From: Candidatus Latescibacterota bacterium | GTDB taxonomy: Bacteria > Latescibacterota > UBA2968 | Assembly: GCA_965204745.1 (NCBI GenBank) | Contig: OZ242010.1 | Location: 3,659,767-3,723,766, forward strand | Length of the DNA stretch: 64,000 nucleotides | Direction of reading: 5' to 3' | Shown: piece by piece, positions 1-64,000 of the stretch | Layout: each line of letters opens with the position of its first letter | How positions within the stretch are numbered: position 1 is the first letter of the stretch | Made by a program: the position numbers and the translations under genes | Notes under the pieces: generated by a model | Told to the model about the DNA's origin: nothing | The model's input: only the letters and a program-made list of their open reading frames with translations | The model's database searches: none

Positions 1-666
1 GGCTTCGACCAAATCGCGATCCCCGAGCAACAAGCCCGTGGGCTGTGGCCCGCGGAGGTATTTGCCCCCGCTATACGCGACCAAATTCGCCCCGCGTTGC
101 GTGTAGGGTTCGGGAGATCGCAAGTGCTCTGACGCCGCATCGACCAGCACGGGAACGCCTCGCGGGCGCGCCATCTCGACAATCGCCTCCAGCATCTCAT
201 CCGCCTCCCAAGTGCCCAGTAGGGCGACCATCGCCACCTGCTCTCGGTTGAGCGCGTCATCCATTTCCCGCATAGAATCCACCTCTACGATAGTCGCGCC
301 CACAGACCGAATCGCGTGATCATAAGTAAATCGGCTCTCTTTGGGCATGACGACCTCGGCCTGCATCCCGCGCGTATCGGGCAGGCGAAACATCAACTCG
401 GGATCGCCCCCCGTGATGCAAGCCGCTGTTGCATGGCACAAACACGTTGCCGCGCCGGATGCGACCATGCCCCATTCCGCGGCCGTGAGTTCGGCCAACC
501 GCTCGCCCGCCCCGGCCATGAGTTCGTCCATGTTGACAAAAAAGCGCGACGCATCCCGCATCGCATCGCGCACCTGCGGCAACATCAGCGTGCCCCCGTG
601 AATGGTCCGCGTGCCGCAGCAGTTGATAAACGACCGCACGCCGAGTTGGGTATAGGGATTGTTCAC
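1..666 (-). CDS. SelA-domain PLP-dependent protein (DgaE / L-seryl-tRNA(Sec) selenium transferase-like), N-terminal 222 aa; the gene runs off the window start
   Basis: Reverse-strand translation from GTG at 666 (AGGAGA RBS 6 nt upstream): MISSVNNPYTQLGVRSFINCCGTRTIHGG...AYSGGKYLRGPQPTGLL. The YSGGKY-L-GPQ block resembles the SelA PLP-lysine region (FSGDKLLGGPQ). No stop before position 1, so it is absent from the ORF track. Confidence 0.55.
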   Translation of the reverse strand, partial: MNNPYTQLGVRSFINCCGTRTIHGGTLMLPQVRDAMRDASRFFVNMDELMAGAGERLAELTAAEWGMVASGAATCLCHATAACITGGDPELMFRLPDTRGMQAEVVMPKESRFTYDHAIRSVGATIVEVDSMREMDDALNREQVAMVALLGTWEADEMLEAIVEMARPRGVPVLVDAASEHLRSPEPYTQRGANLVAYSGGKYLRGPQPTGLLLGDRDLVEA

Positions 667-803
667 AGATGATCTCCTCGTTCGCAATAATTTGGGAATG
701 GTGCGAGGACAGGCACGGGCCTGCTACTTTAATTCAGTGGGCCTGTCCCTGCGAGCGACTTGATTTGCCAACCGCTTGGGAGGAGGGAGGGAGATAGGGC
801 GGA

Positions 804-825
804 CTGACAACTGACAACTGACAAC
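804..825. repeat. (CTGACAA)x3 heptamer array abutting the IS fragment
   Basis: ctgacaactgacaactgacaac lies directly before ggcgttgttgcataaat, the IS terminal inverted repeat. Confidence 0.8.
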
Positions 826-1250
826 GGCGTTGTTGCATAAATAGCTATTGCCTGCAAGTTGGGATTGCAAAAAGACAAGCTCCTTCGTAGATTGGGCATA
901 TGGAGCACCGAAACCACTCACCCTTTCTCACCAGGAACCTGTCATGCCCAAGATAACCGCTTCCAAGACCGCCGTCAAGGCCCCTCGTCGCCCTCGTCGC
1001 CCGCGCTGTGCGCCTGTCTATCGGGTTCGGAACTGGCCGGCCTACGAGGCCGGTCTCAAGCAGCGGGGCAGTCTGACGTTTTGGATTACACCGCAAGCCC
1101 TTCGGGGGTGGTACCATCAAGGGCCAACGCAACGGGGGAGGCAAAACACCTTTTCAGATTTGGCTATTCAAACGGCACTGATGTTGCGCTTGGTCTCTGC
1201 CTTGCCCCTGCGTCAAACCGAGGGGTTTCTCACGTCCATCCTGGCGCGTG
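826..1250 (+). mobile_element. Truncated IS5-family copy (IR plus the first ~100 codons of the transposase)
   Basis: 826-960 is near-identical to the reverse complement of 31440-31581, the transposase-proximal end of the full IS. MPKITASK...LPLRQTEGFL matches the N-terminus of the 334-aa transposase at 30458..31462. The similarity ends around 1250. Confidence 0.65.
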
Positions 1251-1450
1251 GAGATGACGCGGGAGAGCGTCACACTGCCCACGCACATCCCGGCCATGAA
1301 CGTGCCGAGCAAGATGCCGAGGGAAATGGCCGAAGACCCGACGACGAGTTGCAACATCTGAAACCAGACGATTTCGTAGATGAGCGCGGCACACCCACTG
1401 CCCGCGAACAGGGCGACGAGCAAGGGGAGAAATTTGGGCTTGGCGCGCAT
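1228..1450 (-). pseudogene. 5' remnant of a spermidine-synthase-like polytopic membrane protein gene, interrupted by the IS fragment
   Basis: MRAKPKFLPLLVALFAGSGCAALIYEIVWFQMLQLVVGSSAISLGILLGTFMAGMCVGS resembles the conserved N-terminus of the membrane-bound spermidine synthase-like family. The reading frame then runs into IS-derived sequence. Confidence 0.4.
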
Positions 1451-1533
1451 ATAATCGTTGTCCTTGAATTGTATTTTTCGTAAGTTTAACGACCGCTAGC
1501 GAAGTTGTGCAGCCCTATTTTAAGGAGATCGTC

Positions 1534-2307
1534 ATGCAACTCACGACCGAACAAATCCGCGAATTTTACGAGCGCGGGTACGTCAAAATCCCCGGTGCCA
1601 TCTCGAAGGCGATGGTGGATACGGCGCGGCAGGCCGTCAACCATTCGATTGGCACGCTAGGGCCGAATGGCGAGGATATGTCCAAGCATCGCGCCGCGCA
1701 GTTTTGCCGCGACTTGAATGGCAGTCCCGTGATTATGGACCTGTTCAACAACAGCCCGGTCTGTTCCCTCGCCGAATCCCTGATGGGAGAGGGCAACTTG
1801 CAAAAGCCCATCCAAGGCGCGCAGGTGGCGCCGCGGTTTCCCAATGTCATCGGCAAAGACCCGGCCGAACCGCGGGGGCATCTCGACGGCATGGGCACGG
1901 GCATGAATGGCATGCCCAAAGGCGTGTACCGCCGCGATTTCACCTGTTTTGCCGTCATTTACCTGGCCGATGTGCCCGAGTCCTTTAGCGGCAATTTCAC
2001 GGTTTGGCCGGGGTCGCATCGCTTTTTTGAATCCTACTTCAAGCGCGAGGGGCTCGAAGTGCTCTCCGATGGTACGCCGCATGTGGCATTGCCCGAAGGT
2101 CCGGATATGATCACCGGCAACGCGGGCGATCTCGTTCTCGCACACCACCAGATGGTCCACAGCGCCGGCCCGAATGCGTCTCCCAATATTCGCTATGCGA
2201 CCATTGCCCGCCTCCGCCACGTCGATTGCACTGAAAACGGCAATCGGGGCTTCCTCGACATCTGGCGCGAATTTCCCCGAGTGCGCGAAGTGCTCGCAGC
2301 GGCATAA
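1534..2307 (+). CDS. Phytanoyl-CoA dioxygenase (PhyH) family Fe(II)/2-oxoglutarate oxygenase, paralogue 1
   Basis: RBS taaggagat then ATG at 1534. H-x-D facial-triad motif (PRGHLDG) and a distal His (HHQMVHSAGPN). 45-50% identity to the next gene. Confidence 0.8.
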   Translation: MQLTTEQIREFYERGYVKIPGAISKAMVDTARQAVNHSIGTLGPNGEDMSKHRAAQFCRDLNGSPVIMDLFNNSPVCSLAESLMGEGNLQKPIQGAQVAPRFPNVIGKDPAEPRGHLDGMGTGMNGMPKGVYRRDFTCFAVIYLADVPESFSGNFTVWPGSHRFFESYFKREGLEVLSDGTPHVALPEGPDMITGNAGDLVLAHHQMVHSAGPNASPNIRYATIARLRHVDCTENGNRGFLDIWREFPRVREVLAAA

Positions 2308-2374
2308 TACCAAAGGGATCAGGCGTTGCTTGTCTAAAGCGTTTGGTCCTTTGATGGCGTTGACCGAGGGGACC

Positions 2375-2696
2375 TATCCCCCGGCCCCTTTCCTACGAGG
2401 AAAGGGGAGTAAAGCTCCATTGATGGCTTCTCGCTCTGGTTGCTCTGATGGCGGTGCGCGAGGGCATAAAGCGATTAAAAACCCCTCACACCATCCCCTC
2501 GTAAAACCCATCCGCGTTCCCCCCTTCCTCGCAGGAAGGGGGGTTAGGGGGGTAGGTCCCGATAGGGCATAAAGCGATTAAAAATCCCTCACACCATCCC
2601 CTCGCAAAACCCATCCGCGTTCCCCCCTTCCTCAAAGGCACAGGCGTAGCCTACAACGAAGCGAAGCGAGTAACGGGGGTTAGGGGGCTGGGCGGT
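2375..2696. repeat. Intergenic composite of GC-rich hairpin modules, including a ~104-bp tandem duplication at 2464-2634
   Basis: Palindromes cccctttcctacgaggaaagggg and ccccccttcctcgcaggaagggggg. The gcataaagcgattaaaaa...gcgttcccccc unit occurs twice. The module gcacaggcgtagcctacaacgaagcgaagcgagtaacgggggttaggggg recurs at 8810, 14640, 21060 and 29840 (reverse). Confidence 0.55.
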
Positions 2697-2742
2697 CTGA
2701 CAACTGACAACTGACAACCGACAACCGACAACCGACAACTGA
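2697..2742. repeat. Heptamer array (CTGACAA/CCGACAA) x6-7
   Basis: ctgacaactgacaactgacaaccgacaaccgacaaccgacaactga. Confidence 0.85.
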
Positions 2743-2754
2743 TAGGAGTTCACC

Positions 2755-3531
2755 ATGTCCATTACCGATGCACAAAAACGCCAATTTGTCGAGGAAGGGT
2801 ATCTCAAAATCTCGGGGGCTGTGCCCAAGCACATGATCGAAACGGCGCGGCGCGCGGTCAATTATTCCATTGGCAATGTGGGCCTTGGCGGTGAAGACCT
2901 CGCAAATCACCGCTCGGGATTCTTTTGCGCCGAACTGTTGGACGCGCCGTTCATCATCGACATGTACAACGAGACGCCGGTGATGGAGATCGCCGAAGCC
3001 CTGATGGGCAAGGGCAATGTCCTGCCGGTTGCACGCGCCAAAACCTATCCGCGCTTCCCCATGCCACTCGGCGCAGAACCCTCGCCGCCGCGGGGCCATA
3101 TTGACGGCATTGGCAACGGCACCAATGGCACGGCCAAGGGCGATTACAAGCGCGGATTCACGGCGTTTGCCGTCGTCTATCTCGTGGATGTGCCCGAACC
3201 GTTCAGCGGCAATTTCACGGTTTGGCCCAAGTCCCATCGCTTTTTTGCGGACTATTTCAAAACGCACGGTCACGAAGTGCTCGCCCAAGGCATGCCTCGC
3301 CCCGATCTGCCCGAAGACCCGGTGATGATCACCGGCAACGCGGGCGATTTCATTCTCGCGCATCATCAGGTCGTTCACGGCTCGTGTCCCAACGCCTCGC
3401 CCAACGTGCGCTTGGCGACCATCTCTCGCCTCAAGCACAAAGATGCCGATCAAATCGGCAAGGATGCGTACACAGAGATATGGCGCGAATGGCCCGGTCT
3501 TCACGACGTGCTCAATGGAAAATCCGAGTGA
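2755..3531 (+). CDS. PhyH family Fe(II)/2OG oxygenase, paralogue 2
   Basis: aggag RBS. PRGHIDG and HHQVVHGSCPN motifs. Collinear similarity to paralogue 1. Confidence 0.8.
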   Translation: MSITDAQKRQFVEEGYLKISGAVPKHMIETARRAVNYSIGNVGLGGEDLANHRSGFFCAELLDAPFIIDMYNETPVMEIAEALMGKGNVLPVARAKTYPRFPMPLGAEPSPPRGHIDGIGNGTNGTAKGDYKRGFTAFAVVYLVDVPEPFSGNFTVWPKSHRFFADYFKTHGHEVLAQGMPRPDLPEDPVMITGNAGDFILAHHQVVHGSCPNASPNVRLATISRLKHKDADQIGKDAYTEIWREWPGLHDVLNGKSE

Positions 3532-3539
3532 GGTACCCC

Positions 3540-4328
3540 ATGCCTATCGCCATAACCGAAGCGCAGAAGCGGCAATACAGGGACGAGGGCTATTTTATCC
3601 TCGAATCCGTTATTCCCGATCACCACCTCGAACTCTTGCGCGGGGCATGCCAGACCTTTATCGACCAAATGCACGCACGCATGGATGAGCGAGGCACGGA
3701 TACCCTTGGCATCAACCATCGCAACAAACGCTACTTTGTCTCCAACTGCTTTCGCCAGCAACCGAGCCTTCGCGCCTTCCTTTTTAGCGATCTCATGGCC
3801 GCTATCTGCCGTGCGACCTTGGACGACAACGCCTATCTTTTTTGGGAACAGTATGTCGTCAAAGGCGCGGAAACCGGCATGAAATTTTCATGGCATCAGG
3901 ACTCTGGCTATGTGGGATATCCGGACCACAAACCCTATCTCACCTGCTGGTGCGCGTTAGATGATATGCGCGAAGAAAACGGCACGATTCACCTCTTGCC
4001 CTATTCGCGTAGCGGCATCCGATCTTGGGTACAACACATCGCGGAAGAAGGTAGCAACGACAAAGTCGGCTATTTTGGCGATGATCCCGGGCTGATTGTC
4101 GCAGTGCCCGCGGGCAGTATTGTCGCTTTCTCCAGTATCGTCTTTCACAGCAGCAGCACCAACACCACCCCAAATCTGAGACGCGCTTACCTCGGGCAAT
4201 ACTCCTGTGAACCCATCCTCTCGGCCGATGGCAACAAACTCTGGGGCAATGCCGAACCCTTCCTCCGCGATGGGCAATCCGCAGTCGGTGAACCGCCACC
4301 CGTCTTGTCACCGAGGCCGGATGAGTAA
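3540..4328 (+). CDS. PhyH family Fe(II)/2OG oxygenase, paralogue 3
   Basis: ATG at 3540, 9 nt after the previous stop. SWHQDSGY (H-x-D) and VFHSS. The ORF-track N-terminal extension from 3222 overlaps the upstream gene and is rejected. Confidence 0.75.
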   Translation: MPIAITEAQKRQYRDEGYFILESVIPDHHLELLRGACQTFIDQMHARMDERGTDTLGINHRNKRYFVSNCFRQQPSLRAFLFSDLMAAICRATLDDNAYLFWEQYVVKGAETGMKFSWHQDSGYVGYPDHKPYLTCWCALDDMREENGTIHLLPYSRSGIRSWVQHIAEEGSNDKVGYFGDDPGLIVAVPAGSIVAFSSIVFHSSSTNTTPNLRRAYLGQYSCEPILSADGNKLWGNAEPFLRDGQSAVGEPPPVLSPRPDE

Positions 4329-4359
4329 GACCAAATCGCCCTTTTTGGTATAACGCCAG

Positions 4360-5208
4360 TCAAGACCTCGGATGCCCCGCTTCCTCCATCAACCGCAACC
4401 AATCTCTGTGACTCGTTGCAACCCGCTCTGGATCGACCCGGCTTCGGGCGACAAAACCGGGCACCTGCTCGCGCCCGGTTGGCAATCTGTAATCGCTGTA
4501 TCGAATGTCCAGGCTCCAGCGGATGTGGTCGGCCTGGTTTGGAAATGAGCGATGGACGGTCTTGTGCTGAATCAGGGCCGCGCCCCCGGCTGGCAACGCG
4601 GACGAGACGCGCTCGCCCGGCGGCAACTCCGCTTCGGGAATTTCCAACTCGCCCCCCACTTTTTGGTGGAGAATAATCCCGTGCTTATGGCTTCCGGCCA
4701 AAATTTCCAGACAGCCATTTTCCACATGGGTAGGGACCAGCGGCACCCAAAAGTTGATCATAAACGTCTCTTCCACCTCTGGATCCAAAAACGCGATGTC
4801 CTGATGCCACGCCACTTCTGCTTCGCCGGGCATTTTTGCGCGGATGTTAAACTGCGGATGCACCAGGATTTCCGGGCCAATAATCGACTCGACCACGTTC
4901 AGGATGGCGGGATGGGTGAGCAAATAAAACAATCCCGCAGTCTTGTGGGCCTTGCCCAAAATCTCGCTGACAAACCGCTTGTCCGTTCCCATAGCCGCGC
5001 AGAGAAGTGCCAACCGCCGCTCAAATGGCGCGTCTGCAAACACCTCCCCCAACTGACCACGCGCCTGGGCCTCCCGCGCCCTGCGGTCAATCGCCGCATT
5101 AAACTCCTCCACCAACGGCTGATACGCTTCTGTGGGCAGGCATTCGCCCAGCAACAAATATCCTTCCGATTTGTAAAAAGCAATCTGCTCCTCCGTCAAA
5201 CCAGCCAT
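4360..5208 (-). CDS. PhyH family Fe(II)/2OG oxygenase, paralogue 4
   Basis: ATG at 5208 with a GGAGGAGGA RBS. MAGLTEEQIAFYKSEGYLLL... WHQDIAF (H-x-D) ... IQHKTVHRS. The 150-codon upstream extension in the track is low-complexity and rejected. Confidence 0.7.
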   Translation of the reverse strand: MAGLTEEQIAFYKSEGYLLLGECLPTEAYQPLVEEFNAAIDRRAREAQARGQLGEVFADAPFERRLALLCAAMGTDKRFVSEILGKAHKTAGLFYLLTHPAILNVVESIIGPEILVHPQFNIRAKMPGEAEVAWHQDIAFLDPEVEETFMINFWVPLVPTHVENGCLEILAGSHKHGIILHQKVGGELEIPEAELPPGERVSSALPAGGAALIQHKTVHRSFPNQADHIRWSLDIRYSDYRLPTGREQVPGFVARSRVDPERVATSHRDWLRLMEEAGHPRS

Positions 5209-5224
5209 TGTCCTCCTCCTGTTT

Positions 5225-6007
5225 TTATCTCGCCCGAAAATCCCTATCGCCTTTGAACGGCATGGTCTCGCCCGGAATATATCGCGGGCGCGGGGCGTAG
5301 GCATTTTTGACATCGGGATCGGCTTTGCCGCGTACGAGGATGTTTTCGTGGTTTTCTCTTTGAACCCATGTGGTCGTTGGAATATAGCGCAGGGTGAGGC
5401 CAACGCGCCATTGGTCGGATGTGTTGGCATTGGAGCCGTGGATGATATTGGGATTGTGGATCGAGACGTCGCCGGCCTGGAGTTCGAGATCGACCGCGTC
5501 TGAATCGTCGATCTGGTCCGGGCGAATGCCCACGCCGAGCACGTACTTTTCCGCGTCCAAGGCCATGAGTTCGCGGCGTTTGAGCAAGTGCTTGTTCTGC
5601 GTGCCGGGCAAGACGCGCATGCAACCATTTTCAATTGTCGATGCCGTGCCCGCAACCCAGAGGGTGGTCACTTCCATCGGCTCGAGGGGCCAGTAAGAAC
5701 CGTCTTGATGCCACTGCACGGCCCGACCATCGCCCGGGGGTTTGGCGATGTAATGCGCCGCAAATAGCGCGATGTCGGGGCCGAGGAATTGTTCGGCGAT
5801 ATCGACGAGGCGTTCATCCCCTACGAGCCGGTGCATGAATGGATCGTGCGCCAGCAGATGGTGATGCAGGTGTTCTGGACGCACGCCAGGGTTTCTTTCG
5901 ATCAACCAATGGACGTGCTGAACCGTTTCTGCGGCGAGCTCTGGATCGATGGCGTTCCGTGCGATCACATAGCCGCGTTGGTCGTAGTCGCGCCGTAAAT
6001 TTTTCAT
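5225..6007 (-). CDS. PhyH family Fe(II)/2OG oxygenase, paralogue 5
   Basis: WHQDGSYW and IHNPNIIHGS motifs. Its start overlaps the upstream sulfatase stop by 4 bp (ATGA). Confidence 0.75.
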   Translation of the reverse strand: MKNLRRDYDQRGYVIARNAIDPELAAETVQHVHWLIERNPGVRPEHLHHHLLAHDPFMHRLVGDERLVDIAEQFLGPDIALFAAHYIAKPPGDGRAVQWHQDGSYWPLEPMEVTTLWVAGTASTIENGCMRVLPGTQNKHLLKRRELMALDAEKYVLGVGIRPDQIDDSDAVDLELQAGDVSIHNPNIIHGSNANTSDQWRVGLTLRYIPTTTWVQRENHENILVRGKADPDVKNAYAPRPRYIPGETMPFKGDRDFRAR

Positions 6008-7494
6008 CGCGCACGCTCCTGTCGCGGTGTCGTGCGTTGGCTTGCTCGGATGTCGCGCAGCCGGTTCGCCATCTGCTCCGCGATAGCCGGATGGGCTGAC
6101 GCCACATTTTCGATCTGCCCGATGTCGCCCGACAAGTCGTAGAGTTGTGGGGCCGGCGCATTGCCGGTTTCGATGTTGACATTGGTATTCACGGGCGGGC
6201 CTTCATGTGGCGGAATGAAAACCCAGTCTCCCCGTCGCAAAACGGTTTTTGCCTGTATGCCTTCCAAGACGATCTCGGCGCGGCCCGCATCGCTTTGCCC
6301 CAACAGCGCGTCGAGCACATTCGCGCTGTCGGGCCCCGCGTCAGAATCGAGCGAAACGCCGGCCAGCGCGGCAAAAGAGGCGAGGAAATCGACCTGACTG
6401 ACCAGCGCTTGGGATGCGCCGGGGTTGACCCTGCCGGGCCAAGACAAGATGAAGGGCACGCGAGTGCCGCCGTCATACATGCTGTATTTGCCGCCGCGCA
6501 ATGGGCCTGCGGGACGGTGATCCCCGCAGCGTTCAACGGCTTGGTCGTAGTACCCGTCGTTGAGCACCGGGCCGTTGTCGCTGGAGAAGATCACTATCGT
6601 GTTTTCTTTGAGCCCATGCCGGTCGAGCGCGTCGAGCATTTCGCCGACGCACCAGTCCATTTCGGCGATGGTATCGCCGCGCGGCCCCAGTGTCGTGCTG
6701 CCCACAAACCGGGGATGGGGCAGGCGCGGGACATGGGGTTGGTGGAAAGCGTAGTACAAGAAGAAGGGGTTGTTTTTGTTTTGTTCGACGAATGATAGGG
6801 CTTTTCCCAAAAAGACGTCGGCCATTTCTTCATCGACCCAAAGGGCTGCGTCGCCGCCTTTCATGTAGCCGATGCGGCTCACCCCATTGACGATGCTCAT
6901 GTCGTGCCCATGGTGGTATTTCATTTTGAGCAATTCGGGATTGTCCTTCCCGGTGGGCAGGCCGGGAAAGGGCTTGTTTCTGTTGTACTCGACTTCGATG
7001 GGATCGGCTGGATCCAGACCGACGACATCCCTGCCGTCGAGGTACACGCAGGGCACGCGGTCATTGGTTGCGGCCATGATGAAAGACGAGTCAAATCCAA
7101 TGTCGAGCGGGGTTCCGGGAAGGGGCGCGTTCCAATTTTGATTGCCCGCGCCAATGCCGAGGTGCCATTTGCCCACAACGCCGGTTGCGTAGCCGGCCCG
7201 TTTGAGCATCGAAGGCAAGGTGCAGGTATCGGGGTCGATGATGAGGGGCGCGTCGCCGGGCAAGATGTGGGCGCGTTCATCGCGCCAGGAATAAGACCCG
7301 GTGAGCAAGCTGTAGCGCGAGGGAGTACACGTCGCGGCAGTGGCATACCCGTTGTGGAACATCACGCCCTCGGCTACGAGGCGGTCGATGTTGGGCGTGT
7401 CGAGTGCGGTGGCGCCGTAACAGCTCACGTCGCCAAAGCCGAGGTCGTCGGCGTACATGACGATGATATTGGGGTGTTGCGTGGAATCGGCCAT
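6004..7494 (-). CDS. Sulfatase (Cys-type arylsulfatase family)
   Basis: C-T-P-S-R formylglycine signature (ATCTPSRYSLLTG). The N-terminus MADSTQHPNIIVMYADDLGFGD has no signal peptide. Start 7494 chosen at the conserved N-terminus. Confidence 0.8.
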   Translation of the reverse strand: MADSTQHPNIIVMYADDLGFGDVSCYGATALDTPNIDRLVAEGVMFHNGYATAATCTPSRYSLLTGSYSWRDERAHILPGDAPLIIDPDTCTLPSMLKRAGYATGVVGKWHLGIGAGNQNWNAPLPGTPLDIGFDSSFIMAATNDRVPCVYLDGRDVVGLDPADPIEVEYNRNKPFPGLPTGKDNPELLKMKYHHGHDMSIVNGVSRIGYMKGGDAALWVDEEMADVFLGKALSFVEQNKNNPFFLYYAFHQPHVPRLPHPRFVGSTTLGPRGDTIAEMDWCVGEMLDALDRHGLKENTIVIFSSDNGPVLNDGYYDQAVERCGDHRPAGPLRGGKYSMYDGGTRVPFILSWPGRVNPGASQALVSQVDFLASFAALAGVSLDSDAGPDSANVLDALLGQSDAGRAEIVLEGIQAKTVLRRGDWVFIPPHEGPPVNTNVNIETGNAPAPQLYDLSGDIGQIENVASAHPAIAEQMANRLRDIRASQRTTPRQERAR

Positions 7495-7602
7495 AGGGTA
7501 TCCTTTCTCATAATGGGACGGGCAATATAGGGCGTCGTCCAACTGGCAAGCAAGCAGAAAGACGCATGCGCGTTTGGCAGAAGAAATGAAACAAAAACAG
7601 CA

Positions 7603-7703
7603 TTCTGACGTAAAAGGCGATGAGATGGCACCTTGCGTCTTGCCTCTTGCCTCTCACCTCTTGCCTCTTGCCTCGTTCTGACGTAAAAGGCGATGAGATG
7701 GCA
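7603..7703. repeat. 28-bp direct repeats (tctgacgtaaaaggcgatgagatggcac) flanking a CCTCTTG/CCTCTCA heptamer insert
   Basis: Exact duplication at 7603-7630 and 7676-7703, with 45 bp of cttgcctcttgcctctcacctcttgcctcttgcc between them, directly upstream of the RBS of the 7726 gene. Confidence 0.6.
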
Positions 7704-7725
7704 CATTCACACAAAGGAGGGAACG

Positions 7726-8511
7726 ATGATGCGATTGGCAGTTGTTGCGGCGTTGTTGAGTTGGGCGGCCCAAAACGCCGCGGCGGAAACCCATCCGGCG
7801 GCAGAGGGCTTTGATCAGGCGGGATCCGATGCCGAGGCCATCGAGATCGCGGACGCGGTGATGGCAAAAATGGGCGGGTGGAAAAATTGGGATCAGACGC
7901 GGTACCTTACGTGGCGTTTTTTTGGCCGGCGTCTGCACGTCTGGGACAAGTGGACGGGCGATCTGCGGCACGAGGATGGGGACAGGCTCGTTTTGATGAA
8001 TCTCGGGACGAAAACGGGCCGCGTGTGGTTTGGCGGCACAGAGGTGACACAGGCGGATTCCGTGAGAAAATACGTGAATCAGGGGTACAGGCGGTGGATC
8101 AATGATTCGTATTGGCTGGTGATGCCCTACAAGTTGAAGGATTCGGGCGTGACCTTAAAATACAGCGGCGAGGATGAAACGCAGGATGGCCGCCCCGCGC
8201 ATAAATTGACCCTGACATTTGCGGATGTGGGCGTCACGCCGCAAAACAAATACGATGTGTGGGTGGATAAAGAGCGCAATCTGGTGACGGAGTGGGCTTT
8301 TTATCCCAAAGCATTAGACGTGGAACCCCGCTTCCGCAATCCGTGGACGAATTGGACAAAGCACGGCAATATCCTGCTTTCGGATGGCCGCGGGTCCACG
8401 CGCAGAGGCGAACGCAAGCATTCGGATATCGCGGTTTTCGACGCGCTGCCAGCATCGGTATTTGAAAGCCCGGATCCCGTGGATCTGATGGCGTTGAAAA
8501 ATCGACAGTAG
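7726..8511 (+). CDS. Hypothetical secreted protein
   Basis: AAGGAGG RBS then ATGATG. Signal peptide MMRLAVVAALLSWAAQNAAA. No recognisable family. Confidence 0.6.
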   Translation: MMRLAVVAALLSWAAQNAAAETHPAAEGFDQAGSDAEAIEIADAVMAKMGGWKNWDQTRYLTWRFFGRRLHVWDKWTGDLRHEDGDRLVLMNLGTKTGRVWFGGTEVTQADSVRKYVNQGYRRWINDSYWLVMPYKLKDSGVTLKYSGEDETQDGRPAHKLTLTFADVGVTPQNKYDVWVDKERNLVTEWAFYPKALDVEPRFRNPWTNWTKHGNILLSDGRGSTRRGERKHSDIAVFDALPASVFESPDPVDLMALKNRQ

Positions 8512-8894
8512 GCGGTCCGTGCAACGTTGCCCTTCCGCGCCGCCGTGTCTGAATCGCGGATTAAACGGATTAGGGGATTGCGCGGATTACCACCCACCGC
8601 CCTACCGCCATAGACCTATCCCCCCGGCCCCCGTTATTCGCTTCGCTCATTGTAGGCTACGCCTGTGCCTACAAGGAAAGGGGGAGCGCATGGCTTTTTG
8701 AAGGTTTATATCCCTGTCTGTTTTGATGGCTTTGCGCGAATGGATCACGCCATAGAAACCCAAACCCCTCTCGCGTAAATCTCTCGCAAGACCCATCGCC
8801 ATTCCCCCTTGTATCTTCCTCGCAGGCACAGGCGTAGCCTACAACGAAGCGTAGCGAGTAACGGGGATTAGGGGGGTAAGTCCCGATTTGTGCA

Positions 8895-10283
8895 TCAATA
8901 CCCCTTTGCCAGGTCCGCTCGGCTTTGGGCTTCGGCGGCTTCGGGGTCGCGTCTCAATTCTTTGGTCAAGAGGGCGTGTAGGTGTGCGATGCGCTCTGCC
9001 TGCGCGGGGTCCGCGGCGAGGTTGTCGAACTCCCCCGGATCAGCTGCGAGATGGTACAGTTCGCGTTCCGGGCCGTGGTCCGCGTCGAAGCGCGTGTGGT
9101 ACACGTATTTCCATGGCCCTTGCCGGATCATCGCCATGCCCGACGCGATGTTGTGACCGTAGTATTCGCTGATGGCAATGTCGCGCCAACCGCTGGTCTC
9201 GTCGTCCAAATAATTGAGCAGGGACGCGCCATCCCAATCGTCTGAGGATTCCGCGCCGCCGATCTCGGCGATAGTTCGCGCCAGATCGACCAGTGAACAC
9301 GTGCCTGCCCGTCGTTGTCCGCCGGCCCAGCGTTTTGGGTAGGATGCGATGAGGGGCATCCGCGCTGCGTGTTCGTACAGGTTGTTTTTCCACCACAAGC
9401 CGTGGTCGCCCTTGTTCTCGCCGTGGTCCGAGCAGTAAATGACGATGGTGTCGTCCGATACGGCTGATTCGCCGAGCGCGTCGAGCAACTTGCCGATCTC
9501 GTCGTCCAACCAGTTCACAAAGCCCCAGTAGAGTTCGCGGCCCAATTTCGTCTGCGCGGCCGTGGCCTTTGTCACCCCAAATCCGGCCCGCAGATGTTTG
9601 TAATTGGTCGGCAAGGTGTCCAAGAACCCGTCGGGGATCTCGGGCATGGGCACTTTGTCTTTGTAGGGCGCGTGATACGCCTCGGGGATGGTCAAGGGAA
9701 AGTGCGGCGCGAGGTAGCCAGCCAGCAAGAAGAAGGGTTTGTCATCGGCGTTGCGATTTCGCAAAAACGCGCTGCACTCCGCCGTTACTTTGCGATCTTT
9801 TTCCAGGATGGGCGACGTATCGCCGGTTTTGAACGCGGCTACCCGGCCTTCCCAACCGCGACTCGATTCCGACAGGTCGTCGTACGCCCGCCGCCCGCCC
9901 TTGCCGGATTTTTGCCCTTGGTTCGCGCCGGGATACACATCCCGAAAACCATAGCGGTGCGCGCTGGCAAAGTGCATTTTGCCGCCGAGCCAGCATTCGT
10001 AGCCGGCCGCGTTCAAGGCGTGGGGCAACGAGGGATACTCGTCTGTGGGCAGTTGGCAATCATTCGTCCACACCCCGCACCGGCTCACGTATTGCGCTGC
10101 TGTGAAACTCGCCCGCGCAGGCGCGCAAAGCGGCGAACTCGTGTACGCCGCGTCAAAGACGATGCCCCTTTCTGCCAACCCATCCAAATGCGGCGTTCGC
10201 ACAATGGGATCGCCATAACACCCCATCACCCCCGGGTCGTGTTCATCGGACATGATCATCAAAATATTCGGTCGGTCAGCCAT
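8895..10283 (-). CDS. Sulfatase family protein
   Basis: SPLCAPARASF (C-x-P/A-x-R). N-terminus MADRPNILMIMSDEHD without a signal peptide. AAGGAGA RBS before ATG 10283; the longer track ORF is rejected. Confidence 0.8.
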   Translation of the reverse strand: MADRPNILMIMSDEHDPGVMGCYGDPIVRTPHLDGLAERGIVFDAAYTSSPLCAPARASFTAAQYVSRCGVWTNDCQLPTDEYPSLPHALNAAGYECWLGGKMHFASAHRYGFRDVYPGANQGQKSGKGGRRAYDDLSESSRGWEGRVAAFKTGDTSPILEKDRKVTAECSAFLRNRNADDKPFFLLAGYLAPHFPLTIPEAYHAPYKDKVPMPEIPDGFLDTLPTNYKHLRAGFGVTKATAAQTKLGRELYWGFVNWLDDEIGKLLDALGESAVSDDTIVIYCSDHGENKGDHGLWWKNNLYEHAARMPLIASYPKRWAGGQRRAGTCSLVDLARTIAEIGGAESSDDWDGASLLNYLDDETSGWRDIAISEYYGHNIASGMAMIRQGPWKYVYHTRFDADHGPERELYHLAADPGEFDNLAADPAQAERIAHLHALLTKELRRDPEAAEAQSRADLAKGY

Positions 10284-10300
10284 GAAATTCTCCTTTCCAT

Positions 10301-10990
10301 TCAGCCGCGTCCATCCGCGGCGTCTGCGATGTAGGTCAAATAGGCGCTGTGCCCGTGCGATACGGGACATGAGATGGGCAAATGCCCGAGGTGTTTTTTG
10401 AGGGTTTTGAGGCGGCCTTTGACCGTGGTCACGCAAAGCGCGATATTTTTATCCCGATTTAAAAATGAAAAATCGTGCAAAAAAATATCCACCCGAGCGG
10501 CCAGTCGGGCCGCGATGAGCGCGTGCCCAATGCGGGTTGCTTCCGATTCAGAGGGCATGGGAATGACCAGGATATGGGGCGCGGATCGCAACGTAGGGGG
10601 AACCGAGATGCCGAGTTCGGTTTTGCCAGTGTTGCGTGCGTCGCAAATTTTTTGCACCACTGCATGGACCAAGAATATTGCGAGGCACAGGATCAGGCCC
10701 ATACCCACATGCTTCATCAACCCGCTGTAAAACGCGCTCTGTTGGGGATCCTCGGCGTGGAAGAACGCATTCTGAAAATGTTCGGGCGATTCCGCGACCA
10801 ATTTTCGGGCGATAACGCGCACTTGTGCGTTCGCCGCAGGGGGCAATGGCGAGACGCGCTCAAAGCCATACAGGGTGCGGATCATCTCTCTCGCGACGCG
10901 CAGGGCCTGTTCCTCCCGCGCAGGGGCCACGGCCCATGCGGTAGCGACCGCGCAAAACCCAACGAGTATGATGGTGCAGATTTTCAACAT
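10301..10990 (-). CDS. Hypothetical signal-peptide/membrane protein
   Basis: MLKICTIILVGFCAVATAWA signal-like N-terminus and an internal TM helix GMGLILCLAIFLVHAVV. No family recognised. The upstream part of the track ORF runs through repeat DNA. Confidence 0.35.
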   Translation of the reverse strand: MLKICTIILVGFCAVATAWAVAPAREEQALRVAREMIRTLYGFERVSPLPPAANAQVRVIARKLVAESPEHFQNAFFHAEDPQQSAFYSGLMKHVGMGLILCLAIFLVHAVVQKICDARNTGKTELGISVPPTLRSAPHILVIPMPSESEATRIGHALIAARLAARVDIFLHDFSFLNRDKNIALCVTTVKGRLKTLKKHLGHLPISCPVSHGHSAYLTYIADAADGRG

Positions 10991-11349
10991 TTTATCGGTC
11001 ACTCCGATCAACGGCCGAGCACGGGGGCATGGAAAAAAAAGGTGAGAGGTGAGAGGCAAGACGGGAGAAGACCTACACTCACTGCTCGCCTTTGGACTGG
11101 CTGTCGCTAGTTGTACCCCGCTCGTGGCTAAACTTGCCTCTTGCCTCTTGCCTCTTGCCTTTTTAGGCGAGCACGGGGCGTCGCCCCTACACATATCGCT
11201 CACCTTTGAACTGGCTATCGCCAGTTGTACCCCGCTCGTGCCTTTTGCGCCTTTTGTGGCTAATCGCCTTTTGTGGCTCACTTCAGGTTGGGTGGGCGGG
11301 TGTGGACTGACCACTGACTACTGACCACTGACTACTGCCTCTTCCCTTT

Positions 11350-14464
<3,115 letters not shown>

Positions 14465-14488
14465 GTCAGTAGTCAGTAGTCAGTAGTC

Positions 14489-14719
14489 AATGCGAATTAA
14501 GAGTAGAAAACGAGTAAGAAGCAAGCCGCGGCCAATCGCCCAAAGACCTCAACGAGTCATCCATTATAGAATCGCCCCTTAGAACTTGTCTGAAAACAAA
14601 CGATGCCCTCTCCTCCGGCTCCTCCCCGCAACGCAGAGACGTTATTCCCCCCTTCCTCGCAGGCACAGGCGTAGCCTACAACGAAGCGTAGCGAGTAACG
14701 GGGGTTAGGGGGGTAGGTC
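14489..14719. mobile_element. Truncated copy of MITE family B (TIR aatgcgaattaagag), next to a (CAGTAGT)x3 array
   Basis: Collinear with the reverse complement of 29781-30054 and with 18942-19269. Only the left TIR is present; the hairpin module A forms the right end. Confidence 0.5.
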
Positions 14720-14721
14720 AC

Positions 14722-15186
14722 TCATTTTTTTCGCTCGTAATATACCACCGTGAATTGATCGTGCGTCTCTTTTTGCGTTATGACCCATTCCCGTTCATCG
14801 AACTCGGGAAAGTATGCGTCGCCTTCGTACTCCGCGTGGATGTACGACAAAATCATGCGGTCGGCTTTTGGGAGGGTTGCGCGGTAGATTTCACCGCCCC
14901 CGCAGATGAATACCTCCCTGCCGTAAGACTCGGCTTTTTGGATCGCTTCTTTGAGGGACCGGCAAACGTCCACATCTTTTGCTTCGGGCATGGATCGGCT
15001 CACAATCACATGCGGGCGGCCCGGCAGGGGTTTGCTCCCGATAGATCGATAGGTCCTTCGCCCCATCAAAATAACGTGCCCGCTCGTCGTGCGCCGAAAG
15101 TGCTGCGACTCTGCCGATATATGCCAGGGCATTTTGTTGTCTTTCCCAATCACGCGGTTTTTGTCCATAGCTGCGATGATGGTCAT
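14722..15186 (-). CDS. folA: Dihydrofolate reductase
   Basis: MTIIAAMDKNRVIGKDNKMPW...ILMGRRTY typical of DHFR. Confidence 0.85.
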   Translation of the reverse strand: MTIIAAMDKNRVIGKDNKMPWHISAESQHFRRTTSGHVILMGRRTYRSIGSKPLPGRPHVIVSRSMPEAKDVDVCRSLKEAIQKAESYGREVFICGGGEIYRATLPKADRMILSYIHAEYEGDAYFPEFDEREWVITQKETHDQFTVVYYERKK

Positions 15187-15342
15187 GGCGTTTCCTTAGC
15201 TACGATGATGGTCATGGCGTTTCCTCTGAACTGGCTGTCGCCAGTTGTACCCCGCTCGTGCCTTTTGTGGTATCGAAGAACAATTCGGTATTACGCCTAT
15301 CAGTCCGCAGAATTTTCTTTTTATCGTTAAGGAGCGAGAACG

Positions 15343-15579
15343 ATGAGCGCGCTTACTGTTCGTTTGCCAAATTCCCTGCATGTGAAAATTAAAGAACTGG
15401 CTCAGGCCGAAGGGTTGTCGATCAATCAGTTTATAGTGACTGCTGCTGCTGAAAAAATGGCGGCCCTGCTCTCGGAAGACTATCTGGATCACGAGGCAAA
15501 ACGCGGTCACCGTGCAGATTTTGAAAAAGTCTTAAAAGCCGTCCCGCACATTGAGCCAGAAGAACACGACCAGCTTTGA
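15343..15579 (+). CDS. HicB-family (RHH-type) antitoxin-like protein, apparently orphan
   Basis: 78 aa, MSALTVRLPNSLHVKIKELAQAEGLSINQFIVTAAAEKMAAL matches the short HicB-like antitoxin family. AAGGAG RBS. Lies in an AT-richer ~400-bp islet with no hicA on either side. Confidence 0.6.
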   Translation: MSALTVRLPNSLHVKIKELAQAEGLSINQFIVTAAAEKMAALLSEDYLDHEAKRGHRADFEKVLKAVPHIEPEEHDQL

Positions 15580-15695
15580 AGTAGCAAACCGGCGGAATCG
15601 GGATGAGCAGAGGGAGGAAGCACCCCTACGATTGCCGTTGTTTAATCCCGTTCATTCTTTTTTTTCGTATAACGGTGTACAACTTCGACAGGAGT

Positions 15696-17045
15696 TTATC
15701 CCGATCCGCCCTTCGCCTCTGCAATCTCGAGCAGGGCATTGGTTTTGACGACATGCCCGATCAAATCGTGCTCGGTGGCGTCGGTGATCTCGACGTCGAC
15801 GAAATCGCCGATTTGGGCGGGGCCGGTGAAGAACACGCCGCCGTCGATCTCGGGCGCGTCCATGCGCGTGCGGCCCACATAGTGATATGCCGGATCGTCC
15901 GACACCTCGTCCACCAACACCTTGAACGTGCGCCCAATGTGCGCGGCGTTCAAGTCGCCTGAGATGCACGCCTGCAATGCCATGATGTCGTTTAGCCGCT
16001 CGCGCTTGACTTCATCGGGCACGTCATCGGTCAAGTGACTCGCCCGCGTGCCATCCTCGTGCGAATAGGTGAACCCCACGAGGCGATTGAATTGCATTTC
16101 ATCGACAAAATCCATCAATTCCGCGACGTGTTCATCGCGCTCCCCCGGAAATCCCGCGATGATCGACGACCGAAGCGTCAAATTCGGGATGCGAGCGCGC
16201 AAGGCGTGGATCAACTTGCGGATGCCCGCTTGCGTGGTGCTGCGGTTCATCGCCTTCAAAATGGGGTCGGATGCGTGCTGAATGGGCAAGTCGATGTACC
16301 CGCACAATTTCTCTTCCCTCGCCAACAGGTCGATCAACTCATCGCGCCAACCCGTTGGATACGCGTACAGCAGGCGCACCCAATCGAGGCCATCGATCTC
16401 GACCAACGCCTTCAGCAAATCCGTCAATCGGGGCTTGCCGTACACATCCGCGCCATAGCGCATGGTATCCTGCGCGACGAGGGCGATTTCGCGCACCCCT
16501 TGTGCCACCAAGCGATGGGCTTCGGCCACCAAGCGATAGAGGTCTTCGCTCTCGTTCTGCCCGCGAAAACTGGGAATGGCGCAAAACGCACACGCCCGGT
16601 CGCAGCCATCCGAGATCCGCAAATACGCCCAGTGCTTCGGGGTGAGCAAGTGCCGGGACTCCGCGTCTCGAATCGTCTGAATGCGCGACGTGCCCAGCAA
16701 GTGATCGCAATGCGCCACGATGTCGCGCTCTCCCGCAAGGCCCACGATCATGTCCGCCTCCACGAGTTCGGCTTCCAATTCCGTGCGGTATCGCTCGGCC
16801 AAACAACCGGTGACGATCACCCCGCGGCACCTGCCCTCGTCCTTGTACTCGGCGGCGTCCATCACTGCGGCAATGGATTCTTCCTTAGCCGAGTCGATGA
16901 ACCCGCAGGTATTGACGACAATGACATCGGCGTCTTCGGCATCGTCCGACAGGTCGTACCCATTCAGCGCGAGGAGGCGGTGCATGCGCTCGGAATCCAC
17001 CGTGTTTTTCGGACAGCCCAGGGTGATGAGGTTAATCGTCGGCAT
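15696..17045 (-). CDS. rimO: Ribosomal protein S12 methylthiotransferase
   Basis: Radical-SAM CAFCAIP motif, an N-terminal MTTase domain (INLITLGCPKN) and a C-terminal TRAM domain. Confidence 0.85.
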   Translation of the reverse strand: MPTINLITLGCPKNTVDSERMHRLLALNGYDLSDDAEDADVIVVNTCGFIDSAKEESIAAVMDAAEYKDEGRCRGVIVTGCLAERYRTELEAELVEADMIVGLAGERDIVAHCDHLLGTSRIQTIRDAESRHLLTPKHWAYLRISDGCDRACAFCAIPSFRGQNESEDLYRLVAEAHRLVAQGVREIALVAQDTMRYGADVYGKPRLTDLLKALVEIDGLDWVRLLYAYPTGWRDELIDLLAREEKLCGYIDLPIQHASDPILKAMNRSTTQAGIRKLIHALRARIPNLTLRSSIIAGFPGERDEHVAELMDFVDEMQFNRLVGFTYSHEDGTRASHLTDDVPDEVKRERLNDIMALQACISGDLNAAHIGRTFKVLVDEVSDDPAYHYVGRTRMDAPEIDGGVFFTGPAQIGDFVDVEITDATEHDLIGHVVKTNALLEIAEAKGGSG

Positions 17046-17059
17046 AAAAACCACCTGTG

Positions 17060-17953
17060 TTATGCGGAAACGCCCAATTGCGAACCGGCGTGGACATGGA
17101 CTTCAATGCCCGCCTGCGCGTTGCGGATCAAATCCTCGTCAAAGACAATGCGCCCGGGTTCAAACAGGAGCACCAGCGTGGATCCACCGAATTGAAAATA
17201 GCCCTTTTCCGCGCCGCGTGCAACCCGGCCCGTGCGATATGTTTGGACGATGCGCCCCACGGCCCAGCCCGCGATTTCCATGATCATCACGCGGCCAAAG
17301 TCCGCGGTTTCGAGGTACGTAACCGCGCGCTTGTTGTGGGCGAACAAATCCGGTTTGACGTCGAGCAAGATGGGGTTGACGAGATAGTAGCGCCCGGCAA
17401 TTTCAGTCGGCGGCGTTGCGATGCCATCCACCGGAAAGTGAAAGCGATGATAATCTGCCGGCGCGAGTCGAATCACCAGCGCGGCGCCATTGCAATACGG
17501 CGTTGCCGCTGTTTGCGATGCCAAGAGCTGGGCGATATCCACATGCGCGCCTTTGACCGGCAACCGGGTTTGTTCGCAGAGCTCGGGATAGACCAGCGCC
17601 TTGCCATCCGCGGGCGAGCAGAAAACGCGCAGATCGGAGACAAAGGGGCGGGCGCCGGGTTTGAGTTTGCGCGCGAAAAACGCATTCAAATTTTTGTATC
17701 GCGCGATGGGCTGTTCGACTTCGTCGAGGTCGATGTCGTATTTCTCGACAAAGGCGGGGATTTTCTTCCGCGATCCCGCCCAATCCATCCCCTTGCCAAG
17801 CAACCAGCAAAACCAATGCGTGTTGAGGATCATATCGCCGATCCACATCGCCACGCGAGACCGCGCAAGGGCATCTTGCACTTTGGGCAAAATCAACGCC
17901 TCGGAAATCATCTCACCGGTCACACGGTCGCGGTAGATCACTTGCTCGGTCAT
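17060..17953 (-). CDS. psd: Phosphatidylserine decarboxylase
   Basis: FGGST pyruvoyl-forming cleavage motif near the C-terminus (FQFGGSTLVLLF). Confidence 0.85.
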   Translation of the reverse strand: MTEQVIYRDRVTGEMISEALILPKVQDALARSRVAMWIGDMILNTHWFCWLLGKGMDWAGSRKKIPAFVEKYDIDLDEVEQPIARYKNLNAFFARKLKPGARPFVSDLRVFCSPADGKALVYPELCEQTRLPVKGAHVDIAQLLASQTAATPYCNGAALVIRLAPADYHRFHFPVDGIATPPTEIAGRYYLVNPILLDVKPDLFAHNKRAVTYLETADFGRVMIMEIAGWAVGRIVQTYRTGRVARGAEKGYFQFGGSTLVLLFEPGRIVFDEDLIRNAQAGIEVHVHAGSQLGVSA

Positions 17954-17978
17954 GGGATGTCCTTATTCGGCCCCCTCC

Positions 17979-18629
17979 TCAAGACGGGGGGTAGATCACG
18001 GGCCAAAACGATTCTGGTTCGGCTTCAAATGTCATGCGTGTTTTTTTTGTCGGATGCGTCACGCGGATGGCTTGGGCGTGGAGGCCGATGGCGCGGTTGG
18101 GGAATGGCTTGCGCGATCCGTACTTGAAATCGCCCACTATCGGATGCCCGATATGCGCGAACTGCACGCGAATTTGATGATGGCGGCCCGTGGCGAGGTT
18201 CACGCGGATGCAGGAGATGCCATGGCGATAGGCCAACCGCTCAAACGAGAGTTCTGCGCGTTGTCCCGCGTGCGATACGATGCGGCTCTTGGTCTGTCGC
18301 CGCGCAATGTGATGCACCAGCCGCCCGGTCTTGACAACTTTGCCCTCCACCAGTGCTATGTAGTGTTTTTCCACGGTTCGCCTGCGGAACTGATCCGACA
18401 AGCGACGCGCGGCAACCGAGGTGCGCGCAAAAACCACCACGCCAGAGACGGGCCGATCCAAGCGATGGACCAAGCCGAGAAACACATTGCCGGGCTTGCC
18501 GAATGCGACCTTGAGATAGGCTTTGCCCATGTCGAGCAAATTTTCATCCGCCGTGTGATCGCCCTGGATGAGCAACCCAGCGGGTTTTCGCACGACCAGC
18601 AGATGATTGTCAAGGTAGAAAATGTCCAT
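17979..18629 (-). CDS. RluA-family pseudouridine synthase
   Basis: HRLDRPVSG catalytic Asp motif. Confidence 0.8.
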   Translation of the reverse strand: MDIFYLDNHLLVVRKPAGLLIQGDHTADENLLDMGKAYLKVAFGKPGNVFLGLVHRLDRPVSGVVVFARTSVAARRLSDQFRRRTVEKHYIALVEGKVVKTGRLVHHIARRQTKSRIVSHAGQRAELSFERLAYRHGISCIRVNLATGRHHQIRVQFAHIGHPIVGDFKYGSRKPFPNRAIGLHAQAIRVTHPTKKTRMTFEAEPESFWPVIYPPS

Positions 18630-18730
18630 GGCAACTGCAATTTACACGCGCAATGCCCAAAGCGCAACCACCGCGCCCATTTTCAGATTGACCACGAGTT
18701 GCGAAGGCGGTATAAATGACAAAAAGCAAC

Positions 18731-18846
18731 ATGAAAGGCGTGAGACGTGAGACGTGAGACGTGAGATGAAAGGCGTGAGACGTGAGATGAAAGGCGTGAG
18801 ACGTGAGACGTGAGACGTGAAATGAAAGGCGTGAGACGTGAGATGA
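18731..18846. repeat. Tandem array of GTGAGAC heptamers interleaved with the 14-mer gtgagatgaaaggc
   Basis: gtgagacgtgagacgtgagacgtgagatgaaaggcgtgagacgtgagatgaaaggc... The minus-strand ORFs here (SRLTPFISRLT...) are translation artefacts of the repeat. Confidence 0.85.
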
Positions 18847-18941
18847 CCATCATCATTCCGGCGTAGGCAGGCACGCGCAAGCACAACGCAAGTAATCCAG
18901 TGACTTTCCGGCGGTTGGGCGGGGACTGACAACTGACAATG

Positions 18942-19269
18942 CGAATAAAGCGTTGCATCCATTTATTGGGACCTACCCCCCTGGCCCCCCTTCCTCACAG
19001 AAAGGGGGGAATGGCGAGAGGTTGTGCGAGGGGTTTGGGTTTCTAGGGCGTGATCTATTCGCTCAAAGCCATCAGAACAGCTAGGGAGACAAACCTTCAA
19101 AAAGCCATGCGCTCCCCCTTTCCTTGTAGGAAAGGGGGCCGGGGGGATAGGTCCTACGAGAAAGGGGAAGAACATCTCTCGTTGCGGAGATGCGCCGGAT
19201 GACTCGTCCATGTCTTTGGGCGATTGGTCTCGGCTTGCTTCCTACTCGCTTTCTACTCTTTATTCGCAT
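18942..19269. mobile_element. MITE family B copy (TIRs aatgcgaataaag / ctttattcgcatt), embedded between CTGACAA arrays
   Basis: Both TIRs are present. The interior holds hairpin modules (ccccccttcctcacagaaagggggg; cccctttccttgtaggaaaggggg) shared with 29781-30054. Confidence 0.55.
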
Positions 19270-19312
19270 TGACAACTGACCACTGACAACTACCTTCCCA
19301 AAGAAACTCCCC

Positions 19313-20761
19313 ATGAAAAAACTCATCCTCCTCATCCTCCTCATCCTCCTCACCAGCGCGCCGCTTCGGGCTGATGAAGTCCAGCGCCAAACTGCTGTGA
19401 ACGCGATGGTGAAGGCCACGCGCTATTTTCGCACGCATGTCGCCACAAATGGCGGGTACTTGTGGCGGTACAAAACCGACTTCTCCCTGCGCGAGGGCGA
19501 AGGTACGGCGTCTGCCACTACGATTTGGGTGCAACCCCCCGGCACGCCTTCGGTGGGCATGGCCTTGCTCGCGGCGTATGAAGCCACGCGCGATACCCTG
19601 TTTCTCAATGGCGCGGTGGATGCGGCGCACGCGCTCGCTTGGGGGCAACTCGCGTCGGGCGGTTGGGATTATCGCATCGAGTTTGACGCGGGCCAAAGCA
19701 ACCGCTGGCACTATCGCCGGGATCTTGAGCGGGGCGATATACAGACAGATGACCGCCGCAATCGCACCACGTTAGACGACAACACCACGCAAAGCGCGTT
19801 GCAACTGCTGATGCGCGTCGACAAAACACTCGGGTTCGAGGATGCGAAAATCCACAGGGTCGTGCAATTTGGCCTCGACGCCCTGCTCAAAGCGCAGTAT
19901 CCAAATGGCGCGTGGCCGCAGCGGTTTGAAGCGTTTCCGGATCCGGAAAAGTTTCCAATCAAAAAAGCGCGTTACCCCAAAACCTGGCCGCGAACCCATC
20001 CGGATACGCGCTATGTGGATTATTACACGTTCAACGACAATGCGATTGCCGACGTGATTGAGACGATGATCGAAGCCCACGCGATTTACGGCGATGCGCG
20101 CTATTTGGACGCGGCCATACGCGGAGGTGATTTCATGTTGCTCGCGCAGATGCCCGCGCCACAACCCGCGTGGGCGCAACAGTACAATCTGGACATGGAG
20201 CCGACTTGGGCGCGGCGATTTGAACCGCCGGCCATCACCGGGTGCGAGAGTTTTGGGGTTATGCAAACGCTGTTGGACTTGTACATTCAAACTGGGATGC
20301 AACGCTTTCTCGATCCCATTCCCCCCGCGCTCGATTGGGCCAAACGCTCGCGCTTGGCCGATGGGCGCATAGCCCGTTTTTACGAACTCCAGACCAATCG
20401 CCCCCTGTATTTTACCCGCGATTACGCGCTCACGTACAGCGACGCGGACCTGCCCACGCATTACGCATTCAAGGTGGGTGGCAGCCGGCTCGAGCGGACC
20501 GAGAACTTGTACCAGCGCGTCAAAGCAGAAGGCAGGGAAACGCTATTGGCAGAACGCGGCCGCGTCTCGGCGCCAAGTGTCGAACAAGTACGACAAATCA
20601 TCGCCGCACTCGACGACCAAAACCGCTGGGTGGAACGCGGCTCCTTGCGAAATCCACACAATCGGCGGGAACGCATCGCCGCAGAAATTCTCTCGTGCCG
20701 CACGTTCAACCGCAATCTCGAAGTGCTGGCGCGCTATGTCAAAGGACGAACAGACGAATAG
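19313..20761 (+). CDS. Secreted (alpha/alpha)6-toroid protein, PL10-like pectate-lyase family candidate
   Basis: Signal peptide MKKLILLILLILLTSAPLRA. HVATNGGYLWRY... motif as in PelA/PL10-like proteins. The family assignment is from memory only. Confidence 0.45.
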   Translation: MKKLILLILLILLTSAPLRADEVQRQTAVNAMVKATRYFRTHVATNGGYLWRYKTDFSLREGEGTASATTIWVQPPGTPSVGMALLAAYEATRDTLFLNGAVDAAHALAWGQLASGGWDYRIEFDAGQSNRWHYRRDLERGDIQTDDRRNRTTLDDNTTQSALQLLMRVDKTLGFEDAKIHRVVQFGLDALLKAQYPNGAWPQRFEAFPDPEKFPIKKARYPKTWPRTHPDTRYVDYYTFNDNAIADVIETMIEAHAIYGDARYLDAAIRGGDFMLLAQMPAPQPAWAQQYNLDMEPTWARRFEPPAITGCESFGVMQTLLDLYIQTGMQRFLDPIPPALDWAKRSRLADGRIARFYELQTNRPLYFTRDYALTYSDADLPTHYAFKVGGSRLERTENLYQRVKAEGRETLLAERGRVSAPSVEQVRQIIAALDDQNRWVERGSLRNPHNRRERIAAEILSCRTFNRNLEVLARYVKGRTDE

Positions 20762-20780
20762 ACGAATCTGTGTCTTTGAA

Positions 20781-21242
20781 CTAGGTCGTGTTGACATTTT
20801 ATTTTTTTAGGTCACGCACAGATTAGCAAATGTGTTGCTTGCTCATTTAATGCGTTTCCTTTGATGGCTTCTATCTCTGGTTGCTCTGATGGCGGTGCGC
20901 GTGGGGACTATCCCCCGGCCCCTTTCCTACGAGGAAAGGGGAGTAAAGTGCCTTTGATGGCTTCTCGCTCTGGGTTGCTCTGATGGCGGTGCGCGAGGGC
21001 ATAAAGCGATTAAATATCCCTCATCAATCCCCTCGCAAAACCGCTCACAGTTCCCCCTTCCTCACAGGCACAGGCGTAGCCTACAACGAAGCGAAGCGAG
21101 TAACGGGGGTTAGGGGGGTAGGTCCCGATAAGGAGCGACTGTTCCAGTTTCTCAAATCGAGAGCATATCCTGAGATAGGGCTTGATTTTCTCGATAAACC
21201 GCTCAAGCCGGTGCATGGCTCGTAAATGTCAACATAACCTAG
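20781..21242. mobile_element. MITE family A copy (~460 bp) with 19-bp terminal inverted repeats ctaggtYRtgttgacattt
   Basis: Left end ctaggtcgtgttgacattt (20781-20799); right end the reverse complement of ctaggttatgttgacattt (21224-21242). The interior contains hairpin modules A/B. The 80-aa ORF 20983..21225 is probably not coding. Confidence 0.55.
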
Positions 21243-21336
21243 TCAGCCCCCACACGACAACCCCGAACCCGATGCAATTTGATGAGCGGCTATGGCGATT
21301 GTACTCCGCTCCGTTGATTCGTAAATAGGAGAAACT

Positions 21337-21729
21337 ATGCCCCGCCTCTATTTCGCGGCACTTTTCAGCCTGTTGATGGCGTGTCAGGATCCGCCAGCGC
21401 AAAAAGCCGAACCGCCTCAACGCCCGCAATTCACTGCGGCAGAGCTCGAAAAGGGTCAGGCCCTATACACAAAATACGGGTGTGCGGTTTGCCACGGGCG
21501 CAATGGCCGCGGCAATGGGCAGATCGCGCGCACGCTCAACCCCAGGCCCCGCGACTTTCACGATCCCACGGTGTACAAATACGGTCGCTCGGTCGAGGCT
21601 GTTTCGCGCACCATCCTCAACGGCGCGCTCAATGAACGGGGCATGGGCATGCCGGGCTATCCCCAAATCCCAGAAGAAGAACGCAGGGCTATCGCCGCGT
21701 TTATCGTCTCCCTCCAGGGTCAGGATTAA
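21337..21729 (+). CDS. Class I c-type cytochrome lipoprotein
   Basis: Lipobox LLMAC. Single CAVCH haem-binding motif. Confidence 0.75.
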   Translation: MPRLYFAALFSLLMACQDPPAQKAEPPQRPQFTAAELEKGQALYTKYGCAVCHGRNGRGNGQIARTLNPRPRDFHDPTVYKYGRSVEAVSRTILNGALNERGMGMPGYPQIPEEERRAIAAFIVSLQGQD

Positions 21730-21740
21730 AGGATTTTTAG

Positions 21741-22184
21741 ATGTACCTCCTTTTCTTAATCGTGCTTTTGGGGATGGGATGCGAGGGACAGGACGCGACC
21801 TATCTCACCATCAAAAACCCACGGGTGCGCGAGAACATTCCACCGCAGAGGATCACGGCGGCGTATGTGTCGATCCACAATCGCGGGCCGGCAACCGCGC
21901 TCATCTCTGCATCCACGCCCGCGGCTGAGGTCGCAGAAATCCATGTGATGACCACCGATGGCAATATGATGCGGATGAAAAAAATCAACCGGTTGCCCAT
22001 CCCGGCACGCGGCTCGGCAACCCTACAACCCGGCGGCAATCACCTCATGCTCATCGGCCTCAAGCGCGACCTGACACCGGGCGATTCCCTCGCCCTCACC
22101 CTCACCTTCGCAAATGACCACGTACAGACGGTCTGGGCACACATCCTTTCAACTTCACAGATAAACGCAGATGGACACAGATAG
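21741..22184 (+). CDS. Copper chaperone PCu(A)C (DUF461)
   Basis: Lipoprotein N-terminus. H-x-M ... M-x-M pattern (IHVMTTDGNMMRM) typical of PCuAC. Adjacent to SCO1. Confidence 0.7.
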   Translation: MYLLFLIVLLGMGCEGQDATYLTIKNPRVRENIPPQRITAAYVSIHNRGPATALISASTPAAEVAEIHVMTTDGNMMRMKKINRLPIPARGSATLQPGGNHLMLIGLKRDLTPGDSLALTLTFANDHVQTVWAHILSTSQINADGHR

Positions 22185-22204
22185 AATGCAAAAAATCAAA
22201 GTAT

Positions 22205-22530
22205 TATTTTTTTCGCACCTGTCAGGGCAACGATGGATCGGTCAACACACCCGTCAGGGCAACGATGGATCGGTCAACGCACCCGGCGGCGTGGGGATAG
22301 GTTGGAAACGCACAAGGCGGCGCAGAGGTAGGTTGGGCACGCACATGGCGGCGCGGTGGCGAGGTTGGGCACGTACAAGGCGGCGTGGTGGCAGGACAGG
22401 GAACGCACAAGGCGGCGTGGTGGCAGGACAGGGAACGCACAAGGCGGCGTGGCGGCGAGGCGGGGAACGCACAAGGCGGCGAGGCGGCAGGACAGGGAAC
22501 GCACAAGGCGGCGAGGCGGCGAGGCGGGGC
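22205..22530. repeat. ~32-bp minisatellite, ~10 degenerate tandem copies (gcacaaggcggcgtggtggcaggacagggaac)
   Basis: Units share the gcacaaggcggcg core and diverge gradually. The region is stop-free in all six frames. Repeats are contiguous with no spacers, so this is not CRISPR. Confidence 0.7.
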
Positions 22531-23112
22531 CTGCTCTTTACACTCTGCACCCTACACTTGTTTTTAGTCGCCTGTCAACCCCTTGAACGCACGCCGCAAG
22601 TCGATTCCGATCTCGCGCTTTCCGCTGAACCGTATGCTTTTGGGGGCGATTTTACGCTGATCGATCACGATGGCAATGCCTTCCGCTTGGCGGAGCAACA
22701 GCGTCCGTTTTTCCTCTTTTTGGGCTATGCGAGTTGTCCGGATGCCTGCCCGCAAACGCTGGCGCGTCTCGCCCGCGTGTACGCGCTTTTGGGCGAGGAG
22801 GCACGCGATCTCGGCACGCTTTTTGTCAGCGTGGATGCCGAACGCGATTCGCCCGCTGTGCTCAAAACCTATTTGTCGCACTTTGACGTGCCCGCCATTG
22901 GCCTGACCGGGGCGCAGGATAGTATTGACGCGGTGGTCAAACGCTATGCTGCCCACTATGAAATCAACGATCAGGCATCCGCCGCGGGGTATCTCATCGA
23001 CCATTCGCTCTACATCTACCTCATCGATCAACACGGCGATTCGCGCTTCTTCTTTCGCCCCTCGCATACCGCCGAAGAAATCGCCACCGTCGCCCGACAG
23101 TTGTTTCGCTAA
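22531..23112 (+). CDS. SCO1/SenC family copper chaperone (thioredoxin-like); 5' boundary uncertain
   Basis: C-x-x-x-C-P motif (ASCPDACP). Lipoprotein-like LLFTLCTLHLFLVAC. The only in-frame starts are CTG at 22531 or an ATG deep inside the minisatellite. Confidence 0.6.
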   Translation: MLFTLCTLHLFLVACQPLERTPQVDSDLALSAEPYAFGGDFTLIDHDGNAFRLAEQQRPFFLFLGYASCPDACPQTLARLARVYALLGEEARDLGTLFVSVDAERDSPAVLKTYLSHFDVPAIGLTGAQDSIDAVVKRYAAHYEINDQASAAGYLIDHSLYIYLIDQHGDSRFFFRPSHTAEEIATVARQLFR

Positions 23113-23147
23113 CGCTCAACCCTTCACGATAACAAAGGAGTGCGACC

Positions 23148-23360
23148 TTGATTACCGTCCATTTACCTTCTGAAATCGAGCAACGCATTGCGGACCTCGC
23201 CGCTCGAACTGGCCGTACCGAGACATTCTACATTGAGGAAGCCATCATGGAATACTTGGATGAACTGGAAGATAAATACTTGGCATTAAATCGCTTGGAG
23301 AATCCCACCAAACGCTGGACATTGGATGAAATGGAGCAAGGCATTGACAGTTGCGTTTGA
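23148..23360 (+). CDS. RelB/DinJ-family ribbon-helix-helix antitoxin-like protein
   Basis: TTG start with AAAGGAG RBS. N-terminal RHH (ITVHLPSEIEQRIADLAARTG) and a C-terminus RLENPTKRWTLDEME similar to RelB RLRNPKPVRVTLDEL. No RelE-like gene follows; instead it overlaps the methyltransferase gene by 35 bp. Confidence 0.6.
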   Translation: MITVHLPSEIEQRIADLAARTGRTETFYIEEAIMEYLDELEDKYLALNRLENPTKRWTLDEMEQGIDSCV

Positions 23361-24471
23361 CAACCGCGCTGTGCCGCCCACAGAGGGGATCAAGTATGCG
23401 GGGTCTAAGTTGAAGCTCCTTCCGCATATCTTGCAACTGGCCGCAAAGGTCGGGGCGAAGACGGTGTTGGATGGGTTCTCGGGGACGACAAGGGTGTCGC
23501 AGGCACTCGCCAGATCGGGGTATGCGGTCGTCTGCAACGATATTGCCGCGTGGTCTGAAATTTTTGGGATGTGCTATTTGCTCAATCAAAAGAAGCGGTC
23601 GGATTACCAACCGCTCATCGATCACCTCAATGCCGTGCGGCCCGTGGATGGATGGTTCACGCAACACTATGGCGGATATCCCAACGAGGGTTGCGCGATT
23701 CAGCGCGATGGGCGCAAGCGGCCATGGCAGATTCACAACACCCGAAAGCTGGATGCGATTCGGGAGGAGATCGAGGCCCTCGCGCTCGATCCCGTCGATA
23801 AGGCCGTGGCACTGACGAGCCTAATTTTGGCACTCGACCGCGTGGATAGTAGCCTCGGGCACTTTGTCTCGTATCTCAAAGACTGGTCCCCGCGCTCCTA
23901 CAAAAAACTCGAACTCAAAGTGCCATCTGTCTTTCCGTCCTCTGGGGAACATCGCGTGTTCCGAAAGGACATTTTTGACCTCGCGCCGCGCATCGACACG
24001 GACTTGGCGTATTTCGATCCGCCGTATGGATCGAACAATGAGAAAATGCCGCCATCGCGCGTGCGCTATGCGTCTTATTACCACGTCTGGACGAGCGTCA
24101 TTCTCTACGATAAACCCGCCCTTTTCGGCAGGGCCAATCGCCGCGTTGATACGTCTGACCCGGTGGCGGCATCCGCGTTTGAGGAGTTCAGACGCAACGC
24201 AAATGGTCGCTTCATCGCGGTCGAAGCCATTGAGAAACTCATCGCTACGACGCGAGCGCGCCATGTCATCTTGTCGTACAGTTCTGGAGGCAGGGCAACA
24301 GCCAAAGCGTTGAACGACGCGATGCAATGTCACGGCAGGCTTTTGGATGTGGTCGCGATCAATTATCAGAAAAACGTGATGGCGGGCATGACGTGGACGC
24401 ACGAATGGCTACGAGAGGTCGATCACCCAAACCGAGAGTTCTTGTTCTTGCTCGAAAAGCAACGTGCTTGA
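23326..24471 (+). CDS. Dam-like (D12 class, alpha-group) N6-adenine DNA methyltransferase, orphan
   Basis: IKYAGSK (SAM-binding region, cf. Dam FLKWAGGKY), FSGTT, and the DPPY catalytic motif (AYFDPPYG). Start either ATG 23326, overlapping relB, or GTG 23369. Confidence 0.8.
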   Translation: MKWSKALTVAFDNRAVPPTEGIKYAGSKLKLLPHILQLAAKVGAKTVLDGFSGTTRVSQALARSGYAVVCNDIAAWSEIFGMCYLLNQKKRSDYQPLIDHLNAVRPVDGWFTQHYGGYPNEGCAIQRDGRKRPWQIHNTRKLDAIREEIEALALDPVDKAVALTSLILALDRVDSSLGHFVSYLKDWSPRSYKKLELKVPSVFPSSGEHRVFRKDIFDLAPRIDTDLAYFDPPYGSNNEKMPPSRVRYASYYHVWTSVILYDKPALFGRANRRVDTSDPVAASAFEEFRRNANGRFIAVEAIEKLIATTRARHVILSYSSGGRATAKALNDAMQCHGRLLDVVAINYQKNVMAGMTWTHEWLREVDHPNREFLFLLEKQRA

Positions 24472-24521
24472 AGGAACGAAGTCAGTAAAAGCGCGAAAGG
24501 GAAAACCACCGATGGGCGTAC

Positions 24522-24677
24522 GAGGACAGGTACAGGGGCCTGTCCCCGCGCACCACCTGGCCCAACCCAACCGAATACGACGCCCGCGCCGCGCACTTGG
24601 CTCGGCTATTTAAGGAAAATTTCGCGCAATTTGAAACCGGCGTCTCGGATAAAATCCTCCGCGCAGGGCCTGTGTGA
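24522..24677 (+). pseudogene. pckA: 3' remnant (~50 codons) of ATP-dependent phosphoenolpyruvate carboxykinase
   Basis: YEDRYRGLSPRTTWPNPTEYDARAAHLARLFKENFAQFETGVSDKILRAGPV* matches the conserved PckA C-terminus (...PRNTW..P.EY...A..LA.LF..NF.K.....G..I..AGP). There is no upstream body; the methyltransferase stop lies 50 bp upstream. Confidence 0.55.
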
Positions 24678-24765
24678 TACCAAATATTGGAACACCTCAA
24701 CCCGTTTTCAGAGGGGAATTTCGGCATGGTTGCAAATGAAACAAAAGTCATCTTGAGAAAGAGAT

Positions 24766-25746
24766 ATGATTGAACGATACTCAAACGCCATTATTCAAGG
24801 CGATTGTTTAGAATTGCTAAAAACAATGCCCGATAACTCGGTAGATGTCGCGTTTGCGGACCCACCCTTTAACCTCAAAAAATCCTACAATAGCTACAAA
24901 GATCGCCGAAAACTCCGAGAATATTTGGACTGGTGCGAACTTTGGATAACCGAAATGGTTCGCATTGCCAAACCAACGGGCAGTATTTTTGTCCACAACA
25001 TACCGAAATGGCTCACATTTTATACGGCGTATCTGAATAAAATTGCCGATTTCAAGCACTGGATAAGTTGGGACGCGCCGACCGCACCAATGGGAAAAAC
25101 CCTGCAACCCTCGCATTATGGGATTTTATTTTACGCCAAAGACATCGAACAATTGAAATTTTATGAAATTCGTTATCCGCACAAACGCACGCGAAAAGAA
25201 GGGCTATTGGCAAAAGATTACGGCGGCAAAAAAAGACTCTTACACCCATTCGGCCCTCTCGTGTCCGATGTGTGGACGGATATTCACAGGGTCAAGCACA
25301 ATAAATACAGAGACAAACACCCCTGCCAGTTGCCCATACATTTATTGGAACGCATCATTTTAATGTCCTCAGATGAGGGCGATATCATTCTCGATCCCTT
25401 TAGTGGCACGGGCACAACGGCGTTGGCTGCCAAGCGTTTGGGCAGAAATTTCATCGGTTTTGAATTGGACGACAAATACGTTGAAATAACGCAAAATAAA
25501 CTTTTGCAAGAGAAGATGAGCTCGAAATTGGGTCGCTGTTGGGTCAGTTTTTATCTGGATAAATTGGTCACCTTAAGAGACGAAGATTGGAATGACATAA
25601 AAGAATTTTTCCACATTCCATCTCAAATTGAAAAGATAGATCTCATGCCGATTGTCTTAAAATCAAACGCGGCGAGTTCCATATCTTCCGAAAAAAATGG
25701 GAATAATCGCAAAGACGCGCTCCAAGAAGAACTCACATTGTCTTAG
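24766..25746 (+). CDS. Beta-class DNA methyltransferase (N4-cytosine or N6-adenine), low-GC, orphan
   Basis: DPPF catalytic motif (FADPPFN) precedes the FSGTGTT SAM motif, which is the beta-class order. Markedly AT-rich relative to the flanks. C-terminal ~70-aa extension of unknown function. Confidence 0.8.
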   Translation: MIERYSNAIIQGDCLELLKTMPDNSVDVAFADPPFNLKKSYNSYKDRRKLREYLDWCELWITEMVRIAKPTGSIFVHNIPKWLTFYTAYLNKIADFKHWISWDAPTAPMGKTLQPSHYGILFYAKDIEQLKFYEIRYPHKRTRKEGLLAKDYGGKKRLLHPFGPLVSDVWTDIHRVKHNKYRDKHPCQLPIHLLERIILMSSDEGDIILDPFSGTGTTALAAKRLGRNFIGFELDDKYVEITQNKLLQEKMSSKLGRCWVSFYLDKLVTLRDEDWNDIKEFFHIPSQIEKIDLMPIVLKSNAASSISSEKNGNNRKDALQEELTLS

Positions 25747-25793
25747 CGCGCGACTAGACGCCCCCCGCTGACCGCTTGGAGGCTTGGGATTAA

Positions 25794-25892
25794 CTGACAA
25801 CTGACAACTGACAACTGACAACTGACAACTGACAACTGACAACTGACAACTGACAACTGACAACTGACAACTGACAACTGACAACTGACAAC
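25794..25892. repeat. (CTGACAA)x14 perfect heptamer tandem array
   Basis: 99 bp of uninterrupted ctgacaa at the right edge of the methyltransferase islet, upstream of lgt. Confidence 0.95.
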
Positions 25893-25980
25893 TTGAGAGG
25901 AACAGCGCGGTGGCCTTCTCCCGTCTCCCCTCTTGCCTCTTGCCTCTCCCGTCTTCCCTCTACCCTCTTCCCTTCACCTC

Positions 25981-26733
25981 ATGTCTCCAATCCTCTTTGA
26001 ATACGGCCCCCTTCGCATCGGCGTTTACGGCACAATGCTCGCCGTGGGGTTCCTTTTTGCATCGTGGGTGCTCAAGCGCGAATTTCGGCGGCGTGCGCTC
26101 GATCCCGCGCTGTCGGACCGCATTGCGTTTGCCGCGGTGATCGGCGGCCCTGTGGGCAGCAAAATTTTTCACGTCCTTGAATATCCCCACGCCTTTGTCG
26201 CCGATCCCTTTGGCACGGTTTTTTCCACGCTGGGTTGGGCGTGGTATGGCGGGTTTTTGGGTGGCGCGGCTCTCGTGCTCCTCGCGCTTCGCCGGCACAA
26301 CGCCTTGAATTGGTCCGCTTTGGACGCGTTCGCGCCGGCCCTTGTCGTGGGCTACTTTTTTGGCCGCGGGGGGTGCGAACTCTCCGGCGATGGATGCTAT
26401 GGCATGCCCACTGATCTGCCGTGGGGCAAAGCCTATCCCAAGGGCCTCGTGCCCACAGTTGAAGTCGTACATCCCACGCCGATTTACGAAATGATCCAGA
26501 TGGTCTGCATTTTCGGCATTTTGTGGGCCTTGCGCGGTCGTCTCAAACCCGGTGTGACTTTTGGCCTATATCTCGTTTTGATGGCCCTCGCCCGGTTCGC
26601 TGTCGAATTTGTCCGCCTCACGCCCGAAGTTTTTTTGTTTCTCACTGTGCATCAATGGGTCAGCATCGGCCTCGTGCTCGCCGGGCTTTACATCGTCGCG
26701 TCGTGTCGAAACAAAAATTCTATCCGAGGATAA
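25981..26733 (+). CDS. lgt: Prolipoprotein diacylglyceryl transferase
   Basis: GVYGTMLAVGFL... polytopic membrane protein with Lgt-signature blocks. Start ATG at 25981. Confidence 0.8.
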   Translation: MSPILFEYGPLRIGVYGTMLAVGFLFASWVLKREFRRRALDPALSDRIAFAAVIGGPVGSKIFHVLEYPHAFVADPFGTVFSTLGWAWYGGFLGGAALVLLALRRHNALNWSALDAFAPALVVGYFFGRGGCELSGDGCYGMPTDLPWGKAYPKGLVPTVEVVHPTPIYEMIQMVCIFGILWALRGRLKPGVTFGLYLVLMALARFAVEFVRLTPEVFLFLTVHQWVSIGLVLAGLYIVASCRNKNSIRG

Positions 26734-26864
26734 AACGAGCCGTCTCCCATGCCCGTTCATCTGCAACAAAGGACGAGTCGTTGGGGTGGTGAAGCTATAG
26801 CGATTGACAAAGGGCGAGATATTTTTTTCATTTTCACCTTGACCCCCACACCTCGAACGCAATT

Positions 26865-28361
26865 ATGGACATTCGATTTTACAATACCCTGACCAATCGC
26901 ACGGAAATTTTTGAACCGCTCGATCCCCCGCATGTGGCGATGTATTCCTGCGGTCCAACCGTGTACGATTTTGCCCACATCGGCAACTTCAAATCCTTTT
27001 TGTTCTCGGACGTGCTCCGCCGCTTCTTGGAACTGGCCGGGTACCGCGTCGCCCATGTTATGAACATCACGGACGTGGGGCACATGACCGACGATGATGT
27101 GGCCGATGCCACGGGCGAAGACAAAATCGCGGTGGCTGCGCGCAAACTCAAAGAAGCAAAAAAATCCGGCGCCCTGCCCGATGGGATTTCCAACCCGGAC
27201 GACCCGTATCAGATCGCGCAATACTTCACGGACGCATTCGTTCAAGACGCCCGCGCACTCGGCATCAAAGTCGCGCACGATTATCCGCGCAACATGCCTC
27301 GGCCCACCGAACACATCGACGCCATTCAAGCGATGATCCAAACGCTCTTGGCCAAGGGCCACGCGTACATCGCCGATGATGGCGTGGTTTATTTTAGCGT
27401 GCGATCCTTCCCCGAATACGGCAGGCTCTCGGGCAATGACGTGGCCCAACTCGTCGCCGGATCGGGCGGGCGCGTCTTGGAAGAACACCAAGTTGCCAAG
27501 CGCGACTCCGCGGATTTCTTCCTGTGGAAACCCGATCCATCCCACATCATGAAATGGCCTTCACCTTGGGGCGAGGGCTATCCGGGCTGGCACATCGAAT
27601 GCTCGGCGATGGCGATGAAATTGTTGCGCCGCGAGGTGATCGACATCCACACCGGAGGCGAGGACAATATTTTTCCGCACCACGAATGCGAAATTGCCCA
27701 ATCGCGCTGTGCCACGGGCCAATCGCATTTTGCCAAGTACTGGATTCACCCGCGCTATTTGATGGTCGAAGGCAAAAAAATGTCCAAGAGCAAGGGCAAT
27801 TTTTTCACGGTGCGAGACGTGCTCGAGGGCGAAGTCACCGGGCGGCGGGTTCACCCGGCTGTTCTGCGCTACGAACTCATCAAGACGCACTACCGCACGC
27901 AGACCAATTTCACGCAAAAAGGCATTCGAGACTCGGCCAATGCGGTGCGCCGGTTTTGCGAATTTGGTCAGAATCTCGCCACAGCAACACAGGGCAACGC
28001 GGTCGAGGTGGATAACGCGCATCCGGTCATCGCCGATTTTCTCAACGCACTCGCCAACGACCTCAACATCAGCGCGGCCCTCGCGGTCGTCCACACCTGG
28101 ATGGGGCAAAAAGTAGCGGACGCGCCCGAAGCCTTGGGCGTGTTCGACAAAATCAACGGGGTGCTCGGCATTGCCGATCTGTCCGATTCATCACCATCGT
28201 CAGCCACGGACACCAGCGCGGCCCTGTGCAAACAAATCGACGCGGCCCGCGCAGCCAAGAATTACGACGTCGCAGACCGGTTGCGCCAAGAACTCATCGA
28301 CGCGGGCTACGAAGTGCGCTCCACGCCCGAGGGCACAGTCGCGGTGAAGAAGTTGGCGTAG
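26865..28361 (+). CDS. cysS: Cysteine--tRNA ligase
   Basis: HIGN and KMSKS class I motifs. Zn-binding Cys (MYSCGPTVY). Confidence 0.9.
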
Positions 28362-28532
28362 CCCTATCCACATTAGTTGCAGAGACAACCCCGTGCCTAT
28401 CCTCTACCTAGCGGCGGCCTGACCACTGATTCCTTGAGCGGGATAGCGCGGCTCCCTTCTCGCCTCTCCCGTCTGCCCTCTTACCGAAGGGCGGCTGGGC
28501 GGGCGGCCTGACCACTTCGGACGAGAAACGAC

Positions 28533-29708
28533 ATGTCCATCCAACTGCCCATCTATCTCGACAACAACGCCACTACGCCCGTGGATGAATGGGTGCTCGC
28601 GGCGATGTTGCCCTATTTCAAGGATCGGTTTGGCAATGCGGCCAGCCGCACGCACGCCTTTGGGTGGGAGGCCGAGGACGCAGTCGATAGGGCGCGAGAA
28701 CAAATTGCCAGCCTCATCAACGCACAGCCCAAAGACATCGTCTTTACCAGCGGGGCCACGGAATCCGACAACCTCGCCATTAAAGGCGTGGTGGCCGCGG
28801 CGCGGTCCGCGCACCTCATCACGCAGGCAACCGAACACCACGCCGTGCTCGATTCGTGCCGCGCAGTGGAACGCGCAGGCGTCTCGGTCACGGTCTTGCC
28901 CGTGGACTCGCATGGGATTGTGGATCCGCAGGATGTTGCAAACGCCATCACAAAGCACACGGTTCTGGTCTCCATCATGGCGGGGAACAACGAAATTGGC
29001 ACCTGTCAGGCGATAGGAGAAATCGGCGCGCTGTGTCGAGAAAAAGACATTTACTTTCACACGGATGCCGCGCAGGCCATTGGCAAAATTCCGCTCGACG
29101 TGGAAGCCATGCACATCGACCTGCTCTCCATTTCCGCGCACAAGTGCTATGGCCCCAAAGGCATGGGCGCGCTCTACGTGCGGAGTCGCCCGCGTGTGCG
29201 CTTGGTGGGGCAGGTGGATGGCGGCGGCCATGAAAAAGGCATGCGCTCGGGCACGCTCAACGTGCCGGGCATCGTGGGGCTTGGAAAAGCCTGCGCGCTC
29301 GCACAACAGCACCTCGCGGCGGACGCCGAACACTGCTGGAAATTGTGCCATCGCTTGCGCGATCAGCTCTTCAACGCGCTGGATCAACGCCAACTCAACG
29401 GCCACCCCAACCAGCGTTTGCCGGGCAATCTCAACATCAGCTTTGCCGGCGCGGATGGCGAAAGCCTGCTGATGGGCTTGCGCGATGTGGCCCTCTCGTC
29501 TGGATCGGCGTGTACATCCGCGTCTCTGGAGCCGTCTTATGTGCTCAAAGCTATCGGCGTTGGCGACGAGATGGCGCGAAACAGCATCCGCTTTGGCATT
29601 GGCCGGTTCAATACCGAAGCCGAGATCGACTACGTCGCGGACCGCGTGATCCGAGAAGTCAACCGCCTCCGCGAAATCTCGCCGAATTACAAAAGCCACA
29701 AAAAATAA
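28533..29708 (+). CDS. Cysteine desulfurase (IscS/NifS family)
   Basis: SGATESDN and SAHK (PLP lysine) motifs. Active-site SSGSACTS. Confidence 0.85.
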   Translation: MSIQLPIYLDNNATTPVDEWVLAAMLPYFKDRFGNAASRTHAFGWEAEDAVDRAREQIASLINAQPKDIVFTSGATESDNLAIKGVVAAARSAHLITQATEHHAVLDSCRAVERAGVSVTVLPVDSHGIVDPQDVANAITKHTVLVSIMAGNNEIGTCQAIGEIGALCREKDIYFHTDAAQAIGKIPLDVEAMHIDLLSISAHKCYGPKGMGALYVRSRPRVRLVGQVDGGGHEKGMRSGTLNVPGIVGLGKACALAQQHLAADAEHCWKLCHRLRDQLFNALDQRQLNGHPNQRLPGNLNISFAGADGESLLMGLRDVALSSGSACTSASLEPSYVLKAIGVGDEMARNSIRFGIGRFNTEAEIDYVADRVIREVNRLREISPNYKSHKK

Positions 29709-29710
29709 AA

Positions 29711-29735
29711 AGCCATCAGCTCGTTTTGCTGATGG
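29711..29735. terminator. 9-bp stem hairpin (gccatcagc/gctgatggc) in an A/T context; candidate bidirectional terminator
   Basis: Directly after the cysteine desulfurase stop. The U-run is better on the minus-strand reading. Confidence 0.45.
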
Positions 29736-29780
29736 CTTGAAGCCGGAGATCGGGCGGCCTGACCACTGCATTTATCTTCG

Positions 29781-30054
29781 AATGCGAATTAAGAGTTGAA
29801 TCCATTGCGTACTTGTCTTTTTTTGGACCTACCCCCCTAACCCCCGTTACTCGCTACGCTTCGTTGTAGGCTACGCCTGTGCCTGCGAGGAAGGGGGGAA
29901 TAACATCTCTCCGTTGCGGGGATGAACCGGAGGAGGGAACATCGTTTTTTTTAGACAAGTTCTAAGGGGCGATCCTATAATGGATGAGTCGTTCATGTCT
30001 TTGGACGATTGGTTGCGGCTTGCTTCTTACTCGCTTTCTACTCTTAATTCGCAT
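29781..30054. mobile_element. MITE family B copy with intact TIRs aatgcgaattaagag / ctcttaattcgcatt
   Basis: Reverse-complement collinear with 14489-14719 and 18942-19269. Contains hairpin module A. Confidence 0.55.
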
Positions 30055-30134
30055 TGACCACTGACCGCTTGGGGTGCTGGGTAGCCCTCTTACGTCTTCC
30101 CTCTCCCGTCTCACTTGCGGAAGGGCGGTGCGGG

Positions 30135-30173
30135 GACTGACTACTGACTACTGACTACTGACTACTGACTACT
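30135..30173. repeat. (CTGACTA)x5 heptamer array
   Basis: gggactgactactgactactgactactgactactgactacttgg. Confidence 0.9.
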
Positions 30174-30403
30174 TGGGGTGCTAGGCGGTCCTCTTGTATC
30201 TTTGGGCGAGCACGGGGGCATCGCCCCTACATATATATCGCTCACCTTTGAACTGGCTATCGCCAGTTGTACACCGCTCGTGCCTTCTGTGCCTTTTGTG
30301 GCTAAAATCCCGTCTTCCCTCTCCCGTCTCACTTGCGGAAGGGCGGCGCGGGGACTGACAACTGACAACTGACAACTGACAACTGACAACTGACAACTGA
30401 CAA

Positions 30404-31581
30404 CGGCGTTGTTGCATAAATGTTGTCGTGGCTAAGTTCGTCCCTTTCCCGCGAAATTTAAGCCCTTCTTTCTATGGGATAGGACACGGGTTTCGCGATC
30501 CTCATCATGCGATTGAGCACCGCACATCCCAACCGTGCTTCCGTTTCTTGGTTCTTCTTTTTTCGTGCGCGCAACTGCCGCCCAATGAGTTGTTTGTAGC
30601 GGCCTATGTGGGTTTCAACGACCGAGCGACGATGATAGCCACTGGTGCGTTTCCACTGTCGGCGGCCTTGACGCCGGATGGCTCGGATGATTTCATCGCG
30701 GGCGAGGGGGGGTGCCTTCCTGTTTCCGTGTTGTTCAATTTTGGCATCATGGCGCGGGGGAATCAGAGGTCGGATGGGGGCTCCTTGTTTGGGGGCGGCG
30801 CATGTGTTGAAGACCTTGCGTTTGTCATAGCCGCCATCGGCGCCCAGCGTATGGACAGGGGCCGGGACTTGATCGAGCAAGGGGTTGACCTGCGAAGCGT
30901 CATCAACGCTTGCCGAGGTCAGGGTCTGTGCGACAATCTCCCCGGTGGCCTCATCGACGCCGATGTGCAATTTGCGCCAAGTCCGGCGCTTGCAAAAGCC
31001 GTGTTGACGCACCTTCCATTCGCCTTCGCCATACACTTTCAGGCCGGTAGAATCCACCACCAAGTGGATCGGCTCGTGACGGGATTGGACAGGTAAATCC
31101 ACGTTCAAATCGCCCTGTCGCCGGCAGAGGGTCGTGTGATCGGGCACACGCAAATCCACCCCCATCAATGCCAGGATGGACTTGAGAAACCCCTCGGTTT
31201 GACGCAGGGGCAAGGCATAGACCAAGCGCACCATCAATGCCGTTTGAATAGCCAAATCTGAAAAGGTGTTTTGCCGCCCCCGTTGCGTTGGCCCTTGATG
31301 GTACCAGTTCCGAAGGGCTTGCGGCGTGATCCAAAACGTCAGACTGCCCCGCTGCTTGAGACCGGCCTCGTAGGCCGCCCAGTTCCTAACCCGATAGACA
31401 GGCGCACAGCGCGGGCGACGCGGGGACTTGACGGCGGGTTTGGAAGCGGTTATCTTGGGCATGACAGGTTCCTGGTGAGAAAGGGTGAGTTGTTTTGGTG
31501 ATCTATATGCCCAATCTACGAAGGAGCCTGTCTTTTTGCAATCCCAACTTGCAGGAAATTGCTATTTATGCAACAACGCCA
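30404..31581 (-). mobile_element. Complete IS5-family insertion sequence (~1.18 kb), inserted in a (CTGACAA)n array
   Basis: Perfect 17-bp terminal IRs ggcgttgttgcataaat (30404-30420) and atttatgcaacaacgcc (31565-31581). (CTGACAA)x7 on both flanks; removing the IS plus one AC restores the heptamer phase, consistent with a 2-bp duplication. Confidence 0.8.
30458..31462 (-). CDS. IS5-family DDE transposase
   Basis: 334 aa, MPKITASKPAVKSPRRPRCAPVYRVRNWAAYEAGLKQRG... typical IS5-family N-terminus. Confidence 0.85.
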   Translation of the reverse strand: MPKITASKPAVKSPRRPRCAPVYRVRNWAAYEAGLKQRGSLTFWITPQALRNWYHQGPTQRGRQNTFSDLAIQTALMVRLVYALPLRQTEGFLKSILALMGVDLRVPDHTTLCRRQGDLNVDLPVQSRHEPIHLVVDSTGLKVYGEGEWKVRQHGFCKRRTWRKLHIGVDEATGEIVAQTLTSASVDDASQVNPLLDQVPAPVHTLGADGGYDKRKVFNTCAAPKQGAPIRPLIPPRHDAKIEQHGNRKAPPLARDEIIRAIRRQGRRQWKRTSGYHRRSVVETHIGRYKQLIGRQLRARKKKNQETEARLGCAVLNRMMRIAKPVSYPIERRA

Positions 31582-31650
31582 CTGACAACTGACAACTGAC
31601 AACTGACAACTGACAACTGACAACTGACAACTGACCACTGGAGCCTCTCT

Positions 31651-32643
31651 ATGCTACGCACCTGCGTCATCGGCCTCGGCCCAATCGGCAACCGGCACGC
31701 CGACATCTACGTCGAAAATGAACGCGCCGAACTCATCGGCGTGTGCGACATTGACGAAACCCGCGCCAATGCCGCCGCCGCCCGCTTGGGCATAACCGCA
31801 TTTTACAATGTTCAGAAAATGCTCGATGAATGCCGGCCCGATGTGGTCAGCGTGGCCACGGGCGGGTATGAATACAGCAGCGACCACTACGCGCCCACCA
31901 TGCAAGCCCTCGAGGCGGGTTGCCACGTCTTAGGCGAAAAGCCCATCTCCAACAGCATTGCCCACGGCGGAGAAATGGTCGCCAAAGCCAAAGAAATGGG
32001 CGTGTGTTATGGCATTGACCTCAACCACCGCTTTACCCCTGCGGCGCGCCTCGCCAAGAAGTGGGTGGACGAAGGCCGCTTGGGCCATCTGCTCTTTGTC
32101 AACATGGCGATGTGGATCATGAACCCGGCAGAGAGTTCGCCGTATTACCACCTCAAAGCCCTGCATCCGCACACGATTGACGTGATGCGCTATTTTTGCG
32201 GGGATGTGGAAGCGGTTCACTGTTTTGCCACCAAAGCGCCGGGGCGCGCGATCTGGTCGACCGCGCAGTTCAACATGCGGTTCACAAACGGCGTGGTCGG
32301 CTCGCTCACGGGCAGTTACGACATCGAGCGCGGCCATCCGATGGAACGTTGCGAAGTCGCAGGCACAGGCGGGCGGTTTGTCCTCGAAGACATGTGGCAC
32401 GAACTCACCTTGTACCCGGCGGGCGAGTTGGAAAAAACCGTGTACACGGACCCGGCATTTGGCGGGTTTGGCGATTTTATCGACACGTTCCGAGACCGCA
32501 TCGACACCTTTCTCCGCGAGGTCGGCGCCGGGGTCGCGCCCGAGGATATCGACGGCTCTGCCGAAGATGCCTTGGCCGCGCAAAAAGTCATTGCCGCAGC
32601 CATAGAATCGCTGGATGCGGAAACCGTTGTTTACGTGAAATAG
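31651..32643 (+). CDS. Gfo/Idh/MocA family oxidoreductase
   Basis: N-terminal Rossmann fold VIGLGPIGNRHA. EKP catalytic motif (HVLGEKP). Confidence 0.8.
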   Translation: MLRTCVIGLGPIGNRHADIYVENERAELIGVCDIDETRANAAAARLGITAFYNVQKMLDECRPDVVSVATGGYEYSSDHYAPTMQALEAGCHVLGEKPISNSIAHGGEMVAKAKEMGVCYGIDLNHRFTPAARLAKKWVDEGRLGHLLFVNMAMWIMNPAESSPYYHLKALHPHTIDVMRYFCGDVEAVHCFATKAPGRAIWSTAQFNMRFTNGVVGSLTGSYDIERGHPMERCEVAGTGGRFVLEDMWHELTLYPAGELEKTVYTDPAFGGFGDFIDTFRDRIDTFLREVGAGVAPEDIDGSAEDALAAQKVIAAAIESLDAETVVYVK

Positions 32644-32651
32644 GAGTCATC

Positions 32652-33701
32652 ATGGACAAAGTTCACATCGGCGTCATCAGCCACGCGCACGGACACATCA
32701 ACACCTATTGCGGTCAGATGCAGCAATTTGACGACGTGGCACTCGTCGCCACCTGGGACGACAATGAAGACCGCGGGCGCGCCAATGCCGACAAATTCGG
32801 TTTGGAATTTCGCACGTCAGCAGACGCGGTGCTCAACGATCCCGACATCGACACGGTCATGATCGGCATCGAGACCAACCGGCATGCGGACTACGCGCAG
32901 ATGGCCGCACAGGCGGGCAAAAACATCTTGCTTCAAAAACCCATGGCCACCACCCTCGAAGATTGCGACCGAATCATCGACGCGGTGAACGACTCGGGCG
33001 TCAAGTTCAGCATGGCCTTTCAGATGCGCCAGGATCCGGTCAATCGCAAAATCAAAGCCCTGGTGGAGCGCGGCACAGTGGGCGAGATCGCGGTTGTTCG
33101 CCGGCGACATTGCATCCCGGTGTTGCTCAATCCCCGCTTTGCCACGAGCGCGTCCAAATGGCACCTCGACCCGGTCGCCAACATCGGCATGTATTTCGAC
33201 GACGCCATCCACGCCGCGGACTGGTTCTACTGGATCTTTGGCCGCCCGGTGTCCGTGATGGCCGAGATCGACAGCGTTGTGACGAATTTCGCGCCCGACG
33301 ACAATGGCGTCGCGATTTTCCGGTTTGAAACCGGGATGATGGGCATTTTGTTCAACGGCTCGACCACGGTCGCAGGCGTCAACACCACGGAAATCTACGG
33401 GGACGAGGGCAGCATCATCCAAGACTACGGGGACGCGCCTTCCACGTCTGCGCCGCGTGCCCAAGACGCTGTGCCGCTCAAGTACATCCGGCGCGGCGAC
33501 GAGTGCTGGACCGAGTTCAAAATGGACATTCCCAGCGGGCAGGGCGAGCGCATCGCGGCCATTCCCCGGCCGTTCATCGACTACATCCGCGGCCTGAGCG
33601 ACGAGCGCGTCTCTGCGGAAGATGGGCGCGTTTCCGTAGAAATGATCCTCGCCGCCTATCAATCGGCCAAAGACGGCCGCCGAATTTATTTTTCGGATTG
33701 A
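32652..33701 (+). CDS. Gfo/Idh/MocA family oxidoreductase
   Basis: TAGGAG RBS then ATG 32652. IGVISHAHGH...LLQKP. The track extension from 32196 overlaps the upstream gene. Confidence 0.8.
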   Translation: MDKVHIGVISHAHGHINTYCGQMQQFDDVALVATWDDNEDRGRANADKFGLEFRTSADAVLNDPDIDTVMIGIETNRHADYAQMAAQAGKNILLQKPMATTLEDCDRIIDAVNDSGVKFSMAFQMRQDPVNRKIKALVERGTVGEIAVVRRRHCIPVLLNPRFATSASKWHLDPVANIGMYFDDAIHAADWFYWIFGRPVSVMAEIDSVVTNFAPDDNGVAIFRFETGMMGILFNGSTTVAGVNTTEIYGDEGSIIQDYGDAPSTSAPRAQDAVPLKYIRRGDECWTEFKMDIPSGQGERIAAIPRPFIDYIRGLSDERVSAEDGRVSVEMILAAYQSAKDGRRIYFSD

Positions 33702-33788
33702 GAGGAGAGAAACGCGGAGAAATCGTCCGCATTGAAGCACGCCCGTAGTTTTGTTTTTCAACGCCAATCCTCATTCAAAGGACAACCC

Positions 33789-34433
33789 ATGCATCAAACC
33801 TATCCGGATCTCGACGCGTACAGGCGGGAGGTTTTCGCCCGTGAAGATGAGTTGCTCAAGGGCCTTATGCCCGCAGCGGTCGAACAGGGCATTCCGCGCA
33901 TCTCCGTCAGCCCCGAAGCCGGGCAAACCCTGTATTTGCTCGCCAAAGCCATCGGCGCGAAAAAAATCCTCGAATTTGGCGCGCTCGCCGGCTACTCGGG
34001 CATCTGGCTCGCCCGCGCCCTGCCCGCAGACGGTCGATTCATCACCTTGGAAATCGAACCCAAACACGCCGAAGTCACGCGGCGCAATTACGAAAACGCC
34101 GGGCTGTCAGCCCGAACAGAAGTGCGGTTGGGAGACGGGGCAACCCTGATGAAAGACGCGGTGCAGGACGGCCCGTTTGACCTCGTCTTCATCGACGCAG
34201 ACAAGGAAAACTATCCCACGTACCTCGACTTTGCCCTTGAAAACACGCGCCCGGGCGGCCTCATCATCGCCGACAATGCCAACGGGCACGGGCACGCGCA
34301 CCGCGCACTTCCCAAAGGCGACGGTCGCCGCGGCATCCAGGACTACAACCACCGAGTCGCCAACCATCCCAAACTCGTCTCCAACATCATCCCGGTCGGG
34401 GGCTGGCTCGCGGTCTCGCTCGTTTTGGAATGA
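33789..34433 (+). CDS. Class I SAM-dependent O-methyltransferase (family 3, caffeoyl-CoA OMT-like)
   Basis: ILEFGALAGYSGIWLA SAM motif and DLVFIDADKENY. Confidence 0.7.
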   Translation: MHQTYPDLDAYRREVFAREDELLKGLMPAAVEQGIPRISVSPEAGQTLYLLAKAIGAKKILEFGALAGYSGIWLARALPADGRFITLEIEPKHAEVTRRNYENAGLSARTEVRLGDGATLMKDAVQDGPFDLVFIDADKENYPTYLDFALENTRPGGLIIADNANGHGHAHRALPKGDGRRGIQDYNHRVANHPKLVSNIIPVGGWLAVSLVLE

Positions 34434-34480
34434 ATGGTAGGGACATGGCCCCGTGCTCACCCGAAGAAAGGAGGTCGCGC

Positions 34481-34951
34481 ATGGCGTTTGAAGCGCGGAT
34501 CGAAGGCATCTTTATCGACAGCCAATTTGAAGAGCAAGTCGTCATGCTCAAAGAAAAGGATGGGCACCGCCGCGTGCCCATCTGGATTCAAATGGGCGAA
34601 ATGCTCGCGCTCGCCCTTCAGTTGGCCGGCACTGAACCCCCGCGGCCGTTTGCACACGACTTGATCCGCACGGTCCTCCGCAACCTGCAAGCGCGTGTTC
34701 GCCATGTGGTCATCGCGGATATCGTCGATCACATCTACCACGCGCGCGTGTCTCTCACAGCGCCCGAAACCCCTTTGGACGTTGACGCCCGGCCGAGCGA
34801 CGCGATCTTGCTGGCACTCAAATTCGACGCGCCCATTTACGTCGCCAATCGGGTCGCAGACAAGAACGCCGCACGCGACTACTCGCCCGAACTCCTGCAA
34901 CAACGGCTACAACAACTGCGCCCGGAAGATTTTATCAACTTCGTCCGATGA
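34481..34951 (+). CDS. Bifunctional nuclease (BFN/DUF151) family protein
   Basis: GAAAGGAGG RBS. Typical BFN blocks (KDGHRRVPIWI, HVVIADIVDHIYHARV). Confidence 0.6.
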   Translation: MAFEARIEGIFIDSQFEEQVVMLKEKDGHRRVPIWIQMGEMLALALQLAGTEPPRPFAHDLIRTVLRNLQARVRHVVIADIVDHIYHARVSLTAPETPLDVDARPSDAILLALKFDAPIYVANRVADKNAARDYSPELLQQRLQQLRPEDFINFVR

Positions 34952-36159
34952 AAAAATTACCCATACTCCTGCTTTGCCTCTGCATTCAGGCGTCCGCAGA
35001 GCGAGCCGGTCGAGAATTGCCCGCACGCCATAAAATCGGCATCATCGCCCCGTTGGGCACGCCACACGGCGAAGCCCTACGCAACGGCATTTTGATCGCC
35101 CGCGACCACACCCCCCTCGCAGAACCGGTCGGCTTGGTATTTGAAGACTCTGAAGGCGATCCCATTCGCGCAGTGCGCGCCGCGCAACGCCTCGTTGAAG
35201 ACCGCGAGGTCATCGCGATCATCGGCGCGCTCACCAGCGCGGAAACCACGCCTATCGCGGCCCTGCTCGGCGTGCAAGAAATGCCCTTGGTGGCCCCAAC
35301 CGCGTCAGACGACGGCATTGCCTCGCTCAGCCCGTACATTTTTCAAGTCAACGCCACCCCCGGCGCGCAGGGCCGCCGCATCGCAGAACACGCTGTACGC
35401 GAACAGGGCTTGCGAACACTGGCAACCCTCGCGTCTCGAGATGGGTATGGCAGGCGCATCGCCCGCGAATTTACGACCAAAGCCGAGGATCTCGGCGCCG
35501 AGGTCCTCATCCAAGAATGGTACGAGCCGGGCACGACGGACTATCGCCGCCAATTCGAGCGCATTCGCAGCATGGGCTTGGCACTGCGTCCGCCCGCTGA
35601 CCTCGCTTCGGAAATTGACGCTTTGATCCTCGGCGATTTGTACGTCGCACCGCCCCTGGTCGAGGTCGATCCGGATACGGCCCAAGCCGACGTGGTCGAG
35701 ACCTTAGACGGCATTCTCATCGCGGGCGATGATGCGGACATCTTGCTCATCGCCCCGCAATTTCACTCCGCACTGGTCGCTTCCCAAGTGCTCGGCAGCG
35801 ATGGTTGGAACCACGCCGAAGTCGCGCGAGATGGCGGCACTTACGTGGAGGGCGCGGTTTTTGTCGGCAAATACTACGAACAAAGTCCCCTCGAATCCGT
35901 GCAATTTTTCGTCAACGCGTACCGCTCGCGCTTTGGCACGGACCAAAATATCGTCTCGGCCCTCGGGCACGACGCCATGCTGTCAATCCTGCACGGCATC
36001 AACGCAGGCGGCACCACCCGCGCCCTCCTGCGCGACCGCCTCGAAACCCTGACCGACCTCCCCGGCGCAACCGGCAAAATCTCCTTTGCCCCAGGCAATC
36101 GAGAAAATGGCTGGCTACACATGCTCACCATCCGGAAGGGGAAAATAGAACTGTATTGA
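34948..36159 (+). CDS. ABC transporter substrate-binding protein (type I periplasmic-binding fold, Liv-like)
   Basis: Signal peptide MKKLPILLLCLCIQASA. Periplasmic-binding-protein architecture. Confidence 0.6.
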   Translation: MKKLPILLLCLCIQASAERAGRELPARHKIGIIAPLGTPHGEALRNGILIARDHTPLAEPVGLVFEDSEGDPIRAVRAAQRLVEDREVIAIIGALTSAETTPIAALLGVQEMPLVAPTASDDGIASLSPYIFQVNATPGAQGRRIAEHAVREQGLRTLATLASRDGYGRRIAREFTTKAEDLGAEVLIQEWYEPGTTDYRRQFERIRSMGLALRPPADLASEIDALILGDLYVAPPLVEVDPDTAQADVVETLDGILIAGDDADILLIAPQFHSALVASQVLGSDGWNHAEVARDGGTYVEGAVFVGKYYEQSPLESVQFFVNAYRSRFGTDQNIVSALGHDAMLSILHGINAGGTTRALLRDRLETLTDLPGATGKISFAPGNRENGWLHMLTIRKGKIELY

Positions 36160-36227
36160 GGCGAAAGAGGCGAGAATAGAAGGGCGCGGCCCCGTGTGGT
36201 CATCACCCATAACATCGAGGAGAGGCA

Positions 36228-36578
36228 ATGATCAATTTTTACACATGGAGCAGATGAAGCACCTGTCGCAAGGTGAAAGCGTGGCTTTCGCGAGAAGGTG
36301 TGGAGGTGGTGGAGCGGGACTTTTTTCGGGATGGATTTACAGAGTCAGAGCTTCGAGCTTTGCTCGGGGACATGCCGCCGGGCGACGTCTTCTCGTGGCG
36401 CAGTCCGTCTGCGCGTGCGCTGAACCTCGACCGCGATGCGGTGTCCGCAGATGAACTGATTCGCCTGATGGTGGAACAACCTCGCCTGATCCGCCGGCCC
36501 TTGATCCGCGCAGGCGGGCGCCTGATGGTGGGCACGGACAAGGCGGCGATGGCAGAGGTCTTTCCCGGTTTCGCGTGA
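36228..36578 (+). CDS. ArsC/Spx/YffB-family thioredoxin-fold protein with an in-frame UGA (candidate selenocysteine) at the catalytic Cys position
   Basis: AGGAGAGG RBS then ATG 36228. MINFYTWSR-[TGA]-STCRKVKAWLSREGVEVVERDFF... aligns with Spx [20 protein letters not shown], giving a U-x-x-C motif. Same frame as the track ORF 36273..36578. A hairpin UCGC-AAGGU-GAAAGC-GUG-GCUUUC-GCGA starts 9 nt after the UGA. Confidence 0.6.
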
Positions 36579-36605
36579 TGCGCTTGCAAAAAAAGGATTT
36601 TGCCG

Positions 36606-38303
36606 ATGAATTTCACCGCCAACAACAACACGTTTCGCCAGTTGATGGGCAATGGCCTGAGTTATCGCGTGCCGCAATTTCAACGCGATTATTCCTGGGG
36701 CCCGGACGAATGGGACGATCTGTGGCAAGACATGGTCGGGCTGTTTGGCGAAGACCCGGAACCCGCGCATTACATGGGCTACTTGGTGTTGCAATCGTCC
36801 GACAACCGGGCGTTCGACATCATCGACGGACAGCAACGCATGACAACGCTGAGCTTGTTGATGCTGGCGGCAGTGGCGCATCTGAAAGACTTGGCAGTGC
36901 CGAATGACCCCAATGATCCGCAACACCGACGCGCAGAACAACTGCGAAACAATTACATCGGGTACCTCGATCCGGTGACGCTGGTGCCGCGCTCCAAGTT
37001 GACGCTGAACCGGCACAACGACCGCTTTTACCAGAATTACCTCGTGCCCCTTGAGCACCTGCCGCAAAGGGGGCTGAATGCTTCGGAACGCCTATTGCGA
37101 AGGGCGTTTCAGTGGTTTGGGGAACGCATCGTGGCATACGCGGGAAATGATGGCGAAGCGGTGGCGCGCTTTGTCGATAGCGCCGTTGATAAGTTGTTTT
37201 TTACGGTGATCACGGTGACGGACGAGTTGAATGCGTTCAAGGTCTTCGAGACCCTGAATGCGCGGGGCGTGCGCCTGTCTGCCACCGATTTGTTGAAAAA
37301 CTACCTGTTTTCCATGGTCTCGAGGGACGGCGTACACGAATCGGAAATCGAGGCATTAGAAGAACGCTGGGAGAGCATCGTCGGGCTGTTGGGCAGTGAG
37401 CGTTTTCCCGAGTTTTTGCGCGTCTATTGGAACAGCCACAATAGGTTGGTCCGCAAGGCCGATTTGTTCAAAACCATCCGCAATGCGATCCGCGACAAGT
37501 CCCAAGCCTTTGCCTTGATCCGCGCGATGGACCGGCATGCACGGGTGTACGCGGCATTGCGAAACCCAGAAGACGATTCGTGGACAGCCGCAGAGCGCGA
37601 CAGCCTATCCCAGTTGCTTATGTTCGACGTGCGCCAGCCCTTGGCCTTATTGCTGGCGGCCTTTGATCGATTCGCCGAAGACGACAGGGCCGGCCTCGGG
37701 CGTTTTCTTCGGGCTATTGCCGTGGTGTCTTTCCGCTACAACGCGATCTGCGGTTACCCGAGCAACGAGCAAGAGACGATGTACAACCGCATCGCACGCA
37801 ACATATCAACGGGCCAGATCGCCAATGCGACCGCCGCCATTGCGGAACTGAGGCCGGTTTATCCCGATGACGCAAAATTTAAGGCCGCGTTCGCCGACAA
37901 GGTGTTGCGAACCACCAGCAGTCGCGACAAAAAGGTGGCGCGCTTCATCCTGTTCCGACTCGAGGAGCAGTTGTCCGGCAATCGCTTTGATATTGAGAGC
38001 GCGAAATACAACATCGAGCATGTGTTGCCAGAAAGCCCCGGCAACGGCTGGGACCAATTCGACGATCAGCAACGCGATGCGTTCACCCATCGTTTGGGCA
38101 ACCTGACGCTTTTGGCAACAGCGGATAATCGCACCTTGGGAAATACCTCCTTTTTAGAAAAGCGTCCCATTTACCAAAAAAGCCAATTTGCCATCACGCG
38201 CAAATTGGCTGAAAATTTCGATGCCTGGACCGCAGAAAAAATTCGTTCACACCAGACCTGGATGGGCAAACAAGCCACGGCCATCTGGCGCGTCAATTTC
38301 TGA
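36606..38303 (+). CDS. GmrSD-family type IV (modification-dependent) restriction endonuclease, DUF262 + DUF1524
   Basis: N-terminal ParB/Srx-like DUF262 with IDGQQR. C-terminal His-Me finger (DUF1524: EHVLPES...W...HRLGNLTLL...NR.LGN). Confidence 0.75.
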   Translation: MNFTANNNTFRQLMGNGLSYRVPQFQRDYSWGPDEWDDLWQDMVGLFGEDPEPAHYMGYLVLQSSDNRAFDIIDGQQRMTTLSLLMLAAVAHLKDLAVPNDPNDPQHRRAEQLRNNYIGYLDPVTLVPRSKLTLNRHNDRFYQNYLVPLEHLPQRGLNASERLLRRAFQWFGERIVAYAGNDGEAVARFVDSAVDKLFFTVITVTDELNAFKVFETLNARGVRLSATDLLKNYLFSMVSRDGVHESEIEALEERWESIVGLLGSERFPEFLRVYWNSHNRLVRKADLFKTIRNAIRDKSQAFALIRAMDRHARVYAALRNPEDDSWTAAERDSLSQLLMFDVRQPLALLLAAFDRFAEDDRAGLGRFLRAIAVVSFRYNAICGYPSNEQETMYNRIARNISTGQIANATAAIAELRPVYPDDAKFKAAFADKVLRTTSSRDKKVARFILFRLEEQLSGNRFDIESAKYNIEHVLPESPGNGWDQFDDQQRDAFTHRLGNLTLLATADNRTLGNTSFLEKRPIYQKSQFAITRKLAENFDAWTAEKIRSHQTWMGKQATAIWRVNF

Positions 38304-38396
38304 TAGGGAAGTGATGTCTAGCCAAACCGAGTTGTCAACGTTTGAGCCGCTGGTATTCCCGACGCGCTTCCATCAGGGAAGGCGGCACAGATCCTC

Positions 38397-38420
38397 AAAT
38401 TACCGAGCACTCGGTAATTT
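38397..38420. promoter_or_regulatory. Perfect 10-bp-arm palindrome aattaccgag-cact-ctcggtaatt upstream of the 38450 gene
   Basis: Sits between the gmrSD stop and the next start. Operator-like symmetry, or a hairpin. Confidence 0.3.
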
Positions 38421-38449
38421 GAATCACTCACTTTTCATGGAGGTGTATC

Positions 38450-39094
38450 ATGTTTCGCATCTTGCTTTTAATTTTCAAGGAGATTTTTGGTAAGCCAGCC
38501 CCTCGCGCCCACAAGGCAAGGCAACCTGAAAAGGAACACAAAGATCGGGGTGAATCGTATGATGAGTTGCTAAAAAAAGCAACAGCACTGAAGCGGCAGG
38601 GGGATATTGATGGGGCTTTGGCCCAGATCGACAAGGCGATCTCCGTGGCCTCTGTGGGCGACCGTGGGCGACCACAGGCCCAAAAAAAGCGCATCTACTA
38701 CCTCCTTTTGTCAAAAAGACAAGAGGAGGCACTGAAAACTGCAGGACAGATTATCGCGGAAGCCCCCAACGAAGCCCAAAGCAGAGCTCTTGTTGGGACA
38801 TGTTATTTTTTTGGTTATGAGCAACGGGCGCGCGTACTGTTTTCAATGAAAAAGTTTGTCGAGTCGTTTTTGGATCATGTCCGTGCTGTCTGGCACTGGC
38901 AGGATGCAATGTCGATTCAGGGCAGAACATCGGACGAGCATACACCAGAAAAAGCGGCTGAAACCTTGCGTCAGGAGGCTATGAGATGCAAAATTTCCAT
39001 TCATGATCCTGATGTTTTCATGGGGGCGGCAATGGATGGCCTTGACGATCCAGATCCCGAATTGATGGTAGACAGATTCCGTCCACTCTTGTAA
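38450..39094 (+). CDS. Hypothetical protein, possibly TPR-like, in a low-GC islet
   Basis: 214-aa ORF in AT-rich DNA. Lys/Ala-rich helical repeats (LKKATALKRQGDIDGALAQIDKAI). Confidence 0.45.
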   Translation: MFRILLLIFKEIFGKPAPRAHKARQPEKEHKDRGESYDELLKKATALKRQGDIDGALAQIDKAISVASVGDRGRPQAQKKRIYYLLLSKRQEEALKTAGQIIAEAPNEAQSRALVGTCYFFGYEQRARVLFSMKKFVESFLDHVRAVWHWQDAMSIQGRTSDEHTPEKAAETLRQEAMRCKISIHDPDVFMGAAMDGLDDPDPELMVDRFRPLL

Positions 39095-39200
39095 AACCAA
39101 TCCCTGGTCTCTAGGAGGTGATCGAATCCGCGATAGCGCAGGAATCGACGCACGAAACAGTCCGTCTGACTATCCTCGCAGAGAAGGACGATACTCACGC

Positions 39201-40304
39201 TCATTCGTCCCACCCCCTGGCAATAGATTCGGAGAGCGACAGCCCGTCAACGGCGCGTTTTGGTTCGTCGCTGACACGCACGGGGCCGTCGTCTTGCCGG
39301 GAGAACCACTTGCCGTTGGCACCTGCCATATAATCGATTAAAACCGGGTGATGAGAGACGATGGCGATCTGTTCCAACGATTCTCCACAGCACGCAACCG
39401 CCGCCGCAACCCAAGGCTGAATTTCCGTTAGGGCAAGATAGTTCTCAGGCTCGTCAATAAACAGGGAAACCCGACGGTCTTTTGGGATAAAAATCAGACT
39501 GTACAATGCGATCAGGGTTTTCTGACCGTCGGAAAGTTGGTCGAATCCATATCTGACCAGATCGCTGGATGGGCTGCGAAATACCGCCTTGAGGGCGCGC
39601 GTGTTCTCTCCGGATTTCATCAGGTTGATCGAATCGAATCCGGGAAGGGCTTTGCCGAGTTCGCGGAACAGCGTGACGATTGAACCCATGTTTTCCTGAG
39701 AGGCGTGCCCGTACCATCCGACAAAATTCTGCATCAAAGGCGCCAAAAACTCATCTTCTGTTTTGGTTTCCAACGCGAAGAGCGGGGGGCAGGGGCTAAC
39801 GATGATGCAGTTGGCAATTTCCCTTTTGAATCGGGTCAATTTTCGGTTGTCGTGCCGCTCGTTCAAGACGCCGATTCCGGACTGCGCCCAGTCAAATGGA
39901 TACAAAGGGCCCTGCGTATAATCATCGTGATACAACTGGGCTTGGCCCTTGTGGAAAACAAACAGCGGTTTTCCGTCATGATCGAGTCTCTCGTTGCCAA
40001 TTCGCATTTGGTTGCGTGCGAGGTCGTGTTCAACTGTCAGCGCGTAACAATAGGCGTGCCCATCGATCTGCATTTCGATTTCGAATCGCTGTTCGTCGCT
40101 GTTTTCTCTCAAGGAGAGATCGCGTGCGGGAAACACCTCGTCAACTTTCAATCCGCGCACGACCAGATCCTGAATTTTCCTCAGCACACTCAAGACCGAT
40201 GTCTTACCCGTGCCATTGGCACCGAGGAAGATGTTTATCTCGCCGAGTTTGAGTTCGAAATTGGTCAAACATCGAAAATTATCGGCATAGAATCTCTGAA
40301 TCAT
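39201..40304 (-). CDS. AAA_21/AAA_15-type ABC-like ATPase (defence-associated family)
   Basis: Walker A GANGTGKTS, ABC-signature-like LSDGQKT, Walker B LFIDEPE, H-loop VSHHP. Confidence 0.7.
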   Translation of the reverse strand: MIQRFYADNFRCLTNFELKLGEINIFLGANGTGKTSVLSVLRKIQDLVVRGLKVDEVFPARDLSLRENSDEQRFEIEMQIDGHAYCYALTVEHDLARNQMRIGNERLDHDGKPLFVFHKGQAQLYHDDYTQGPLYPFDWAQSGIGVLNERHDNRKLTRFKREIANCIIVSPCPPLFALETKTEDEFLAPLMQNFVGWYGHASQENMGSIVTLFRELGKALPGFDSINLMKSGENTRALKAVFRSPSSDLVRYGFDQLSDGQKTLIALYSLIFIPKDRRVSLFIDEPENYLALTEIQPWVAAAVACCGESLEQIAIVSHHPVLIDYMAGANGKWFSRQDDGPVRVSDEPKRAVDGLSLSESIARGWDE

Positions 40305-40355
40305 TGGACATCCTCACACTCGTCAGATCGCCGGTCGTCTTCCTCTTGCGGACGC

Positions 40356-41414
40356 TTACCCCACCTCAATTTCTCGGCCCGTGCGGCCGGATTCAAATAC
40401 GGCATTGATGATTTCCACGGCGTGGCGCGCGCTTTCGAGGCCGATCATGGGATCGCGGTCTTCGTTGATGGCCGCGACCAAGTCCTCGATGATCAGGGTG
40501 TGCCCGTCTGAACTGACTGCCATCGGGTCTGCGGAGATGTTCTTCTGTTTGTCTTCCCGGCTGCCGTACAGGCCGAGCATCTCCGCTTCTTCTGCGGCCT
40601 CGTTCTCGCCCTGAATTTTCCACGCGATCAACTTGGACGCATCTTTCATAATGGACCCATTCGCGCCGTAAATGGTCACCAGTTGGGGCAGGCCGGGATA
40701 GCAACAGGTCGTCGTATAAACCGTGCCAATCGCGCCATTCTTGAATTTGAACAGGGCCACAGTCTGATCCTCGGCTTCGATGTCGTGCCCAAAAACGCCG
40801 AACATGCCCATCACAGACGCGACACCGCCGGCGAGCCATTGGATCAGATCGACGGTATGCACCCCCTGATTCATCAACGAGCCGCCGCCATCGAGATCCC
40901 ACGTTCCCTTCCACAAGCCGTGCGCGCCCTGATAATAACTCTGTGCGCGATACCACGGCAAATGCCCATGAACGCCGATCAACTTGCCCAACTTGCCGCT
41001 GTCAATCGCCGCTTTGATGCGCTTGTTCAAGGGATCCAGCCGCGCTTGAAAAATACACCCGACCTTGACGCCCGCATCTTTCACCGCGCCGATGAGTTGA
41101 TCCACGCGCTCGGGCGTGATATCCGCGGGCTTCTCCACGACCATGTGCTTGCCCGCATCTGCGGCCTGAATCCCCAGCGCGGCGTGCTTGCCGGACTCCA
41201 CGCAAATGTTGACGACTTGCACGTCATCGTCCCGAAGCATCTCTTCGTAACTCGTGTACGCCTTGCACCCATGTTGCTCGGCCACCGGCCCCAAACGATC
41301 TTCATCCACATCGCACACCGCCACCAACTTCGCGCCCGCGGCCTCTGTGACAGACCGACAATGGTGCTTGCCCATCCCCAGTCCAACAATGCCAAATCCC
41401 AGTTCTTTTGCCAT
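40356..41414 (-). CDS. Gfo/Idh/MocA family oxidoreductase
   Basis: GFGIVGLGMGKHH Rossmann fold. VVEKP. GGGAGG RBS before ATG 41414. Confidence 0.8.
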   Translation of the reverse strand: MAKELGFGIVGLGMGKHHCRSVTEAAGAKLVAVCDVDEDRLGPVAEQHGCKAYTSYEEMLRDDDVQVVNICVESGKHAALGIQAADAGKHMVVEKPADITPERVDQLIGAVKDAGVKVGCIFQARLDPLNKRIKAAIDSGKLGKLIGVHGHLPWYRAQSYYQGAHGLWKGTWDLDGGGSLMNQGVHTVDLIQWLAGGVASVMGMFGVFGHDIEAEDQTVALFKFKNGAIGTVYTTTCCYPGLPQLVTIYGANGSIMKDASKLIAWKIQGENEAAEEAEMLGLYGSREDKQKNISADPMAVSSDGHTLIIEDLVAAINEDRDPMIGLESARHAVEIINAVFESGRTGREIEVG

Positions 41415-41569
41415 GACATCCTCCCAAAAAAATTGCAGACGATTTCTCAAACGCGGCTCAATCTAATGCGTGGCGTTTTTGCGAACAAGCAAAAAACCAT
41501 CCCGTCTGCGGAATACCTTGACATTTGGGAAAAAGGGGCTATACATGAAGAGGCCGCCCTGCCCCGCCC

Positions 41570-41810
41570 AACTCCTCCAACCCCAAGTAGTCAGTAGTCA
41601 GTTGTCAGTCCCCGCACCGCCCTTCCGCAAGTGAGACGTGAGACGCAAGAGGGCCACCCGGCACCCCAAGTGGTCAGTGGTTAGCCCCCGCCCAACTCCT
41701 CCAACCCCAAGTAGTCAGTAGTCAGTAGTCAGTCCCCGCACCGCCCTTCCGCAAGTGAGACGTGAGACGCAAGACGGGAGAGGGCCACCCAGCACCCCAA
41801 GCACTCAGTG
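41570..41810. repeat. Tandem duplication of a ~120-bp composite unit ((CAGTAGT)n + ccccgcaccgcccttccgcaagtgagacgtgagacgcaaga...gagggccacc.agcaccccaag)
   Basis: Two adjacent copies, a third at 42600-42730, and reverse-orientation copies at 30062-30135 and 30311-30354. Confidence 0.7.
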
Positions 41811-41875
41811 GTCAGCAAAACAAGCGGTGGATAGTGAGGGTCGAAAGCTGATGGTTGTCTTTCAAAGGAATCCCC

Positions 41876-42565
41876 ATGTGTGGTCGATATGTTTATGCTG
41901 CCCAGCGCGATGAGAACCAGCGCGCATTTCCGCAATTTGACTTTCCCTGCGCGATGCCCAAGCGATACAATATCGCGCCGGGGCAGAATATTACCGCGAT
42001 AGCCAACACGGATACGCCGCGTGCAGACACCTTCAAATGGGGGCTGATTCCGTCTTGGGCAAAAGACAGCAAAATCGGCAATCGCCTCATCAATGCTCGG
42101 GGAGAAACCCTTGCGGAAAAGCCCTCGTTTCGGATGGCGTACAAAAAACAGCGGTGCCTCATTCCCGCAACCGGATTTTACGAATGGCAACGCAACCCCG
42201 ATGGCAGAACCAAAACGCCCATGCACATCGCGCTCAAATCCGGCGCGCCCTTTGCCTTTGCCGGCCTTTGGGACGTGTGGCACGCACCCACCGGAGAACG
42301 CATCCAATCCTGCACCATTATCACGACCGAACCCAACGACCTGATGGCACCCATTCACAACCGCATGCCCGTCATCCTTCCGGCAGAGGCGTATGACGCT
42401 TGGCTCGACCCAGAAGAACGCATCGACTTGCGAGAACTCCTCGTTCCATACGCGGCGCGAGAGATGATCGCCCATCCGGTTTCGACCCTTGTCAACAGCC
42501 CGAGAAACGATACCCCGGACTGCCTGAAACCCGCATCGCCGCCCGAACAAGGGGCATTGTTTTGA
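41876..42565 (+). CDS. SOS-response-associated peptidase (SRAP/YedK) abasic-site processing protein
   Basis: N-terminal MCGRY (catalytic Cys2), which defines the start at 41876. Confidence 0.8.
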   Translation: MCGRYVYAAQRDENQRAFPQFDFPCAMPKRYNIAPGQNITAIANTDTPRADTFKWGLIPSWAKDSKIGNRLINARGETLAEKPSFRMAYKKQRCLIPATGFYEWQRNPDGRTKTPMHIALKSGAPFAFAGLWDVWHAPTGERIQSCTIITTEPNDLMAPIHNRMPVILPAEAYDAWLDPEERIDLRELLVPYAAREMIAHPVSTLVNSPRNDTPDCLKPASPPEQGALF

Positions 42566-42858
42566 AAGACACGACAAGGAGTGCGAATGGGCAAACCCTG
42601 CCCAACCGCTGCGCCCAAGTAGTCAGTAGTCAGTGGTCAGTGGTCAGTGGTCAGTCCCCGCACCGCCCTTCCGCAAGTGAGACGTGAGACGCAAGACAGG
42701 AGAGGCCCGCCCAGCACCCCAAGCGGTCAGCGGTCAGTGGTCAGCCCACCCCGCCGCCCTGTCTCATTAGTCGTAGGGAGTTGCCTCTCAAGGCCGTTCA
42801 ACGGTCAGTTGTCACCCCGTTCTCTTTCATCTTTCAACCGATCTCTTTGGAGTCCATC

Positions 42859-43617
42859 ATGACCATTGTCGATACCCATTGCCACATTGGCCTGCACAAA
42901 TACGAACCCGTGGAATCCCTGCTCTACCACATGAACACATCCAAAGTCGATAAAGCCGTTTTCATCCAATACGCGGGAAACGCGGACAATCAGTACATGA
43001 TCGACTGCATGGCGGCGCATCCGGGGAAATTTCAAGCGGCGATGATCGTCGCCCCAACAGACGATGGCACGGCCATGCGCGGATGGGCAGAGCAAGGCAT
43101 CGTGGGCATTCGCCTGCCGGCAAACAGCCGCGCAGATAGCTCCGATCCGCTCGCACAGTGGCGCGTAGCAGCAGAACTCGACCTCGTCGTCAGCGCGCCG
43201 AGCAATCCCCAAAGCCTCTTGAGCGATGAGTTTGCAGAGGTGATCAAAAAATTTTCGAATCTGTCTATCGCAATCGAACACCTCGCGGGCATTGGCGAAG
43301 GCCAACAGCCGCCCTATCACACGTTCAAAGAAATCCTCGCGCTCGCCGAACACCCGAATCTGTCCATCAAACTCCCCGGATTCGGCGAGTTCTGTCCCGT
43401 GCCCATGCCCTTTGACCCCATCCCCCCACTCGCCGATATGGCTATCGAAGCCTTTGGCCCGCAGCGCGTCATGTGGGGCAGCGATTACCCGCCCGTGAGC
43501 AGGCGCGAAGGCTATGACAATTCCCTGCGCGTGCCAATGGATTACCTCAGCGGATTCAGCGCAGCCGCCCGAGAATGGATATTCGGAAAAACCGCCCTGA
43601 AAATCTGGCGGTTCTGA
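42859..43617 (+). CDS. Amidohydrolase-2 family metal-dependent hydrolase (TIM barrel)
   Basis: MTIVDTHCHIG metal-binding H-x-H N-terminus. Confidence 0.65.
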   Translation: MTIVDTHCHIGLHKYEPVESLLYHMNTSKVDKAVFIQYAGNADNQYMIDCMAAHPGKFQAAMIVAPTDDGTAMRGWAEQGIVGIRLPANSRADSSDPLAQWRVAAELDLVVSAPSNPQSLLSDEFAEVIKKFSNLSIAIEHLAGIGEGQQPPYHTFKEILALAEHPNLSIKLPGFGEFCPVPMPFDPIPPLADMAIEAFGPQRVMWGSDYPPVSRREGYDNSLRVPMDYLSGFSAAAREWIFGKTALKIWRF

Positions 43618-43735
43618 TCTCGTTGTGACTCATGTCCAATCACGCGAAATTCGACCTTGATTTGAACATCTGTTTTGCGTGATCTCATCGAGACAACCGG
43701 AAGATTTAACCCAACTTCCCCAAGGAGACATTGCG

Positions 43736-44047
43736 ATGGAAACCTACATCATCTCTTACGATATGGCTTGGGGAGGTGATTACAATGCCCTCCATGAGGC
43801 CATTCAAAGCTACGGGGCTTGGGCGCGTATTACCGATTCAACATGGGCTGTGTTGACCGAATATAGTGCTCAAATGATTCGCGATCACTTGAGCGAATAT
43901 CTCCCCGATGGGAGCCGTCTTTTCGTTGTCAGGTCCGGCGATGAAGCGGCGTGGCAATACGTCAATAGCTCTGAGTGGCTGGAAGGTATCCTGTTGCAAG
44001 ATGTAACTCGCCTGAACAAATTGCACTTACTTTCGCAACTCGATTAG
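43736..44047 (+). CDS. Hypothetical small protein (103 aa)
   Basis: AAGGAGA RBS. METYIISYDMAWGGDYNALHEAIQSYGAWARITDSTW... No family recognised. Confidence 0.4.
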   Translation: METYIISYDMAWGGDYNALHEAIQSYGAWARITDSTWAVLTEYSAQMIRDHLSEYLPDGSRLFVVRSGDEAAWQYVNSSEWLEGILLQDVTRLNKLHLLSQLD

Positions 44048-44128
44048 CCAGCCAACAAGTCCAGTCTCGATCATCTCGGTTGCGGTTATCAGCCTCTTGA
44101 TCGGGCAGATAAGATGTGAAAAACAAAA

Positions 44129-44163
44129 AGCGTCGGCTTAAATAGCTGACGCTTTTTTTTTAA
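44129..44163. terminator. Intrinsic terminator: 9-bp stem (agcgtcggc/gctgacgct) plus a T9 run; bidirectional
   Basis: Lies between convergent genes 43736..44047 (+) and 44185..44628 (-). Confidence 0.65.
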
Positions 44164-44184
44164 ATGGATTGTCTATTGCGGGTG

Positions 44185-44628
44185 TTACTCCTCGTATTCG
44201 GGAAATGCGGGGGCGAGCATGAAGGCGCAATCCTCGTGGCATTTGCCGCAGTAGGGCACCATTGCGCGGAACTGCTTGTTCGCCTCTTTGACATTGCCCG
44301 CCTTGGCTGCCGAGGCGATTCCCAACGCCAGGGTTTGAGAGGCTTGGTTGTAAATCGTGTATTTCTCCTCGTGTTCCGGCGGATAGAGCTCGATCACCGC
44401 TTTCAGGGCTTTCTGAATCCGCTCGGCCTCATCGGCGACCCCATCCACTGTCTCGTTTTTCAGCGCGACCATAATTCGGTCTGTGCTCAACTTGATCGCG
44501 CGCATTTCCGCACGCCTCTTGGGCAACTGATTGTCGGCTTGTTCCTGCCCGCCGCCACACCCGACGATAGCCGCCATCATCACACCCAGCGCGACCAACC
44601 CCAGAGCCATCCATCTCACATAGCGCAT
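44185..44628 (-). CDS. Class II c-type cytochrome (cytochrome c'-like) lipoprotein
   Basis: Single CGKCHE haem motif near the C-terminus. Signal/lipobox MALGLVALGVMMAAIVGC. GAGGAGG RBS. Confidence 0.55.
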   Translation of the reverse strand: MRYVRWMALGLVALGVMMAAIVGCGGGQEQADNQLPKRRAEMRAIKLSTDRIMVALKNETVDGVADEAERIQKALKAVIELYPPEHEEKYTIYNQASQTLALGIASAAKAGNVKEANKQFRAMVPYCGKCHEDCAFMLAPAFPEYEE

Positions 44629-44698
44629 TGCATCCTCCTCGTTACCTATTTCACATGAACCAAACCAAAGGTGATGATACACCTTCCCGAACGCAAAA

Positions 44699-45730
44699 TC
44701 AAGTCTTTCCAGAGGGCTTGTCTGGCCCTCCCAGCACTTTTCGCAACCCTTCCTGAACCCGCCGATTTTGATTGATCTGGCGCACTCCGGCCTGAATCAT
44801 AAACCGCGAAAGCCGATCTTTTTTCGCCCGCATCCAGCGGTTGAGCGGCGGGTACGCGTACATCAAAAAACCCGACAAACAGATCGCCAGCGTCACGCAT
44901 GCAACGATATCCGTGTAGATATAGGCGTGGCTATAACCCGCAAAAATGGACCCCGTATGCAAATCGAGCATCACCGAGCGAAAATCGTCAGACCGCACCA
45001 TCACCAGCGAGGTAATCGACATCAGGACCAACAAAATCATGCCGATCAGCCCGGCCCAATAGTGTAGCTTGCGGTTGTACTTAAACACGGTGTTGATAAC
45101 CGTGCGATCCTCCACCAGATACTCAAAGCCGGACAGGCGTTCCATCTGCGCTTCGAGCAACTCGTTGCGATGGGCCATCTCCTCGCGGCGCAACATCATA
45201 TCGACCAACCCGCCGATCTGATCCGCCACTTCTTGCAGAAACTCCTCATCGTCTTTTGTAAAATACCCCGGATCGGCTTTCTTGTTCAGGAGTTCGATCA
45301 CGCCGATAGGCTCTTTGCGCCTGTTGCGAAGCGGATAGGCCAAAATGGTCTGCGCTTCATCCCCATGTGCATTGGAAAACAACGGGTCTTTTGCCGCATC
45401 CCTCACATTTCTCACGTCGCCGCTGCTGAACACCTGCCCGATAATGCCCCGATTGCTCGGCATGCGGACCTGCGTGCCCTCAGAACGCGCGGTGCCCACA
45501 TGCGTGTAAAGCTCATCTGTCAGGCGATTGTGAAAATAAATCGCACATCGATCTGCCCCCAAGTACGTGGATATTTCACGCGCAATGCCCTGGATCAACT
45601 GCCCCTGATTTGACGTGGCATTCATCAACCGGCTGATTGCCAACAGGGATTCCAAACGCTCGACGCGCGCGGCGAGATCTCGAGAAGACGCATCGTCTCG
45701 TGCCATATCTTCAACCTTGAATGCGAACAT
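44699..45730 (-). CDS. GAF-domain protein fused to a C-terminal PepSY-associated TM segment; start uncertain
   Basis: GAF-like block (RCAIYFHN...GIIGQVF...ILAYPL) followed by TM helices. Confidence 0.5.
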   Translation of the reverse strand: MFAFKVEDMARDDASSRDLAARVERLESLLAISRLMNATSNQGQLIQGIAREISTYLGADRCAIYFHNRLTDELYTHVGTARSEGTQVRMPSNRGIIGQVFSSGDVRNVRDAAKDPLFSNAHGDEAQTILAYPLRNRRKEPIGVIELLNKKADPGYFTKDDEEFLQEVADQIGGLVDMMLRREEMAHRNELLEAQMERLSGFEYLVEDRTVINTVFKYNRKLHYWAGLIGMILLVLMSITSLVMVRSDDFRSVMLDLHTGSIFAGYSHAYIYTDIVACVTLAICLSGFLMYAYPPLNRWMRAKKDRLSRFMIQAGVRQINQNRRVQEGLRKVLGGPDKPSGKT

Positions 45731-45890
45731 GTCCCCGCGGGTGTGCGGGAAGCTAAATACGGGTGAACCGATTTCGGCGATCATTCAACGCTTCAATATA
45801 CAAAAGTTTTGGCGAAATACAAAACGTGGCGTAAGTGCAACCATGGACAGGCGTTGGGCGGTCGTCTCAGTCACCGGACTCCGACATTGG

Positions 45891-46574
45891 CTACGCCCGT
45901 GTCGGCGTGACGTTTGCCCTTCGTGGATCACGTCTCACCAATTCCGCCGTGCCCCACAGACTCGGATCGTAAGCCACGGGCAAAATTTCCTCTGCGGTCC
46001 AAACTTGTCGCCCCAACTTTCTGTCGCGGAGCAAATAGGTAAATCCGAGCCGGTTGTTCTCGGCGGGATCGAATCCGGTCAGGGCATCCGCGGGGATGCG
46101 CGCTTCTAGCCGGTACCCGGTTTGGAACACCTTTGACGCCACCTCTAACCGCTCGGGATCGCACAATCGGGGATGTGCCCGTGCCTGTCGCAACCGAAAC
46201 GGCCTGCCCCCGGCCTTCTCCGTGCCATTGCCCGGCCAAAAGCAAAAATGGTGACAATAGCGGCTGCCTCGGGGGGCGGTACGCACGTCGCGCGTGTCGA
46301 CCCACACCTGAAAACCATCCCCGCGCAAGGGCCGCCGAACATCGGGCGCACGCCCACCCGCGCCTTTTACATCAACGGCGAAAAACAACCCATTGTCGCG
46401 CCACGCCATGTACACATCGGCAAAGGCAGATTTCTCCTCTACGCCCATCAAATCGGGCACCAGATGCGTCTCATCCCAGTCGTCGATCTCGCCATCGATC
46501 ACCGGGGCATCTGCGCGAAACGCACATGGAAATGCCACATGAAAAAATGCGCGCTTGGGAATCCCGATATTCAT
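45891..46574 (-). CDS. Hypothetical protein, CBM9/DOMON-like carbohydrate-binding domain candidate
   Basis: VIDGEIDDWDE...FADVYMAWRDNGLFFAV resembles the CBM9-type IDG-x-LDE-W signature. Confidence 0.35.
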   Translation of the reverse strand: MNIGIPKRAFFHVAFPCAFRADAPVIDGEIDDWDETHLVPDLMGVEEKSAFADVYMAWRDNGLFFAVDVKGAGGRAPDVRRPLRGDGFQVWVDTRDVRTAPRGSRYCHHFCFWPGNGTEKAGGRPFRLRQARAHPRLCDPERLEVASKVFQTGYRLEARIPADALTGFDPAENNRLGFTYLLRDRKLGRQVWTAEEILPVAYDPSLWGTAELVRRDPRRANVTPTRA

Positions 46575-46685
46575 ACGTCACGTCTCCGGGCAAATCGGCG
46601 AATCCATTCGGGCAGGCTACGGGTACAGGGGTCAGTTGCCAACCATTCATCTTCGGGCTTATCAACGAAGATATTACGTTGCTTT

Positions 46686-47201
46686 TTACGCACCTTCGGC
46701 GGCTTCATCGGCGAGGTCGCGCTGGGCGAGGTCGCGGTCGAGCAGGAACAGGCCATTGCCTTCTGTGCCGACCAGTTTGAGCGTGTCGATGAGTTCCTTG
46801 ACTGCGGCTTCTTCTTCGACTTGCTCTGTGATAAACCACTGGAGAAAGGTGTGGGTGGCGTGATCGCGTTCAGACAGGGCGAGGTCCGCGATGTTGTAGA
46901 TGCTTTGAGACACTTTTTGCTCGTGGGCGAGACTGTCTTCAAACACGTCCAAAGGGTTGTCCCAGTTCTGCTTGGGCGCGTCCAAGGCTTGAAAGCGGAT
47001 CTCGGCCTCGCGGTCGTCGAGAAAATCGTAAATTTTCATGCCATGCCCGAGTTCCTCTTGGGCCTGAACGCGCATCCAATGGGCGAACCCATTGAGGTTC
47101 TGCGTGAGAAAATACGCCGACATCGCCAGATAGCTATACGCGGAATAGTATTCCAAGTTGAGCTGATCGTTGAGGGCCGCAGCGATTTTGGAATTGATCA
47201 T
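46686..47201 (-). CDS. Ferritin (non-haem, Ftn-like)
   Basis: Ferroxidase di-iron ligands (E-x-x-H ...). 171 aa. Confidence 0.85.
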   Translation of the reverse strand: MINSKIAAALNDQLNLEYYSAYSYLAMSAYFLTQNLNGFAHWMRVQAQEELGHGMKIYDFLDDREAEIRFQALDAPKQNWDNPLDVFEDSLAHEQKVSQSIYNIADLALSERDHATHTFLQWFITEQVEEEAAVKELIDTLKLVGTEGNGLFLLDRDLAQRDLADEAAEGA

Positions 47202-47453
47202 GGTGTTCTCCTCTCGTGAGGGGGGTCAAAAAAACAGCATCCGAATATGAGATAAGTATAGCGAAAATACGGGCTTTGTCAATCTCTTAAAATATGCGTT
47301 GTTTAGAAGGCGGAACACGCGAATCGCCAGGCGCGTTTTTTCATTGATTCTTTTGTCAAAATTGCGTAAGACTTACTTAACAGTACCAAACGCGGAAGTT
47401 TAATCACCCCAGCGTGGCCTTTCGCGCCACCCAACAGGAGGTCTATTTTTGTC

Positions 47454-47933
47454 ATGATTCCCGAAAAGGTCCTCGCGGCCTTGAACGAACAACTCAATTT
47501 TGAGTTTCATTCGGCATTTCACTACCTCGCCATGGAGACCTATTTTCACGAGGTCAATCTGCACGGATTTGCCAAATACATGCGCGAGCAATACAAAGAA
47601 GAACGGCAACACGCGCTCAAGATCGTGGATTACATCAATGCGCGAAACTGCCGGGTCAGGCTCAAGCAAATCGCCGAACCGCCTTCAGAGTGGGCGTCGC
47701 CACTGGAGGTTTTTCAAGACGCCTATCGCCAAGAGCAAAAATCCAGTGGGATGATCAACGACTTGGTCGATCTCGCCCTGGACGAGCGCGACCATGCAAC
47801 GGATATTTTTTTGAAGTGGTTTATCGAAAAACAAGTGGAGGAAGAAGCGCGGATCGGCAGCATCGTCCACAAGTTGAAACTGGTCGGCGATGACACGTAC
47901 GGCTTGTTTTTGCTGGATCGAGATATGGGGTAA
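47454..47933 (+). CDS. Ferritin (second paralogue, divergently transcribed)
   Basis: Similar to 46686..47201 (LNEQLNFEFHSAFHYLAMETYF...). Confidence 0.85.
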   Translation: MIPEKVLAALNEQLNFEFHSAFHYLAMETYFHEVNLHGFAKYMREQYKEERQHALKIVDYINARNCRVRLKQIAEPPSEWASPLEVFQDAYRQEQKSSGMINDLVDLALDERDHATDIFLKWFIEKQVEEEARIGSIVHKLKLVGDDTYGLFLLDRDMG

Positions 47934-48047
47934 GAGGAGTGAGATGTCGTTTTAATTTTTTCGGGACCGATCCCCTAACCCCTTTCTATGTGGGAAGACC
48001 GTCTCCCCTCTCCGTTTCGGGGAGGGGTCATACCGCCCCATGACAAA

Positions 48048-48078
48048 GTGCCCTCCGAGTATTGGAGGGCACTTTTTT
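48048..48078 (+). terminator. Intrinsic terminator gtgccctcc-gagtatt-ggagggcac followed by TTTTTT
   Basis: Downstream of the + strand ferritin. Confidence 0.55.
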
Positions 48079-48110
48079 AATTTCAGCGGATGGTAATTGA
48101 TGGCGTAGCG

Positions 48111-49730
48111 TTACTGGGCGCGCCACAAAAAATAGAACCAACTGACGATGACGCCGATAGTGAGAGTTGAGAAAATCGCGATGATCCCCCAGACGCCCGC
48201 CGGTGTATCGGGCAGAGAAGCGGAGGCAACCGGTGGGCCGGGAATCGCGGTTGGCGCGGGAAATACGGCTTTGTAAGTGGTCTCGTCCCATCGCGTGATT
48301 TGCACTTGAAGCGGGGTATGAGGCTCTGTAGTCAGGGTGGCGGTTGGCGCGAATGCCGTTCCTTTCATCGAGATGGATTCGCCCCCGGATTCGCCAATGG
48401 AAACCCGCTTGTAATTTGGAAAGCCCTCGCCCAAAAATTTTGCGGCGAGTTGCATGCCTTCTCGCGGATTGCAAGGCACGGCACACGTCACTTTTATCCG
48501 ATAGGGGCCAACGGCGCGTTCGGCGATGACCACGGGCGGCGCGCTTTGTGTGCCGTACTCGTAAATGCCTTCGATGGTAGAGAACACCGCGACGACAAAA
48601 TACGCCAGCGTGAGAATGGCGGACACAGTCGCGCCGCGCAACCTCGGTGCAACAGAGGACTTTGCGCGCACCACCCATAAGTACGCGCCCGCCAAAATTG
48701 AGAACGACAGGGCCAGCCCAAAAATGAACCAGATGATTTTGGTCGCAAGCCCGCCGAAATACCCAAAGTGTAGGGGATCGACCAGATCCGTAATAAGGGG
48801 AATGACCGCGAGATCCGCGCTGCGTTGCGCGGCGATAACTCCGCCGCTAAACGGGTGCAACAGCACTTTGTTGGCGCGATCTCTGACCAGGGGATTGCCC
48901 GCTTGCCCATCCAAATAGACCGGCGCGCCAATGCGGTTGGGCATCCGCAAGGATCGGATGGTCAGGCCGGGAAACGCGGCTCGGGCGCGGTTTGCGTATT
49001 CGTTGGGCGCGAGCAATTCGGGCTGCACGCCGTAACTGCCGAGCGACGTTTTATCGACTTGTGGCAAGGGCGGCGGCAACAGTGCTCGGTAATTGTCTGC
49101 GGCTTGAAAACACACTTCCACAAAGTAGAACACACCCGTAGCCGCGATCAGCAACACAAAGAGGAAAACCCATATTCCCGTGGTTTTGTGCAGATCTGAC
49201 CAGCGCCTGCGCGGCCCTTTGTCTGTACGCAACGCGAAGAATTGCGCGCGCCAACCCTTGTAAAAACAGACCCCAGACAGCCCGGATACGAGCAGCGCAA
49301 ACGCGGTGAGGGTGACGAGGACGATACCGCGCGTGCCGTCAAAAAAACGACGGTGAAAGGAGCGGAAGAACCGCTGTACATTAAAAAAACTGGTCTGCCC
49401 TTGCAACGCGCCGGTATGGGGATCGAGATAGACTTTGCGCGTTTGTCCGCTTGAAAAAGCGACATAAGCCAAAGCCGCAAACCCATCGCCGATAGGCGCG
49501 TACACGCCCAACACGCGCCCATCGGGAAATTTATCGGTCAGGGTTTCGCACATCGCGGTCCAGTCATAAGGCGCGTCGCGGGTTTCGGCGCGCACGGCCG
49601 GATTGAGCAACCAGTCCATTTCATGGGATAGGGTGGCAAATGATCCGGAAAAGCAGACCACGAAAAGCAACAAGCCAATATTCAGCCCCAACCAGCCGTG
49701 CAGGCGAAAGAGCATCTTGCGCCAATTCAT
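48111..49730 (-). CDS. PepSY-associated TM helix protein (PiuB-like iron-regulated membrane protein)
   Basis: N-terminal MNWRKMLFRLHGWLGLNIGLLLFVVCFSG typical of PepSY_TM proteins. Immediately downstream of the TonB-dependent receptor. Confidence 0.7.
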   Translation of the reverse strand: MNWRKMLFRLHGWLGLNIGLLLFVVCFSGSFATLSHEMDWLLNPAVRAETRDAPYDWTAMCETLTDKFPDGRVLGVYAPIGDGFAALAYVAFSSGQTRKVYLDPHTGALQGQTSFFNVQRFFRSFHRRFFDGTRGIVLVTLTAFALLVSGLSGVCFYKGWRAQFFALRTDKGPRRRWSDLHKTTGIWVFLFVLLIAATGVFYFVEVCFQAADNYRALLPPPLPQVDKTSLGSYGVQPELLAPNEYANRARAAFPGLTIRSLRMPNRIGAPVYLDGQAGNPLVRDRANKVLLHPFSGGVIAAQRSADLAVIPLITDLVDPLHFGYFGGLATKIIWFIFGLALSFSILAGAYLWVVRAKSSVAPRLRGATVSAILTLAYFVVAVFSTIEGIYEYGTQSAPPVVIAERAVGPYRIKVTCAVPCNPREGMQLAAKFLGEGFPNYKRVSIGESGGESISMKGTAFAPTATLTTEPHTPLQVQITRWDETTYKAVFPAPTAIPGPPVASASLPDTPAGVWGIIAIFSTLTIGVIVSWFYFLWRAQ

Positions 49731-49753
49731 TCCAAACCCCAAGCGGTTGGCGA

Positions 49754-52156
49754 TCAAAATTGATAGCGGACGGTCGCGTCGAAGCTCCGCGGCGTGCCCC
49801 TGAACCCGCCGATGCGACCGCCATACCCCCCGGGAAAGTATTCTTTGTCAAAGAGGTTGTGCAAGTTGATGGCGATGTCGAATCGGTCATAGCGAATAAA
49901 AACAGCGCCATTGGCGACGAAGTACGCGGGCAAATGATCCCCGATAGCGCGGGTGGTGCGCTCGCTGAGATAACTGCCGCCCAAAGCAAACCCCAACCGA
50001 ATGGCATGCGCGAGCGGCATGTCGTAGCGCGACCAAAACCCGATGGCGTTTTTGGGATTGTTGGGATTGGCTCGACCAATGTTGGCCGGGTTGGTGTCTT
50101 TGGTGATTTCGGCTTTGAGGCTGTGGGCAAAGCTACCGTGTACGCGCCAGCGATCCGCGATGAGGCCCGCGATGTCCAGTTCAAAACCCCGGCTTTGGAT
50201 TTCGCCGACTTGCACCCTGCGATCCGGCATGTCTTCGGGCGGGTTGGCATCGCGGAGAATGACGTTTTCCTTGGCGATGTGATACAGCGCGAAGGTGGTG
50301 TTAAAGCGGCCATCTAAGAATGTCGATTTCGCGCCGCCTTCTATGGTCCAACTGTTCTCCGGATCAAAAGGCCCGCCGTATCGGTCCGGGTCAAATGTGT
50401 AGCTAGAACTGACGGGTTCAAATCCCTCGCTGTAGCTCAAATAGGTCGAGATCCATGGAACGGGTTTGAATACGGCCCCGCCGCGCAAAGACCAATGGGC
50501 GTCGCTAGCCCGATTATTCGATCCGCTTTCGGCTTTGTCTTCAAAGGCGTCGTAACGCAGGCCGAGCAACACATTGAACTTGTCGCCAAAGTCGATTTGG
50601 TCTTGAAAATAAAATCCAAAAGCCGAGATGCGGTTATTGAGGCGCGTGGTCAACTGCGAAATGCCCTGCGGAATGTCCGCACCGTAATAGGAAAATTTGA
50701 GCGGGTTATTTTTCGGCGCGAACACGGGATTCGAGATGTTGATGTTGGGCACCGGCCCGCCCCGGCTGGAATCCCGCGCGGTCGCAAACCGGTAAAGCCC
50801 TTCTGTGAGGGTGTATTCCAACCCCGAAAGCACCGTGTGATAGGTCGATGCAACGGTGAGATTGTAGATCAGATTTGCGTTGGTCGTGCGCTGTTGTTTT
50901 TCGCGGTACTGATCGCGAAATTCGCGCAACATGGTTTCGCCATCGGCGAGCAGGCCCCGGGGTTCGTGGTATTCCTGCCGTCGCTGGTTGGTCAAATAAC
51001 TGGCTGAGGCGTCTATTTTTAAGCGATCTGAAAACCGGTGATCGGCGCGCAAGCGATAGGTATAGGCGTCAATGCTGATAAAATCGTCGGGTTCGTTGAC
51101 CGTGTAATCGAGGGGCAGATCGACGAGTTCGCCGTTGAAAAACGGGATGCCCCGATTGCGGTGGCCCTTGTTCAGTTCGTCAAACCATTCGCCGCCGAGG
51201 GTGATGGACGTGCGGTCCGTGGGTAGCCATGAAAAAGCCCCCTTAAACGCGGAAAAAATGAATTGCTCGTGCCGGCGAAACCCCTCGTCATTGGCGTGGC
51301 TGGCGTTGATTTGGTAGAGCAATTTGCCAAAACCGGGGGTGGCGAGCAAGGGGCCTGTAGAAGAAAAATTGGCCTGCGACTTGGAATAAGATCCCAAGGT
51401 GAATTTGAGTTCGCTATTTCGCGCCGCGCGGGGTTGTTTGGTGATGACGTTGATAAATCCACCGGGGCGCGATTGCCCGTAGAGCGCGCCTGCGGGGCCT
51501 TTGACCACTTCGATGCGCGCCACGTTGTCCAAGCGCATCCGGTTAAAAAATCCATGCACTTGGTTGAGGCCGTTTTGCTTGACCGCGCCATCTCCTGTAG
51601 TGCGAAAGCCGCGCATGTTAAAATCGAGATATTCGCTGAAGGGATTGACGCCACTCACGTTTTGCAACACATCGGTGAGGTACGTCAGCCCCTGGTCTTC
51701 GACGAGGTCGCCCGTGATGATTTGCACGGATTGGGGCAAGTCGCGCAAAGCGGTGTTGGTGCGCGTCGCCGTGGTGCGGTCCGAGGCGTACCCCTCTTCC
51801 ACGACTGTGATTTCATCGAGGATGTACGGGGTGTCTTCGATGAGGGTAATCGCGATGGCGGGCACTTGTTGCGCGACAGACACGGGTCGCTCGACGGTTT
51901 TGTAACCCACGTAACTCGCGACGAGGACGTAGTCGCCGCGCGGCACATTGGGAATCGCAAAGTGCCCTCGCCGATCCGTCACAGTGCCCAAGCGCGTGTT
52001 TTTGAGCGCGACGCTCGCGCCGGGCAAGGGATCGTTGGCGCGATCCAAAACCCGGCCGCGAATCTCATGATTTTGCGCGAGGGCAGATGTTGCAAAAACC
52101 GCGAACAGGGCGAGCGACAAACTGGATGAACAAAAGAAACGAAAGCGGGTTGACAC
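49754..52156 (-). CDS. TonB-dependent receptor with N-terminal carboxypeptidase-regulatory-like domain
   Basis: GGAGGA RBS then GTG 52156. Signal peptide RFRFFCSSSLSLALFAVFATSALA. CarboxypepD_reg (GRVLDRANDPLPGASVAL), plug and 22-strand barrel, ending ...RYQF. Confidence 0.85.
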   Translation of the reverse strand: MSTRFRFFCSSSLSLALFAVFATSALAQNHEIRGRVLDRANDPLPGASVALKNTRLGTVTDRRGHFAIPNVPRGDYVLVASYVGYKTVERPVSVAQQVPAIAITLIEDTPYILDEITVVEEGYASDRTTATRTNTALRDLPQSVQIITGDLVEDQGLTYLTDVLQNVSGVNPFSEYLDFNMRGFRTTGDGAVKQNGLNQVHGFFNRMRLDNVARIEVVKGPAGALYGQSRPGGFINVITKQPRAARNSELKFTLGSYSKSQANFSSTGPLLATPGFGKLLYQINASHANDEGFRRHEQFIFSAFKGAFSWLPTDRTSITLGGEWFDELNKGHRNRGIPFFNGELVDLPLDYTVNEPDDFISIDAYTYRLRADHRFSDRLKIDASASYLTNQRRQEYHEPRGLLADGETMLREFRDQYREKQQRTTNANLIYNLTVASTYHTVLSGLEYTLTEGLYRFATARDSSRGGPVPNINISNPVFAPKNNPLKFSYYGADIPQGISQLTTRLNNRISAFGFYFQDQIDFGDKFNVLLGLRYDAFEDKAESGSNNRASDAHWSLRGGAVFKPVPWISTYLSYSEGFEPVSSSYTFDPDRYGGPFDPENSWTIEGGAKSTFLDGRFNTTFALYHIAKENVILRDANPPEDMPDRRVQVGEIQSRGFELDIAGLIADRWRVHGSFAHSLKAEITKDTNPANIGRANPNNPKNAIGFWSRYDMPLAHAIRLGFALGGSYLSERTTRAIGDHLPAYFVANGAVFIRYDRFDIAINLHNLFDKEYFPGGYGGRIGGFRGTPRSFDATVRYQF

Positions 52157-52344
52157 GGTGGTATCCTCCGTATTGATCAACTTGTTGGGATTGAAATTTT
52201 GAGCGGATGTCATTTTTCGTTTGGACATAAGCGGCATTCGGTTTATTTTTAGAACACGTCGCACCTCCTTTGGGGTGTGGCTACGAGCCATCGGTTTTCT
52301 GCTTGACGGGCGATAACCGATGGCATTTTTCGTTTGTGGCATTT

Positions 52345-53730
52345 CTACAAGGATCGCAGAAAGGCGATGAGGGCGTCTCGGTCCGCTTTGGACAAGTTGC
52401 GGACCGCCTCGCGCGATTGCGCGGCTTCGCCCCCGTGGAACATAATGGCTTCGAGCAGGGTTGCTGCGCGGCCATCGTGCAAATAGGCCGGGATCCCGTT
52501 GACGGTCTCCGTTAGGCCAATGCCCCACAGCGGAGGCGTTTTCCACTCGTGGCCCGTGGCTTCGAAGTCCGGGCGATGATCGGCCAAGGCGTCGCCCATG
52601 TCGTGGAGCAACAAATCCGTGTACGGGTGGATGGTTTGATTGGACAGGGACGCGATGCTGTGATTGCCGGTTTGAAAGGTGGGCGTGTGGCAAGCGGCGC
52701 AACCGGTCGATTCAAAGAGGGCTTCGCCGCGCAGGGCTTGCGGGTCGTCCCAATCGCGGCGCGCGGGCACGGCCAGGGTTTGGATGTAAAACGCGGTGAC
52801 GTCCAGCGTCGTTTGACCGATTTCTGGATCGTCGTCCCGGCCGTCATGTTGGGGTTGTCCCCACACGGATTCCCGCGGAAAATAGGGATTGGTCACGCCC
52901 ATGTCTTCGTTGTACGCGCCGGCGGTTTGTTGCAAAATATCGGGATTGTTGGCTTTCAGGCCAAAACGCCCGAGTTCTCTTTGCCCGGTTCGGAAATTGT
53001 ACGCGTAGTTGGGCCGCCCCGAGATGCCATCGCCATCGGCATCTGAGGGATCGGACAGGGCGAGAATGTCGGCCTCGGCTATGGCTTCGAGCAAGCCGCG
53101 GCCAAACACGGGCGGGGCCATGCGCGCGGACAACAGCACGCCCGCGGGCAGGGGTTGGTACGGCGTGACTATGGTGTAGATCGGGTGTTTTAGGCGAACC
53201 TCTGCGCCATCGGACAGGGTTTCCACGGTTTCGTAAAAGCCGACTTGAACCCGCGCTTCGGGTGCGACGCCAAAATTTGCGCGGTCGCCGAGTTGCGTGC
53301 CGAACCCGGGCACCGGGACAGGCCCGCCGTGCGCGGTGAACCCGGGCAGGCTGACGCGCATGAGCATCGAGCCGACAAAGGGCGGTTCAGAGCCGAACGC
53401 GCCGCGGCCGCGCCCATCGCGCAGATGGCATCCAATGCAAGACGTGTGGCTAAACACCGGCCCAACGCCTGCGTTCACGTCTGCCGGTGGGGTGACAAAG
53501 ACTTGTTCAAACGCGACATCGCCCGCGAAAAATTTGTCGCGTTCGTCGGGCGAAAGCGTCGGAATCGGCATTTCAAACGCTTGGCTAGAGGCGTCAAAAA
53601 CAGTGGCATCCCCCCCGGACAAGGCGTTGTCCGGAGAGGGTTGCGGTGGCGCGACTGGGTTGTCCTTACCGCAGGCCCAAAAGCACAGCACTGCGGCGAG
53701 GACGACAAAAATGTGGCGATCTGTTTTCAT
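52345..53730 (-). CDS. Di-haem cytochrome c (DUF1111 / putative peroxidase family) lipoprotein
   Basis: Two CxxCH motifs (CIGCH, CAACH). Lipobox LCFWACG. Confidence 0.7.
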   Translation of the reverse strand: MKTDRHIFVVLAAVLCFWACGKDNPVAPPQPSPDNALSGGDATVFDASSQAFEMPIPTLSPDERDKFFAGDVAFEQVFVTPPADVNAGVGPVFSHTSCIGCHLRDGRGRGAFGSEPPFVGSMLMRVSLPGFTAHGGPVPVPGFGTQLGDRANFGVAPEARVQVGFYETVETLSDGAEVRLKHPIYTIVTPYQPLPAGVLLSARMAPPVFGRGLLEAIAEADILALSDPSDADGDGISGRPNYAYNFRTGQRELGRFGLKANNPDILQQTAGAYNEDMGVTNPYFPRESVWGQPQHDGRDDDPEIGQTTLDVTAFYIQTLAVPARRDWDDPQALRGEALFESTGCAACHTPTFQTGNHSIASLSNQTIHPYTDLLLHDMGDALADHRPDFEATGHEWKTPPLWGIGLTETVNGIPAYLHDGRAATLLEAIMFHGGEAAQSREAVRNLSKADRDALIAFLRSL

Positions 53731-53733
53731 CGC

Positions 53734-54810
53734 TTATTGCTCTGCTAGCACCAGTGGCAAAATATCGCGTTCGAGCGTTTGTTGCACGGTGGCGATGGCC
53801 TGTTGGGCCGCGGTGATTTGCGGGCCGTCCGTGGTCAGCGCGTCCCGGAATGGGAAGGAAATTTTGCCGATTTCCGCGATGGCCGTCTGAATTTCGGTTT
53901 GGAATCGCTGGTCGAGCGCGGAGGCTTTGCCGTTGACAAATTCGTCGAGCCCCACGGCTTCCACATTGTACCCGCCCATGTACACATTTTGAATGCTGCG
54001 GATGTTGTCTTGAAAATCGAGGAGCGAATTGAAGCTGAATTGCGATTCCACCAAGCGCGTATCCCGTTCGGTAAAGGGATCGGCAATTTTGCCATTTCCG
54101 ACTTCGTCTGCGATGCCCACCATGCCGTTGATCATTTCCTGCACCGCGGCTTTTTGCGTGGTGTACGTGTTGCTACCCGCGCCGGCATTGACCACTTGGG
54201 CGCGGAAGTTCTCGCCCGAGGCGATCCAACTCGTGTGTAGCGACACCGCCGCATCTTTGAGCAATTCCGCCGTGGCGATCAAATAATCGTATTGGCGCGG
54301 GGTAAAATCCGCGATGGTCTTGACGCCGCCCTGATCGAAGAGCAAAAATTCGATGGTGTGAAACCCCTTGAGCGTGTTGTCGAGGTTATCCACCGAGGAC
54401 TTGGTCAAGGGCGTGTCGCTCGACAAGACGGCTTCGAGGTCTGCGCGGTTGACCGGCCAGGTGTCCAGCGCGGGATCAAAGCCATTAAAATCAACCGGGC
54501 CGAACAAAAAGCCCTCGCTCTTTTCCCACGGAGAACGCGACGCCACCCATTTTGCGCGGGCAGTTGACAAGGTGGCTGGCGATGGGTTAGCTCTGAGATT
54601 TTGCACTGCGGTGAGGAGTTCCGAGGCTTTGTCGGACAGGTCTTTGTACGTCGGGATGACCGTTTTATCCGCAAAGTCGGTCAGGATAGGCGAGAAGTCG
54701 TACCCGGGATCGGGTTCCGGCTCCGGCGCGACTGGATTTGCGTCCTTGCTGCTGCACGCGGCGAGGGCGAGAGCGAAGGTGATGCCGAAGAAAAATTTAA
54801 CGCGGTTCAT
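53734..54810 (-). CDS. Imelysin (peptidase M75-like) family lipoprotein
   Basis: Lipobox LALAACS. Imelysin-family length and composition. Confidence 0.65.
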   Translation of the reverse strand: MNRVKFFFGITFALALAACSSKDANPVAPEPEPDPGYDFSPILTDFADKTVIPTYKDLSDKASELLTAVQNLRANPSPATLSTARAKWVASRSPWEKSEGFLFGPVDFNGFDPALDTWPVNRADLEAVLSSDTPLTKSSVDNLDNTLKGFHTIEFLLFDQGGVKTIADFTPRQYDYLIATAELLKDAAVSLHTSWIASGENFRAQVVNAGAGSNTYTTQKAAVQEMINGMVGIADEVGNGKIADPFTERDTRLVESQFSFNSLLDFQDNIRSIQNVYMGGYNVEAVGLDEFVNGKASALDQRFQTEIQTAIAEIGKISFPFRDALTTDGPQITAAQQAIATVQQTLERDILPLVLAEQ

Positions 54811-54827
54811 GGTGATCCTCCAAAAAA

Positions 54828-56057
54828 TTAGAATTGAAAACCGAGTGCGAAACTGGCGGTGTTTTCGCCATTGAAATTTGCGGCGCCCAACCGGCGCATG
54901 GCATAATCGGCCTTGAGCACGACCGCATTGCCCATCGCGTAGTTGAGGCCAAACGCGTACACCCGACGGCTAAAGCGCGGGTTGTCGAAAAAATTGGGCG
55001 GGGTTTCGGCCATCGTGTCGTAGGCGTCAAACCGAAAAAACAGGTGGCATTGTTCCTCCTTGCGCGATGTGAAAAAGGGTAAAATATCGTAACCGACTTC
55101 CGCGTACAGCGCGTACGCGGCACTGGCGACGGGCGTTCTCAACACGTCGAGATTGTTGGACAAGGTGCGATTGCGCTGGCTGACAAGGGCCGCGTTTTGC
55201 AGATGACCGTAGAGGTACATGCCCTGTGCGCGGAGGCGGTTGTACCGCAACACGGCGTGGACGTCGAAAATGGATACGTGGGCGTCCGCGTCTTTCATGT
55301 CGGGTTTGGGGCGGTTGTCCGCGCTGTTGCCGCGATAGGCCGATGCGCCGAGCGCGAGCCCTTCTGCGACTTGGTAGTCCAACCGCGCCGCGAGTGCCAT
55401 ATTGGAGGCGCGCACGTCTTCAAAGCGCGTTTGGTGCCCGCCCACGATCCAGTATTGCGAACTAAAGCCCGTGGCGTCCAAGCCATTGACGAGTTGCACG
55501 CGATAGCGCAAGCGGCCGACTTGCCCGTTGATTTCGATGCCGGTCTCGTGCCAGATCGCGGGGATGACGGCGGTTTCCGATTCCGGGCGGCGCGTGCCGA
55601 AAAAGTCTGTGGGGTGGTATTGCTCGGTGGTGAGGCCCACGCCGACGTAGAAATGGCCCAAGCGGAGGTTGAAGGCGTCGGAAAATTCGCGCTCCACATA
55701 GAGTTCTTCGAGGATGATCTCCCCGCCCTTTTCCACTTCGGTTTCGTATTCGCCAAATTCCTCGTATTCAATTTCGAGGGCGCCGCCCGTGCCGCCGTGC
55801 TCGATTTCCACTTCGACTTCGAGCTCGACGCCGTGCAACAGATGGGTTTCCAACTCGAGGGCTAGCCGCGCAATGTCAATCGTGGCGCGGCTATCGCGCG
55901 GCGAACCCATGGGGCCGCTCTTCTGATCGGGGCCATAATCGAAATGCGAGTAGATGAGTTCGCCATATCCCGAGAGTTTGAATTTGGGCTCATCGGCTGC
56001 GATGCTCATGGGCAAGGCGAGCGCGAGACAGATACTGCGGAGAAGCAATGCGTTCAT
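54828..56057 (-). CDS. Outer-membrane beta-barrel (porin-like) protein
   Basis: Signal peptide. Alternating beta-strand pattern. C-terminal ...ALGFQF (terminal Phe). Confidence 0.5.
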   Translation of the reverse strand: MNALLLRSICLALALPMSIAADEPKFKLSGYGELIYSHFDYGPDQKSGPMGSPRDSRATIDIARLALELETHLLHGVELEVEVEIEHGGTGGALEIEYEEFGEYETEVEKGGEIILEELYVEREFSDAFNLRLGHFYVGVGLTTEQYHPTDFFGTRRPESETAVIPAIWHETGIEINGQVGRLRYRVQLVNGLDATGFSSQYWIVGGHQTRFEDVRASNMALAARLDYQVAEGLALGASAYRGNSADNRPKPDMKDADAHVSIFDVHAVLRYNRLRAQGMYLYGHLQNAALVSQRNRTLSNNLDVLRTPVASAAYALYAEVGYDILPFFTSRKEEQCHLFFRFDAYDTMAETPPNFFDNPRFSRRVYAFGLNYAMGNAVVLKADYAMRRLGAANFNGENTASFALGFQF

Positions 56058-56385
56058 AACCCTCCCTCGATGCGATGGGTTGACAAGAATAAGACGGGGG
56101 TTATATTGTGCTGTGCAAGCGCGGAGAGCGCATCTCTCTGGCGCGTGCGCGCGGATGATCGGCGATGGCCAGGCAAGTCAGAACCGATCATCCTTTTTTT
56201 GTCAGTTGGGCTTTATTGTTTTACTAATAAAACAACCGCCCAAAGAATAAAACAGATGTTAAAACTTGTCAACAATTTTTTGCAATCATCGCCGTTCATC
56301 CCTGCTTACCACGCAGAGACATGCCTGTGGTTGCTTTTTTCGCTTTTCAAAACGCTTGAATTTTCAGCCTAAGCGCGTATTTTAG

Positions 56386-56504
56386 CAAGAGGCAAGAGGC
56401 AAGAGGCAAGAGGCAAGAGGCAAGAGGCAAGAGGCAAGAGGCAAGAGGCAAGAGGCAAGAGGCAAGAGGCAAGAGGCAAGAGGCAAGAGGCAAGAGGCAA
56501 GAGG
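56386..56504. repeat. (CAAGAGG)x17 heptamer array abutting the RBS of the downstream oxidoreductase gene
   Basis: The array ends ...caagaggCAAGGAGatcgacATG; the last unit grades into the AAGGAG Shine-Dalgarno of the 56518 gene. Confidence 0.95.
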
Positions 56505-56517
56505 CAAGGAGATCGAC

Positions 56518-57495
56518 ATGTCGAATGGATTAAAGGTCGCGGTGATCGGGGCGAGTGGCATTGGGCAACACCACGCGCGATGGCATCACTTGTCCGGGTC
56601 TCAAGTGGTGGCATTTGCAGGCACGTCGAAAGAAACGTGTGCGAAAACCCGATCCCTGTTGCAGGCGGACTTTGGCTTTGATGGCCGTGCGTACACGGAC
56701 GTGGCGCGCATGCTCAAAGCCGAACAACCCGACGTGGTCGATGTGTCTAGCCCGCCGCATTTGCACAAAGACCACGCGATTTTGGCATTGCAAAGCGGAT
56801 GCCATGTGGTGTGTGAAAAACCCCTGTGTTGGGACGAGGACAAGGGCTTGGACGCGATTTTGGACGATGGACGCGCCGTGGTGGATGCGGCGAAACAGGC
56901 GGGCAAATCCCTGGCGATGTCTGCCCAATATGCCGCGGCGATCCCGATGTATCGCCAACTCTACACGCGGGCGAGAGGCGCGTGGGATCGCGTTGACTCG
57001 GTCGAGATGGTCATGGAATCGAAGGGGCGCAGGGGGCCGAAAGCGCGAGAAGAGATCTGGATCGATCTCGCTTCCCATCCCTTGAGCTTGGTCTTTGGCT
57101 TTTTGCCCGATGGGGAAATCGACTGGTCGAGCGCGGCGTGTGAGATTGGCGAGCGGGAAAATCGCGCACGATTTGACGTGCTCACGCCCAAAGGCCGATG
57201 CGCCGTGCAATTCGCGTTGCGCGACAGGGACGAGGGCGTCCCCATCCGACAATTCGGCGTCAATGGCTTTTTGGTCAACTGGGAGGGCTTTGCCGACGAG
57301 GAGGGGATTTATCGCGCACGCCTCTCAGCCGATGGCGAGACCGCGACTTGCCCGGATTTTATGCACATTTTCATCGGCGAATTTGCCGAGCACATCCGCG
57401 GCACAGGCGGGCAGGTCATCGTTTCCGGCGCGGACGCCCTGAAGAATTTGCAGGCTCAAATCGCGCTGCTCAAGCGCGCGGACAGGCGGGTGTGA
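56518..57495 (+). CDS. Gfo/Idh/MocA family oxidoreductase
   Basis: VAVIGASGIGQHHA Rossmann fold. VVCEKP. Confidence 0.8.
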   Translation: MSNGLKVAVIGASGIGQHHARWHHLSGSQVVAFAGTSKETCAKTRSLLQADFGFDGRAYTDVARMLKAEQPDVVDVSSPPHLHKDHAILALQSGCHVVCEKPLCWDEDKGLDAILDDGRAVVDAAKQAGKSLAMSAQYAAAIPMYRQLYTRARGAWDRVDSVEMVMESKGRRGPKAREEIWIDLASHPLSLVFGFLPDGEIDWSSAACEIGERENRARFDVLTPKGRCAVQFALRDRDEGVPIRQFGVNGFLVNWEGFADEEGIYRARLSADGETATCPDFMHIFIGEFAEHIRGTGGQVIVSGADALKNLQAQIALLKRADRRV

Positions 57496-57499
57496 TCCC

Positions 57500-58804
57500 A
57501 TGAAAGAGGTCTTGTTTATCGCCTATCACTATCCCCCTATCGCATCTGGTACGGCCCGGGTAAAGGGGTTTGTCCAGCACTTACCCGAGTTGGGATATCG
57601 CCCGCACATCTTGACGACGGCAACCTACGGACAGACATCTGACCCTCGGGTGTACCGCGCGCGTGAATTGCTCGGTTTGTACCGGTTTTTGTTTCATCGA
57701 AAACAGCGCGGCGCAATCCCCATTCAGCGGTCTTTTGAGCGCACGCAGATGCGCGGCATTCGCAACTTGGCGCGCCAGTGCAAGCGATTTCTATTCATTC
57801 CCGACGGGCAAATCGGATGGCTACCACACGCGCTTGGGATGGGGTTGCGACTCATCCGCCGGCACCGCATCGAGGTTTTGTATTCCACTGCGCCCCCTTT
57901 TTCGGCTCACCTGTTGGGCCTGATGCTCAAGCGACTGACGGGAATACCCTGGGTTGCAGACTTTAGGGATACCTGGACCTATGACCCGCTTGACGAGGCA
58001 TTGCTGGCTCTGCCCACGCGCCTGCAAATTGAACGCTGGCTAGAGTGCGCGGTTTTGCACCGGGCAAACAGGGCGATTGCCGTTACAGATGTAGCTTTTG
58101 AAGATTTTGCCCATCGCTATCCCGCACTGCGCGACCGGTTGCTGTTCATTCCAAATGGGTTCAATCCCGAGGACGTACCCAAACCCATTCCCTGCCCCGC
58201 AGAGCGTGCGCGGCTGCGTTTGGTCTATACGGGGTCCTTTTCTCACAGCCATGTTGCCCGATCTCCCGAGCCTTTTTTTGAGGGCGTCAAACGGTTTGCG
58301 AAGCGGTGTCCACACGAGGCGCGCAAGTTGGAAATCGTGATTGTGGGCGCGCTCAGCCCTTCTGAACGACGATGCGCTGCGGAATTGGCTCAGGTCGTGA
58401 AATTGGTGGGACCCGTTTCTCGGCAAACGGCCATCGGATGGCAACAGCGTGCCGATGTGTTGTTGTTGTCGGATCATGTGCATGCGGTACCGGCCTCAAA
58501 TATCCCGGGAAAGTGTTATGAATATCTGGCCGCTCAAAAGCCCATTTTCGCGCTCGTTCCCGAAGGCGCGACTCGGCGGTTGATCGAGAAATTGCGAGCG
58601 GGTATTTGCGTTTTGCCAGATGATGTCAATGCAATAGAGAGGGGTTTGAAAAAATTGCTGATGGCGCGACAAAATGGCGCGTTAGATACTTGGCGCGTAT
58701 CTCGGGCACAACTGAAATGCTTTCACGCTCGCACGACCGCCGCGCAACTCACTCGATGTTTTGATCGAATCACTTCTGACTGCCCTTCGCGCCTCCCGCC
58801 TTGA
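57500..58804 (+). CDS. Glycosyltransferase family 4 (GT-B) protein
   Basis: GT4-type C-terminal domain with the E-x7-E region (KCYEYLAAQKPIFA). Confidence 0.65.
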   Translation: MKEVLFIAYHYPPIASGTARVKGFVQHLPELGYRPHILTTATYGQTSDPRVYRARELLGLYRFLFHRKQRGAIPIQRSFERTQMRGIRNLARQCKRFLFIPDGQIGWLPHALGMGLRLIRRHRIEVLYSTAPPFSAHLLGLMLKRLTGIPWVADFRDTWTYDPLDEALLALPTRLQIERWLECAVLHRANRAIAVTDVAFEDFAHRYPALRDRLLFIPNGFNPEDVPKPIPCPAERARLRLVYTGSFSHSHVARSPEPFFEGVKRFAKRCPHEARKLEIVIVGALSPSERRCAAELAQVVKLVGPVSRQTAIGWQQRADVLLLSDHVHAVPASNIPGKCYEYLAAQKPIFALVPEGATRRLIEKLRAGICVLPDDVNAIERGLKKLLMARQNGALDTWRVSRAQLKCFHARTTAAQLTRCFDRITSDCPSRLPP

Positions 58805-59174
58805 CACGGCGCGAGTGCCCTGATTCTCGGTTTCAAGAACCAAGAGACCGTTGCATATTCGGTGTCGTTATCTATCGAGACGATAGATCGATCTCAAAAC
58901 AAGGAGAAAGCAAAATGCCTGATCTGTAGCGTGAAACATTCGTAGAGAAGCGCGTCCTGTATCGCCTCAAAGTCCGGGGGCGGGTCGTTATCATTGCGCG
59001 AGTCGATGTCGAGCGGTTGCAACGAGCGGTTTGGGGCCAATGTCAATCCGTTCGCACTATCGAGACGCCCGTGGATGAGTAGCCTAACAGGACAAGCATG
59101 TAACAGGAAATCGAATTTTCCCCATTCCGCAGATTCGCTGGGATGGGTCAACCCCCAACACAAAGGAGCACCCC

Positions 59175-60452
59175 ATGTGGAAATGGATGCAACATAAAAT
59201 CGCTTCAGCACAAGTGCTGTCAGTGCTGTCCTTTATCGCCCTTACATCGCTGGTCTTTACAGGGCCTGCCGGATCCAATTCTGAAAACGCGACCTCGAGC
59301 ACTGAAAGCGCGCCGACAACCAAGACCGCGGGCACGGTCGACCCGAATGGCGATGGCGCGGTTGATTTTTCGGTTGTTGCCTTTGGTCCCAACGCCAATG
59401 CGCGACTGTCATTAGATCTCGATGCCAGTGACAATAAAATGAATGACGGCAACACATCGGGTACTGTTGCAGGTGCTGGTACCGATGTTGTCGTCGAGGT
59501 GTTTATCACGGGGTTGGCAGGCCCAATTATCGGTGGTGAGTTTTCCATTGATACGAATAGGCTGACCGTCAAGAGTGCGGCGGCTACGCCGGGGTTGTCG
59601 GTTCTTGGGACTACCGCAACAACTGTCTCATTTGGTGGTTTCCCACCGGGCATTACCCTGCCCAATGGCTATTTGGGAACGGTTACGCTTACGACAACTT
59701 CTGATGTGACCAATGTGGCGTTCACTGTCTCGGCAAGCATGAATGTGGCGGATGGCACAAATCTTGGTGAGACGGATATGATTACCGCTACACCTTTGTC
59801 GTTTAATACCACCCCGCCACCGCCTCCCTCGCCTCCCTTTTCACTTTCTTTGGATGGCGATGACGCAACCGGCGATCAAGCGGTCAAGGAGGTCGATGTT
59901 TCGCCCGGGGCCGTTGCGACCATCCAGGTCTTTGGCAAAGGGATTCGGAATGCGACCGGCGTTTCTGCGCGTTTTGAATACGATTCCGCGCAGGTGACTT
60001 ACGAGGGATTTGACGCGGGCGGTATTCTGCCCAATGCACAGGTGATTGCCCTACCTTCGAGGAATCCAACGGCTGTCGAGATTAGCCTCGTATCTTTTGG
60101 CGGGCAAGCCACTGCGGATAGCGGCTTGGTGGGCAATATTCGCTTTCGCACGATGAGCGCGTTTTCCAGCACGACGCTTCGGTTGGTGCGTGCGGATCTC
60201 GGCAGGGGGACGCAAACCGAGCGCGTGACGTTTGCCGATACCCAAATCACCTTACAACCCGCGGCACTGACGCCGGACTTCAACGGCGATGGGAGGGTCA
60301 ATTTCGCCGACTTTTTGTTGTTCACCGCGCAATTCGGATTGCGGCGCGGCGACGCGGGTTATGAGGCGCGGTTCGATTTGGATGGCGATGGCACAATCGG
60401 CTTCGGCGATTTCCTGATCTTTGGTCGCGCCTTCGGTCGGGAAGAATCATAA
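59175..60452 (+). CDS. Secreted dockerin-domain protein with cohesin/Ig-like beta-sandwich region
   Basis: Signal peptide. Two C-terminal dockerin Ca-binding repeats DFNGDGRVNFADFLLF and DLDGDGTIGFGDFLIF. An additional DPNGDGAVDFSVVAF loop near the N-terminus. Confidence 0.6.
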   Translation: MWKWMQHKIASAQVLSVLSFIALTSLVFTGPAGSNSENATSSTESAPTTKTAGTVDPNGDGAVDFSVVAFGPNANARLSLDLDASDNKMNDGNTSGTVAGAGTDVVVEVFITGLAGPIIGGEFSIDTNRLTVKSAAATPGLSVLGTTATTVSFGGFPPGITLPNGYLGTVTLTTTSDVTNVAFTVSASMNVADGTNLGETDMITATPLSFNTTPPPPPSPPFSLSLDGDDATGDQAVKEVDVSPGAVATIQVFGKGIRNATGVSARFEYDSAQVTYEGFDAGGILPNAQVIALPSRNPTAVEISLVSFGGQATADSGLVGNIRFRTMSAFSSTTLRLVRADLGRGTQTERVTFADTQITLQPAALTPDFNGDGRVNFADFLLFTAQFGLRRGDAGYEARFDLDGDGTIGFGDFLIFGRAFGREES

Positions 60453-60480
60453 CTGCAGACAAACGAGGAGAGCGTTTGCA

Positions 60481-61410
60481 ATGGAAGCTATGCGTCCAAA
60501 CCGGTCTTTGAAAAGCTACTTCGGAATCGCGCTCAGGGGCGTGTGCATGGGTTCAGCCGATGTCGTGCCCGGGGTGTCGGGCGGCACGATGGCACTGATC
60601 ACAGGCATTTACGAAGAGTTGATTCTGTCGATTCGATCCTTCGATGCACGGGCACTGCGGCTTTTGATGGGGCTTCGGATCAAAGACCTGTTCGGTTACG
60701 TGCGCTGGCCTTTTTTGTGCGCCCTGCTCATGGGGATTCTCTTGGCGATTTTTTCCCTGTCGCGTGCGATTACCTATTTGTTGGAAAACGAGCCGGTTTT
60801 GCTGTGGGCGTTTTTCTTTGGGCTGGTGTTGGCGTCTGTTTATACGGTGGGCAAGCGCGTTCCGCAGTGGCATTGGCGAACTGTTTTGGGCGCGGTTGGC
60901 GCGACCCTGGGCGCGTATTTTCTCGTGGGCTTGGTGCCGGTTGAAATGCCGCACGGGCCACCGTATATTTTTTGTTCGGCTGTGATTGCGATTTGCGCGA
61001 TGATTTTGCCGGGTATTTCCGGGTCCTTTGTGTTGGTCTTGCTCGGGCAGTATGCGTATATTTTGAACGCGGTCAATACGCGCGATCTGTTCGTCATCGC
61101 GGTCTTTGGCGCGGGCGCTGTGGTCGGGCTGATGGCATTTGCGCGCGTTCTGGGCTGGTTTTTTCAGCGGTATCACGACTTGACTATCGCGCTGTTGACC
61201 GGGCTGATGCTCGGCTCGCTCAGGAAAATTTGGCCGTGGAAAGAAACGATAGAGACGATAGTCAATCGGCACGGCGAGGAAGTGCCCTTGGTTCAGGTGA
61301 ACGTGCTACCCGAGACGTGGACGAGTGAAGTGATGGGTGCGCTCGGCCTCGCGCTTTTTGGGCTGATGCTCGTACTGGTGCTCGAGCGTTTGGCCCAGTC
61401 CAAGGAATAA
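60481..61410 (+). CDS. DUF368 family polytopic membrane protein (candidate undecaprenyl-phosphate translocase family)
   Basis: GVSGGT and GISGS motifs in a repeated half-topology. Confidence 0.65.
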   Translation: MEAMRPNRSLKSYFGIALRGVCMGSADVVPGVSGGTMALITGIYEELILSIRSFDARALRLLMGLRIKDLFGYVRWPFLCALLMGILLAIFSLSRAITYLLENEPVLLWAFFFGLVLASVYTVGKRVPQWHWRTVLGAVGATLGAYFLVGLVPVEMPHGPPYIFCSAVIAICAMILPGISGSFVLVLLGQYAYILNAVNTRDLFVIAVFGAGAVVGLMAFARVLGWFFQRYHDLTIALLTGLMLGSLRKIWPWKETIETIVNRHGEEVPLVQVNVLPETWTSEVMGALGLALFGLMLVLVLERLAQSKE

Positions 61411-61471
61411 TACCTCAGCGAATCAACGAATCAACGAAGTGCGTCGGGTTTTGGGGCTGTTGGGCGGGGAC

Positions 61472-61762
61472 TGACTACTGACTAGGTTCTGTTGACATTT
61501 ACGAGCAAAGCAACTGGCTTGAGCGGTTTTGCGAGGGGGACCTACCCCCTAACCCCCTTCCTAAGAGGAAGGGGGAACGGTGATGGGTCTTCCGAGGGAT
61601 TGCTCGAGAGGTTTTTTGGGTTCTATGGCGTGATCCATTCGCCCAAAGCCATCAAAGGAGCTTTACTCCCCTTTCCTCGTAGGAAAGGGGCCGGGGGATA
61701 GGTCCCCTCGCGCTTTGCTAATCTGTGCGTAACGTGAAAAAAATGAAATGTCAACACAACCT
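61472..61762. mobile_element. MITE family A copy (~290 bp, internally deleted, reverse orientation), flanked by CTGACTA arrays
   Basis: TIR ctaggttctgttgacattt (61472-61490) and aaatgtcaacacaacctac (61744-61762). Interior shares hairpin modules with 20781-21242. Confidence 0.5.
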
Positions 61763-61904
61763 ACTGACTACTGACCACTTGGTGGTCGGGTTGGGCGGGA
61801 AACTTGCTACGCATGTGGTCTATTTTTGATTGTGCTTGACGGGGTTGCGTCTTGAAACTTAACATTGTCCCTCCACTTTTAACCCTTAATTCATCGAGGT
61901 AAAT

Positions 61905-62798
61905 ATGGCAAATTCGGATTACAAGATCGGCGTCGTAGGCGTGGGACGGATGGGGGCGAATATCGCGCGCCATCTCAACGACGATGGGTTTTCGGTCGTG
62001 GCGATTTACGACCTGCTCTTCGAAACCGCGTTGGGCATTGCCAGCGAGGTCCGCGGCCGGGCGCACACCGAACTCGCGGCTGTGACAAATTCGGCAGATT
62101 ATATCATCACTGTGGTGACAGACGACGACGCGATGCGGCGCATTTACACCACAGCAGGCGACAACCTGTTGCAAGGTGCAACGGGCAAGGTGTTTATCAA
62201 CTGCGCGACTGTCACGCCGCGGGTTCACGTAGAGATCGAACGCCTCGCCGAGCAAGCGGGCGCGAGCAGTTTGGAAGGTTGCATGGCCAGCAGCATTACC
62301 CAAGCGCGGGAAGGCACGCTCTATTTGATGTGCGGGGGCAAGCGGGCGGTCTTTGATCAGGCGCGTCCGATCCTCGAATCGATGAGCGCGAATTTGATCT
62401 ACGTCGGCGAAGCGGGCCGAGCCGCTCAGGTCAAAGCCCTCGTCAATATGGTGATGAATATCAACACCGCGGGACTGGCAGAGGGTTTGGGACTGGGTGC
62501 CGCGCTCGGCTTGGATTTGAATGTGCTCATGGAGGTATTCTCGCAAACCGGGGCAAATTCCCGCGTGCTCGAGACCGATGGCGAGGATATGGTGAGCCGC
62601 GACCACGAGTGCTATTTCTCTGCGGATCACGCGGCAAAAGATTCGGGAATCGCCCTCTCGCTGGCCGATGACGCGGGCCTCAATCTGCCACTGGCAAAAG
62701 CGACAAAAGCCCAATTTGATCTCTTGAAGGCAAAAGACAAGGGCGACTTGGACAAATCGGCCGTTGCGGAATTGACTTTCCCGGGGCGAGATGATTAG
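61905..62798 (+). CDS. NAD(P)-dependent beta-hydroxyacid dehydrogenase (3-hydroxyisobutyrate dehydrogenase family)
   Basis: N-terminal KIGVVGVGRMGANIA Rossmann fold. HIBADH-family catalytic region. Confidence 0.8.
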   Translation: MANSDYKIGVVGVGRMGANIARHLNDDGFSVVAIYDLLFETALGIASEVRGRAHTELAAVTNSADYIITVVTDDDAMRRIYTTAGDNLLQGATGKVFINCATVTPRVHVEIERLAEQAGASSLEGCMASSITQAREGTLYLMCGGKRAVFDQARPILESMSANLIYVGEAGRAAQVKALVNMVMNINTAGLAEGLGLGAALGLDLNVLMEVFSQTGANSRVLETDGEDMVSRDHECYFSADHAAKDSGIALSLADDAGLNLPLAKATKAQFDLLKAKDKGDLDKSAVAELTFPGRDD

Positions 62799-63099
62799 AC
62801 GGTGGCAAATGACATGGACAAGAAAACGCTCTCGGTCACATCGCTGTTTGAACGATGAAGCGGTGGTAGGGGTGTAGGGAGTAACCGCGCAATCCCAACC
62901 GCAGGATATAAGACGGGGCTAACGCACACGGCAGGGCGGAGATGGGCTGGGCACGCACGGGTGGCGGCGCGGTGAGGCCGCACGGGCGGTTGGGGGCGCG
63001 GAGGGGATAGGGAAAATCACTTGACATCGCGAGAGGGATTGGAGATTATTTATTTTCTTCCGCAAGTTGTTCAAACAATGACACATCAGGAGGTGCCCC

Positions 63100-64000
63100 A
63101 TGGCAGAATACGATACGATTCCCAAGCAGTTGATTCGCATCTACCCGCAAGACCTCATCCGCTTGGCTCTCGGACGCGAGGATGTCGAAATTGAAGTTGA
63201 AGAAATTCTCGACACCGAACTCCCCAGGGTTGAAACGCGCCTGGTCGATAGCCTCCTTCGCGTGCGGATCGATGGCAAGGAAGCCTTGGTTCACATCGAA
63301 TTTCAAACCGCCGACAGCGCGGATATGGCTATTCGCCTGGCTTCCTATATCATCCGACTCATCGAGCAGTATGGCTTGCCGGTCTATTCCTTTGTCATCT
63401 ACCTGCGTCCCAATGCCGGGCACCGCGATAAAGGATACTACACGCAAGAACTTCCCGGTCATCGCGTCTTTGTCGAGTACAAGGTGCTTCGGTTGAGCGA
63501 GATGGACGGGCGAGGCATTCTTGAAGGCGGTCAGGCAGGCTTGCTTCCTTTCGCGCCATTGATGAAGCCGCCTGTGGGGATGGGTTCCGAGGATTGGTTG
63601 CGCGAGTGTGTTCGCAAGAGCGATTCGGTTTCGTTGGATCAAGCAGACAAGGCGAATTATTTGAGTAGCTTGGCGGTCTTGAGTGGGTTGGCGTACGATC
63701 CAAGCACCATCACGCGGATTCTTTCACAGGAGGGTCTTATGGACGCGATTATGCGTGAGTCATCGTTTGCCCAGTACCTCGAGGAACGCGGCATCGAGCG
63801 CGGCATCGAGCAGGGAATCGAGCAGGGAATCGAGCAAGGGGGTAGAGAACATACCATTGACGCTATCCTCGACGTGTTGGAGGTTCGTTTTGATCCGGCC
63901 GTTGCCGGTCAGTTCGCCGGTCGTATTGCGGTTATCGACGATTTGCAACGGCTCAAGCGGTTGCTTCGCTCGGCAGTGCAAGTGGATGATCTGGCGGCCT
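63100..64000 (+). CDS. Rpn-family recombination-promoting nuclease / putative transposase (PD-(D/E)XK, C-terminal DUF4351), 3' end beyond the window
   Basis: GGAGG RBS then ATG 63100. VHIEFQ core motif. C-terminal ERGIERGIEQGIEQGIEQG repeats typical of Rpn/YhgA-like proteins. No stop before 64000. Confidence 0.6.
   Translation, partial: MAEYDTIPKQLIRIYPQDLIRLALGREDVEIEVEEILDTELPRVETRLVDSLLRVRIDGKEALVHIEFQTADSADMAIRLASYIIRLIEQYGLPVYSFVIYLRPNAGHRDKGYYTQELPGHRVFVEYKVLRLSEMDGRGILEGGQAGLLPFAPLMKPPVGMGSEDWLRECVRKSDSVSLDQADKANYLSSLAVLSGLAYDPSTITRILSQEGLMDAIMRESSFAQYLEERGIERGIEQGIEQGIEQGGREHTIDAILDVLEVRFDPAVAGQFAGRIAVIDDLQRLKRLLRSAVQVDDLAA

Follow-up and report, generated by a model that had tools for sequence, protein, structure and literature searches.

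The locus examined here raises the question of why an antitoxin gene should run directly into a DNA methyltransferase gene, at the position where its toxin gene would normally lie, and why a second methyltransferase gene follows with no restriction endonuclease gene beside either. It lies within a window of 64,000 nucleotides (the whole stretch of DNA that was analysed) from a Candidatus Latescibacterota genome; its features are listed in Table 1. We conclude that the locus probably represents the remains of three poison-antidote modules, from which the poisons were deleted and the antidotes – RelB and two methyltransferases – were kept. The modules are one toxin-antitoxin pair and two restriction-modification (R-M) systems, and the locus follows a known route of decay and is not a new kind of system. 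This conclusion is based on homology, synteny, deletion junctions, and purifying selection on the first methyltransferase (M1) and RelB.

Table 1. Features of the locus and its neighbourhood, in window coordinates.
Feature	Position	Strand	Description
relB	23148..23360	+	70 aa, TTG start, AAGGAG ribosome-binding site; ribbon-helix-helix (RHH) antitoxin gene without toxin partner
relE/parE stub	23344..23370	+	Native TTG start of the toxin plus 8 codons (LTVAFDNRA), fused in frame to M1
Deletion junction	23367..23373	+	CGCTGTG, from the 7-bp direct repeat CGCCGCG
M1	23371..24471	+	D12-class (alpha) N6-adenine DNA methyltransferase, solitary here; Pfam PF02086
REP-like palindrome	24524..24545	.	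GGACAGG-N8-CCTGTCC
pckA'	24540..24677	+	3' end (~45 codons plus stop) of a phosphoenolpyruvate carboxykinase gene; host-like GC of 61%
M2 leader	24678..24765	+	AT-rich, 40% GC; place of the cognate endonuclease gene in relatives
M2	24766..25746	+	Beta-class N6_N4 DNA methyltransferase, 326 aa; DPPF ... FSGTGTT; PF01555, E = 1e-49
(CTGACAA)n array	25792..25893	.	14.6 perfect copies, in the upstream spacer of lgt
GmrSD-family gene	36600..38303	+	DUF262/DUF1524, type IV-like nuclease; neighbour, outside the relic

The first two genes are of the types originally predicted, a RelB-type RHH gene and a D12 methyltransferase gene. The RHH product matches the NCBIfam model NF048017, 'RelB family antitoxin' (78.4 bits; cutoff 50), and Pfam RHH_1 (22 bits; cutoff 20.5). 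M1 matches Pfam MethyltransfD12 (E = 1e-20), contains the catalytic DPPY and the AdoMet-binding FSGTT motifs, and aligns with the PADLOC MTase_II profile PDLC03342 (E = 6e-159) from profile position 19. Its full open reading frame spans 23326-24471 (381 aa) and has two possible starts, ATG 23326 and TTG 23344; the overlap with relB is 35 bp from the first of these, as had been stated, and 17 bp from the second, which is the conserved start of the toxin.

The toxin start is preceded by a GGAG ribosome-binding site at 23333-23336, and the DNA of the stub is colinear with the related loci L003, L001 and L009, in the last of which the same start opens a complete 88-aa ParE_toxin reading frame (Pfam ParE_toxin, E = 1.9e-15). 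With this 88-aa toxin as a tblastn query, nothing beyond the nine-codon stub was found anywhere in the window; a RelE-like reading frame with a non-ATG start in 23330-23420, which had been named as a finding that would count against the original prediction, is present as a TTG start that leads through nine codons into M1 and not into a toxin gene. The window relB is without an intact cognate toxin gene immediately downstream, whereas its homologues are paired with complete ParE_toxin genes in L009, L086 and L087, the L087 pair being canonical, with genes that overlap by 17 bp. Among the seven relB-bearing arrangements in the window's clade, L009 alone keeps the toxin.

The related loci also contain the missing endonuclease. 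L003 has the order sco1-relB-relE'(12 codons)-R-M1-lgt, where R encodes a 282-aa type II restriction endonuclease and overlaps the M1 gene by 4 bp. R matches PADLOC REase_II PDLC03568 over its full length (E = 1e-132) and is recognised by PADLOC only; it belongs to no Pfam or NCBIfam family, comparison with solved structures gave no meaningful sequence match, and no annotated plasmid relatives were found. Other loci hold different subsets of these genes: L009 has relB and full relE followed by M1-lgt, L001 has relB, a relE stub, the tail of R and M1, and L002 has the last 46 codons of R; in L001 and L002 debris of 67-172 bp separates relB from M1, and the M1 start is its own. In L084/L085 relB abuts M1 directly, and L005, L006, L007, L010 and L012 have the arrangement sco1-M1-lgt, with relB missing.

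The junction in the window can be accounted for by a short direct repeat. In an L003-like allele, CGCCGCG occurs both in relE codons 10-12 and in M1 codons 13-15, encoding Ala-Ala in the same phase, and the junction CGCTGTG is two transitions away from this predicted sequence. The junction is the same, letter for letter, in L088 and L089, which are other assemblies of this species, giving three in all; these near-identical assemblies were located through the RHH protein, and the exact M1 protein has no record in the public contig index.

We propose that an ancestor of this Latescibacterota-type lineage carried, at the sco1-lgt site, a relBE (ParE-family) pair followed by a compact two-gene type II R-M cassette, with R upstream of and overlapping M, and that descendants would have differed in which poison gene was lost. 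This ancestral order, relB-relE-R-M, was pieced together from different genomes, and all four genes are intact in no single genome examined. In the window's species, one recombination between the CGCCGCG repeats would have removed about 1 kb, from relE codons 10-12 to M1 codons 13-15, taking with it the rest of a relE remnant, the entire endonuclease gene and the ~14 non-conserved first codons of M1. In the product, relB would be followed by an in-frame 'relE::M1 fusion whose translation would now begin from the toxin's signals and would still be coupled to relB through the old 17-bp overlap, and such a deletion explains why the 'overlapping' M1 reading frame opens with the relE ribosome-binding site, the TTG start and nine relE codons. 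The original suggestion that a methyltransferase displaced relE would then be right as to the outcome and wrong as to the route, which would run through relBE beside a full R-M system and the joint deletion of relE and R. Two features of L003 bear on this scheme. A 36-bp duplicate of the sco1 3' segment lies between the relE stub and R, which points to a history with more steps than proposed here; and R has a GC content of 43%, compared with 56% for M1, so that R could have been re-acquired, although the R tails in L001 and L002 argue that it is ancestral to the subclade.

The original prediction reported no restriction endonuclease at the locus, and this is borne out: tblastn searches of the window with the cognate endonucleases of both the M1 and the M2 families returned nothing significant. 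A cognate endonuclease gene adjoins neither M1 nor M2 in the window but adjoins their homologues elsewhere, and its absence here is a case of gene loss and not of a system that never had one. The loss is asymmetric in our sample: the endonuclease is never found without the methyltransferase, M1 following R in 73 of the 73 metagenomic loci with enough sequence, whereas the methyltransferase often outlasts it, with M1 present without R in about 50 of 80 genomes. A plausible reason is that a poison may be lost safely while its antidote is present, while loss of the antidote would be impossible with the poison still there; the antidotes may also protect the host if the same selfish modules return, or may have acquired epigenetic roles.

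M1 is under purifying selection, like sco1 and lgt. Its dN/dS values are 0.06-0.17, against a median of 0.10 in sco1 and 0.11 in lgt at broadly similar dS (lgt values involving L003, which derive from a gapped tblastn segment, were left out), and the low M1 values persist over dS > 1 in a clade almost entirely without R. M1 also keeps every column that is invariant across 23 homologues. RelB, too, is constrained by purifying selection where the toxin has been lost: a comparison of L002 with L003, whose toxin-less junction is the same, gives a pN of 0.061 and a pS of 0.25 (Fisher p = 0.002), and the signal lies in the DNA-binding domain, the toxin-binding tail giving p = 0.3 at low power. M1 and RelB both appear functional; RelB presumably still binds DNA, and sequence conservation suggests that M1 and M2 still methylate adenine. 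These observations weigh against regarding all three genes as non-functional debris whose decay is still to come. That reading accords with the missing poison partners, with the variability of the relE-derived M1 leader within the species (P0001, with 2 changes in 15 codons), and with the recent arrival of M2, which makes selection on M2 impossible to assess; however, an intact and constrained M1, a RelB constrained where the toxin is gone, and the recurrence of M1 as a syntenic orphan in a second group (below) make it very unlikely.

The M1-lgt pair stands behind sco1 in at least 12 related loci, and the window M1 is an orphan without its endonuclease; a second syntenic M1 orphan group comprises 31 Poribacteria-type genomes. 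The M1 family spans many phyla at 68-83% identity, and the genomes that carry it are mostly labelled Poribacteria or Latescibacterota, both of which are sponge-associated groups. As a syntenic orphan in at least two groups, the M1 family is a candidate for a shared methylation mark or for immunity against a circulating R-M element. The sequence itself gives neither a name nor a specificity: M1 has no sequence match among solved structures, is only distantly related to the FokI, LlaI and HpyI methylases, and is 33% identical to its best phage match. A palindrome-avoidance scan for the M1 site showed CAGCTG to be depleted in R-carrying loci (11 observed, 41 expected) relative to R-less loci (73 observed, 83 expected), in sets that differ in taxonomy, yet the palindrome is still present in some R-carrying loci.

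The arrangement of relB and M1 could also be read as regulatory. The original prediction raised the idea that the RHH protein controls the methyltransferase, under which RelB would now serve as a transcriptional controller dedicated to M1, an RHH analogue of the C proteins, with the tight coupling as the selected state. The persistence of selection on the RelB DNA-binding domain after toxin loss fits such a role, as do the two independent deletions (window type and L084 type) that place M1 right behind relB, the stop signal of one overlapping the start signal of the other; moreover, the L003 relE stub ends 5 nt past the R start codon, which would permit coupled translation of the whole array. 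Against it, an RHH gene is found in none of the 22 intact R-M cassettes in other genomes and none of the 73 metagenomic cassettes of the M1 family; the five sister genomes noted above retain M1 with relB missing; the debris in L001 and L002 parts relB from an independently started M1; the RHH family normally pairs with ParE/RelE toxins; and no palindromic operator like those 5' of relB in the canonical pairs L086 and L087 was recognised upstream of the window relB. We regard dedicated control of M1 by RelB as unlikely. It is similarly doubtful, though conceivable, that the deletion itself wired an orphan M1 into the antitoxin operon, where it would use the toxin start signals and be expressed in step with a functional RelB repressor; if true, this would be an RHH-governed and possibly stress-responsive epigenetic module, and the independent juxtaposition in L084 would mean that the design arose twice. 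A reading of relB-M1 as a novel toxin-antitoxin-like unit, with RelB neutralising a harmful methyltransferase, is highly improbable, as it draws on the gene arrangement only – a methyltransferase in the toxin's position, using its start signals – whereas the deletion accounts for that arrangement, the 9 remaining toxin codons are too few for a RelB-binding surface, and many genomes have M1 without relB.

Under the preferred reading, in which the locus is a relic of decayed modules, transcription probably comes from outside. Scans for promoters, terminators and operators around the window relB gave nothing above chance, and neither a sigma-70-like promoter nor an inverted repeat was seen in the 35 bp that follow sco1 or at the sco1 3' end, by rules that may not be those of the host phylum. 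With just 35 bp before relB and no recognisable promoter or terminator, M1 is probably cotranscribed with the upstream cytochrome c-PCuAC-sco1 genes.

The region downstream of M1 probably records a further, younger module. The spacer between M1 and M2, previously given as 290 bp, exists and measures 294 bp (24472-24765), and it contains a REP-like palindrome and a 3' fragment of pckA, the latter identified by NCBIfam PEPCK models (E = 1e-8, positions 483-526 of 529). The palindrome also occurs in the M1-lgt spacers of L001 and L003 and in the relB-upstream spacer of L002, and colinearity between the window and L001 stops at it. M2 agrees with its original description as an AT-rich beta-class enzyme, matching N6_N4_Mtase and having a GC content of 43%, compared with 57% for the window; it is related in sequence to the solved M.MboIIA and CcrM structures. 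In relatives at 76-77% identity, a gene for a ~322-aa restriction endonuclease lies directly upstream, with a 1-4 bp overlap, and occurs in present, absent and disrupted states in one population; next to a 92% identical M2 copy at another host-like locus this gene is frameshifted. M2 is a recent acquisition that is now solitary, and it would have come in later, with a second R-M cassette whose donor was low in GC and whose upstream endonuclease was lost too. No significant remnant of that endonuclease was found in 24678-24765; one 16-residue match falls roughly where a remnant would be expected (E = 5.9 in a search of the entire window). The (CTGACAA) array had been described as a perfect right border; it is perfect, but the window has 14 heptamer arrays of at least 3 copies, and such arrays also lie 5' of lgt in relatives without M2; the array is a genome-wide intergenic feature and not a cassette border. 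Rfam and tRNA scans gave no match, and there is accordingly no tRNA-type integration site.

The GmrSD enzyme reported 11 kb away is present as a single polypeptide with GmrSD_N (E = 1.8e-35) and GmrSD_C (E = 2.7e-31) domains, and matches PADLOC HEC-06 (E = 4e-227). Enzymes of this family are known for targeting DNA with modified cytosine. The M1 and M2 motifs (DPPY and DPPF) are of the N6-adenine type, and the proximity of GmrSD, which had been thought odd beside two orphan methyltransferases, needs no special explanation.

The locus offers a base-by-base view, across sister genomes, of asymmetric decay in selfish poison-antidote modules, and it carries a warning for annotation, in that a methyltransferase in a toxin's position need not mean a new regulatory or toxin-antitoxin design. 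Comparison with known systems places it as follows. Like Dam and CcrM, M1 (D12, or Dam, class) and M2 (beta, or CcrM/MboIIA, class) both lack an endonuclease, and M1 resembles these lineage-wide orphans in being vertically conserved in its clade; unlike them, M1 has no solved-structure sequence match and shows no evidence of a regulatory role. C-protein-controlled R-M systems (C.PvuII, C.BamHI and similar) are reviewed in PMC12707154 and PMC3874152, and the L003 locus resembles them in having a small DNA-binding protein gene upstream of R-M genes. C proteins, however, are helix-turn-helix proteins that travel with the R-M cassette and act on C-boxes, whereas the window RHH protein is of a toxin-antitoxin family and is not carried along with the cassette, and no repeated box was found upstream of its gene. 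The likeness to relBE/parDE is closer, comprising a RelB-family RHH protein (NF048017), a 17-bp overlap of toxin start and antitoxin stop, and a ParE_toxin partner in relatives; the differences are that this lineage is without a recognisable operator or promoter upstream of relB, and that the toxin is down to nine codons, now the leader of another gene. Antitoxins without a partner are widespread and have been proposed to serve as anti-addiction modules (PMC7192599). The origin of orphan methyltransferases by decay of R-M systems has likewise been described (Seshasayee et al. 2012, PMC3424554; Halobacteria survey PMC6471742), and M1 resembles such orphans in being conserved at a fixed chromosomal site, to the same degree as neighbouring housekeeping genes, with its endonuclease gene gone and endonuclease fragments in its relatives. 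It differs from them in that the methyltransferase is fused to the start of a toxin gene, that two unrelated orphans stand side by side, and that a full decay series, with base-level junctions, is legible across the sister genomes.

The open reading frames relB, M1 and M2, the heptamer array (14.6 perfect copies) and the GmrSD-family gene were all present as originally described when checked as ORFs and against profiles, and the absence of a restriction endonuclease was borne out to the extent that no homologue of either relevant family was found within the window. M1 and M2 are both methyltransferases, and the GC content of M2 is 43%, compared with 57% for the window. No tRNA or Rfam family was found near the locus.

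Coordinates of features in the window.
Feature	Position	Description	Match or remark
32-bp tandem repeats	22216-22529	about 8 copies, period no multiple of 3	fill the beginning of the long 'sco1' reading frame
relB	23148-23360	70 aa	NCBIfam RelB-family antitoxin equivalog, 78.4 bits (cutoff 50); Pfam RHH_1
M1 ORF	23326-24471	381 aa, D12-class methyltransferase	Pfam E = 1e-20
GGAG	23333-23336
TTG	23344
REP-like palindrome	24524-24545	GGACAGG-N8-CCTGTCC
pckA 3' fragment	24540-24677	~45 C-terminal residues plus stop codon of phosphoenolpyruvate carboxykinase	host-like GC, 61%
Insertion	24547-25923	~1.4 kb
DNA similarity to L099	24754-25747	M2 and its ribosome-binding site only
M2	24766-25746	326 aa, N6_N4 methyltransferase	E = 1e-49
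GmrSD-family gene	36600-38303	GmrSD_N and GmrSD_C in one protein	PADLOC candidate defence family HEC-06, E = 4e-227
Heptanucleotide arrays	2697-2742, 11133-11160, 14465-14489, 18739-18843, 30136-30404, 31581-31640, 56385-56508, others	ACTGACA-type, CTTGCCT, CGTGAGA, GCAAGAG x17.7	perfect, intergenic

Homologues of RelB are 63-99% identical and nearly all 62-75 aa long. Since those in L087 (a Methylophaga contig) and L086 are paired with ParE_toxin genes, the ribbon-helix-helix (RHH) gene of the window can be placed by sequence in a genuine RelB/ParD-type antitoxin family; the toxin gene of L087 encodes 88 aa and overlaps its relB-family gene by 17 bp, and that of L086, in the same position, is a full ORF with a TTG start (beginning LTWRVEFDDRAAKELRKL; Pfam ParE_toxin E = 1.7e-15). 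Both of these canonical pairs have AT-rich palindromic stretches 5' of the antitoxin gene. In the window, only 35 bp separate the sco1 stop from relB, with no plus-strand promoter-like or terminator-like site and no inverted repeat, so that co-transcription with sco1 is the simplest reading. The true sco1 start probably lies downstream of the 32-bp repeats; Sco1 of relatives is much shorter (216-261 aa versus 313).

The M1 family is very large, with more than 6,700 matches, the best-scoring 120 of these being 71-98% identical, and its matches in genomes are spread over many phyla. It is common to MAGs labelled Poribacteria, Latescibacterota, Dehalococcoidia, Nitrospirales, Binatia, Planctomycetota and others (68-83% identity), and several of the groups carrying it, such as Poribacteria, are sponge-associated. 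PADLOC assigns M1 to its type II methyltransferases (E = 6e-159), the alignment of the window protein starting only at profile position 19, and the 282-aa ORF of L003, the cognate endonuclease R, is a full-length REase_II match (E = 1e-132). Among 80 genomes with M1 homologues, R lies directly 5' of M1 intact in 22 and as fragments or frameshifted copies in seven, with nothing in the rest; among 80 metagenomic loci found by searching with R, all 73 with enough room have M1 after R, and none has relB, relE, sco1 or lgt nearby. On these counts R-M1 is a minimal mobile two-gene cassette, and RHH a lineage-specific neighbour and no part of it. R is usually lower in GC than its partner methyltransferase (43% versus 56% in L003, 39% versus 52% in L027), and neither a conserved leader nor a C gene was found 5' of R in any host examined.

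Close homologues of M1 lie on contigs that share the gene order of the window (cytochrome c-PCuAC-sco1 ... lgt-cysS) and can be arranged as a decay series. L003 has relB, a 12-codon relE stub, R overlapping M1 by 4 bp, and M1; L002 has only the last 46 codons of R, and L001 approximately the last 10, together with some 17 codons of relE. L009 carries relB and a complete ParE-family toxin, with M1 24 bp further on and no endonuclease; in L084/L085 relB abuts M1 with a 4-bp overlap, and five contigs (L005, L006, L007, L010 and L012) have sco1-M1-lgt without relB. In L003, a ~36-bp piece of the 3' coding region of sco1 (4688-4723, encoding AAGYLIDHSLYI) is duplicated between the relE stub and R (5080-5115), and the L002 deletion seems to have arisen through a similar motif inside R, ATTGACTACTCGC. 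This suggests that the locus went through further recombination events.

CGCCGCG is present in L003 both in the relE stub (TTGACATGGACCGTTGCGTTTGACGACCGCGCCGCGGGG) and at M1 codons 11-21 (GTTCTCGCCGCGCCGCCCACAGAGGGGATCAAG), in the same codon phase and encoding Ala-Ala. The window junction, TTGACA------GTTGCGTTTGACAACCGCGCTGTGCCGCCCACAGAGGGGATCAAG, is the outcome of recombination between these two repeats, followed by two transitions; the deletion took the sequence past the relE stub, the entire R and about the first 14 codons of M1, a stretch that varies within the family. All columns invariant over 23 homologues are retained in M1, including FSGTT and DPPY. The beginning of the M1 ORF, described as overlapping, is thus the initiation region of relE: the GGAG and TTG are kept, and the 17-bp overlap with relB is the same as in L087. 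A RelE-like frame with a non-ATG start, proposed as a check on the original prediction, does exist here, but as a 9-codon stub and not a toxin. A 6-bp in-frame deletion in the junction region explains why RelB has 70 residues rather than the 72 in L001 and L003. The same junction is found in L088 and L089, further assemblies of the species (96.6% and 98.9% DNA identity).

M2 has M.MboIIA and CcrM among its relatives of solved structure, and its family shows strong conservation and a broad distribution, which includes Bacteroidota. Outside the species, its closest relatives (76-77% identical) carry directly 5', overlapping by 1-4 bp, a ~322-aa gene with weak DpnII and BanI endonuclease signatures; within one population this gene is intact in L091 and L093, split in L094, and deleted in L090 and L092. 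L099 has a 92% identical M2 in a locus of host-like GC, with the endonuclease frameshifted into two pieces, and no significant endonuclease remnant was found in the AT-rich 88 bp 5' of M2 in the window. Relative to L001, the window has an insertion between M1 and lgt that begins at the REP-like palindrome and holds the pckA fragment, M2 and the heptamer array. The pckA fragment, which sits between M1 and M2 and is missing from the syntenic spacers of relatives, suggests that a site 3' of a pckA gene was the source of the M2 segment or a stage in its transfer. Further copies of the palindrome, set in a conserved GAGGACAGGCACGGGGGCCTGTCCCTAC context, are found in intergenic spacers of the lineage, between M1 and lgt in L001 and L003 and upstream of relB in L002.

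The heptamer array, previously taken as the cassette border, is not a boundary, since the window has 14 sites with heptamer arrays, and such arrays also precede lgt in L003 and L001, both of which lack M2. These arrays vary in unit and copy number among close relatives. Nor is the proximity of GmrSD odd, as had been supposed: GmrSD-family enzymes attack modified-cytosine DNA, and the motifs of M1 (DPPY) and M2 (DPPF) are of N6-adenine type, so co-residence should need no special explanation. Upstream of the GmrSD gene are ABC-type binding-protein and oxidoreductase genes, with no obvious defence island. CGATCG is absent from the window (~38 expected; CGATCC, CGATCT and CGATCA 38-42 each) and from L003 and L088, with four each in L001 and L002, which suggests a PvuI-type restriction pressure particular to the sublineage and independent of M1; GTGCAC is also absent (9.5 expected) and GGGCCC depleted (3 versus 19).

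Pairwise Nei-Gojobori dN/dS is 0.06-0.17 for M1 (medians 0.10 for sco1 and 0.11 for lgt), and for close pairs dS is similar among the genes (0.33 for M1, 0.30 for sco1 and 0.23 for lgt between the window and L001); for distant pairs it is higher for M1 (~1.6 versus ~0.9). Together with the conserved synteny, these values fit long vertical inheritance of an R-less M1 under purifying selection. A cluster of 31 genomes, almost all labelled Poribacteria, likewise has M1 as an orphan in conserved synteny, the loci being R-less with common flanking genes. RelB dN/dS is 0.04-0.2, except for the little-diverged window-L003 pair (0.53). L002 and L003 share an identical relE-deletion junction, and their RelB divergence (pN = 0.061, pS = 0.25; Fisher p = 0.002) therefore accrued without the toxin; the constraint is located in the N-terminal DNA-binding domain, with low power for the C-terminal toxin-binding tail.

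The account that these sequences support best is that three poison-antidote modules decayed asymmetrically and that the relE start signals now drive expression of M1. Recruitment of RelB as a controller of the methyltransferase is the only rival having some positive evidence, namely the constrained DNA-binding domain and the juxtaposition of relB and M1 in two independent cases; we consider it improbable. The known R-M controllers are C proteins (PMC12707154). Pure debris is an unlikely description of this locus, as is a new toxin-antitoxin pair of RelB with the methyltransferase.

The locus belongs to kinds already known. Seshasayee et al. (PMC3424554) described orphan methyltransferases that derive from degraded R-M systems and are about as conserved as the average gene. 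Antitoxins without a toxin are numerous, and a role as anti-addiction modules has been suggested for them (PMC7192599); R-M systems show toxin-antitoxin-like behaviour (PMC3874152). What is unusual here is the completeness of the readable decay series, and the in-frame capture of a toxin-gene initiation region by a methyltransferase.

What the first reader, a model, noticed from the sequence alone, without database searches (positions are those of the whole stretch)
36228..36578. Candidate selenoprotein: ArsC/Spx-family gene with UGA at the catalytic-Cys position (U-x-x-C) and a SECIS-like hairpin
From ATG 36228 (AGGAGAGG RBS) the frame reads MINFYTWSR-TGA-STCRKVKAWLSREGVEVVERDFF and continues unbroken to 36578. 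The N-terminal block aligns with the Spx/ArsC/YffB consensus ([17 protein letters not shown]), with the TGA exactly where the first Cys of the CxxC redox motif belongs. Nine nucleotides after the UGA there is a bulged hairpin, UCGC-AAGGU-GAAAGC-GUG-GCUUUC-GCGA (perfect 6-bp upper stem, GUG apical loop), at the position where bacterial SECIS elements lie. Six-frame calling truncates the gene to a GTG start at 36273, dropping the conserved N-terminus. A SelA-domain gene lies at the window start (1..666). If real, this is a redox selenoprotein placed directly upstream of a GmrSD restriction enzyme in a low-GC islet.
Basis: partly seen in the sequence, partly recalled or inferred. Interest (0 to 1): 0.75.

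Follow-up and report, generated by a model that had tools for sequence, protein, structure and literature searches.

The report
Spx/ArsC-like selenoprotein gene, known family
This is a real gene for a small redox protein that reads an internal UGA "stop" codon as selenocysteine with the help of an RNA hairpin just downstream; the protein family was already described as a selenoprotein in ocean metagenomes in 2008, so the value here is correcting an annotation that databases get wrong throughout, not new biology.

Summary
ATG 36228, in-frame TGA 36255-36257 and an open frame to 36578 encode a 116-residue ArsC/Spx-fold protein. The TGA sits exactly on Spx Cys10, giving a U-x-x-C motif.

Evidence for a selenoprotein:
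- In 44 related genomes (Latescibacterota, Dehalococcoidia/SAR202) the position is TGA in 40 and TGC (Cys) in 4, never TAA or TAG. The genes' terminal stops use all three stop codons equally.
- The N-terminus upstream of the TGA (FYTW-R) is conserved with synonymous variation, so it is translated.
- An 8-bp hairpin with a G-U-N triloop lies 23 nt after the UGA in all TGA forms. It shows compensatory changes and frozen synonymous sites, and it is absent from the Cys forms.
- Two independent assemblies 98-99% identical to the window carry the same TGA.

- The "SelA" gene at the window start is a DgaE-family enzyme, not Sec machinery.
- The bulged lower stem is not conserved.
- The GmrSD gene lies in a ~3.8-kb insertion unrelated to the selenoprotein.

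Sec machinery could not be checked in the source genome; one relative has tRNA-Sec 3.4 kb from its copy.

The family matches the published GOS "Arsenate reductase 2 (UxxC)" selenoproteins at 41-43% identity. Verdict: real, a new member of a known kind, modest interest.

The parts
36219..36225 (+). Shine-Dalgarno-like GGAGAGG ahead of the start codon
   Evidence: Read directly from the sequence. The ATG at 36228 is the first start codon after the upstream in-frame stop.
36228..36578 (+). Full-length coding sequence of the ArsC/Spx-fold selenoprotein: 116 codons including Sec10, with the terminal TGA at 36576-36578
   Evidence: Translation. Pfam ArsC PF03960 E = 6.7e-19 over residues 5-110. End-to-end alignment with B. 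subtilis Spx, E = 5e-15. tblastn matches from residue 1-4 in 44 genomes.
36255..36257 (+). In-frame UGA, read as selenocysteine (residue 10, first position of the U-x-x-C motif)
   Evidence: TGA in 40 of 44 related loci and TGC (Cys) in the other 4, never TAA or TAG. The family's terminal stops are TGA 15, TAG 15 and TAA 14. It aligns with Spx Cys10. The same codon is present in independent assemblies L045 and L046.
36264..36266 (+). Cys13 codon (TGT), the resolving Cys of the U-x-x-C motif
   Evidence: Invariant Cys in all 45 sequences. It aligns with Spx Cys13.
36273..36291 (+). SECIS upper hairpin: 8-bp stem (36273-36280 paired with 36284-36291) and GUG triloop (36281-36283). The loop starts 23 nt after the UGA.
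   Evidence: It is predicted in every TGA-containing locus and is absent from the four Cys-form loci. 96.5% of cells are paired and 5 of 8 pairs show changes on both sides, against 32-50% paired in slid controls. Synonymous sites are frozen in codons 16-21. The loop is G-U-N in all 41 sequences.
36265..36299 (+). Possible SECIS lower helix (36265-36268 paired with 36296-36299) enclosing the upper hairpin through a 4x4 internal loop. It is weak in the window, with 3 pairs, two of them G-U.
   Evidence: 75.7% of cells are paired across relatives, with one pair changed on both sides. It appears in most MFE folds. It is less certain than the upper helix.

Best explanation
Window 36228-36578 is a selenoprotein gene. 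It encodes a 116-residue thioredoxin-fold protein of the ArsC/Spx superfamily. Its N-terminal redox motif is Sec10-Ser-Thr-Cys13 in place of the usual Cys-x-x-Cys.

During translation the ribosome meets UGA at codon 10. The mRNA just downstream lies inside the coding sequence for K-V-K-A-W-L-S and folds into an 8-bp hairpin with a G-U-N triloop. By analogy with characterised bacterial SECIS elements, this hairpin recruits SelB-GTP-Sec-tRNA(Sec), so selenocysteine is inserted instead of terminating.

The mature protein most likely acts as a selenol/thiol oxidoreductase or redox sensor. The Sec10 selenolate would attack an oxidised substrate, Cys13 would resolve the adduct as an intramolecular selenenylsulfide, and a thioredoxin or glutaredoxin system would re-reduce it.

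Shown here: the conserved UGA, the Sec/Cys pairing, the translated N-terminus, the conserved and covarying hairpin, and the fold family. Inferred: SelB binding, actual Sec incorporation, and the chemistry and cellular substrate.
For: (1) Family and position. Pfam ArsC scores 68.4 bits against a cutoff of 24, starting at residue 5. The alignment with Spx crystal-structure sequences is full length, E = 5e-15, with U10 on Spx Cys10 and C13 on Spx Cys13.

(2) Sec/Cys pairing. There are 44 loci from named MAGs; 40 have TGA and 4 have TGC at the homologous codon. Terminal stops in the same genes are TGA 15, TAG 15 and TAA 14, so the internal site is constrained to TGA specifically.

(3) The N-terminus is translated. 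F, Y, T, W and R upstream of the TGA are invariant in 37 distinct sequences while their codons vary synonymously (TTT/TTC, TAC/TAT, ACA/ACC/ACT, AGA/CGT/CGC). Several loci have an in-frame stop just before the Met.

(4) The hairpin.
- It is in the same register in all TGA forms and absent from the Cys forms.
- 96.5% of cells are paired, and 5 of 8 pairs have changes on both sides. Divergent members (L037, L043, and L042/L044 shifted by one codon) have different stem sequences at the same site.
- Val GTG, Ala GCG and Leu CTT are fixed 37/37. Variation at Lys AAA/AAG and Ser TCA/TCG keeps the pairs intact. Other conserved Leu, Arg and Thr codons in the gene show 1.4-2.3 bits of codon entropy.
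- The apical loop starts with G, the published bacterial SECIS hallmark.

(5) Not an error. Two independent assemblies at 98-99% nt identity have the same TGA. All 120 best database homologues are truncated at the same point.

(6) Sec decoding in a relative. L042 has tRNA-Sec (ARAGORN, and Rfam RF01852 at 74.4 bits) 3.4 kb upstream of its copy. Thioredoxin reductase is adjacent to that tRNA, and a LysR regulator sits immediately upstream of the copy.

(7) Published precedent. GOS 'Arsenate reductase 2 (UxxC)' reads are 41-43% identical with U at the same position.
Against: - No Sec machinery is visible in the 64-kb window. There is no tRNA gene and no Rfam hit, and the SelA-like gene is DgaE-family. 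The rest of the source genome could not be searched.
- No other selenoprotein candidate was found in the window.
- Most of the hairpin's conservation comes from closely related sequences. The double changes rest on 1-3 divergent sequences per pair.
- The hairpin has no bulged U and a 15-nt spacer to the upper stem. From my own memory of the E. coli fdhF element, that differs from fdhF.
- There is no experimental evidence of selenium incorporation.
- The biochemical role is not constrained by context. Neighbours differ between phyla and no ars, trx or grx partner is conserved.
Confidence: 0.9

Rival explanations
1. The TGA is a genuine stop. The functional product is the N-terminally truncated protein started at GTG 36273 or later, as gene callers annotate it, and the nine upstream codons are untranslated leader.
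For: Every one of the 120 best database entries is annotated this way. A GTG or ATG codon follows the TGA in most loci. Sec machinery has not been shown for this genome.
Against: - The truncated product would lack strand beta-1 and the whole redox motif, which align with Spx residues 1-15.
- The upstream codons are conserved at the protein level with synonymous variation.
- The stop is always TGA although terminal stops use all three codons.
- Four homologues read straight through with Cys.
- The annotated starts differ among close relatives (MKAWLS, MEVVERD, MERDFF), which suggests the callers simply took the next available start codon.
Confidence: 0.04
2. The gene is a decaying pseudogene, or the TGA is a sequencing or assembly error.
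For: A single in-frame stop early in a short gene is how a fresh pseudogene or a base-call error would look in one sequence.
Against: - The same TGA is present in 40 genomes from two phyla and in two independent assemblies 98-99% identical to the window.
- There are no frameshifts or further stops, and protein conservation is strong on both sides of the TGA.
Confidence: 0.01
3. The UGA is read through without Sec, either by near-cognate Trp or Cys insertion or by a lineage-wide reassignment of UGA. On this reading the conserved hairpin merely slows the ribosome or reflects amino-acid conservation.
For: Sec incorporation was not measured, and the window shows no Sec machinery.
Against: - UGA still serves as the terminator of this same gene (36576-36578) and of 15 of 44 family genes, so there is no global reassignment.
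- The recoded site is the nucleophilic Cys of a CxxC motif and pairs with Cys in homologues. This is the classic Sec signature used in published surveys.
- The hairpin's synonymous-site constraint and its absence from the Cys forms argue for a recoding element.
- tRNA-Sec is present near the gene in L042.
Confidence: 0.04

Closest known systems
'Arsenate reductase 2 (UxxC)' selenoprotein family of the GOS marine metagenome survey (Zhang & Gladyshev 2008, PMC2398784); also 'Arsenate reductase-like protein, COG1393, UxxC' in the 2022 review PMC9312934
   Same: - Both are ArsC/Spx-type thioredoxin-fold proteins with a UxxC motif at the N-terminus.
- Published reads JCVI_READ_1318105 and JCVI_READ_1095390070075 are 43% and 41% identical to the window protein over 92-101 residues (E = 2e-31 and 6e-28), with U at the same position.
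- They share the ERDFF, RSPS and EPRLIRRPL motifs.
- The paper assigns the family to cd03032, the Spx-like subgroup. This fits the best PDB and NCBIfam hits found here.
   Different: - The published group is heterogeneous. Other reads filed under the same heading are only 23% identical.
- The clade found here has an FSWRSPSAR motif and comes from Latescibacterota and Dehalococcoidia/SAR202. It was not singled out, named or assigned to organisms in that work.
- No paper in the searched library links Latescibacteria with selenoproteins.
Spx, the Bacillus/Firmicutes RNA-polymerase-binding redox-switch regulator (PDB 1Z3E, 3GFK, 7F75)
   Same: - It is the best solved-structure relative (E = 5e-15 over residues 1-108).
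- The redox motif is at the same residues 10 and 13.
- The RRP(L/I)I motif and the Arg equivalent to Spx R60 are shared.
   Different: - The window protein has Sec instead of Cys10.
- It is 116 aa against 131-132 aa, so the C-terminal tail is missing.
- NCBIfam Spx models score 54-66 bits against cutoffs of 123-159.
- The position aligned to Spx Gly52 varies within the family (G, A, D, T, S, F). That Gly52 contacts the alpha-CTD is from my own knowledge.
- The host phyla are not Firmicutes. No evidence of RNA polymerase binding was obtained.
NCBIfam NF041106 'ArsC family (seleno)protein' (ArsC_rel_Se_1)
   Same: It is an ArsC-superfamily protein family that NCBI curates as containing selenoproteins.
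   Different: The window protein scores 32.5 bits against a cutoff of 85, so it belongs to a different subfamily. This probably explains why annotation pipelines do not rescue the UGA in this clade.
Glutaredoxin-coupled arsenate reductase ArsC (R773 type, TIGR00014), and the 'Arsenate reductase 1 (UxxS)' selenoproteins
   Same: The fold is the same and the nucleophile sits at the same N-terminal position. Arg residues are conserved at the positions of the ArsC Arg triad; that alignment is from my own knowledge of R773 ArsC and was not computed.
   Different: - TIGR00014 scores 39.1 bits against a cutoff of 106.
- The motif is UxxC, not CxxS or UxxS.
- No ars operon genes are nearby in either phylum.
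Bacterial SECIS elements (E. coli fdhF type; bSECISearch consensus)
   Same: - It is a hairpin inside the coding region a short distance 3' of the UGA.
- A conserved G is at the start of the apical loop (legends quoted).
- The loop begins 23 nt after the UGA. This lies within the 16-37 nt range I recall from the bSECISearch model; that range is from memory and was not verified here.
   Different: It has a triloop (G-U-N), no bulged U in the upper stem, and a 15-nt spacer to the upper stem. The review notes that bacterial SECIS elements are diverse and that some do not fit the consensus model.

Membership tests
Bacterial selenoprotein gene (UGA-Sec with SECIS) | In-frame UGA conserved among orthologues at a functionally important position | tested here: met
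   The codon is TGA in 40 of 44 loci and never TAA or TAG. It lies at the first Cys position of the CxxC motif. Terminal stops use all three stop codons.
Bacterial selenoprotein gene (UGA-Sec with SECIS) | Homologues with Cys at the position of the UGA (Sec/Cys pair) | tested here: met
   L038-L041 have TGC at the aligned codon, giving C-G/S-T-C motifs, at 43-51% identity.
Bacterial selenoprotein gene (UGA-Sec with SECIS) | Protein-level conservation on both sides of the UGA in one frame | tested here: met
   FYTW-R upstream is invariant while its codons vary synonymously, and the downstream sequence is conserved throughout.
Bacterial selenoprotein gene (UGA-Sec with SECIS) | [quoted passage not shown] | tested here: met
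   The element is an 8-bp stem with a G-U-N triloop that starts 23 nt after the UGA. 96.5% of cells are paired with compensatory changes, synonymous sites are frozen, and the hairpin is absent from the Cys forms.
Bacterial selenoprotein gene (UGA-Sec with SECIS) | selA, selB, selC (tRNA-Sec) and selD present in the same genome | not testable with these tools
   - The window has no tRNA gene and no Rfam hit, and its SelA-like gene is DgaE-family.
- Indirect support: relative L042 has tRNA-Sec 3.4 kb from its copy.
- An AIR-synthase-like ORF in L035 is not a clear SelD.
Bacterial selenoprotein gene (UGA-Sec with SECIS) | Selenium shown experimentally in the protein | not testable with these tools
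   This requires 75Se labelling or mass spectrometry.
ArsC/Spx superfamily (Pfam PF03960) | Score above Pfam's gathering threshold over the whole domain | tested here: met
   68.4 bits against a cutoff of 24, covering residues 5-110 and profile positions 1-78 of 79 (with U replaced by C).
GOS 'Arsenate reductase 2 (UxxC)' selenoprotein family (PMC2398784) | UxxC motif at the N-terminal active site, with significant similarity to published member sequences | tested here: met
   43% identity with E = 2e-31 and 41% with E = 6e-28 to two published reads, with U aligned. A third read under the same heading is only 23% identical, so the published group is broad.
GOS 'Arsenate reductase 2 (UxxC)' selenoprotein family (PMC2398784) | Assignment to CDD cd03032 (Spx-like subgroup) | not tested
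   CDD was not available. As a proxy, the best NCBIfam hit is TIGR01617 Spx/MgsR at 74.9 bits against a cutoff of 75.05, and the best PDB hits are Spx.
NCBIfam NF041106 ArsC family (seleno)protein | Score above the curated cutoff | tested here: not met
   32.5 bits against a cutoff of 85.
Spx (RNA-polymerase-binding regulator) | Score above the NCBIfam Spx equivalog or subfamily cutoffs | tested here: not met
   NF002459 scores 66.3 against 123, NF009210 58.7 against 159, and NF009885 54 against 152. TIGR01617 falls 0.15 bits short of its cutoff.
Spx (RNA-polymerase-binding regulator) | Redox CxxC motif at residues 10-13 | tested here: met
   U10 and C13 align with Spx C10 and C13.
Spx (RNA-polymerase-binding regulator) | Conserved alpha-CTD contact residue (Spx Gly52) and the C-terminal tail | tested here: inconclusive
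   The window has Gly at the aligned position, but the family varies there (G, A, D, T, S, F). The protein ends about 15 residues earlier than Spx. The role of Gly52 is from my own knowledge.
Glutaredoxin-coupled arsenate reductase ArsC (TIGR00014) | Score above the cutoff, and ars operon context | tested here: not met
   39.1 bits against a cutoff of 106. The neighbours are altronate dehydratase and Gfo/Idh/MocA in Latescibacterota, and DUF3179 and acyl-CoA carboxylase in Dehalococcoidia.
SelA (L-seryl-tRNA(Sec) selenium transferase), for the gene at the window start | Score above the TIGR00474 cutoff | tested here: not met
   TIGR00474 scores 18 bits against a cutoff of 267.9 (E = 1e-3). The best hit is the DgaE family TIGR01437 at E = 1e-25. 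The fragment is cut by the window edge.

The most novel reading that the evidence does not exclude
This clade might be a selenocysteine-containing, Spx-type redox-switch regulator, that is, a selenoprotein that binds RNA polymerase and controls transcription, operating in Latescibacterota and SAR202 Dehalococcoidia. To my knowledge every characterised bacterial selenoprotein is an enzyme or redox carrier, so a Sec-based transcriptional switch would be a new functional class. The evidence does not exclude it: Spx is the closest characterised relative and the UxxC motif sits on the Spx switch cysteines. Nothing positively supports it, however. The Spx models are below cutoff, the C-terminal tail is absent, the Gly52 position varies, and no regulon context was found.
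Probability: 0.08. Interest if true: 0.6.

Novelty: new member of a known kind. Interest (0 to 1): 0.3.

Why it matters
ArsC/Spx-like UxxC selenoproteins have been on published lists since the mid-2000s, so the biology is not new. Three things have practical value.

1. Every one of the 120 closest database proteins examined is annotated as a truncated 89-103-residue protein without its active site (368 proteins matched in total). This is a systematic error. A dedicated family model flagged as a selenoprotein would fix it.
2. The clade ties a metagenome-only selenoprotein family to named lineages, Latescibacterota and SAR202/Dehalococcoidia. This implies Sec decoding in Latescibacterota, for which I found no report in the searched literature.
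3. The family offers a clean natural experiment. Sec forms with the hairpin and Cys forms without it could be used to study what a bacterial SECIS needs inside a coding sequence.

Tried and rejected
1. Sec machinery in the window. There are no tRNA genes and no Rfam hits. The SelA-like gene is DgaE-family. So there is no support from the window itself.
2. SelD in the fetched loci. A tblastn with E. coli SelD recalled from memory, used only as a probe, gave one hit, in L035. NCBIfam shows that hit is an ambiguous AIR-synthase-like protein below the cutoffs for ThiL, HypE and SelD alike, so I rejected it as evidence.
3. Other selenoprotein genes in the window. I ran a motif screen on ORFs that read through a TGA, and a TGA-plus-hairpin screen. 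Both gave only off-frame noise apart from this gene.
4. A curated RNA family for the hairpin. There is none in Rfam. The only sub-threshold hit was a spurious snoRNA match elsewhere in the gene.
5. A functional link to GmrSD. I rejected this. Relatives L003 and L008 have the gene followed directly by a terminator and the Gfo/Idh/MocA gene, while L001 carries a decayed GmrSD remnant.
6. A conserved functional partner across phyla. None was found.
7. I rejected it on comparative grounds.
8. Literature linking Latescibacteria or SAR202 to selenocysteine. The one paper holding both terms does not connect them.
9. Structure prediction. I did not run it, because the full-length alignment with Spx crystal-structure sequences already fixes the fold and the residue equivalences.

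Full report
**Observation.** An ATG at 36228 follows a GGAGAGG motif. Codon 10 is TGA (36255-36257). The frame then stays open to a TGA stop at 36576-36578, and the translation is MINFYTWSR*STCRKVKAWLSREGVEVVERDFF.... The ATG is the first possible start after the upstream in-frame stop. Mechanical ORF calling finds only the truncated 36273-36578 ORF, which starts at GTG.

**Family and position of the TGA.** With the stop replaced by Cys, the protein matches Pfam ArsC (PF03960) at 68.4 bits against a cutoff of 24, and the match begins at residue 5, upstream of the TGA. The best NCBIfam model is the Spx/MgsR subfamily TIGR01617, at 74.9 bits against a cutoff of 75.05. The model NCBI curates as "ArsC family (seleno)protein" (NF041106) scores only 32.5 bits against 85, and glutaredoxin-type ArsC scores 39 against 106. 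Against solved structures the best relatives are Spx proteins (E = 5e-15). The alignment is end to end and places the TGA codon on Spx Cys10 and Cys13 on Spx Cys13.

**Comparative test of the recoding hypothesis.** A search of 5.8 billion proteins found 368 relatives. All 120 listed are 89-103 residues long and start after the TGA position, at whichever start codon comes next (MKAWLS, MEVVERD, MERDFF). This is what a family-wide annotation artefact looks like.

I then fetched the DNA of 44 homologous loci from named MAGs of Latescibacterota and Dehalococcoidia/SAR202.
- In all of them the tblastn match runs through to residues 1-4.
- At the homologous codon, 40 loci have TGA and 4 (L038-L041, 43-51% identical) have TGC. 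None has TAA or TAG.
- The terminal stops of the same 44 genes are TGA 15, TAG 15 and TAA 14. The internal site is therefore constrained to TGA specifically. The sequences are related, so this is not 40 independent events.
- UGA is still an ordinary terminator in these organisms, including for this very gene.
- Upstream of the TGA, residues F, Y, T, W and R are invariant in 37 distinct sequences while their codons vary synonymously. Several loci have an in-frame stop just before the initiator Met. The short N-terminal segment is therefore translated in the same frame as the rest.

**The hairpin.** The window RNA from 36255 to 36310 folds at -20 kcal/mol (z = -2.58).
- All 41 TGA-containing sequences fold into a hairpin in the same register: an 8-bp stem with a G-U-N triloop. 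The four Cys forms have nothing comparable at that position.
- On the alignment the 8-bp helix is window 36273-36280 paired with 36284-36291. It is paired in 96.5% of cells, and 5 of 8 pairs show changes on both sides. Slid controls pair in 32-50%.
- The double changes come from the divergent members (L037, L043). L042 and L044 carry a hairpin of entirely different sequence shifted by one codon.
- Because the element lies in coding sequence, I tested synonymous sites. Val GTG, Ala GCG and Leu CTT are fixed 37/37, and the only variation (Lys AAA/AAG, Ser TCA/TCG) keeps the pairs intact. Conserved Leu, Arg and Thr codons elsewhere in the gene carry 1.4-2.3 bits of codon entropy, and CTT is a minor Leu codon there. 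This constraint acts on the RNA, not the protein.
- The loop starts 23 nt after the UGA and begins with G. [quoted passage not shown]
The proposed bulged lower stem (UCGC/GCGA) pairs in only 45% of cells. A different lower helix (36265-36268 / 36296-36299) pairs in 76% and is only tentative.
- Rfam has no family for this element.

**Not an error.** Two independent assemblies (ENA ERZ23495605 and Logan SRR18249259) are 98-99% identical to the window over 3.4-4.7 kb. Both carry the same TGA, N-terminus and hairpin.

**Sec machinery.** This is the one refutation criterion I could not test for the source genome.
- The window has no tRNA gene and no Rfam hit.
It belongs to the DgaE/SelA-related PLP family (E = 1e-25, against 1e-3 for true SelA).
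- Screens for further selenoprotein genes in the window found nothing credible.
- Among the relatives, L042 has a tRNA-Sec (ARAGORN; Rfam RF01852 at 74.4 bits) 3.4 kb upstream of its copy. A thioredoxin reductase gene lies next to that tRNA. A LysR regulator that resembles the selenium-metabolism-associated type, but scores below its cutoff, sits immediately upstream of the gene.
- A SelD-like hit in L035 turned out to be an ambiguous AIR-synthase-family protein.

**Context.** In Latescibacterota relatives the gene is followed by a terminator-like hairpin and then a convergent Gfo/Idh/MocA gene. That gene lies at 40356-41450 in the window, at about 90% amino-acid identity. The segment 36579-40355 is therefore an insertion specific to this sublineage. 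It contains:
- GmrSD at 36606-38303, which matches PADLOC HEC-06/Orf5;
- an unannotated ORF at 38450-39094;
- an AAA_15/AAA_21 ATPase on the minus strand at 39201-40304.

L001 retains a decayed GmrSD remnant. The insertion's GC content is 0.533 against 0.569 for the window. Neighbours differ between the two phyla and no partner gene is conserved. The adjacency to GmrSD says nothing about the selenoprotein's function.

**Mechanism.**
- Shown: a conserved UGA at a redox-active Cys position, Sec/Cys pairing, a translated N-terminus, a conserved and covarying hairpin at SECIS distance, and an ArsC/Spx fold.
- Inferred from established knowledge of bacterial Sec insertion: SelB-GTP-Sec-tRNA(Sec) binds the hairpin loop and delivers Sec to the UGA.
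- Inferred from the chemistry of UxxC thioredoxin-fold proteins: the Sec10 selenolate is the nucleophile, and Cys13 resolves the adduct as a selenenylsulfide that a thioredoxin or glutaredoxin system then reduces.

The data do not settle whether the protein is a reductase, an arsenate reductase or an Spx-like sensor. Spx-specific models are below cutoff, the C-terminal tail is missing, and the position aligned with Spx Gly52 varies. ArsC models and ars operon context are also not met.

**Comparison with what is known.** ArsC-like selenoproteins were reported in 2006 (PMC1794560). The 2008 GOS survey lists "Arsenate reductase 2, cd03032, UxxC" with 42 Sec sequences and 238 Cys homologues, and counts it among previously described families. 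Its supplementary dataset contains reads that are 43% and 41% identical to the window protein, with U at the same position and the same ERDFF, RSPS and EPRLIRRPL motifs. Other reads under the same heading are only 23% identical. A 2022 review also lists an "Arsenate reductase-like protein, COG1393, UxxC". The window gene is therefore a new member of a known selenoprotein kind. What my searches did not find in earlier work is the assignment of this clade to Latescibacterota and SAR202, and the fact that it is uniformly truncated in current databases.

**Verdict.** My confidence that it is a selenoprotein gene is about 0.9. Novelty is low, and interest is about 0.3.

Noticed in passing
window 36579-40355: This is a ~3.8-kb insertion relative to Latescibacterota relatives L003 and L008. 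It carries GmrSD (36606-38303; PADLOC HEC-06/Orf5, E = 6e-227), an ORF with no family hit (38450-39094), and a minus-strand AAA_15/AAA_21 ATPase (39201-40304) with weak matches to PDC-M25A, HEC-01A and AbiLi. It looks like a small defence islet. GC is 0.533 against 0.569 for the window.
   Followed up: partly
L001 10379-10795: The closest complete relative (OY282377.1) has only a decayed GmrSD remnant at the same site: about 230 bp of the 5' end joined to about 190 bp of the 3' end. The islet was therefore present in the common ancestor of this sublineage and is being lost.
   Followed up: partly
window 1-~590, minus strand: The partial gene cut by the window edge is a DgaE/SelA-related PLP-dependent enzyme (TIGR01437, E = 1e-25), not SelA. 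Pfam's SelA domain name is misleading for this family.
   Followed up: yes
L042 5487-10342: In this Chloroflexota MAG the genes lie in the order thioredoxin reductase (5487-6446), tRNA-Sec (6537-6629), a LysR regulator (8994-9980) and the divergent ArsC-like Sec gene. The LysR regulator's best match is the 'selenium metabolism-associated' model, at 212 bits against a cutoff of 250. This may be a small selenium/redox gene cluster.
   Followed up: partly
L005, L011, L012 (Dehalococcoidia) versus window and L001-L004 (Latescibacterota): The proteins are 77-79% identical across two unrelated phyla and share the Trp19 variant and the GUG loop. Most other Dehalococcoidia copies have Ser19 and a GUC loop. 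This suggests horizontal transfer of the gene together with its embedded SECIS.
   Followed up: no
window 36228 upstream boundary (about 36231-36237): Synteny with all fetched relatives breaks exactly at the 5' end of the gene. The window's upstream genes have no counterpart in the related loci: a periplasmic-binding protein (34948-36159), a bifunctional-nuclease-domain protein (34430-34951) and a methyltransferase (33732-34433). The gene therefore sits at a rearrangement breakpoint.
   Followed up: partly
L045 1326-1742 versus window ~33705: An otherwise 98-99% identical contig from another sample carries an extra ~420 bp encoding a DUF433 protein, which the window lacks. This is a strain-level indel.
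   Followed up: no
L003 10340-10400 and L008 10340-10400: In relatives without the islet, a strong bidirectional terminator-like hairpin (AAAAAAAGCCAGACA..TGTCTGGCTTTTT) lies between the selenoprotein gene and the convergent Gfo/Idh/MocA gene. In the window this element is absent, and GmrSD starts 27 nt after the stop.
   Followed up: no

What the first reader, a model, noticed from the sequence alone, without database searches (positions are those of the whole stretch)
36228..40304. Low-GC defence-like islet: selenoprotein-GmrSD pair, TPR-like protein and a solitary AAA_21 ABC-type ATPase
36606..38303 encodes a DUF262 (IDGQQR) + DUF1524 (His-Me finger) protein, the GmrSD architecture of modification-dependent type IV restriction enzymes. 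It is followed by an operator-like perfect palindrome (38397-38420) and an AT-rich 214-aa helical-repeat protein. Convergent to these is a 367-aa AAA_21/AAA_15 ATPase (GANGTGKT, LSDGQKT, LFIDEPE, VSHHP), a family usually paired with a nuclease partner (PARIS, Septu, OLD-like and similar). No intact partner is present. Short minus-strand ORF fragments just downstream of the ATPase (39213..38750, including a ...IVLLCEDSQTD... stretch) could be a decayed partner, or antisense noise. The compositional shift suggests horizontal acquisition.
Basis: partly seen in the sequence, partly recalled or inferred. Interest (0 to 1): 0.55.

Follow-up and report, generated by a model that had tools for sequence, protein, structure and literature searches.

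The report
Defence ATPase whose nuclease partner was overwritten
The "lonely" ATPase lost its partner: a small nuclease gene normally sits just downstream, and in this strain its middle was replaced by an unrelated helical-repeat gene, next to an intact restriction enzyme of a known family.

Summary

- **The normal state.** In 79 of 80 related genomes the 367-aa ABC-type ATPase is followed directly by a 175-180-aa protein. That protein has a Toprim nuclease fold with invariant E10, D72xD74 and PRRNIETW.
- **What happened here.** Only codons 1-29 (39204..39118, minus strand) and 160-176 (38388..38338) of that gene survive. The 389 bp between them were replaced by a 728-bp, low-GC segment (38389-39116).
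- **What the segment carries.** It holds a 28-bp palindrome and the 214-aa ORF. The ORF is a genuine, purifying-selected, TPR-fold orphan gene seen elsewhere mostly beside mobile-element or defence genes.
- **Population context.** Near-identical strains carry either the intact or the replaced allele, and SNP patterns show recombination between them.
- **The neighbours.** The GmrSD protein is a full-length HEC-06 member (753 bits), a family with published anti-phage activity. The upstream ArsC/Spx-like gene has a conserved in-frame TGA at the CxxC cysteine and is probably a selenoprotein. Its pairing with GmrSD is only adjacency.
- **Composition.** Only the insert and the ATPase are low in GC.

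Verdict: a known kind of ATPase plus Toprim defence module from an unannotated clade, inactivated here. Moderate interest.

The parts
36228..36578 (+). ArsC/Spx-family gene with an in-frame TGA (36255-36257) at the first position of the CxxC motif; a probable UxxC selenoprotein of 116 aa
   Evidence: Pfam ArsC 52 bits. With U replaced by C, TIGR01617 scores 74.9 bits against a cut-off of 75.05. The U aligns with Cys10 of B. subtilis Spx, PDB 7f75/3gfk. The TGA and the upstream frame are kept in four strains with two different N-termini.
36273..36291 (+). Hairpin with an 8-bp stem and a GUG loop, starting 15 nt after the UGA; a candidate bacterial SECIS element
   Evidence: MFE -20.6 kcal/mol, z -1.75. 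The sequence is identical in the four strains, so covariation cannot be tested.
36606..38303 (+). GmrSD-type (DUF262 + DUF1524) type IV restriction enzyme of the HEC-06 family; intact
   Evidence: PADLOC HEC-06, E 5.7e-227, 753 bits, residues 2-564 against model positions 6-567 of 569. Pfam GmrSD_N and GmrSD_C. DGQQR and EHVLP motifs present.
38335..38388 (-). 3' remnant of the Toprim partner gene (codons 160-176, VPPSLMEARREYQRLKR, plus stop)
   Evidence: tblastn 16/17 identical to the L001 partner. DNA alignment with L001. Profile hit to HMM positions 156-176.
38389..39116 (.). 728-bp foreign segment (GC 0.488) that replaces 389 bp (codons 30-159) of the partner gene
   Evidence: Alignments with the intact-allele loci L001 and L011. 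The same segment and junctions occur in the independent contig L010. GC.
38395..38422 (.). Palindrome with 13-nt arms and a CA spacer, containing CAAATT-N14-AATTTG; lies 27 nt upstream of the TPR start codon and 6 nt inside the left junction
   Evidence: The same motif with a different but still complementary inner part lies upstream of the L007 homolog. Folds as a 12-bp hairpin, z -3.6.
38450..39094 (+). 214-aa orphan TPR-fold protein gene
39118..39204 (-). 5' remnant of the Toprim partner gene (codons 1-29, MSVSIVLLCEDSQTDCFVRRFLRYRGFDH); its ATG overlaps the ATPase stop codon (ATGA)
   Evidence: 29/29 identical to the L001 partner. Profile hit to HMM positions 1-29, i-E 3.4e-13.
39201..40304 (-). 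367-aa ABC-type (AAA_15/AAA_21) ATPase with Walker A, signature, Walker B and H-loop intact
   Evidence: 97% identical to P0001, whose locus has an intact partner.

Best explanation
The interval holds two independent defence-type units and one insertion.

**1. GmrSD (36606-38303).** This is an intact HEC-06-type GmrSD enzyme. By family, it is an NTP-dependent DUF262 domain coupled to a His-Me/HNH DUF1524 nuclease that cuts modified phage DNA.

**2. The ATPase and its lost partner.** The ATPase at 39201-40304 is the first gene of a conserved two-gene operon. The second gene, translationally coupled through an ATGA overlap, encodes a 176-aa Toprim nuclease-like protein. By analogy with OLD, Gabija, PARIS, AbiL, MADS3-4 and HEC-01, the ABC ATPase is the sensor or motor and the Toprim protein is the effector.

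**3. The insertion.** In this strain a 389-bp stretch of the effector gene was replaced by a 728-bp foreign segment. The deleted stretch encoded the DxD metal site and the PRRNIETW motif. The module is therefore predicted to be dead as a nuclease system, leaving an orphan but still intact ATPase.

The inserted segment is a compact cassette: a palindrome, a ribosome-binding site and a TPR-fold gene of unknown role. That gene family is rare and turns up beside IS fragments, in a defence or mobile-element island, and in a prophage-like lysogeny module.

**Shown:** the anatomy, the homology, the folds, the replacement and its junctions, and the allele polymorphism. **Inferred:** the defence function, the division of labour between ATPase and Toprim, and loss of function.
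For: **The partner exists and is obligate**
- Loci L001, L002, L003 and L011 each have a 175-176-aa gene overlapping the ATPase stop by 4 bp.
- 79 of 80 GTDB loci have the ATPase immediately upstream of the partner.

**The partner is a Toprim protein**
- Invariant E10, D72-A-D74 and P108/R110/N111/E113/W115.
- AF2 pLDDT 93.5.
- 29 of 34 members weakly hit HEC-01B, 15 of 34 hit DUF4276 and 12 of 34 hit Mad4.
- DUF4276 is described as a Toprim member in PMC12065111.

**The replacement**
- Flanks are 98.4-98.9% identical to L001 and L011, with breakpoints at 38388/38389 and 39116/39117.
- Only profile positions 1-29 and 156-176 are detectable in any of the six frames.
- The same allele is present in the independent contig L010.
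- Incompatible SNP bipartitions among the four strains show that the alleles recombine in a population.

**The TPR gene is real:**

**GmrSD is HEC-06:**. Published anti-phage activity, with DGQQR and E/H-motif mutants losing it, is in bioRxiv 10.1101/2024.01.29.577857.

**ABC ATPase plus Toprim systems as a class:** PMC11464382.
Against: - No member of this exact ATPase/Toprim clade has been tested.
- Its nearest named relative, HEC-01, gave no protection in the published assay.
- Matches to PADLOC models are weak: ATPase 59-66 bits, partner E 1e-6 to 1e-2.
- The ATPase here shows no decay. Its nonsynonymous/synonymous ratio is equally high between two intact-allele strains, so loss of function of the module cannot be read from the ATPase.
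- The right junction is covered by only about 10 bp in L010.
- The mechanism of the replacement is unknown: no terminal inverted repeats, target-site duplication or recombinase were found.
Confidence: 0.75

Rival explanations
1. The partner decayed in place through frameshifts and point mutations. On this reading the minus-strand ORF fragments at 39213..38750 are its remains and the 214-aa plus-strand ORF is a chance ORF.
For: Several short minus-strand ORFs lie downstream of the ATPase. The first one begins with genuine partner sequence.
Against: - No frame of 38389-39116 matches partner residues 30-155, by tblastn or by profile search.
- DNA identity to L001 drops from about 99% to noise exactly at the two breakpoints.
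- The plus-strand ORF has homologs at 54-80% identity in unrelated contexts, with dN/dS 0.13-0.25 and a confident TPR fold.
Confidence: 0.02
2. The ATPase is still functional here. It could work alone, with the neighbouring GmrSD (DUF262 proteins are among known AAA_15/21 partners), or with the newly arrived TPR protein as a replacement partner or regulator.
For: - The ATPase ORF and all its NTPase motifs are intact.
- The replaced allele persists and recombines in the population.
- TPR homologs occur in defence and mobile-element contexts.
Against: - GmrSD and the TPR gene are both convergent to the ATPase, so they are not co-transcribed with it.
- The ATPase pair occurs without GmrSD in L002 and in all 80 GTDB loci, and never with a TPR homolog.
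- HEC-06 works as a single gene in the published assay.
Confidence: 0.1
3. The ATPase/176-aa pair is not an immune system. It could instead be a housekeeping repair module or a toxin-antitoxin-like addiction module, in which case the insertion simply removes a costly gene.
For: - HEC-01 showed no defence.
- The effector gene is disrupted repeatedly in other MAGs by a MITE, an IS3-like element and a truncation. That pattern is expected for a costly or toxic gene.
- The pair is syntenic next to a Gfo/Idh/MocA gene in relatives at 80% identity.
Against: - Housekeeping assignments fail: RecF TIGR00611 scores 32 bits against a cut-off of 172, and MADS3 scores 51 against 420.
- The distribution is patchy across at least eight phyla at 50-70% identity, which is typical of horizontally moving accessory genes.
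- All best matches are defence-system models.
Confidence: 0.13

Closest known systems
HEC-06 (GmrSD-like single-gene defence; Payne et al., bioRxiv 10.1101/2024.01.29.577857)
   Same: Full-length match of 36606-38303 to the HEC-06 model (753 bits, 2-564 against 6-567 of 569). DUF262 domain with DGQQR, and DUF1524 domain with the E-H nuclease motif.
   Different: Not embedded in an Hma system here. Substrate and modification specificity are unknown.
HEC-01 (ABC ATPase HEC-01A plus Toprim HEC-01B) and the related MADS Mad3/Mad4, AbiL and PDC-M25/M38 pairs
   Same: A two-gene ABC (AAA_15/21) ATPase followed by a small Toprim-fold protein with a conserved Glu and DxD. These are the best PADLOC hits for both proteins.
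   Different: - Scores are far below family level: ATPase 59-66 bits; partner 14-24 bits for the three sequences scored individually, with a best E of 1.7e-6 across 34 members.
- The partner is shorter (176 aa against models of 197-219) and falls below the Pfam DUF4276 threshold (13-15 bits against 30.2).
- In the window the partner is destroyed.
OLD-family nucleases, Gabija GajA and PARIS AriA/AriB
   Different: - OLD and GajA are single fused polypeptides.
- AriB is about 300 aa with DUF4435; the partner does not hit DUF4435.
- AriA models match only the ends of the ATPase, at about 50 bits.
Spx / ArsC-family thioredoxin-fold proteins and ArsC-family selenoproteins (NCBIfam NF041106)
   Same: The 116-aa protein aligns end to end with Spx (58 bits), with U at the Cys10 position of CxxC.
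   Different: Scores 32 bits against a cut-off of 85 for NF041106, and 74.9 against 75.05 for TIGR01617. It is therefore not a member of the curated selenoprotein subfamily. RNA-polymerase binding is unknown.
TPR-domain proteins (LGN, Rap phosphatases, kinesin light chain)
   Different: No Pfam TPR model reaches its threshold. There is no HTH or enzymatic domain. The family has only about 28 representatives at E<=1e-3 among 1.84 billion proteins.

Membership tests
GmrSD / HEC-06 | N-terminal DUF262 (GmrSD_N) with the DGQQR NTPase motif | tested here: met
   PF03235 123 bits. IIDGQQRMT is in the translation.
GmrSD / HEC-06 | C-terminal DUF1524 (GmrSD_C) with the (D/E)H...P His-Me motif | tested here: met
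   PF07510 109 bits. NIEHVLPES. The motif is described.
GmrSD / HEC-06 | Full-length match to the HEC-06 profile | tested here: met
   PDLC04154, E 5.7e-227, 753 bits, 2-564 against 6-567 of 569.
GmrSD / HEC-06 | Modification-dependent cleavage or phage protection | not testable with these tools
   Needs an experiment.
ABC ATPase + Toprim two-gene systems (HEC-01-like / split OLD-like) | ABC-type ATPase with Walker A, signature, Walker B and H-loop | tested here: met
   GANGTGKT, LSDGQKT, LFIDEPE and VSHHP. AAA_15, AAA_21 and SMC_N hits.
ABC ATPase + Toprim two-gene systems (HEC-01-like / split OLD-like) | Adjacent, co-oriented Toprim-fold partner with a conserved Glu and DxD | tested here: not met
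   Met in relatives. In the window only codons 1-29 and 160-176 remain, and the DxD is deleted.
HEC-01 (PADLOC models) | Family-level HMM scores for both A and B proteins | tested here: inconclusive
   HEC-01A 59 bits, E 1e-16. HEC-01B best E 1.7e-6, hit by 29 of 34 members. This is consistent with a distant sister clade, not with membership.
PARIS (AriA/AriB) | AriB-type DUF4435 Toprim partner of about 300 aa | tested here: not met
Septu (PtuA/PtuB) | HNH nuclease partner PtuB | tested here: not met
   The partner has a Toprim fold, not HNH. PtuA hits the ATPase only over its N-terminal P-loop region.
Pfam DUF4276 | Score above the gathering threshold of 30.2 bits | tested here: not met
   13-15 bits in the individually scored members. 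15 of 34 members hit at E<=0.1, best E 5e-4.
RecF/SbcC housekeeping ATPases | Equivalog-level match | tested here: not met
   TIGR00611 scores 32 bits against a cut-off of 172, over the N-terminal 38 residues only.
Bacterial selenoprotein (ArsC/Spx fold) | In-frame UGA aligned with a redox Cys of homologs, with a conserved reading frame on both sides | tested here: met
Bacterial selenoprotein (ArsC/Spx fold) | SECIS hairpin just downstream of the UGA | tested here: inconclusive
   A hairpin starts 15 nt after the UGA, but z is only -1.75, no covariation is available and there is no Rfam hit.
Bacterial selenoprotein (ArsC/Spx fold) | selA/selB/selD and tRNA-Sec present in the genome | not tested
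   No tRNA gene in the window. The rest of the genome was not available.
Transposable element / integron cassette (for the 728-bp insert) | Terminal inverted repeats, target-site duplication, a transposase or integrase, or an attC site | tested here: not met
   No terminal inverted repeats or target-site duplication at the junctions, and the only ORF is the TPR gene. The 28-bp palindrome is too short for attC and lacks the attC core (own knowledge).
TPR repeat proteins | Pfam TPR model above threshold / TPR solenoid fold | tested here: inconclusive

The most novel reading that the evidence does not exclude
The palindrome-plus-TPR gene unit is a minimal mobile cassette. Its cis-element, CAAATT-N14-AATTTG, keeps its outer hexamers while its inner arms co-vary. 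On this reading the cassette inserts into, and is retained in, defence loci because it silences a costly Toprim effector. That would make it either a natural effector knock-out or anti-defence element, or a moron-type gene shuttled by serine recombinases. Separately, the ATPase/mini-Toprim pair would be an undescribed defence family spreading across at least eight phyla.
Probability: 0.1. Interest if true: 0.7.

Novelty: new variant of a known kind. Interest (0 to 1): 0.4.

Why it matters
- **A caution for annotation.** An apparently "solitary" AAA_15/21 ATPase, which annotation pipelines would report as an orphan or incomplete system, can be the visible half of a recently broken two-gene module. 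Comparison with a near-identical strain resolves it to the base pair.
- **An unannotated clade.** The work defines a well-conserved clade: a 367-aa ABC ATPase with a 176-aa mini-Toprim, at least 192 partner clusters, 149 confirmed loci in GTDB genomes. Current Pfam and PADLOC thresholds miss the partner.
- **Where it lives.** The clade is shared at 50-70% identity by MAGs of Acidobacteriota, Latescibacterota, Gemmatimonadota, Gammaproteobacteria, Alphaproteobacteria, Spirochaetia, Cyanobacteria and others. Many of the MAG names suggest marine-sponge microbiomes. That is my inference from isolate names and is not verified.
- **Turnover of the effector.** Its repeated disruption (here, plus a MITE, an IS3-like element and a truncation elsewhere) and the coexistence of intact and dead alleles give a tractable natural example of gain and loss of a defence effector.

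Tried and rejected
- **Profile searches of the minus-strand fragments.** Pfam, PADLOC and NCBIfam gave nothing for 39004-39213, 38846-39100 and 38754-38945. They became interpretable only through the neighbours of ATPase homologs.
- **Looking for the TPR gene elsewhere.** Nothing in IMG/VR, in GTDB representative genomes, in INPHARED phages or in PLSDB plasmids. No PHROG hit. BFVD gave only generic TPR matches with E above 0.007. The partner has no hit in plasmids.
- **Sequence search of the partner against PDB.** Nothing meaningful. Only the fold search was informative.
- **Other searches that gave nothing.**
  - Rfam on the whole window: no family, so no annotated SECIS or riboswitch.
  - Promoter and terminator scan of 38200-39300: no sites.
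  - AFDB50 fold library: unavailable.
- **Relaxed selection on the orphaned ATPase.** Rejected. The nonsynonymous/synonymous counts are equally high between two intact-allele strains.
- **IS, MITE, IS200/IS605-type or integron-cassette origin of the insert.** No terminal inverted repeats, no target-site duplication, no second hairpin and no attC core. Only GATC microhomology at the left junction (read by eye).
- **Palindromes near distant TPR homologs next to serine recombinases.** None found.
- **A failed first pattern search.** My first palindrome pattern used the wrong spacer length (N16) and found nothing. Corrected.

Full report
**1. Checking the observation**

All listed ORFs exist at the stated coordinates.
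- The 565-aa protein at 36606-38303 hits Pfam GmrSD_N (123 bits) and GmrSD_C (109 bits).
- The 367-aa minus-strand protein at 39201-40304 hits AAA_15 and AAA_21 and carries the four quoted motifs.
- The palindrome is real but is not a perfect 24-mer. It consists of two 13-nt arms (38395-38407 and 38410-38422), fully complementary, around a CA spacer. It is unique in the window, with 0.00 expected by chance.
- Composition: the window averages 0.569 GC. The segment 38389-39116 is 0.488 (3rd percentile of 500-bp windows; the TPR gene's GC3 is 0.50). The ATPase is 0.521 (10th percentile). GmrSD (0.556, GC3 0.70) and the ArsC-like gene (0.604) are host-like. The "low-GC islet" is therefore only the insert plus the ATPase.

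**2. The ATPase is not naturally solitary**

The ATPase belongs to a large, well-conserved family. The search returned 956 hits at E<=1e-3, and the 120 best listed are 61-97% identical. In each of the four loci inspected (L001, L002, L003, L011) it is followed, with a 4-bp ATGA overlap, by a 175-176-aa gene with no precomputed Pfam domain.

A scan of GTDB representative genomes with the partner profile confirmed 149 loci and returned the best 80. In 79 of those 80 the ATPase lies immediately upstream; the exception starts at a contig edge.

The hosts are MAGs of Acidobacteriota (Ca. Versatilivorator, Vicinamibacterales), Latescibacterota, Gemmatimonadota (Longimicrobiales), Gamma- and Alphaproteobacteria, Spirochaetia, Cyanobacteria and others. 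Identities are typically 50-68%. Many isolate names look like marine-sponge MAG series. That is my inference and is not verified.

**3. What the partner is**

- An alignment of 34 members has invariant E10 and D11 (in LLCED), D72-A-D74, and P108/R110/N111/E113/W115 within a PRRNIETW block.
- AlphaFold2 gives pLDDT 93.5 with a beta-alpha-beta core.
- At the sequence level, 29 of 34 members weakly match PADLOC HEC-01B, 12 of 34 match Mad4, 15 of 34 match Pfam DUF4276 and 11 of 34 match DUF3226. All are below family thresholds.
- DUF4276 and RloB were recently described as Toprim-superfamily members with the Glu and DxD catalytic residues (PMC12065111).
- ABC ATPase plus Toprim is the shared logic of OLD, Gabija, PARIS, AbiL and MADS3-4 (PMC11464382) and of HEC-01 (bioRxiv 10.1101/2024.01.29.577857).
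- The ATPase's best PADLOC hits are PDC-M25A (66 bits) and HEC-01A (59 bits). RecF and MADS3 equivalogs fail by a wide margin.

The pair is therefore a distant, currently unannotated clade of the split ABC-ATPase/Toprim class.

**4. What happened in the window**

- tblastn with the L001 partner finds residues 1-29 at 39204..39118 (29/29 identical) and residues 160-176 at 38388..38338 (16/17 identical). Nothing lies in between.
- A profile search of all six frames of 38300-39260 agrees: only HMM positions 1-29 and 156-176 are found.
- DNA alignment with L001 places the breakpoints at 39117|39116 and 38388|38389. Flanks are 98.4-98.9% identical to L001 and L011 over kilobases.
- So 389 bp (codons 30-159, including the DxD and PRRNIETW) were replaced by 728 bp. 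The net change is 339 bp, a multiple of three, which I take to be coincidence.
- I found no terminal inverted repeats, no target-site duplication and no recombinase gene. There is only GATC microhomology at the left junction (read by eye). The mechanism is unexplained.

**5. The inserted gene**

- The 214-aa ORF fills most of the insert and has a GGAGG ribosome-binding site.
- It has homologs at 80, 72, 71 and 55% identity. dN/dS is 0.13-0.25.
- The AF2 model has pLDDT 83.9: nine helices after a disordered 35-residue N-terminus.
- The family is tiny: 28 representatives at E<=1e-3 among 1.84 billion proteins.
- It is absent from IMG/VR, GTDB representatives, INPHARED, PLSDB and PHROGs.
- Its contexts differ:

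| Locus | Context |
|---|---|
| L004 | Beside IS fragments |
| L005 | Between purA and an unknown gene |
| L007 | In a defence or mobile-element island (HNH-methyltransferase, GmrSD_C, AbiC, BglII) |
| L008 | Cut by a TnpB element |
| L094-L096 (distant 185-aa homolog) | Between a CI-like repressor and a large serine recombinase |

- The function is unknown. It is a protein-interaction scaffold by fold.

**6. The palindrome**

The motif CAAATT-N14-AATTTG occurs once in the window, once in L010 (the same allele) and once in L007, 110 nt upstream of the 54%-identical homolog. It occurs nowhere else in the 96 fetched loci.

The outer hexamers are conserved. The inner arms differ (ACCGAG/CTCGGT against GGACAA/TTGTCC) but stay complementary. 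This points to a hairpin or a symmetric binding site that travels with the gene. As RNA it folds into a 12-bp hairpin, z -3.6. Its role is untested.

**7. Population context**

- Contig L010, from another metagenome of the same project as L001, carries ArsC, GmrSD and the TPR gene with the same left junction. It reaches about 10 bp past the right junction. Its TPR gene has an 87-bp in-frame duplication.
- L001 and the 5.28-Mb genome L011 carry the intact partner.
- Across 36237-38388 all three possible SNP bipartitions of the four strains occur (14, 4 and 4 sites). The sites shared by the two TPR-allele strains cluster near the insert. So the alleles recombine within one population and the replaced allele is not a one-off artefact.
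- As a rough proxy for allele frequency, the 90%-identity clusters hold 17 partner sequences against 2 TPR sequences.
- Other MAGs have independently broken partners: a 260-bp MITE (L073), an IS3-like element (L085), and truncations beside a methyltransferase gene (L057, L060).
- The ATPase shows a high nonsynonymous/synonymous ratio in all strain pairs, including between two intact-allele strains. No lineage-specific decay can be claimed.

**8. GmrSD and the ArsC-like gene**

GmrSD matches PADLOC HEC-06 over its full length (753 bits). HEC-06 protected E. coli, and its DGQQR and E/H-motif mutants lost activity. Both motifs are present here.

The ArsC-like ORF reads MINFYTWSR-U-STCRK.
- With U replaced by C it aligns end to end with Spx, with U at Cys10 of the CxxC motif.
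- TIGR01617 rises from 52 to 74.9 bits.
- The TGA and the upstream frame are conserved in four strains that have two different N-termini.
- An 8-bp hairpin starts 15 nt after the UGA.

This supports a UxxC selenoprotein. The Sec machinery was not checked.

The GmrSD/ArsC adjacency is seen only in this species. It is absent from the close relative L002 and from the 80 ATPase/partner loci, which were not chosen as GmrSD loci.

**9. Verdict**

This is a known kind of system, ABC ATPase plus Toprim effector, from an undescribed clade. Here it is inactivated by replacement of the effector's core with an orphan TPR gene cassette, and it sits next to an intact HEC-06 GmrSD. Interest is moderate. The anatomy is settled. 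The defence role of the pair, the role of the TPR protein and its palindrome, and the replacement mechanism remain inferences or open questions.

Noticed in passing
window 41562-41685, 41686-41816, 42632-42737, 30055-30159 (-), 30308-30377 (-): An intergenic repeat family of about 105-130 bp. It has AGTAGTCAGT-type short repeats and a conserved core, CCCCGCACCGCCCTTCCGCAAGTGAGACGTGAGACGCAAGA. Two copies lie in tandem upstream of the SRAP gene. Copies are also present in L011.
   Followed up: partly
window 23326-24471 (+) and 24766-25746 (+): Two DNA methyltransferase genes: a D12-class N6-adenine type and an N6_N4 type. The second lies in the lowest-GC stretch of the window (GC 0.42-0.46). This may be a restriction-modification island or orphan methyltransferases, and is relevant to a genome that also carries a modification-dependent GmrSD.
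   Followed up: partly
L073 4153-4413; L085 4316-5720; L057 and L060 about 4405: Independent disruptions of the same Toprim partner gene in other MAGs. One is a 260-bp MITE with terminal inverted repeats (ACTAGTGTCGTGTCACACGCGT...). One is an IS3-like element of about 1.4 kb. Two are truncations at residue 135 beside a convergent methyltransferase gene.
   Followed up: partly
L010 2348-3079: The TPR gene of the second replaced-allele contig carries an 87-bp in-frame tandem duplication (residues 11-39). This fits the predicted disordered, length-variable N-terminus.
   Followed up: no
window 36157-36237 versus L011 (reverse complement) 2837-3372: Strain L011 has an extra 535 bp, with a 67-aa ORF, between the periplasmic-binding-protein gene and the ArsC-like gene. 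L011 and L010 also have a different ArsC N-terminus (MATIDFYTWNR-U). This is a second indel hotspot 2 kb from the insert.
   Followed up: no
L004 6700-6740: Directly downstream of the TPR homolog in L004, the same ribosome-binding-site and start context (GGAGGTGTATCATG) is repeated in front of another small ORF.
   Followed up: no
window 43736-44047 (+): A 103-aa ORF in another low-GC patch (GC about 0.50) with no Pfam hit.
   Followed up: no
window 39201-40304 versus L001 and L011: The ATPase has about as many nonsynonymous as synonymous differences between strains that are 98-99% identical (9-12 against 6-10). The neighbouring Gfo/Idh/MocA gene has 1-2 against 5-12. This suggests diversifying or relaxed selection on the ATPase, whichever partner allele is present.
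   Followed up: partly
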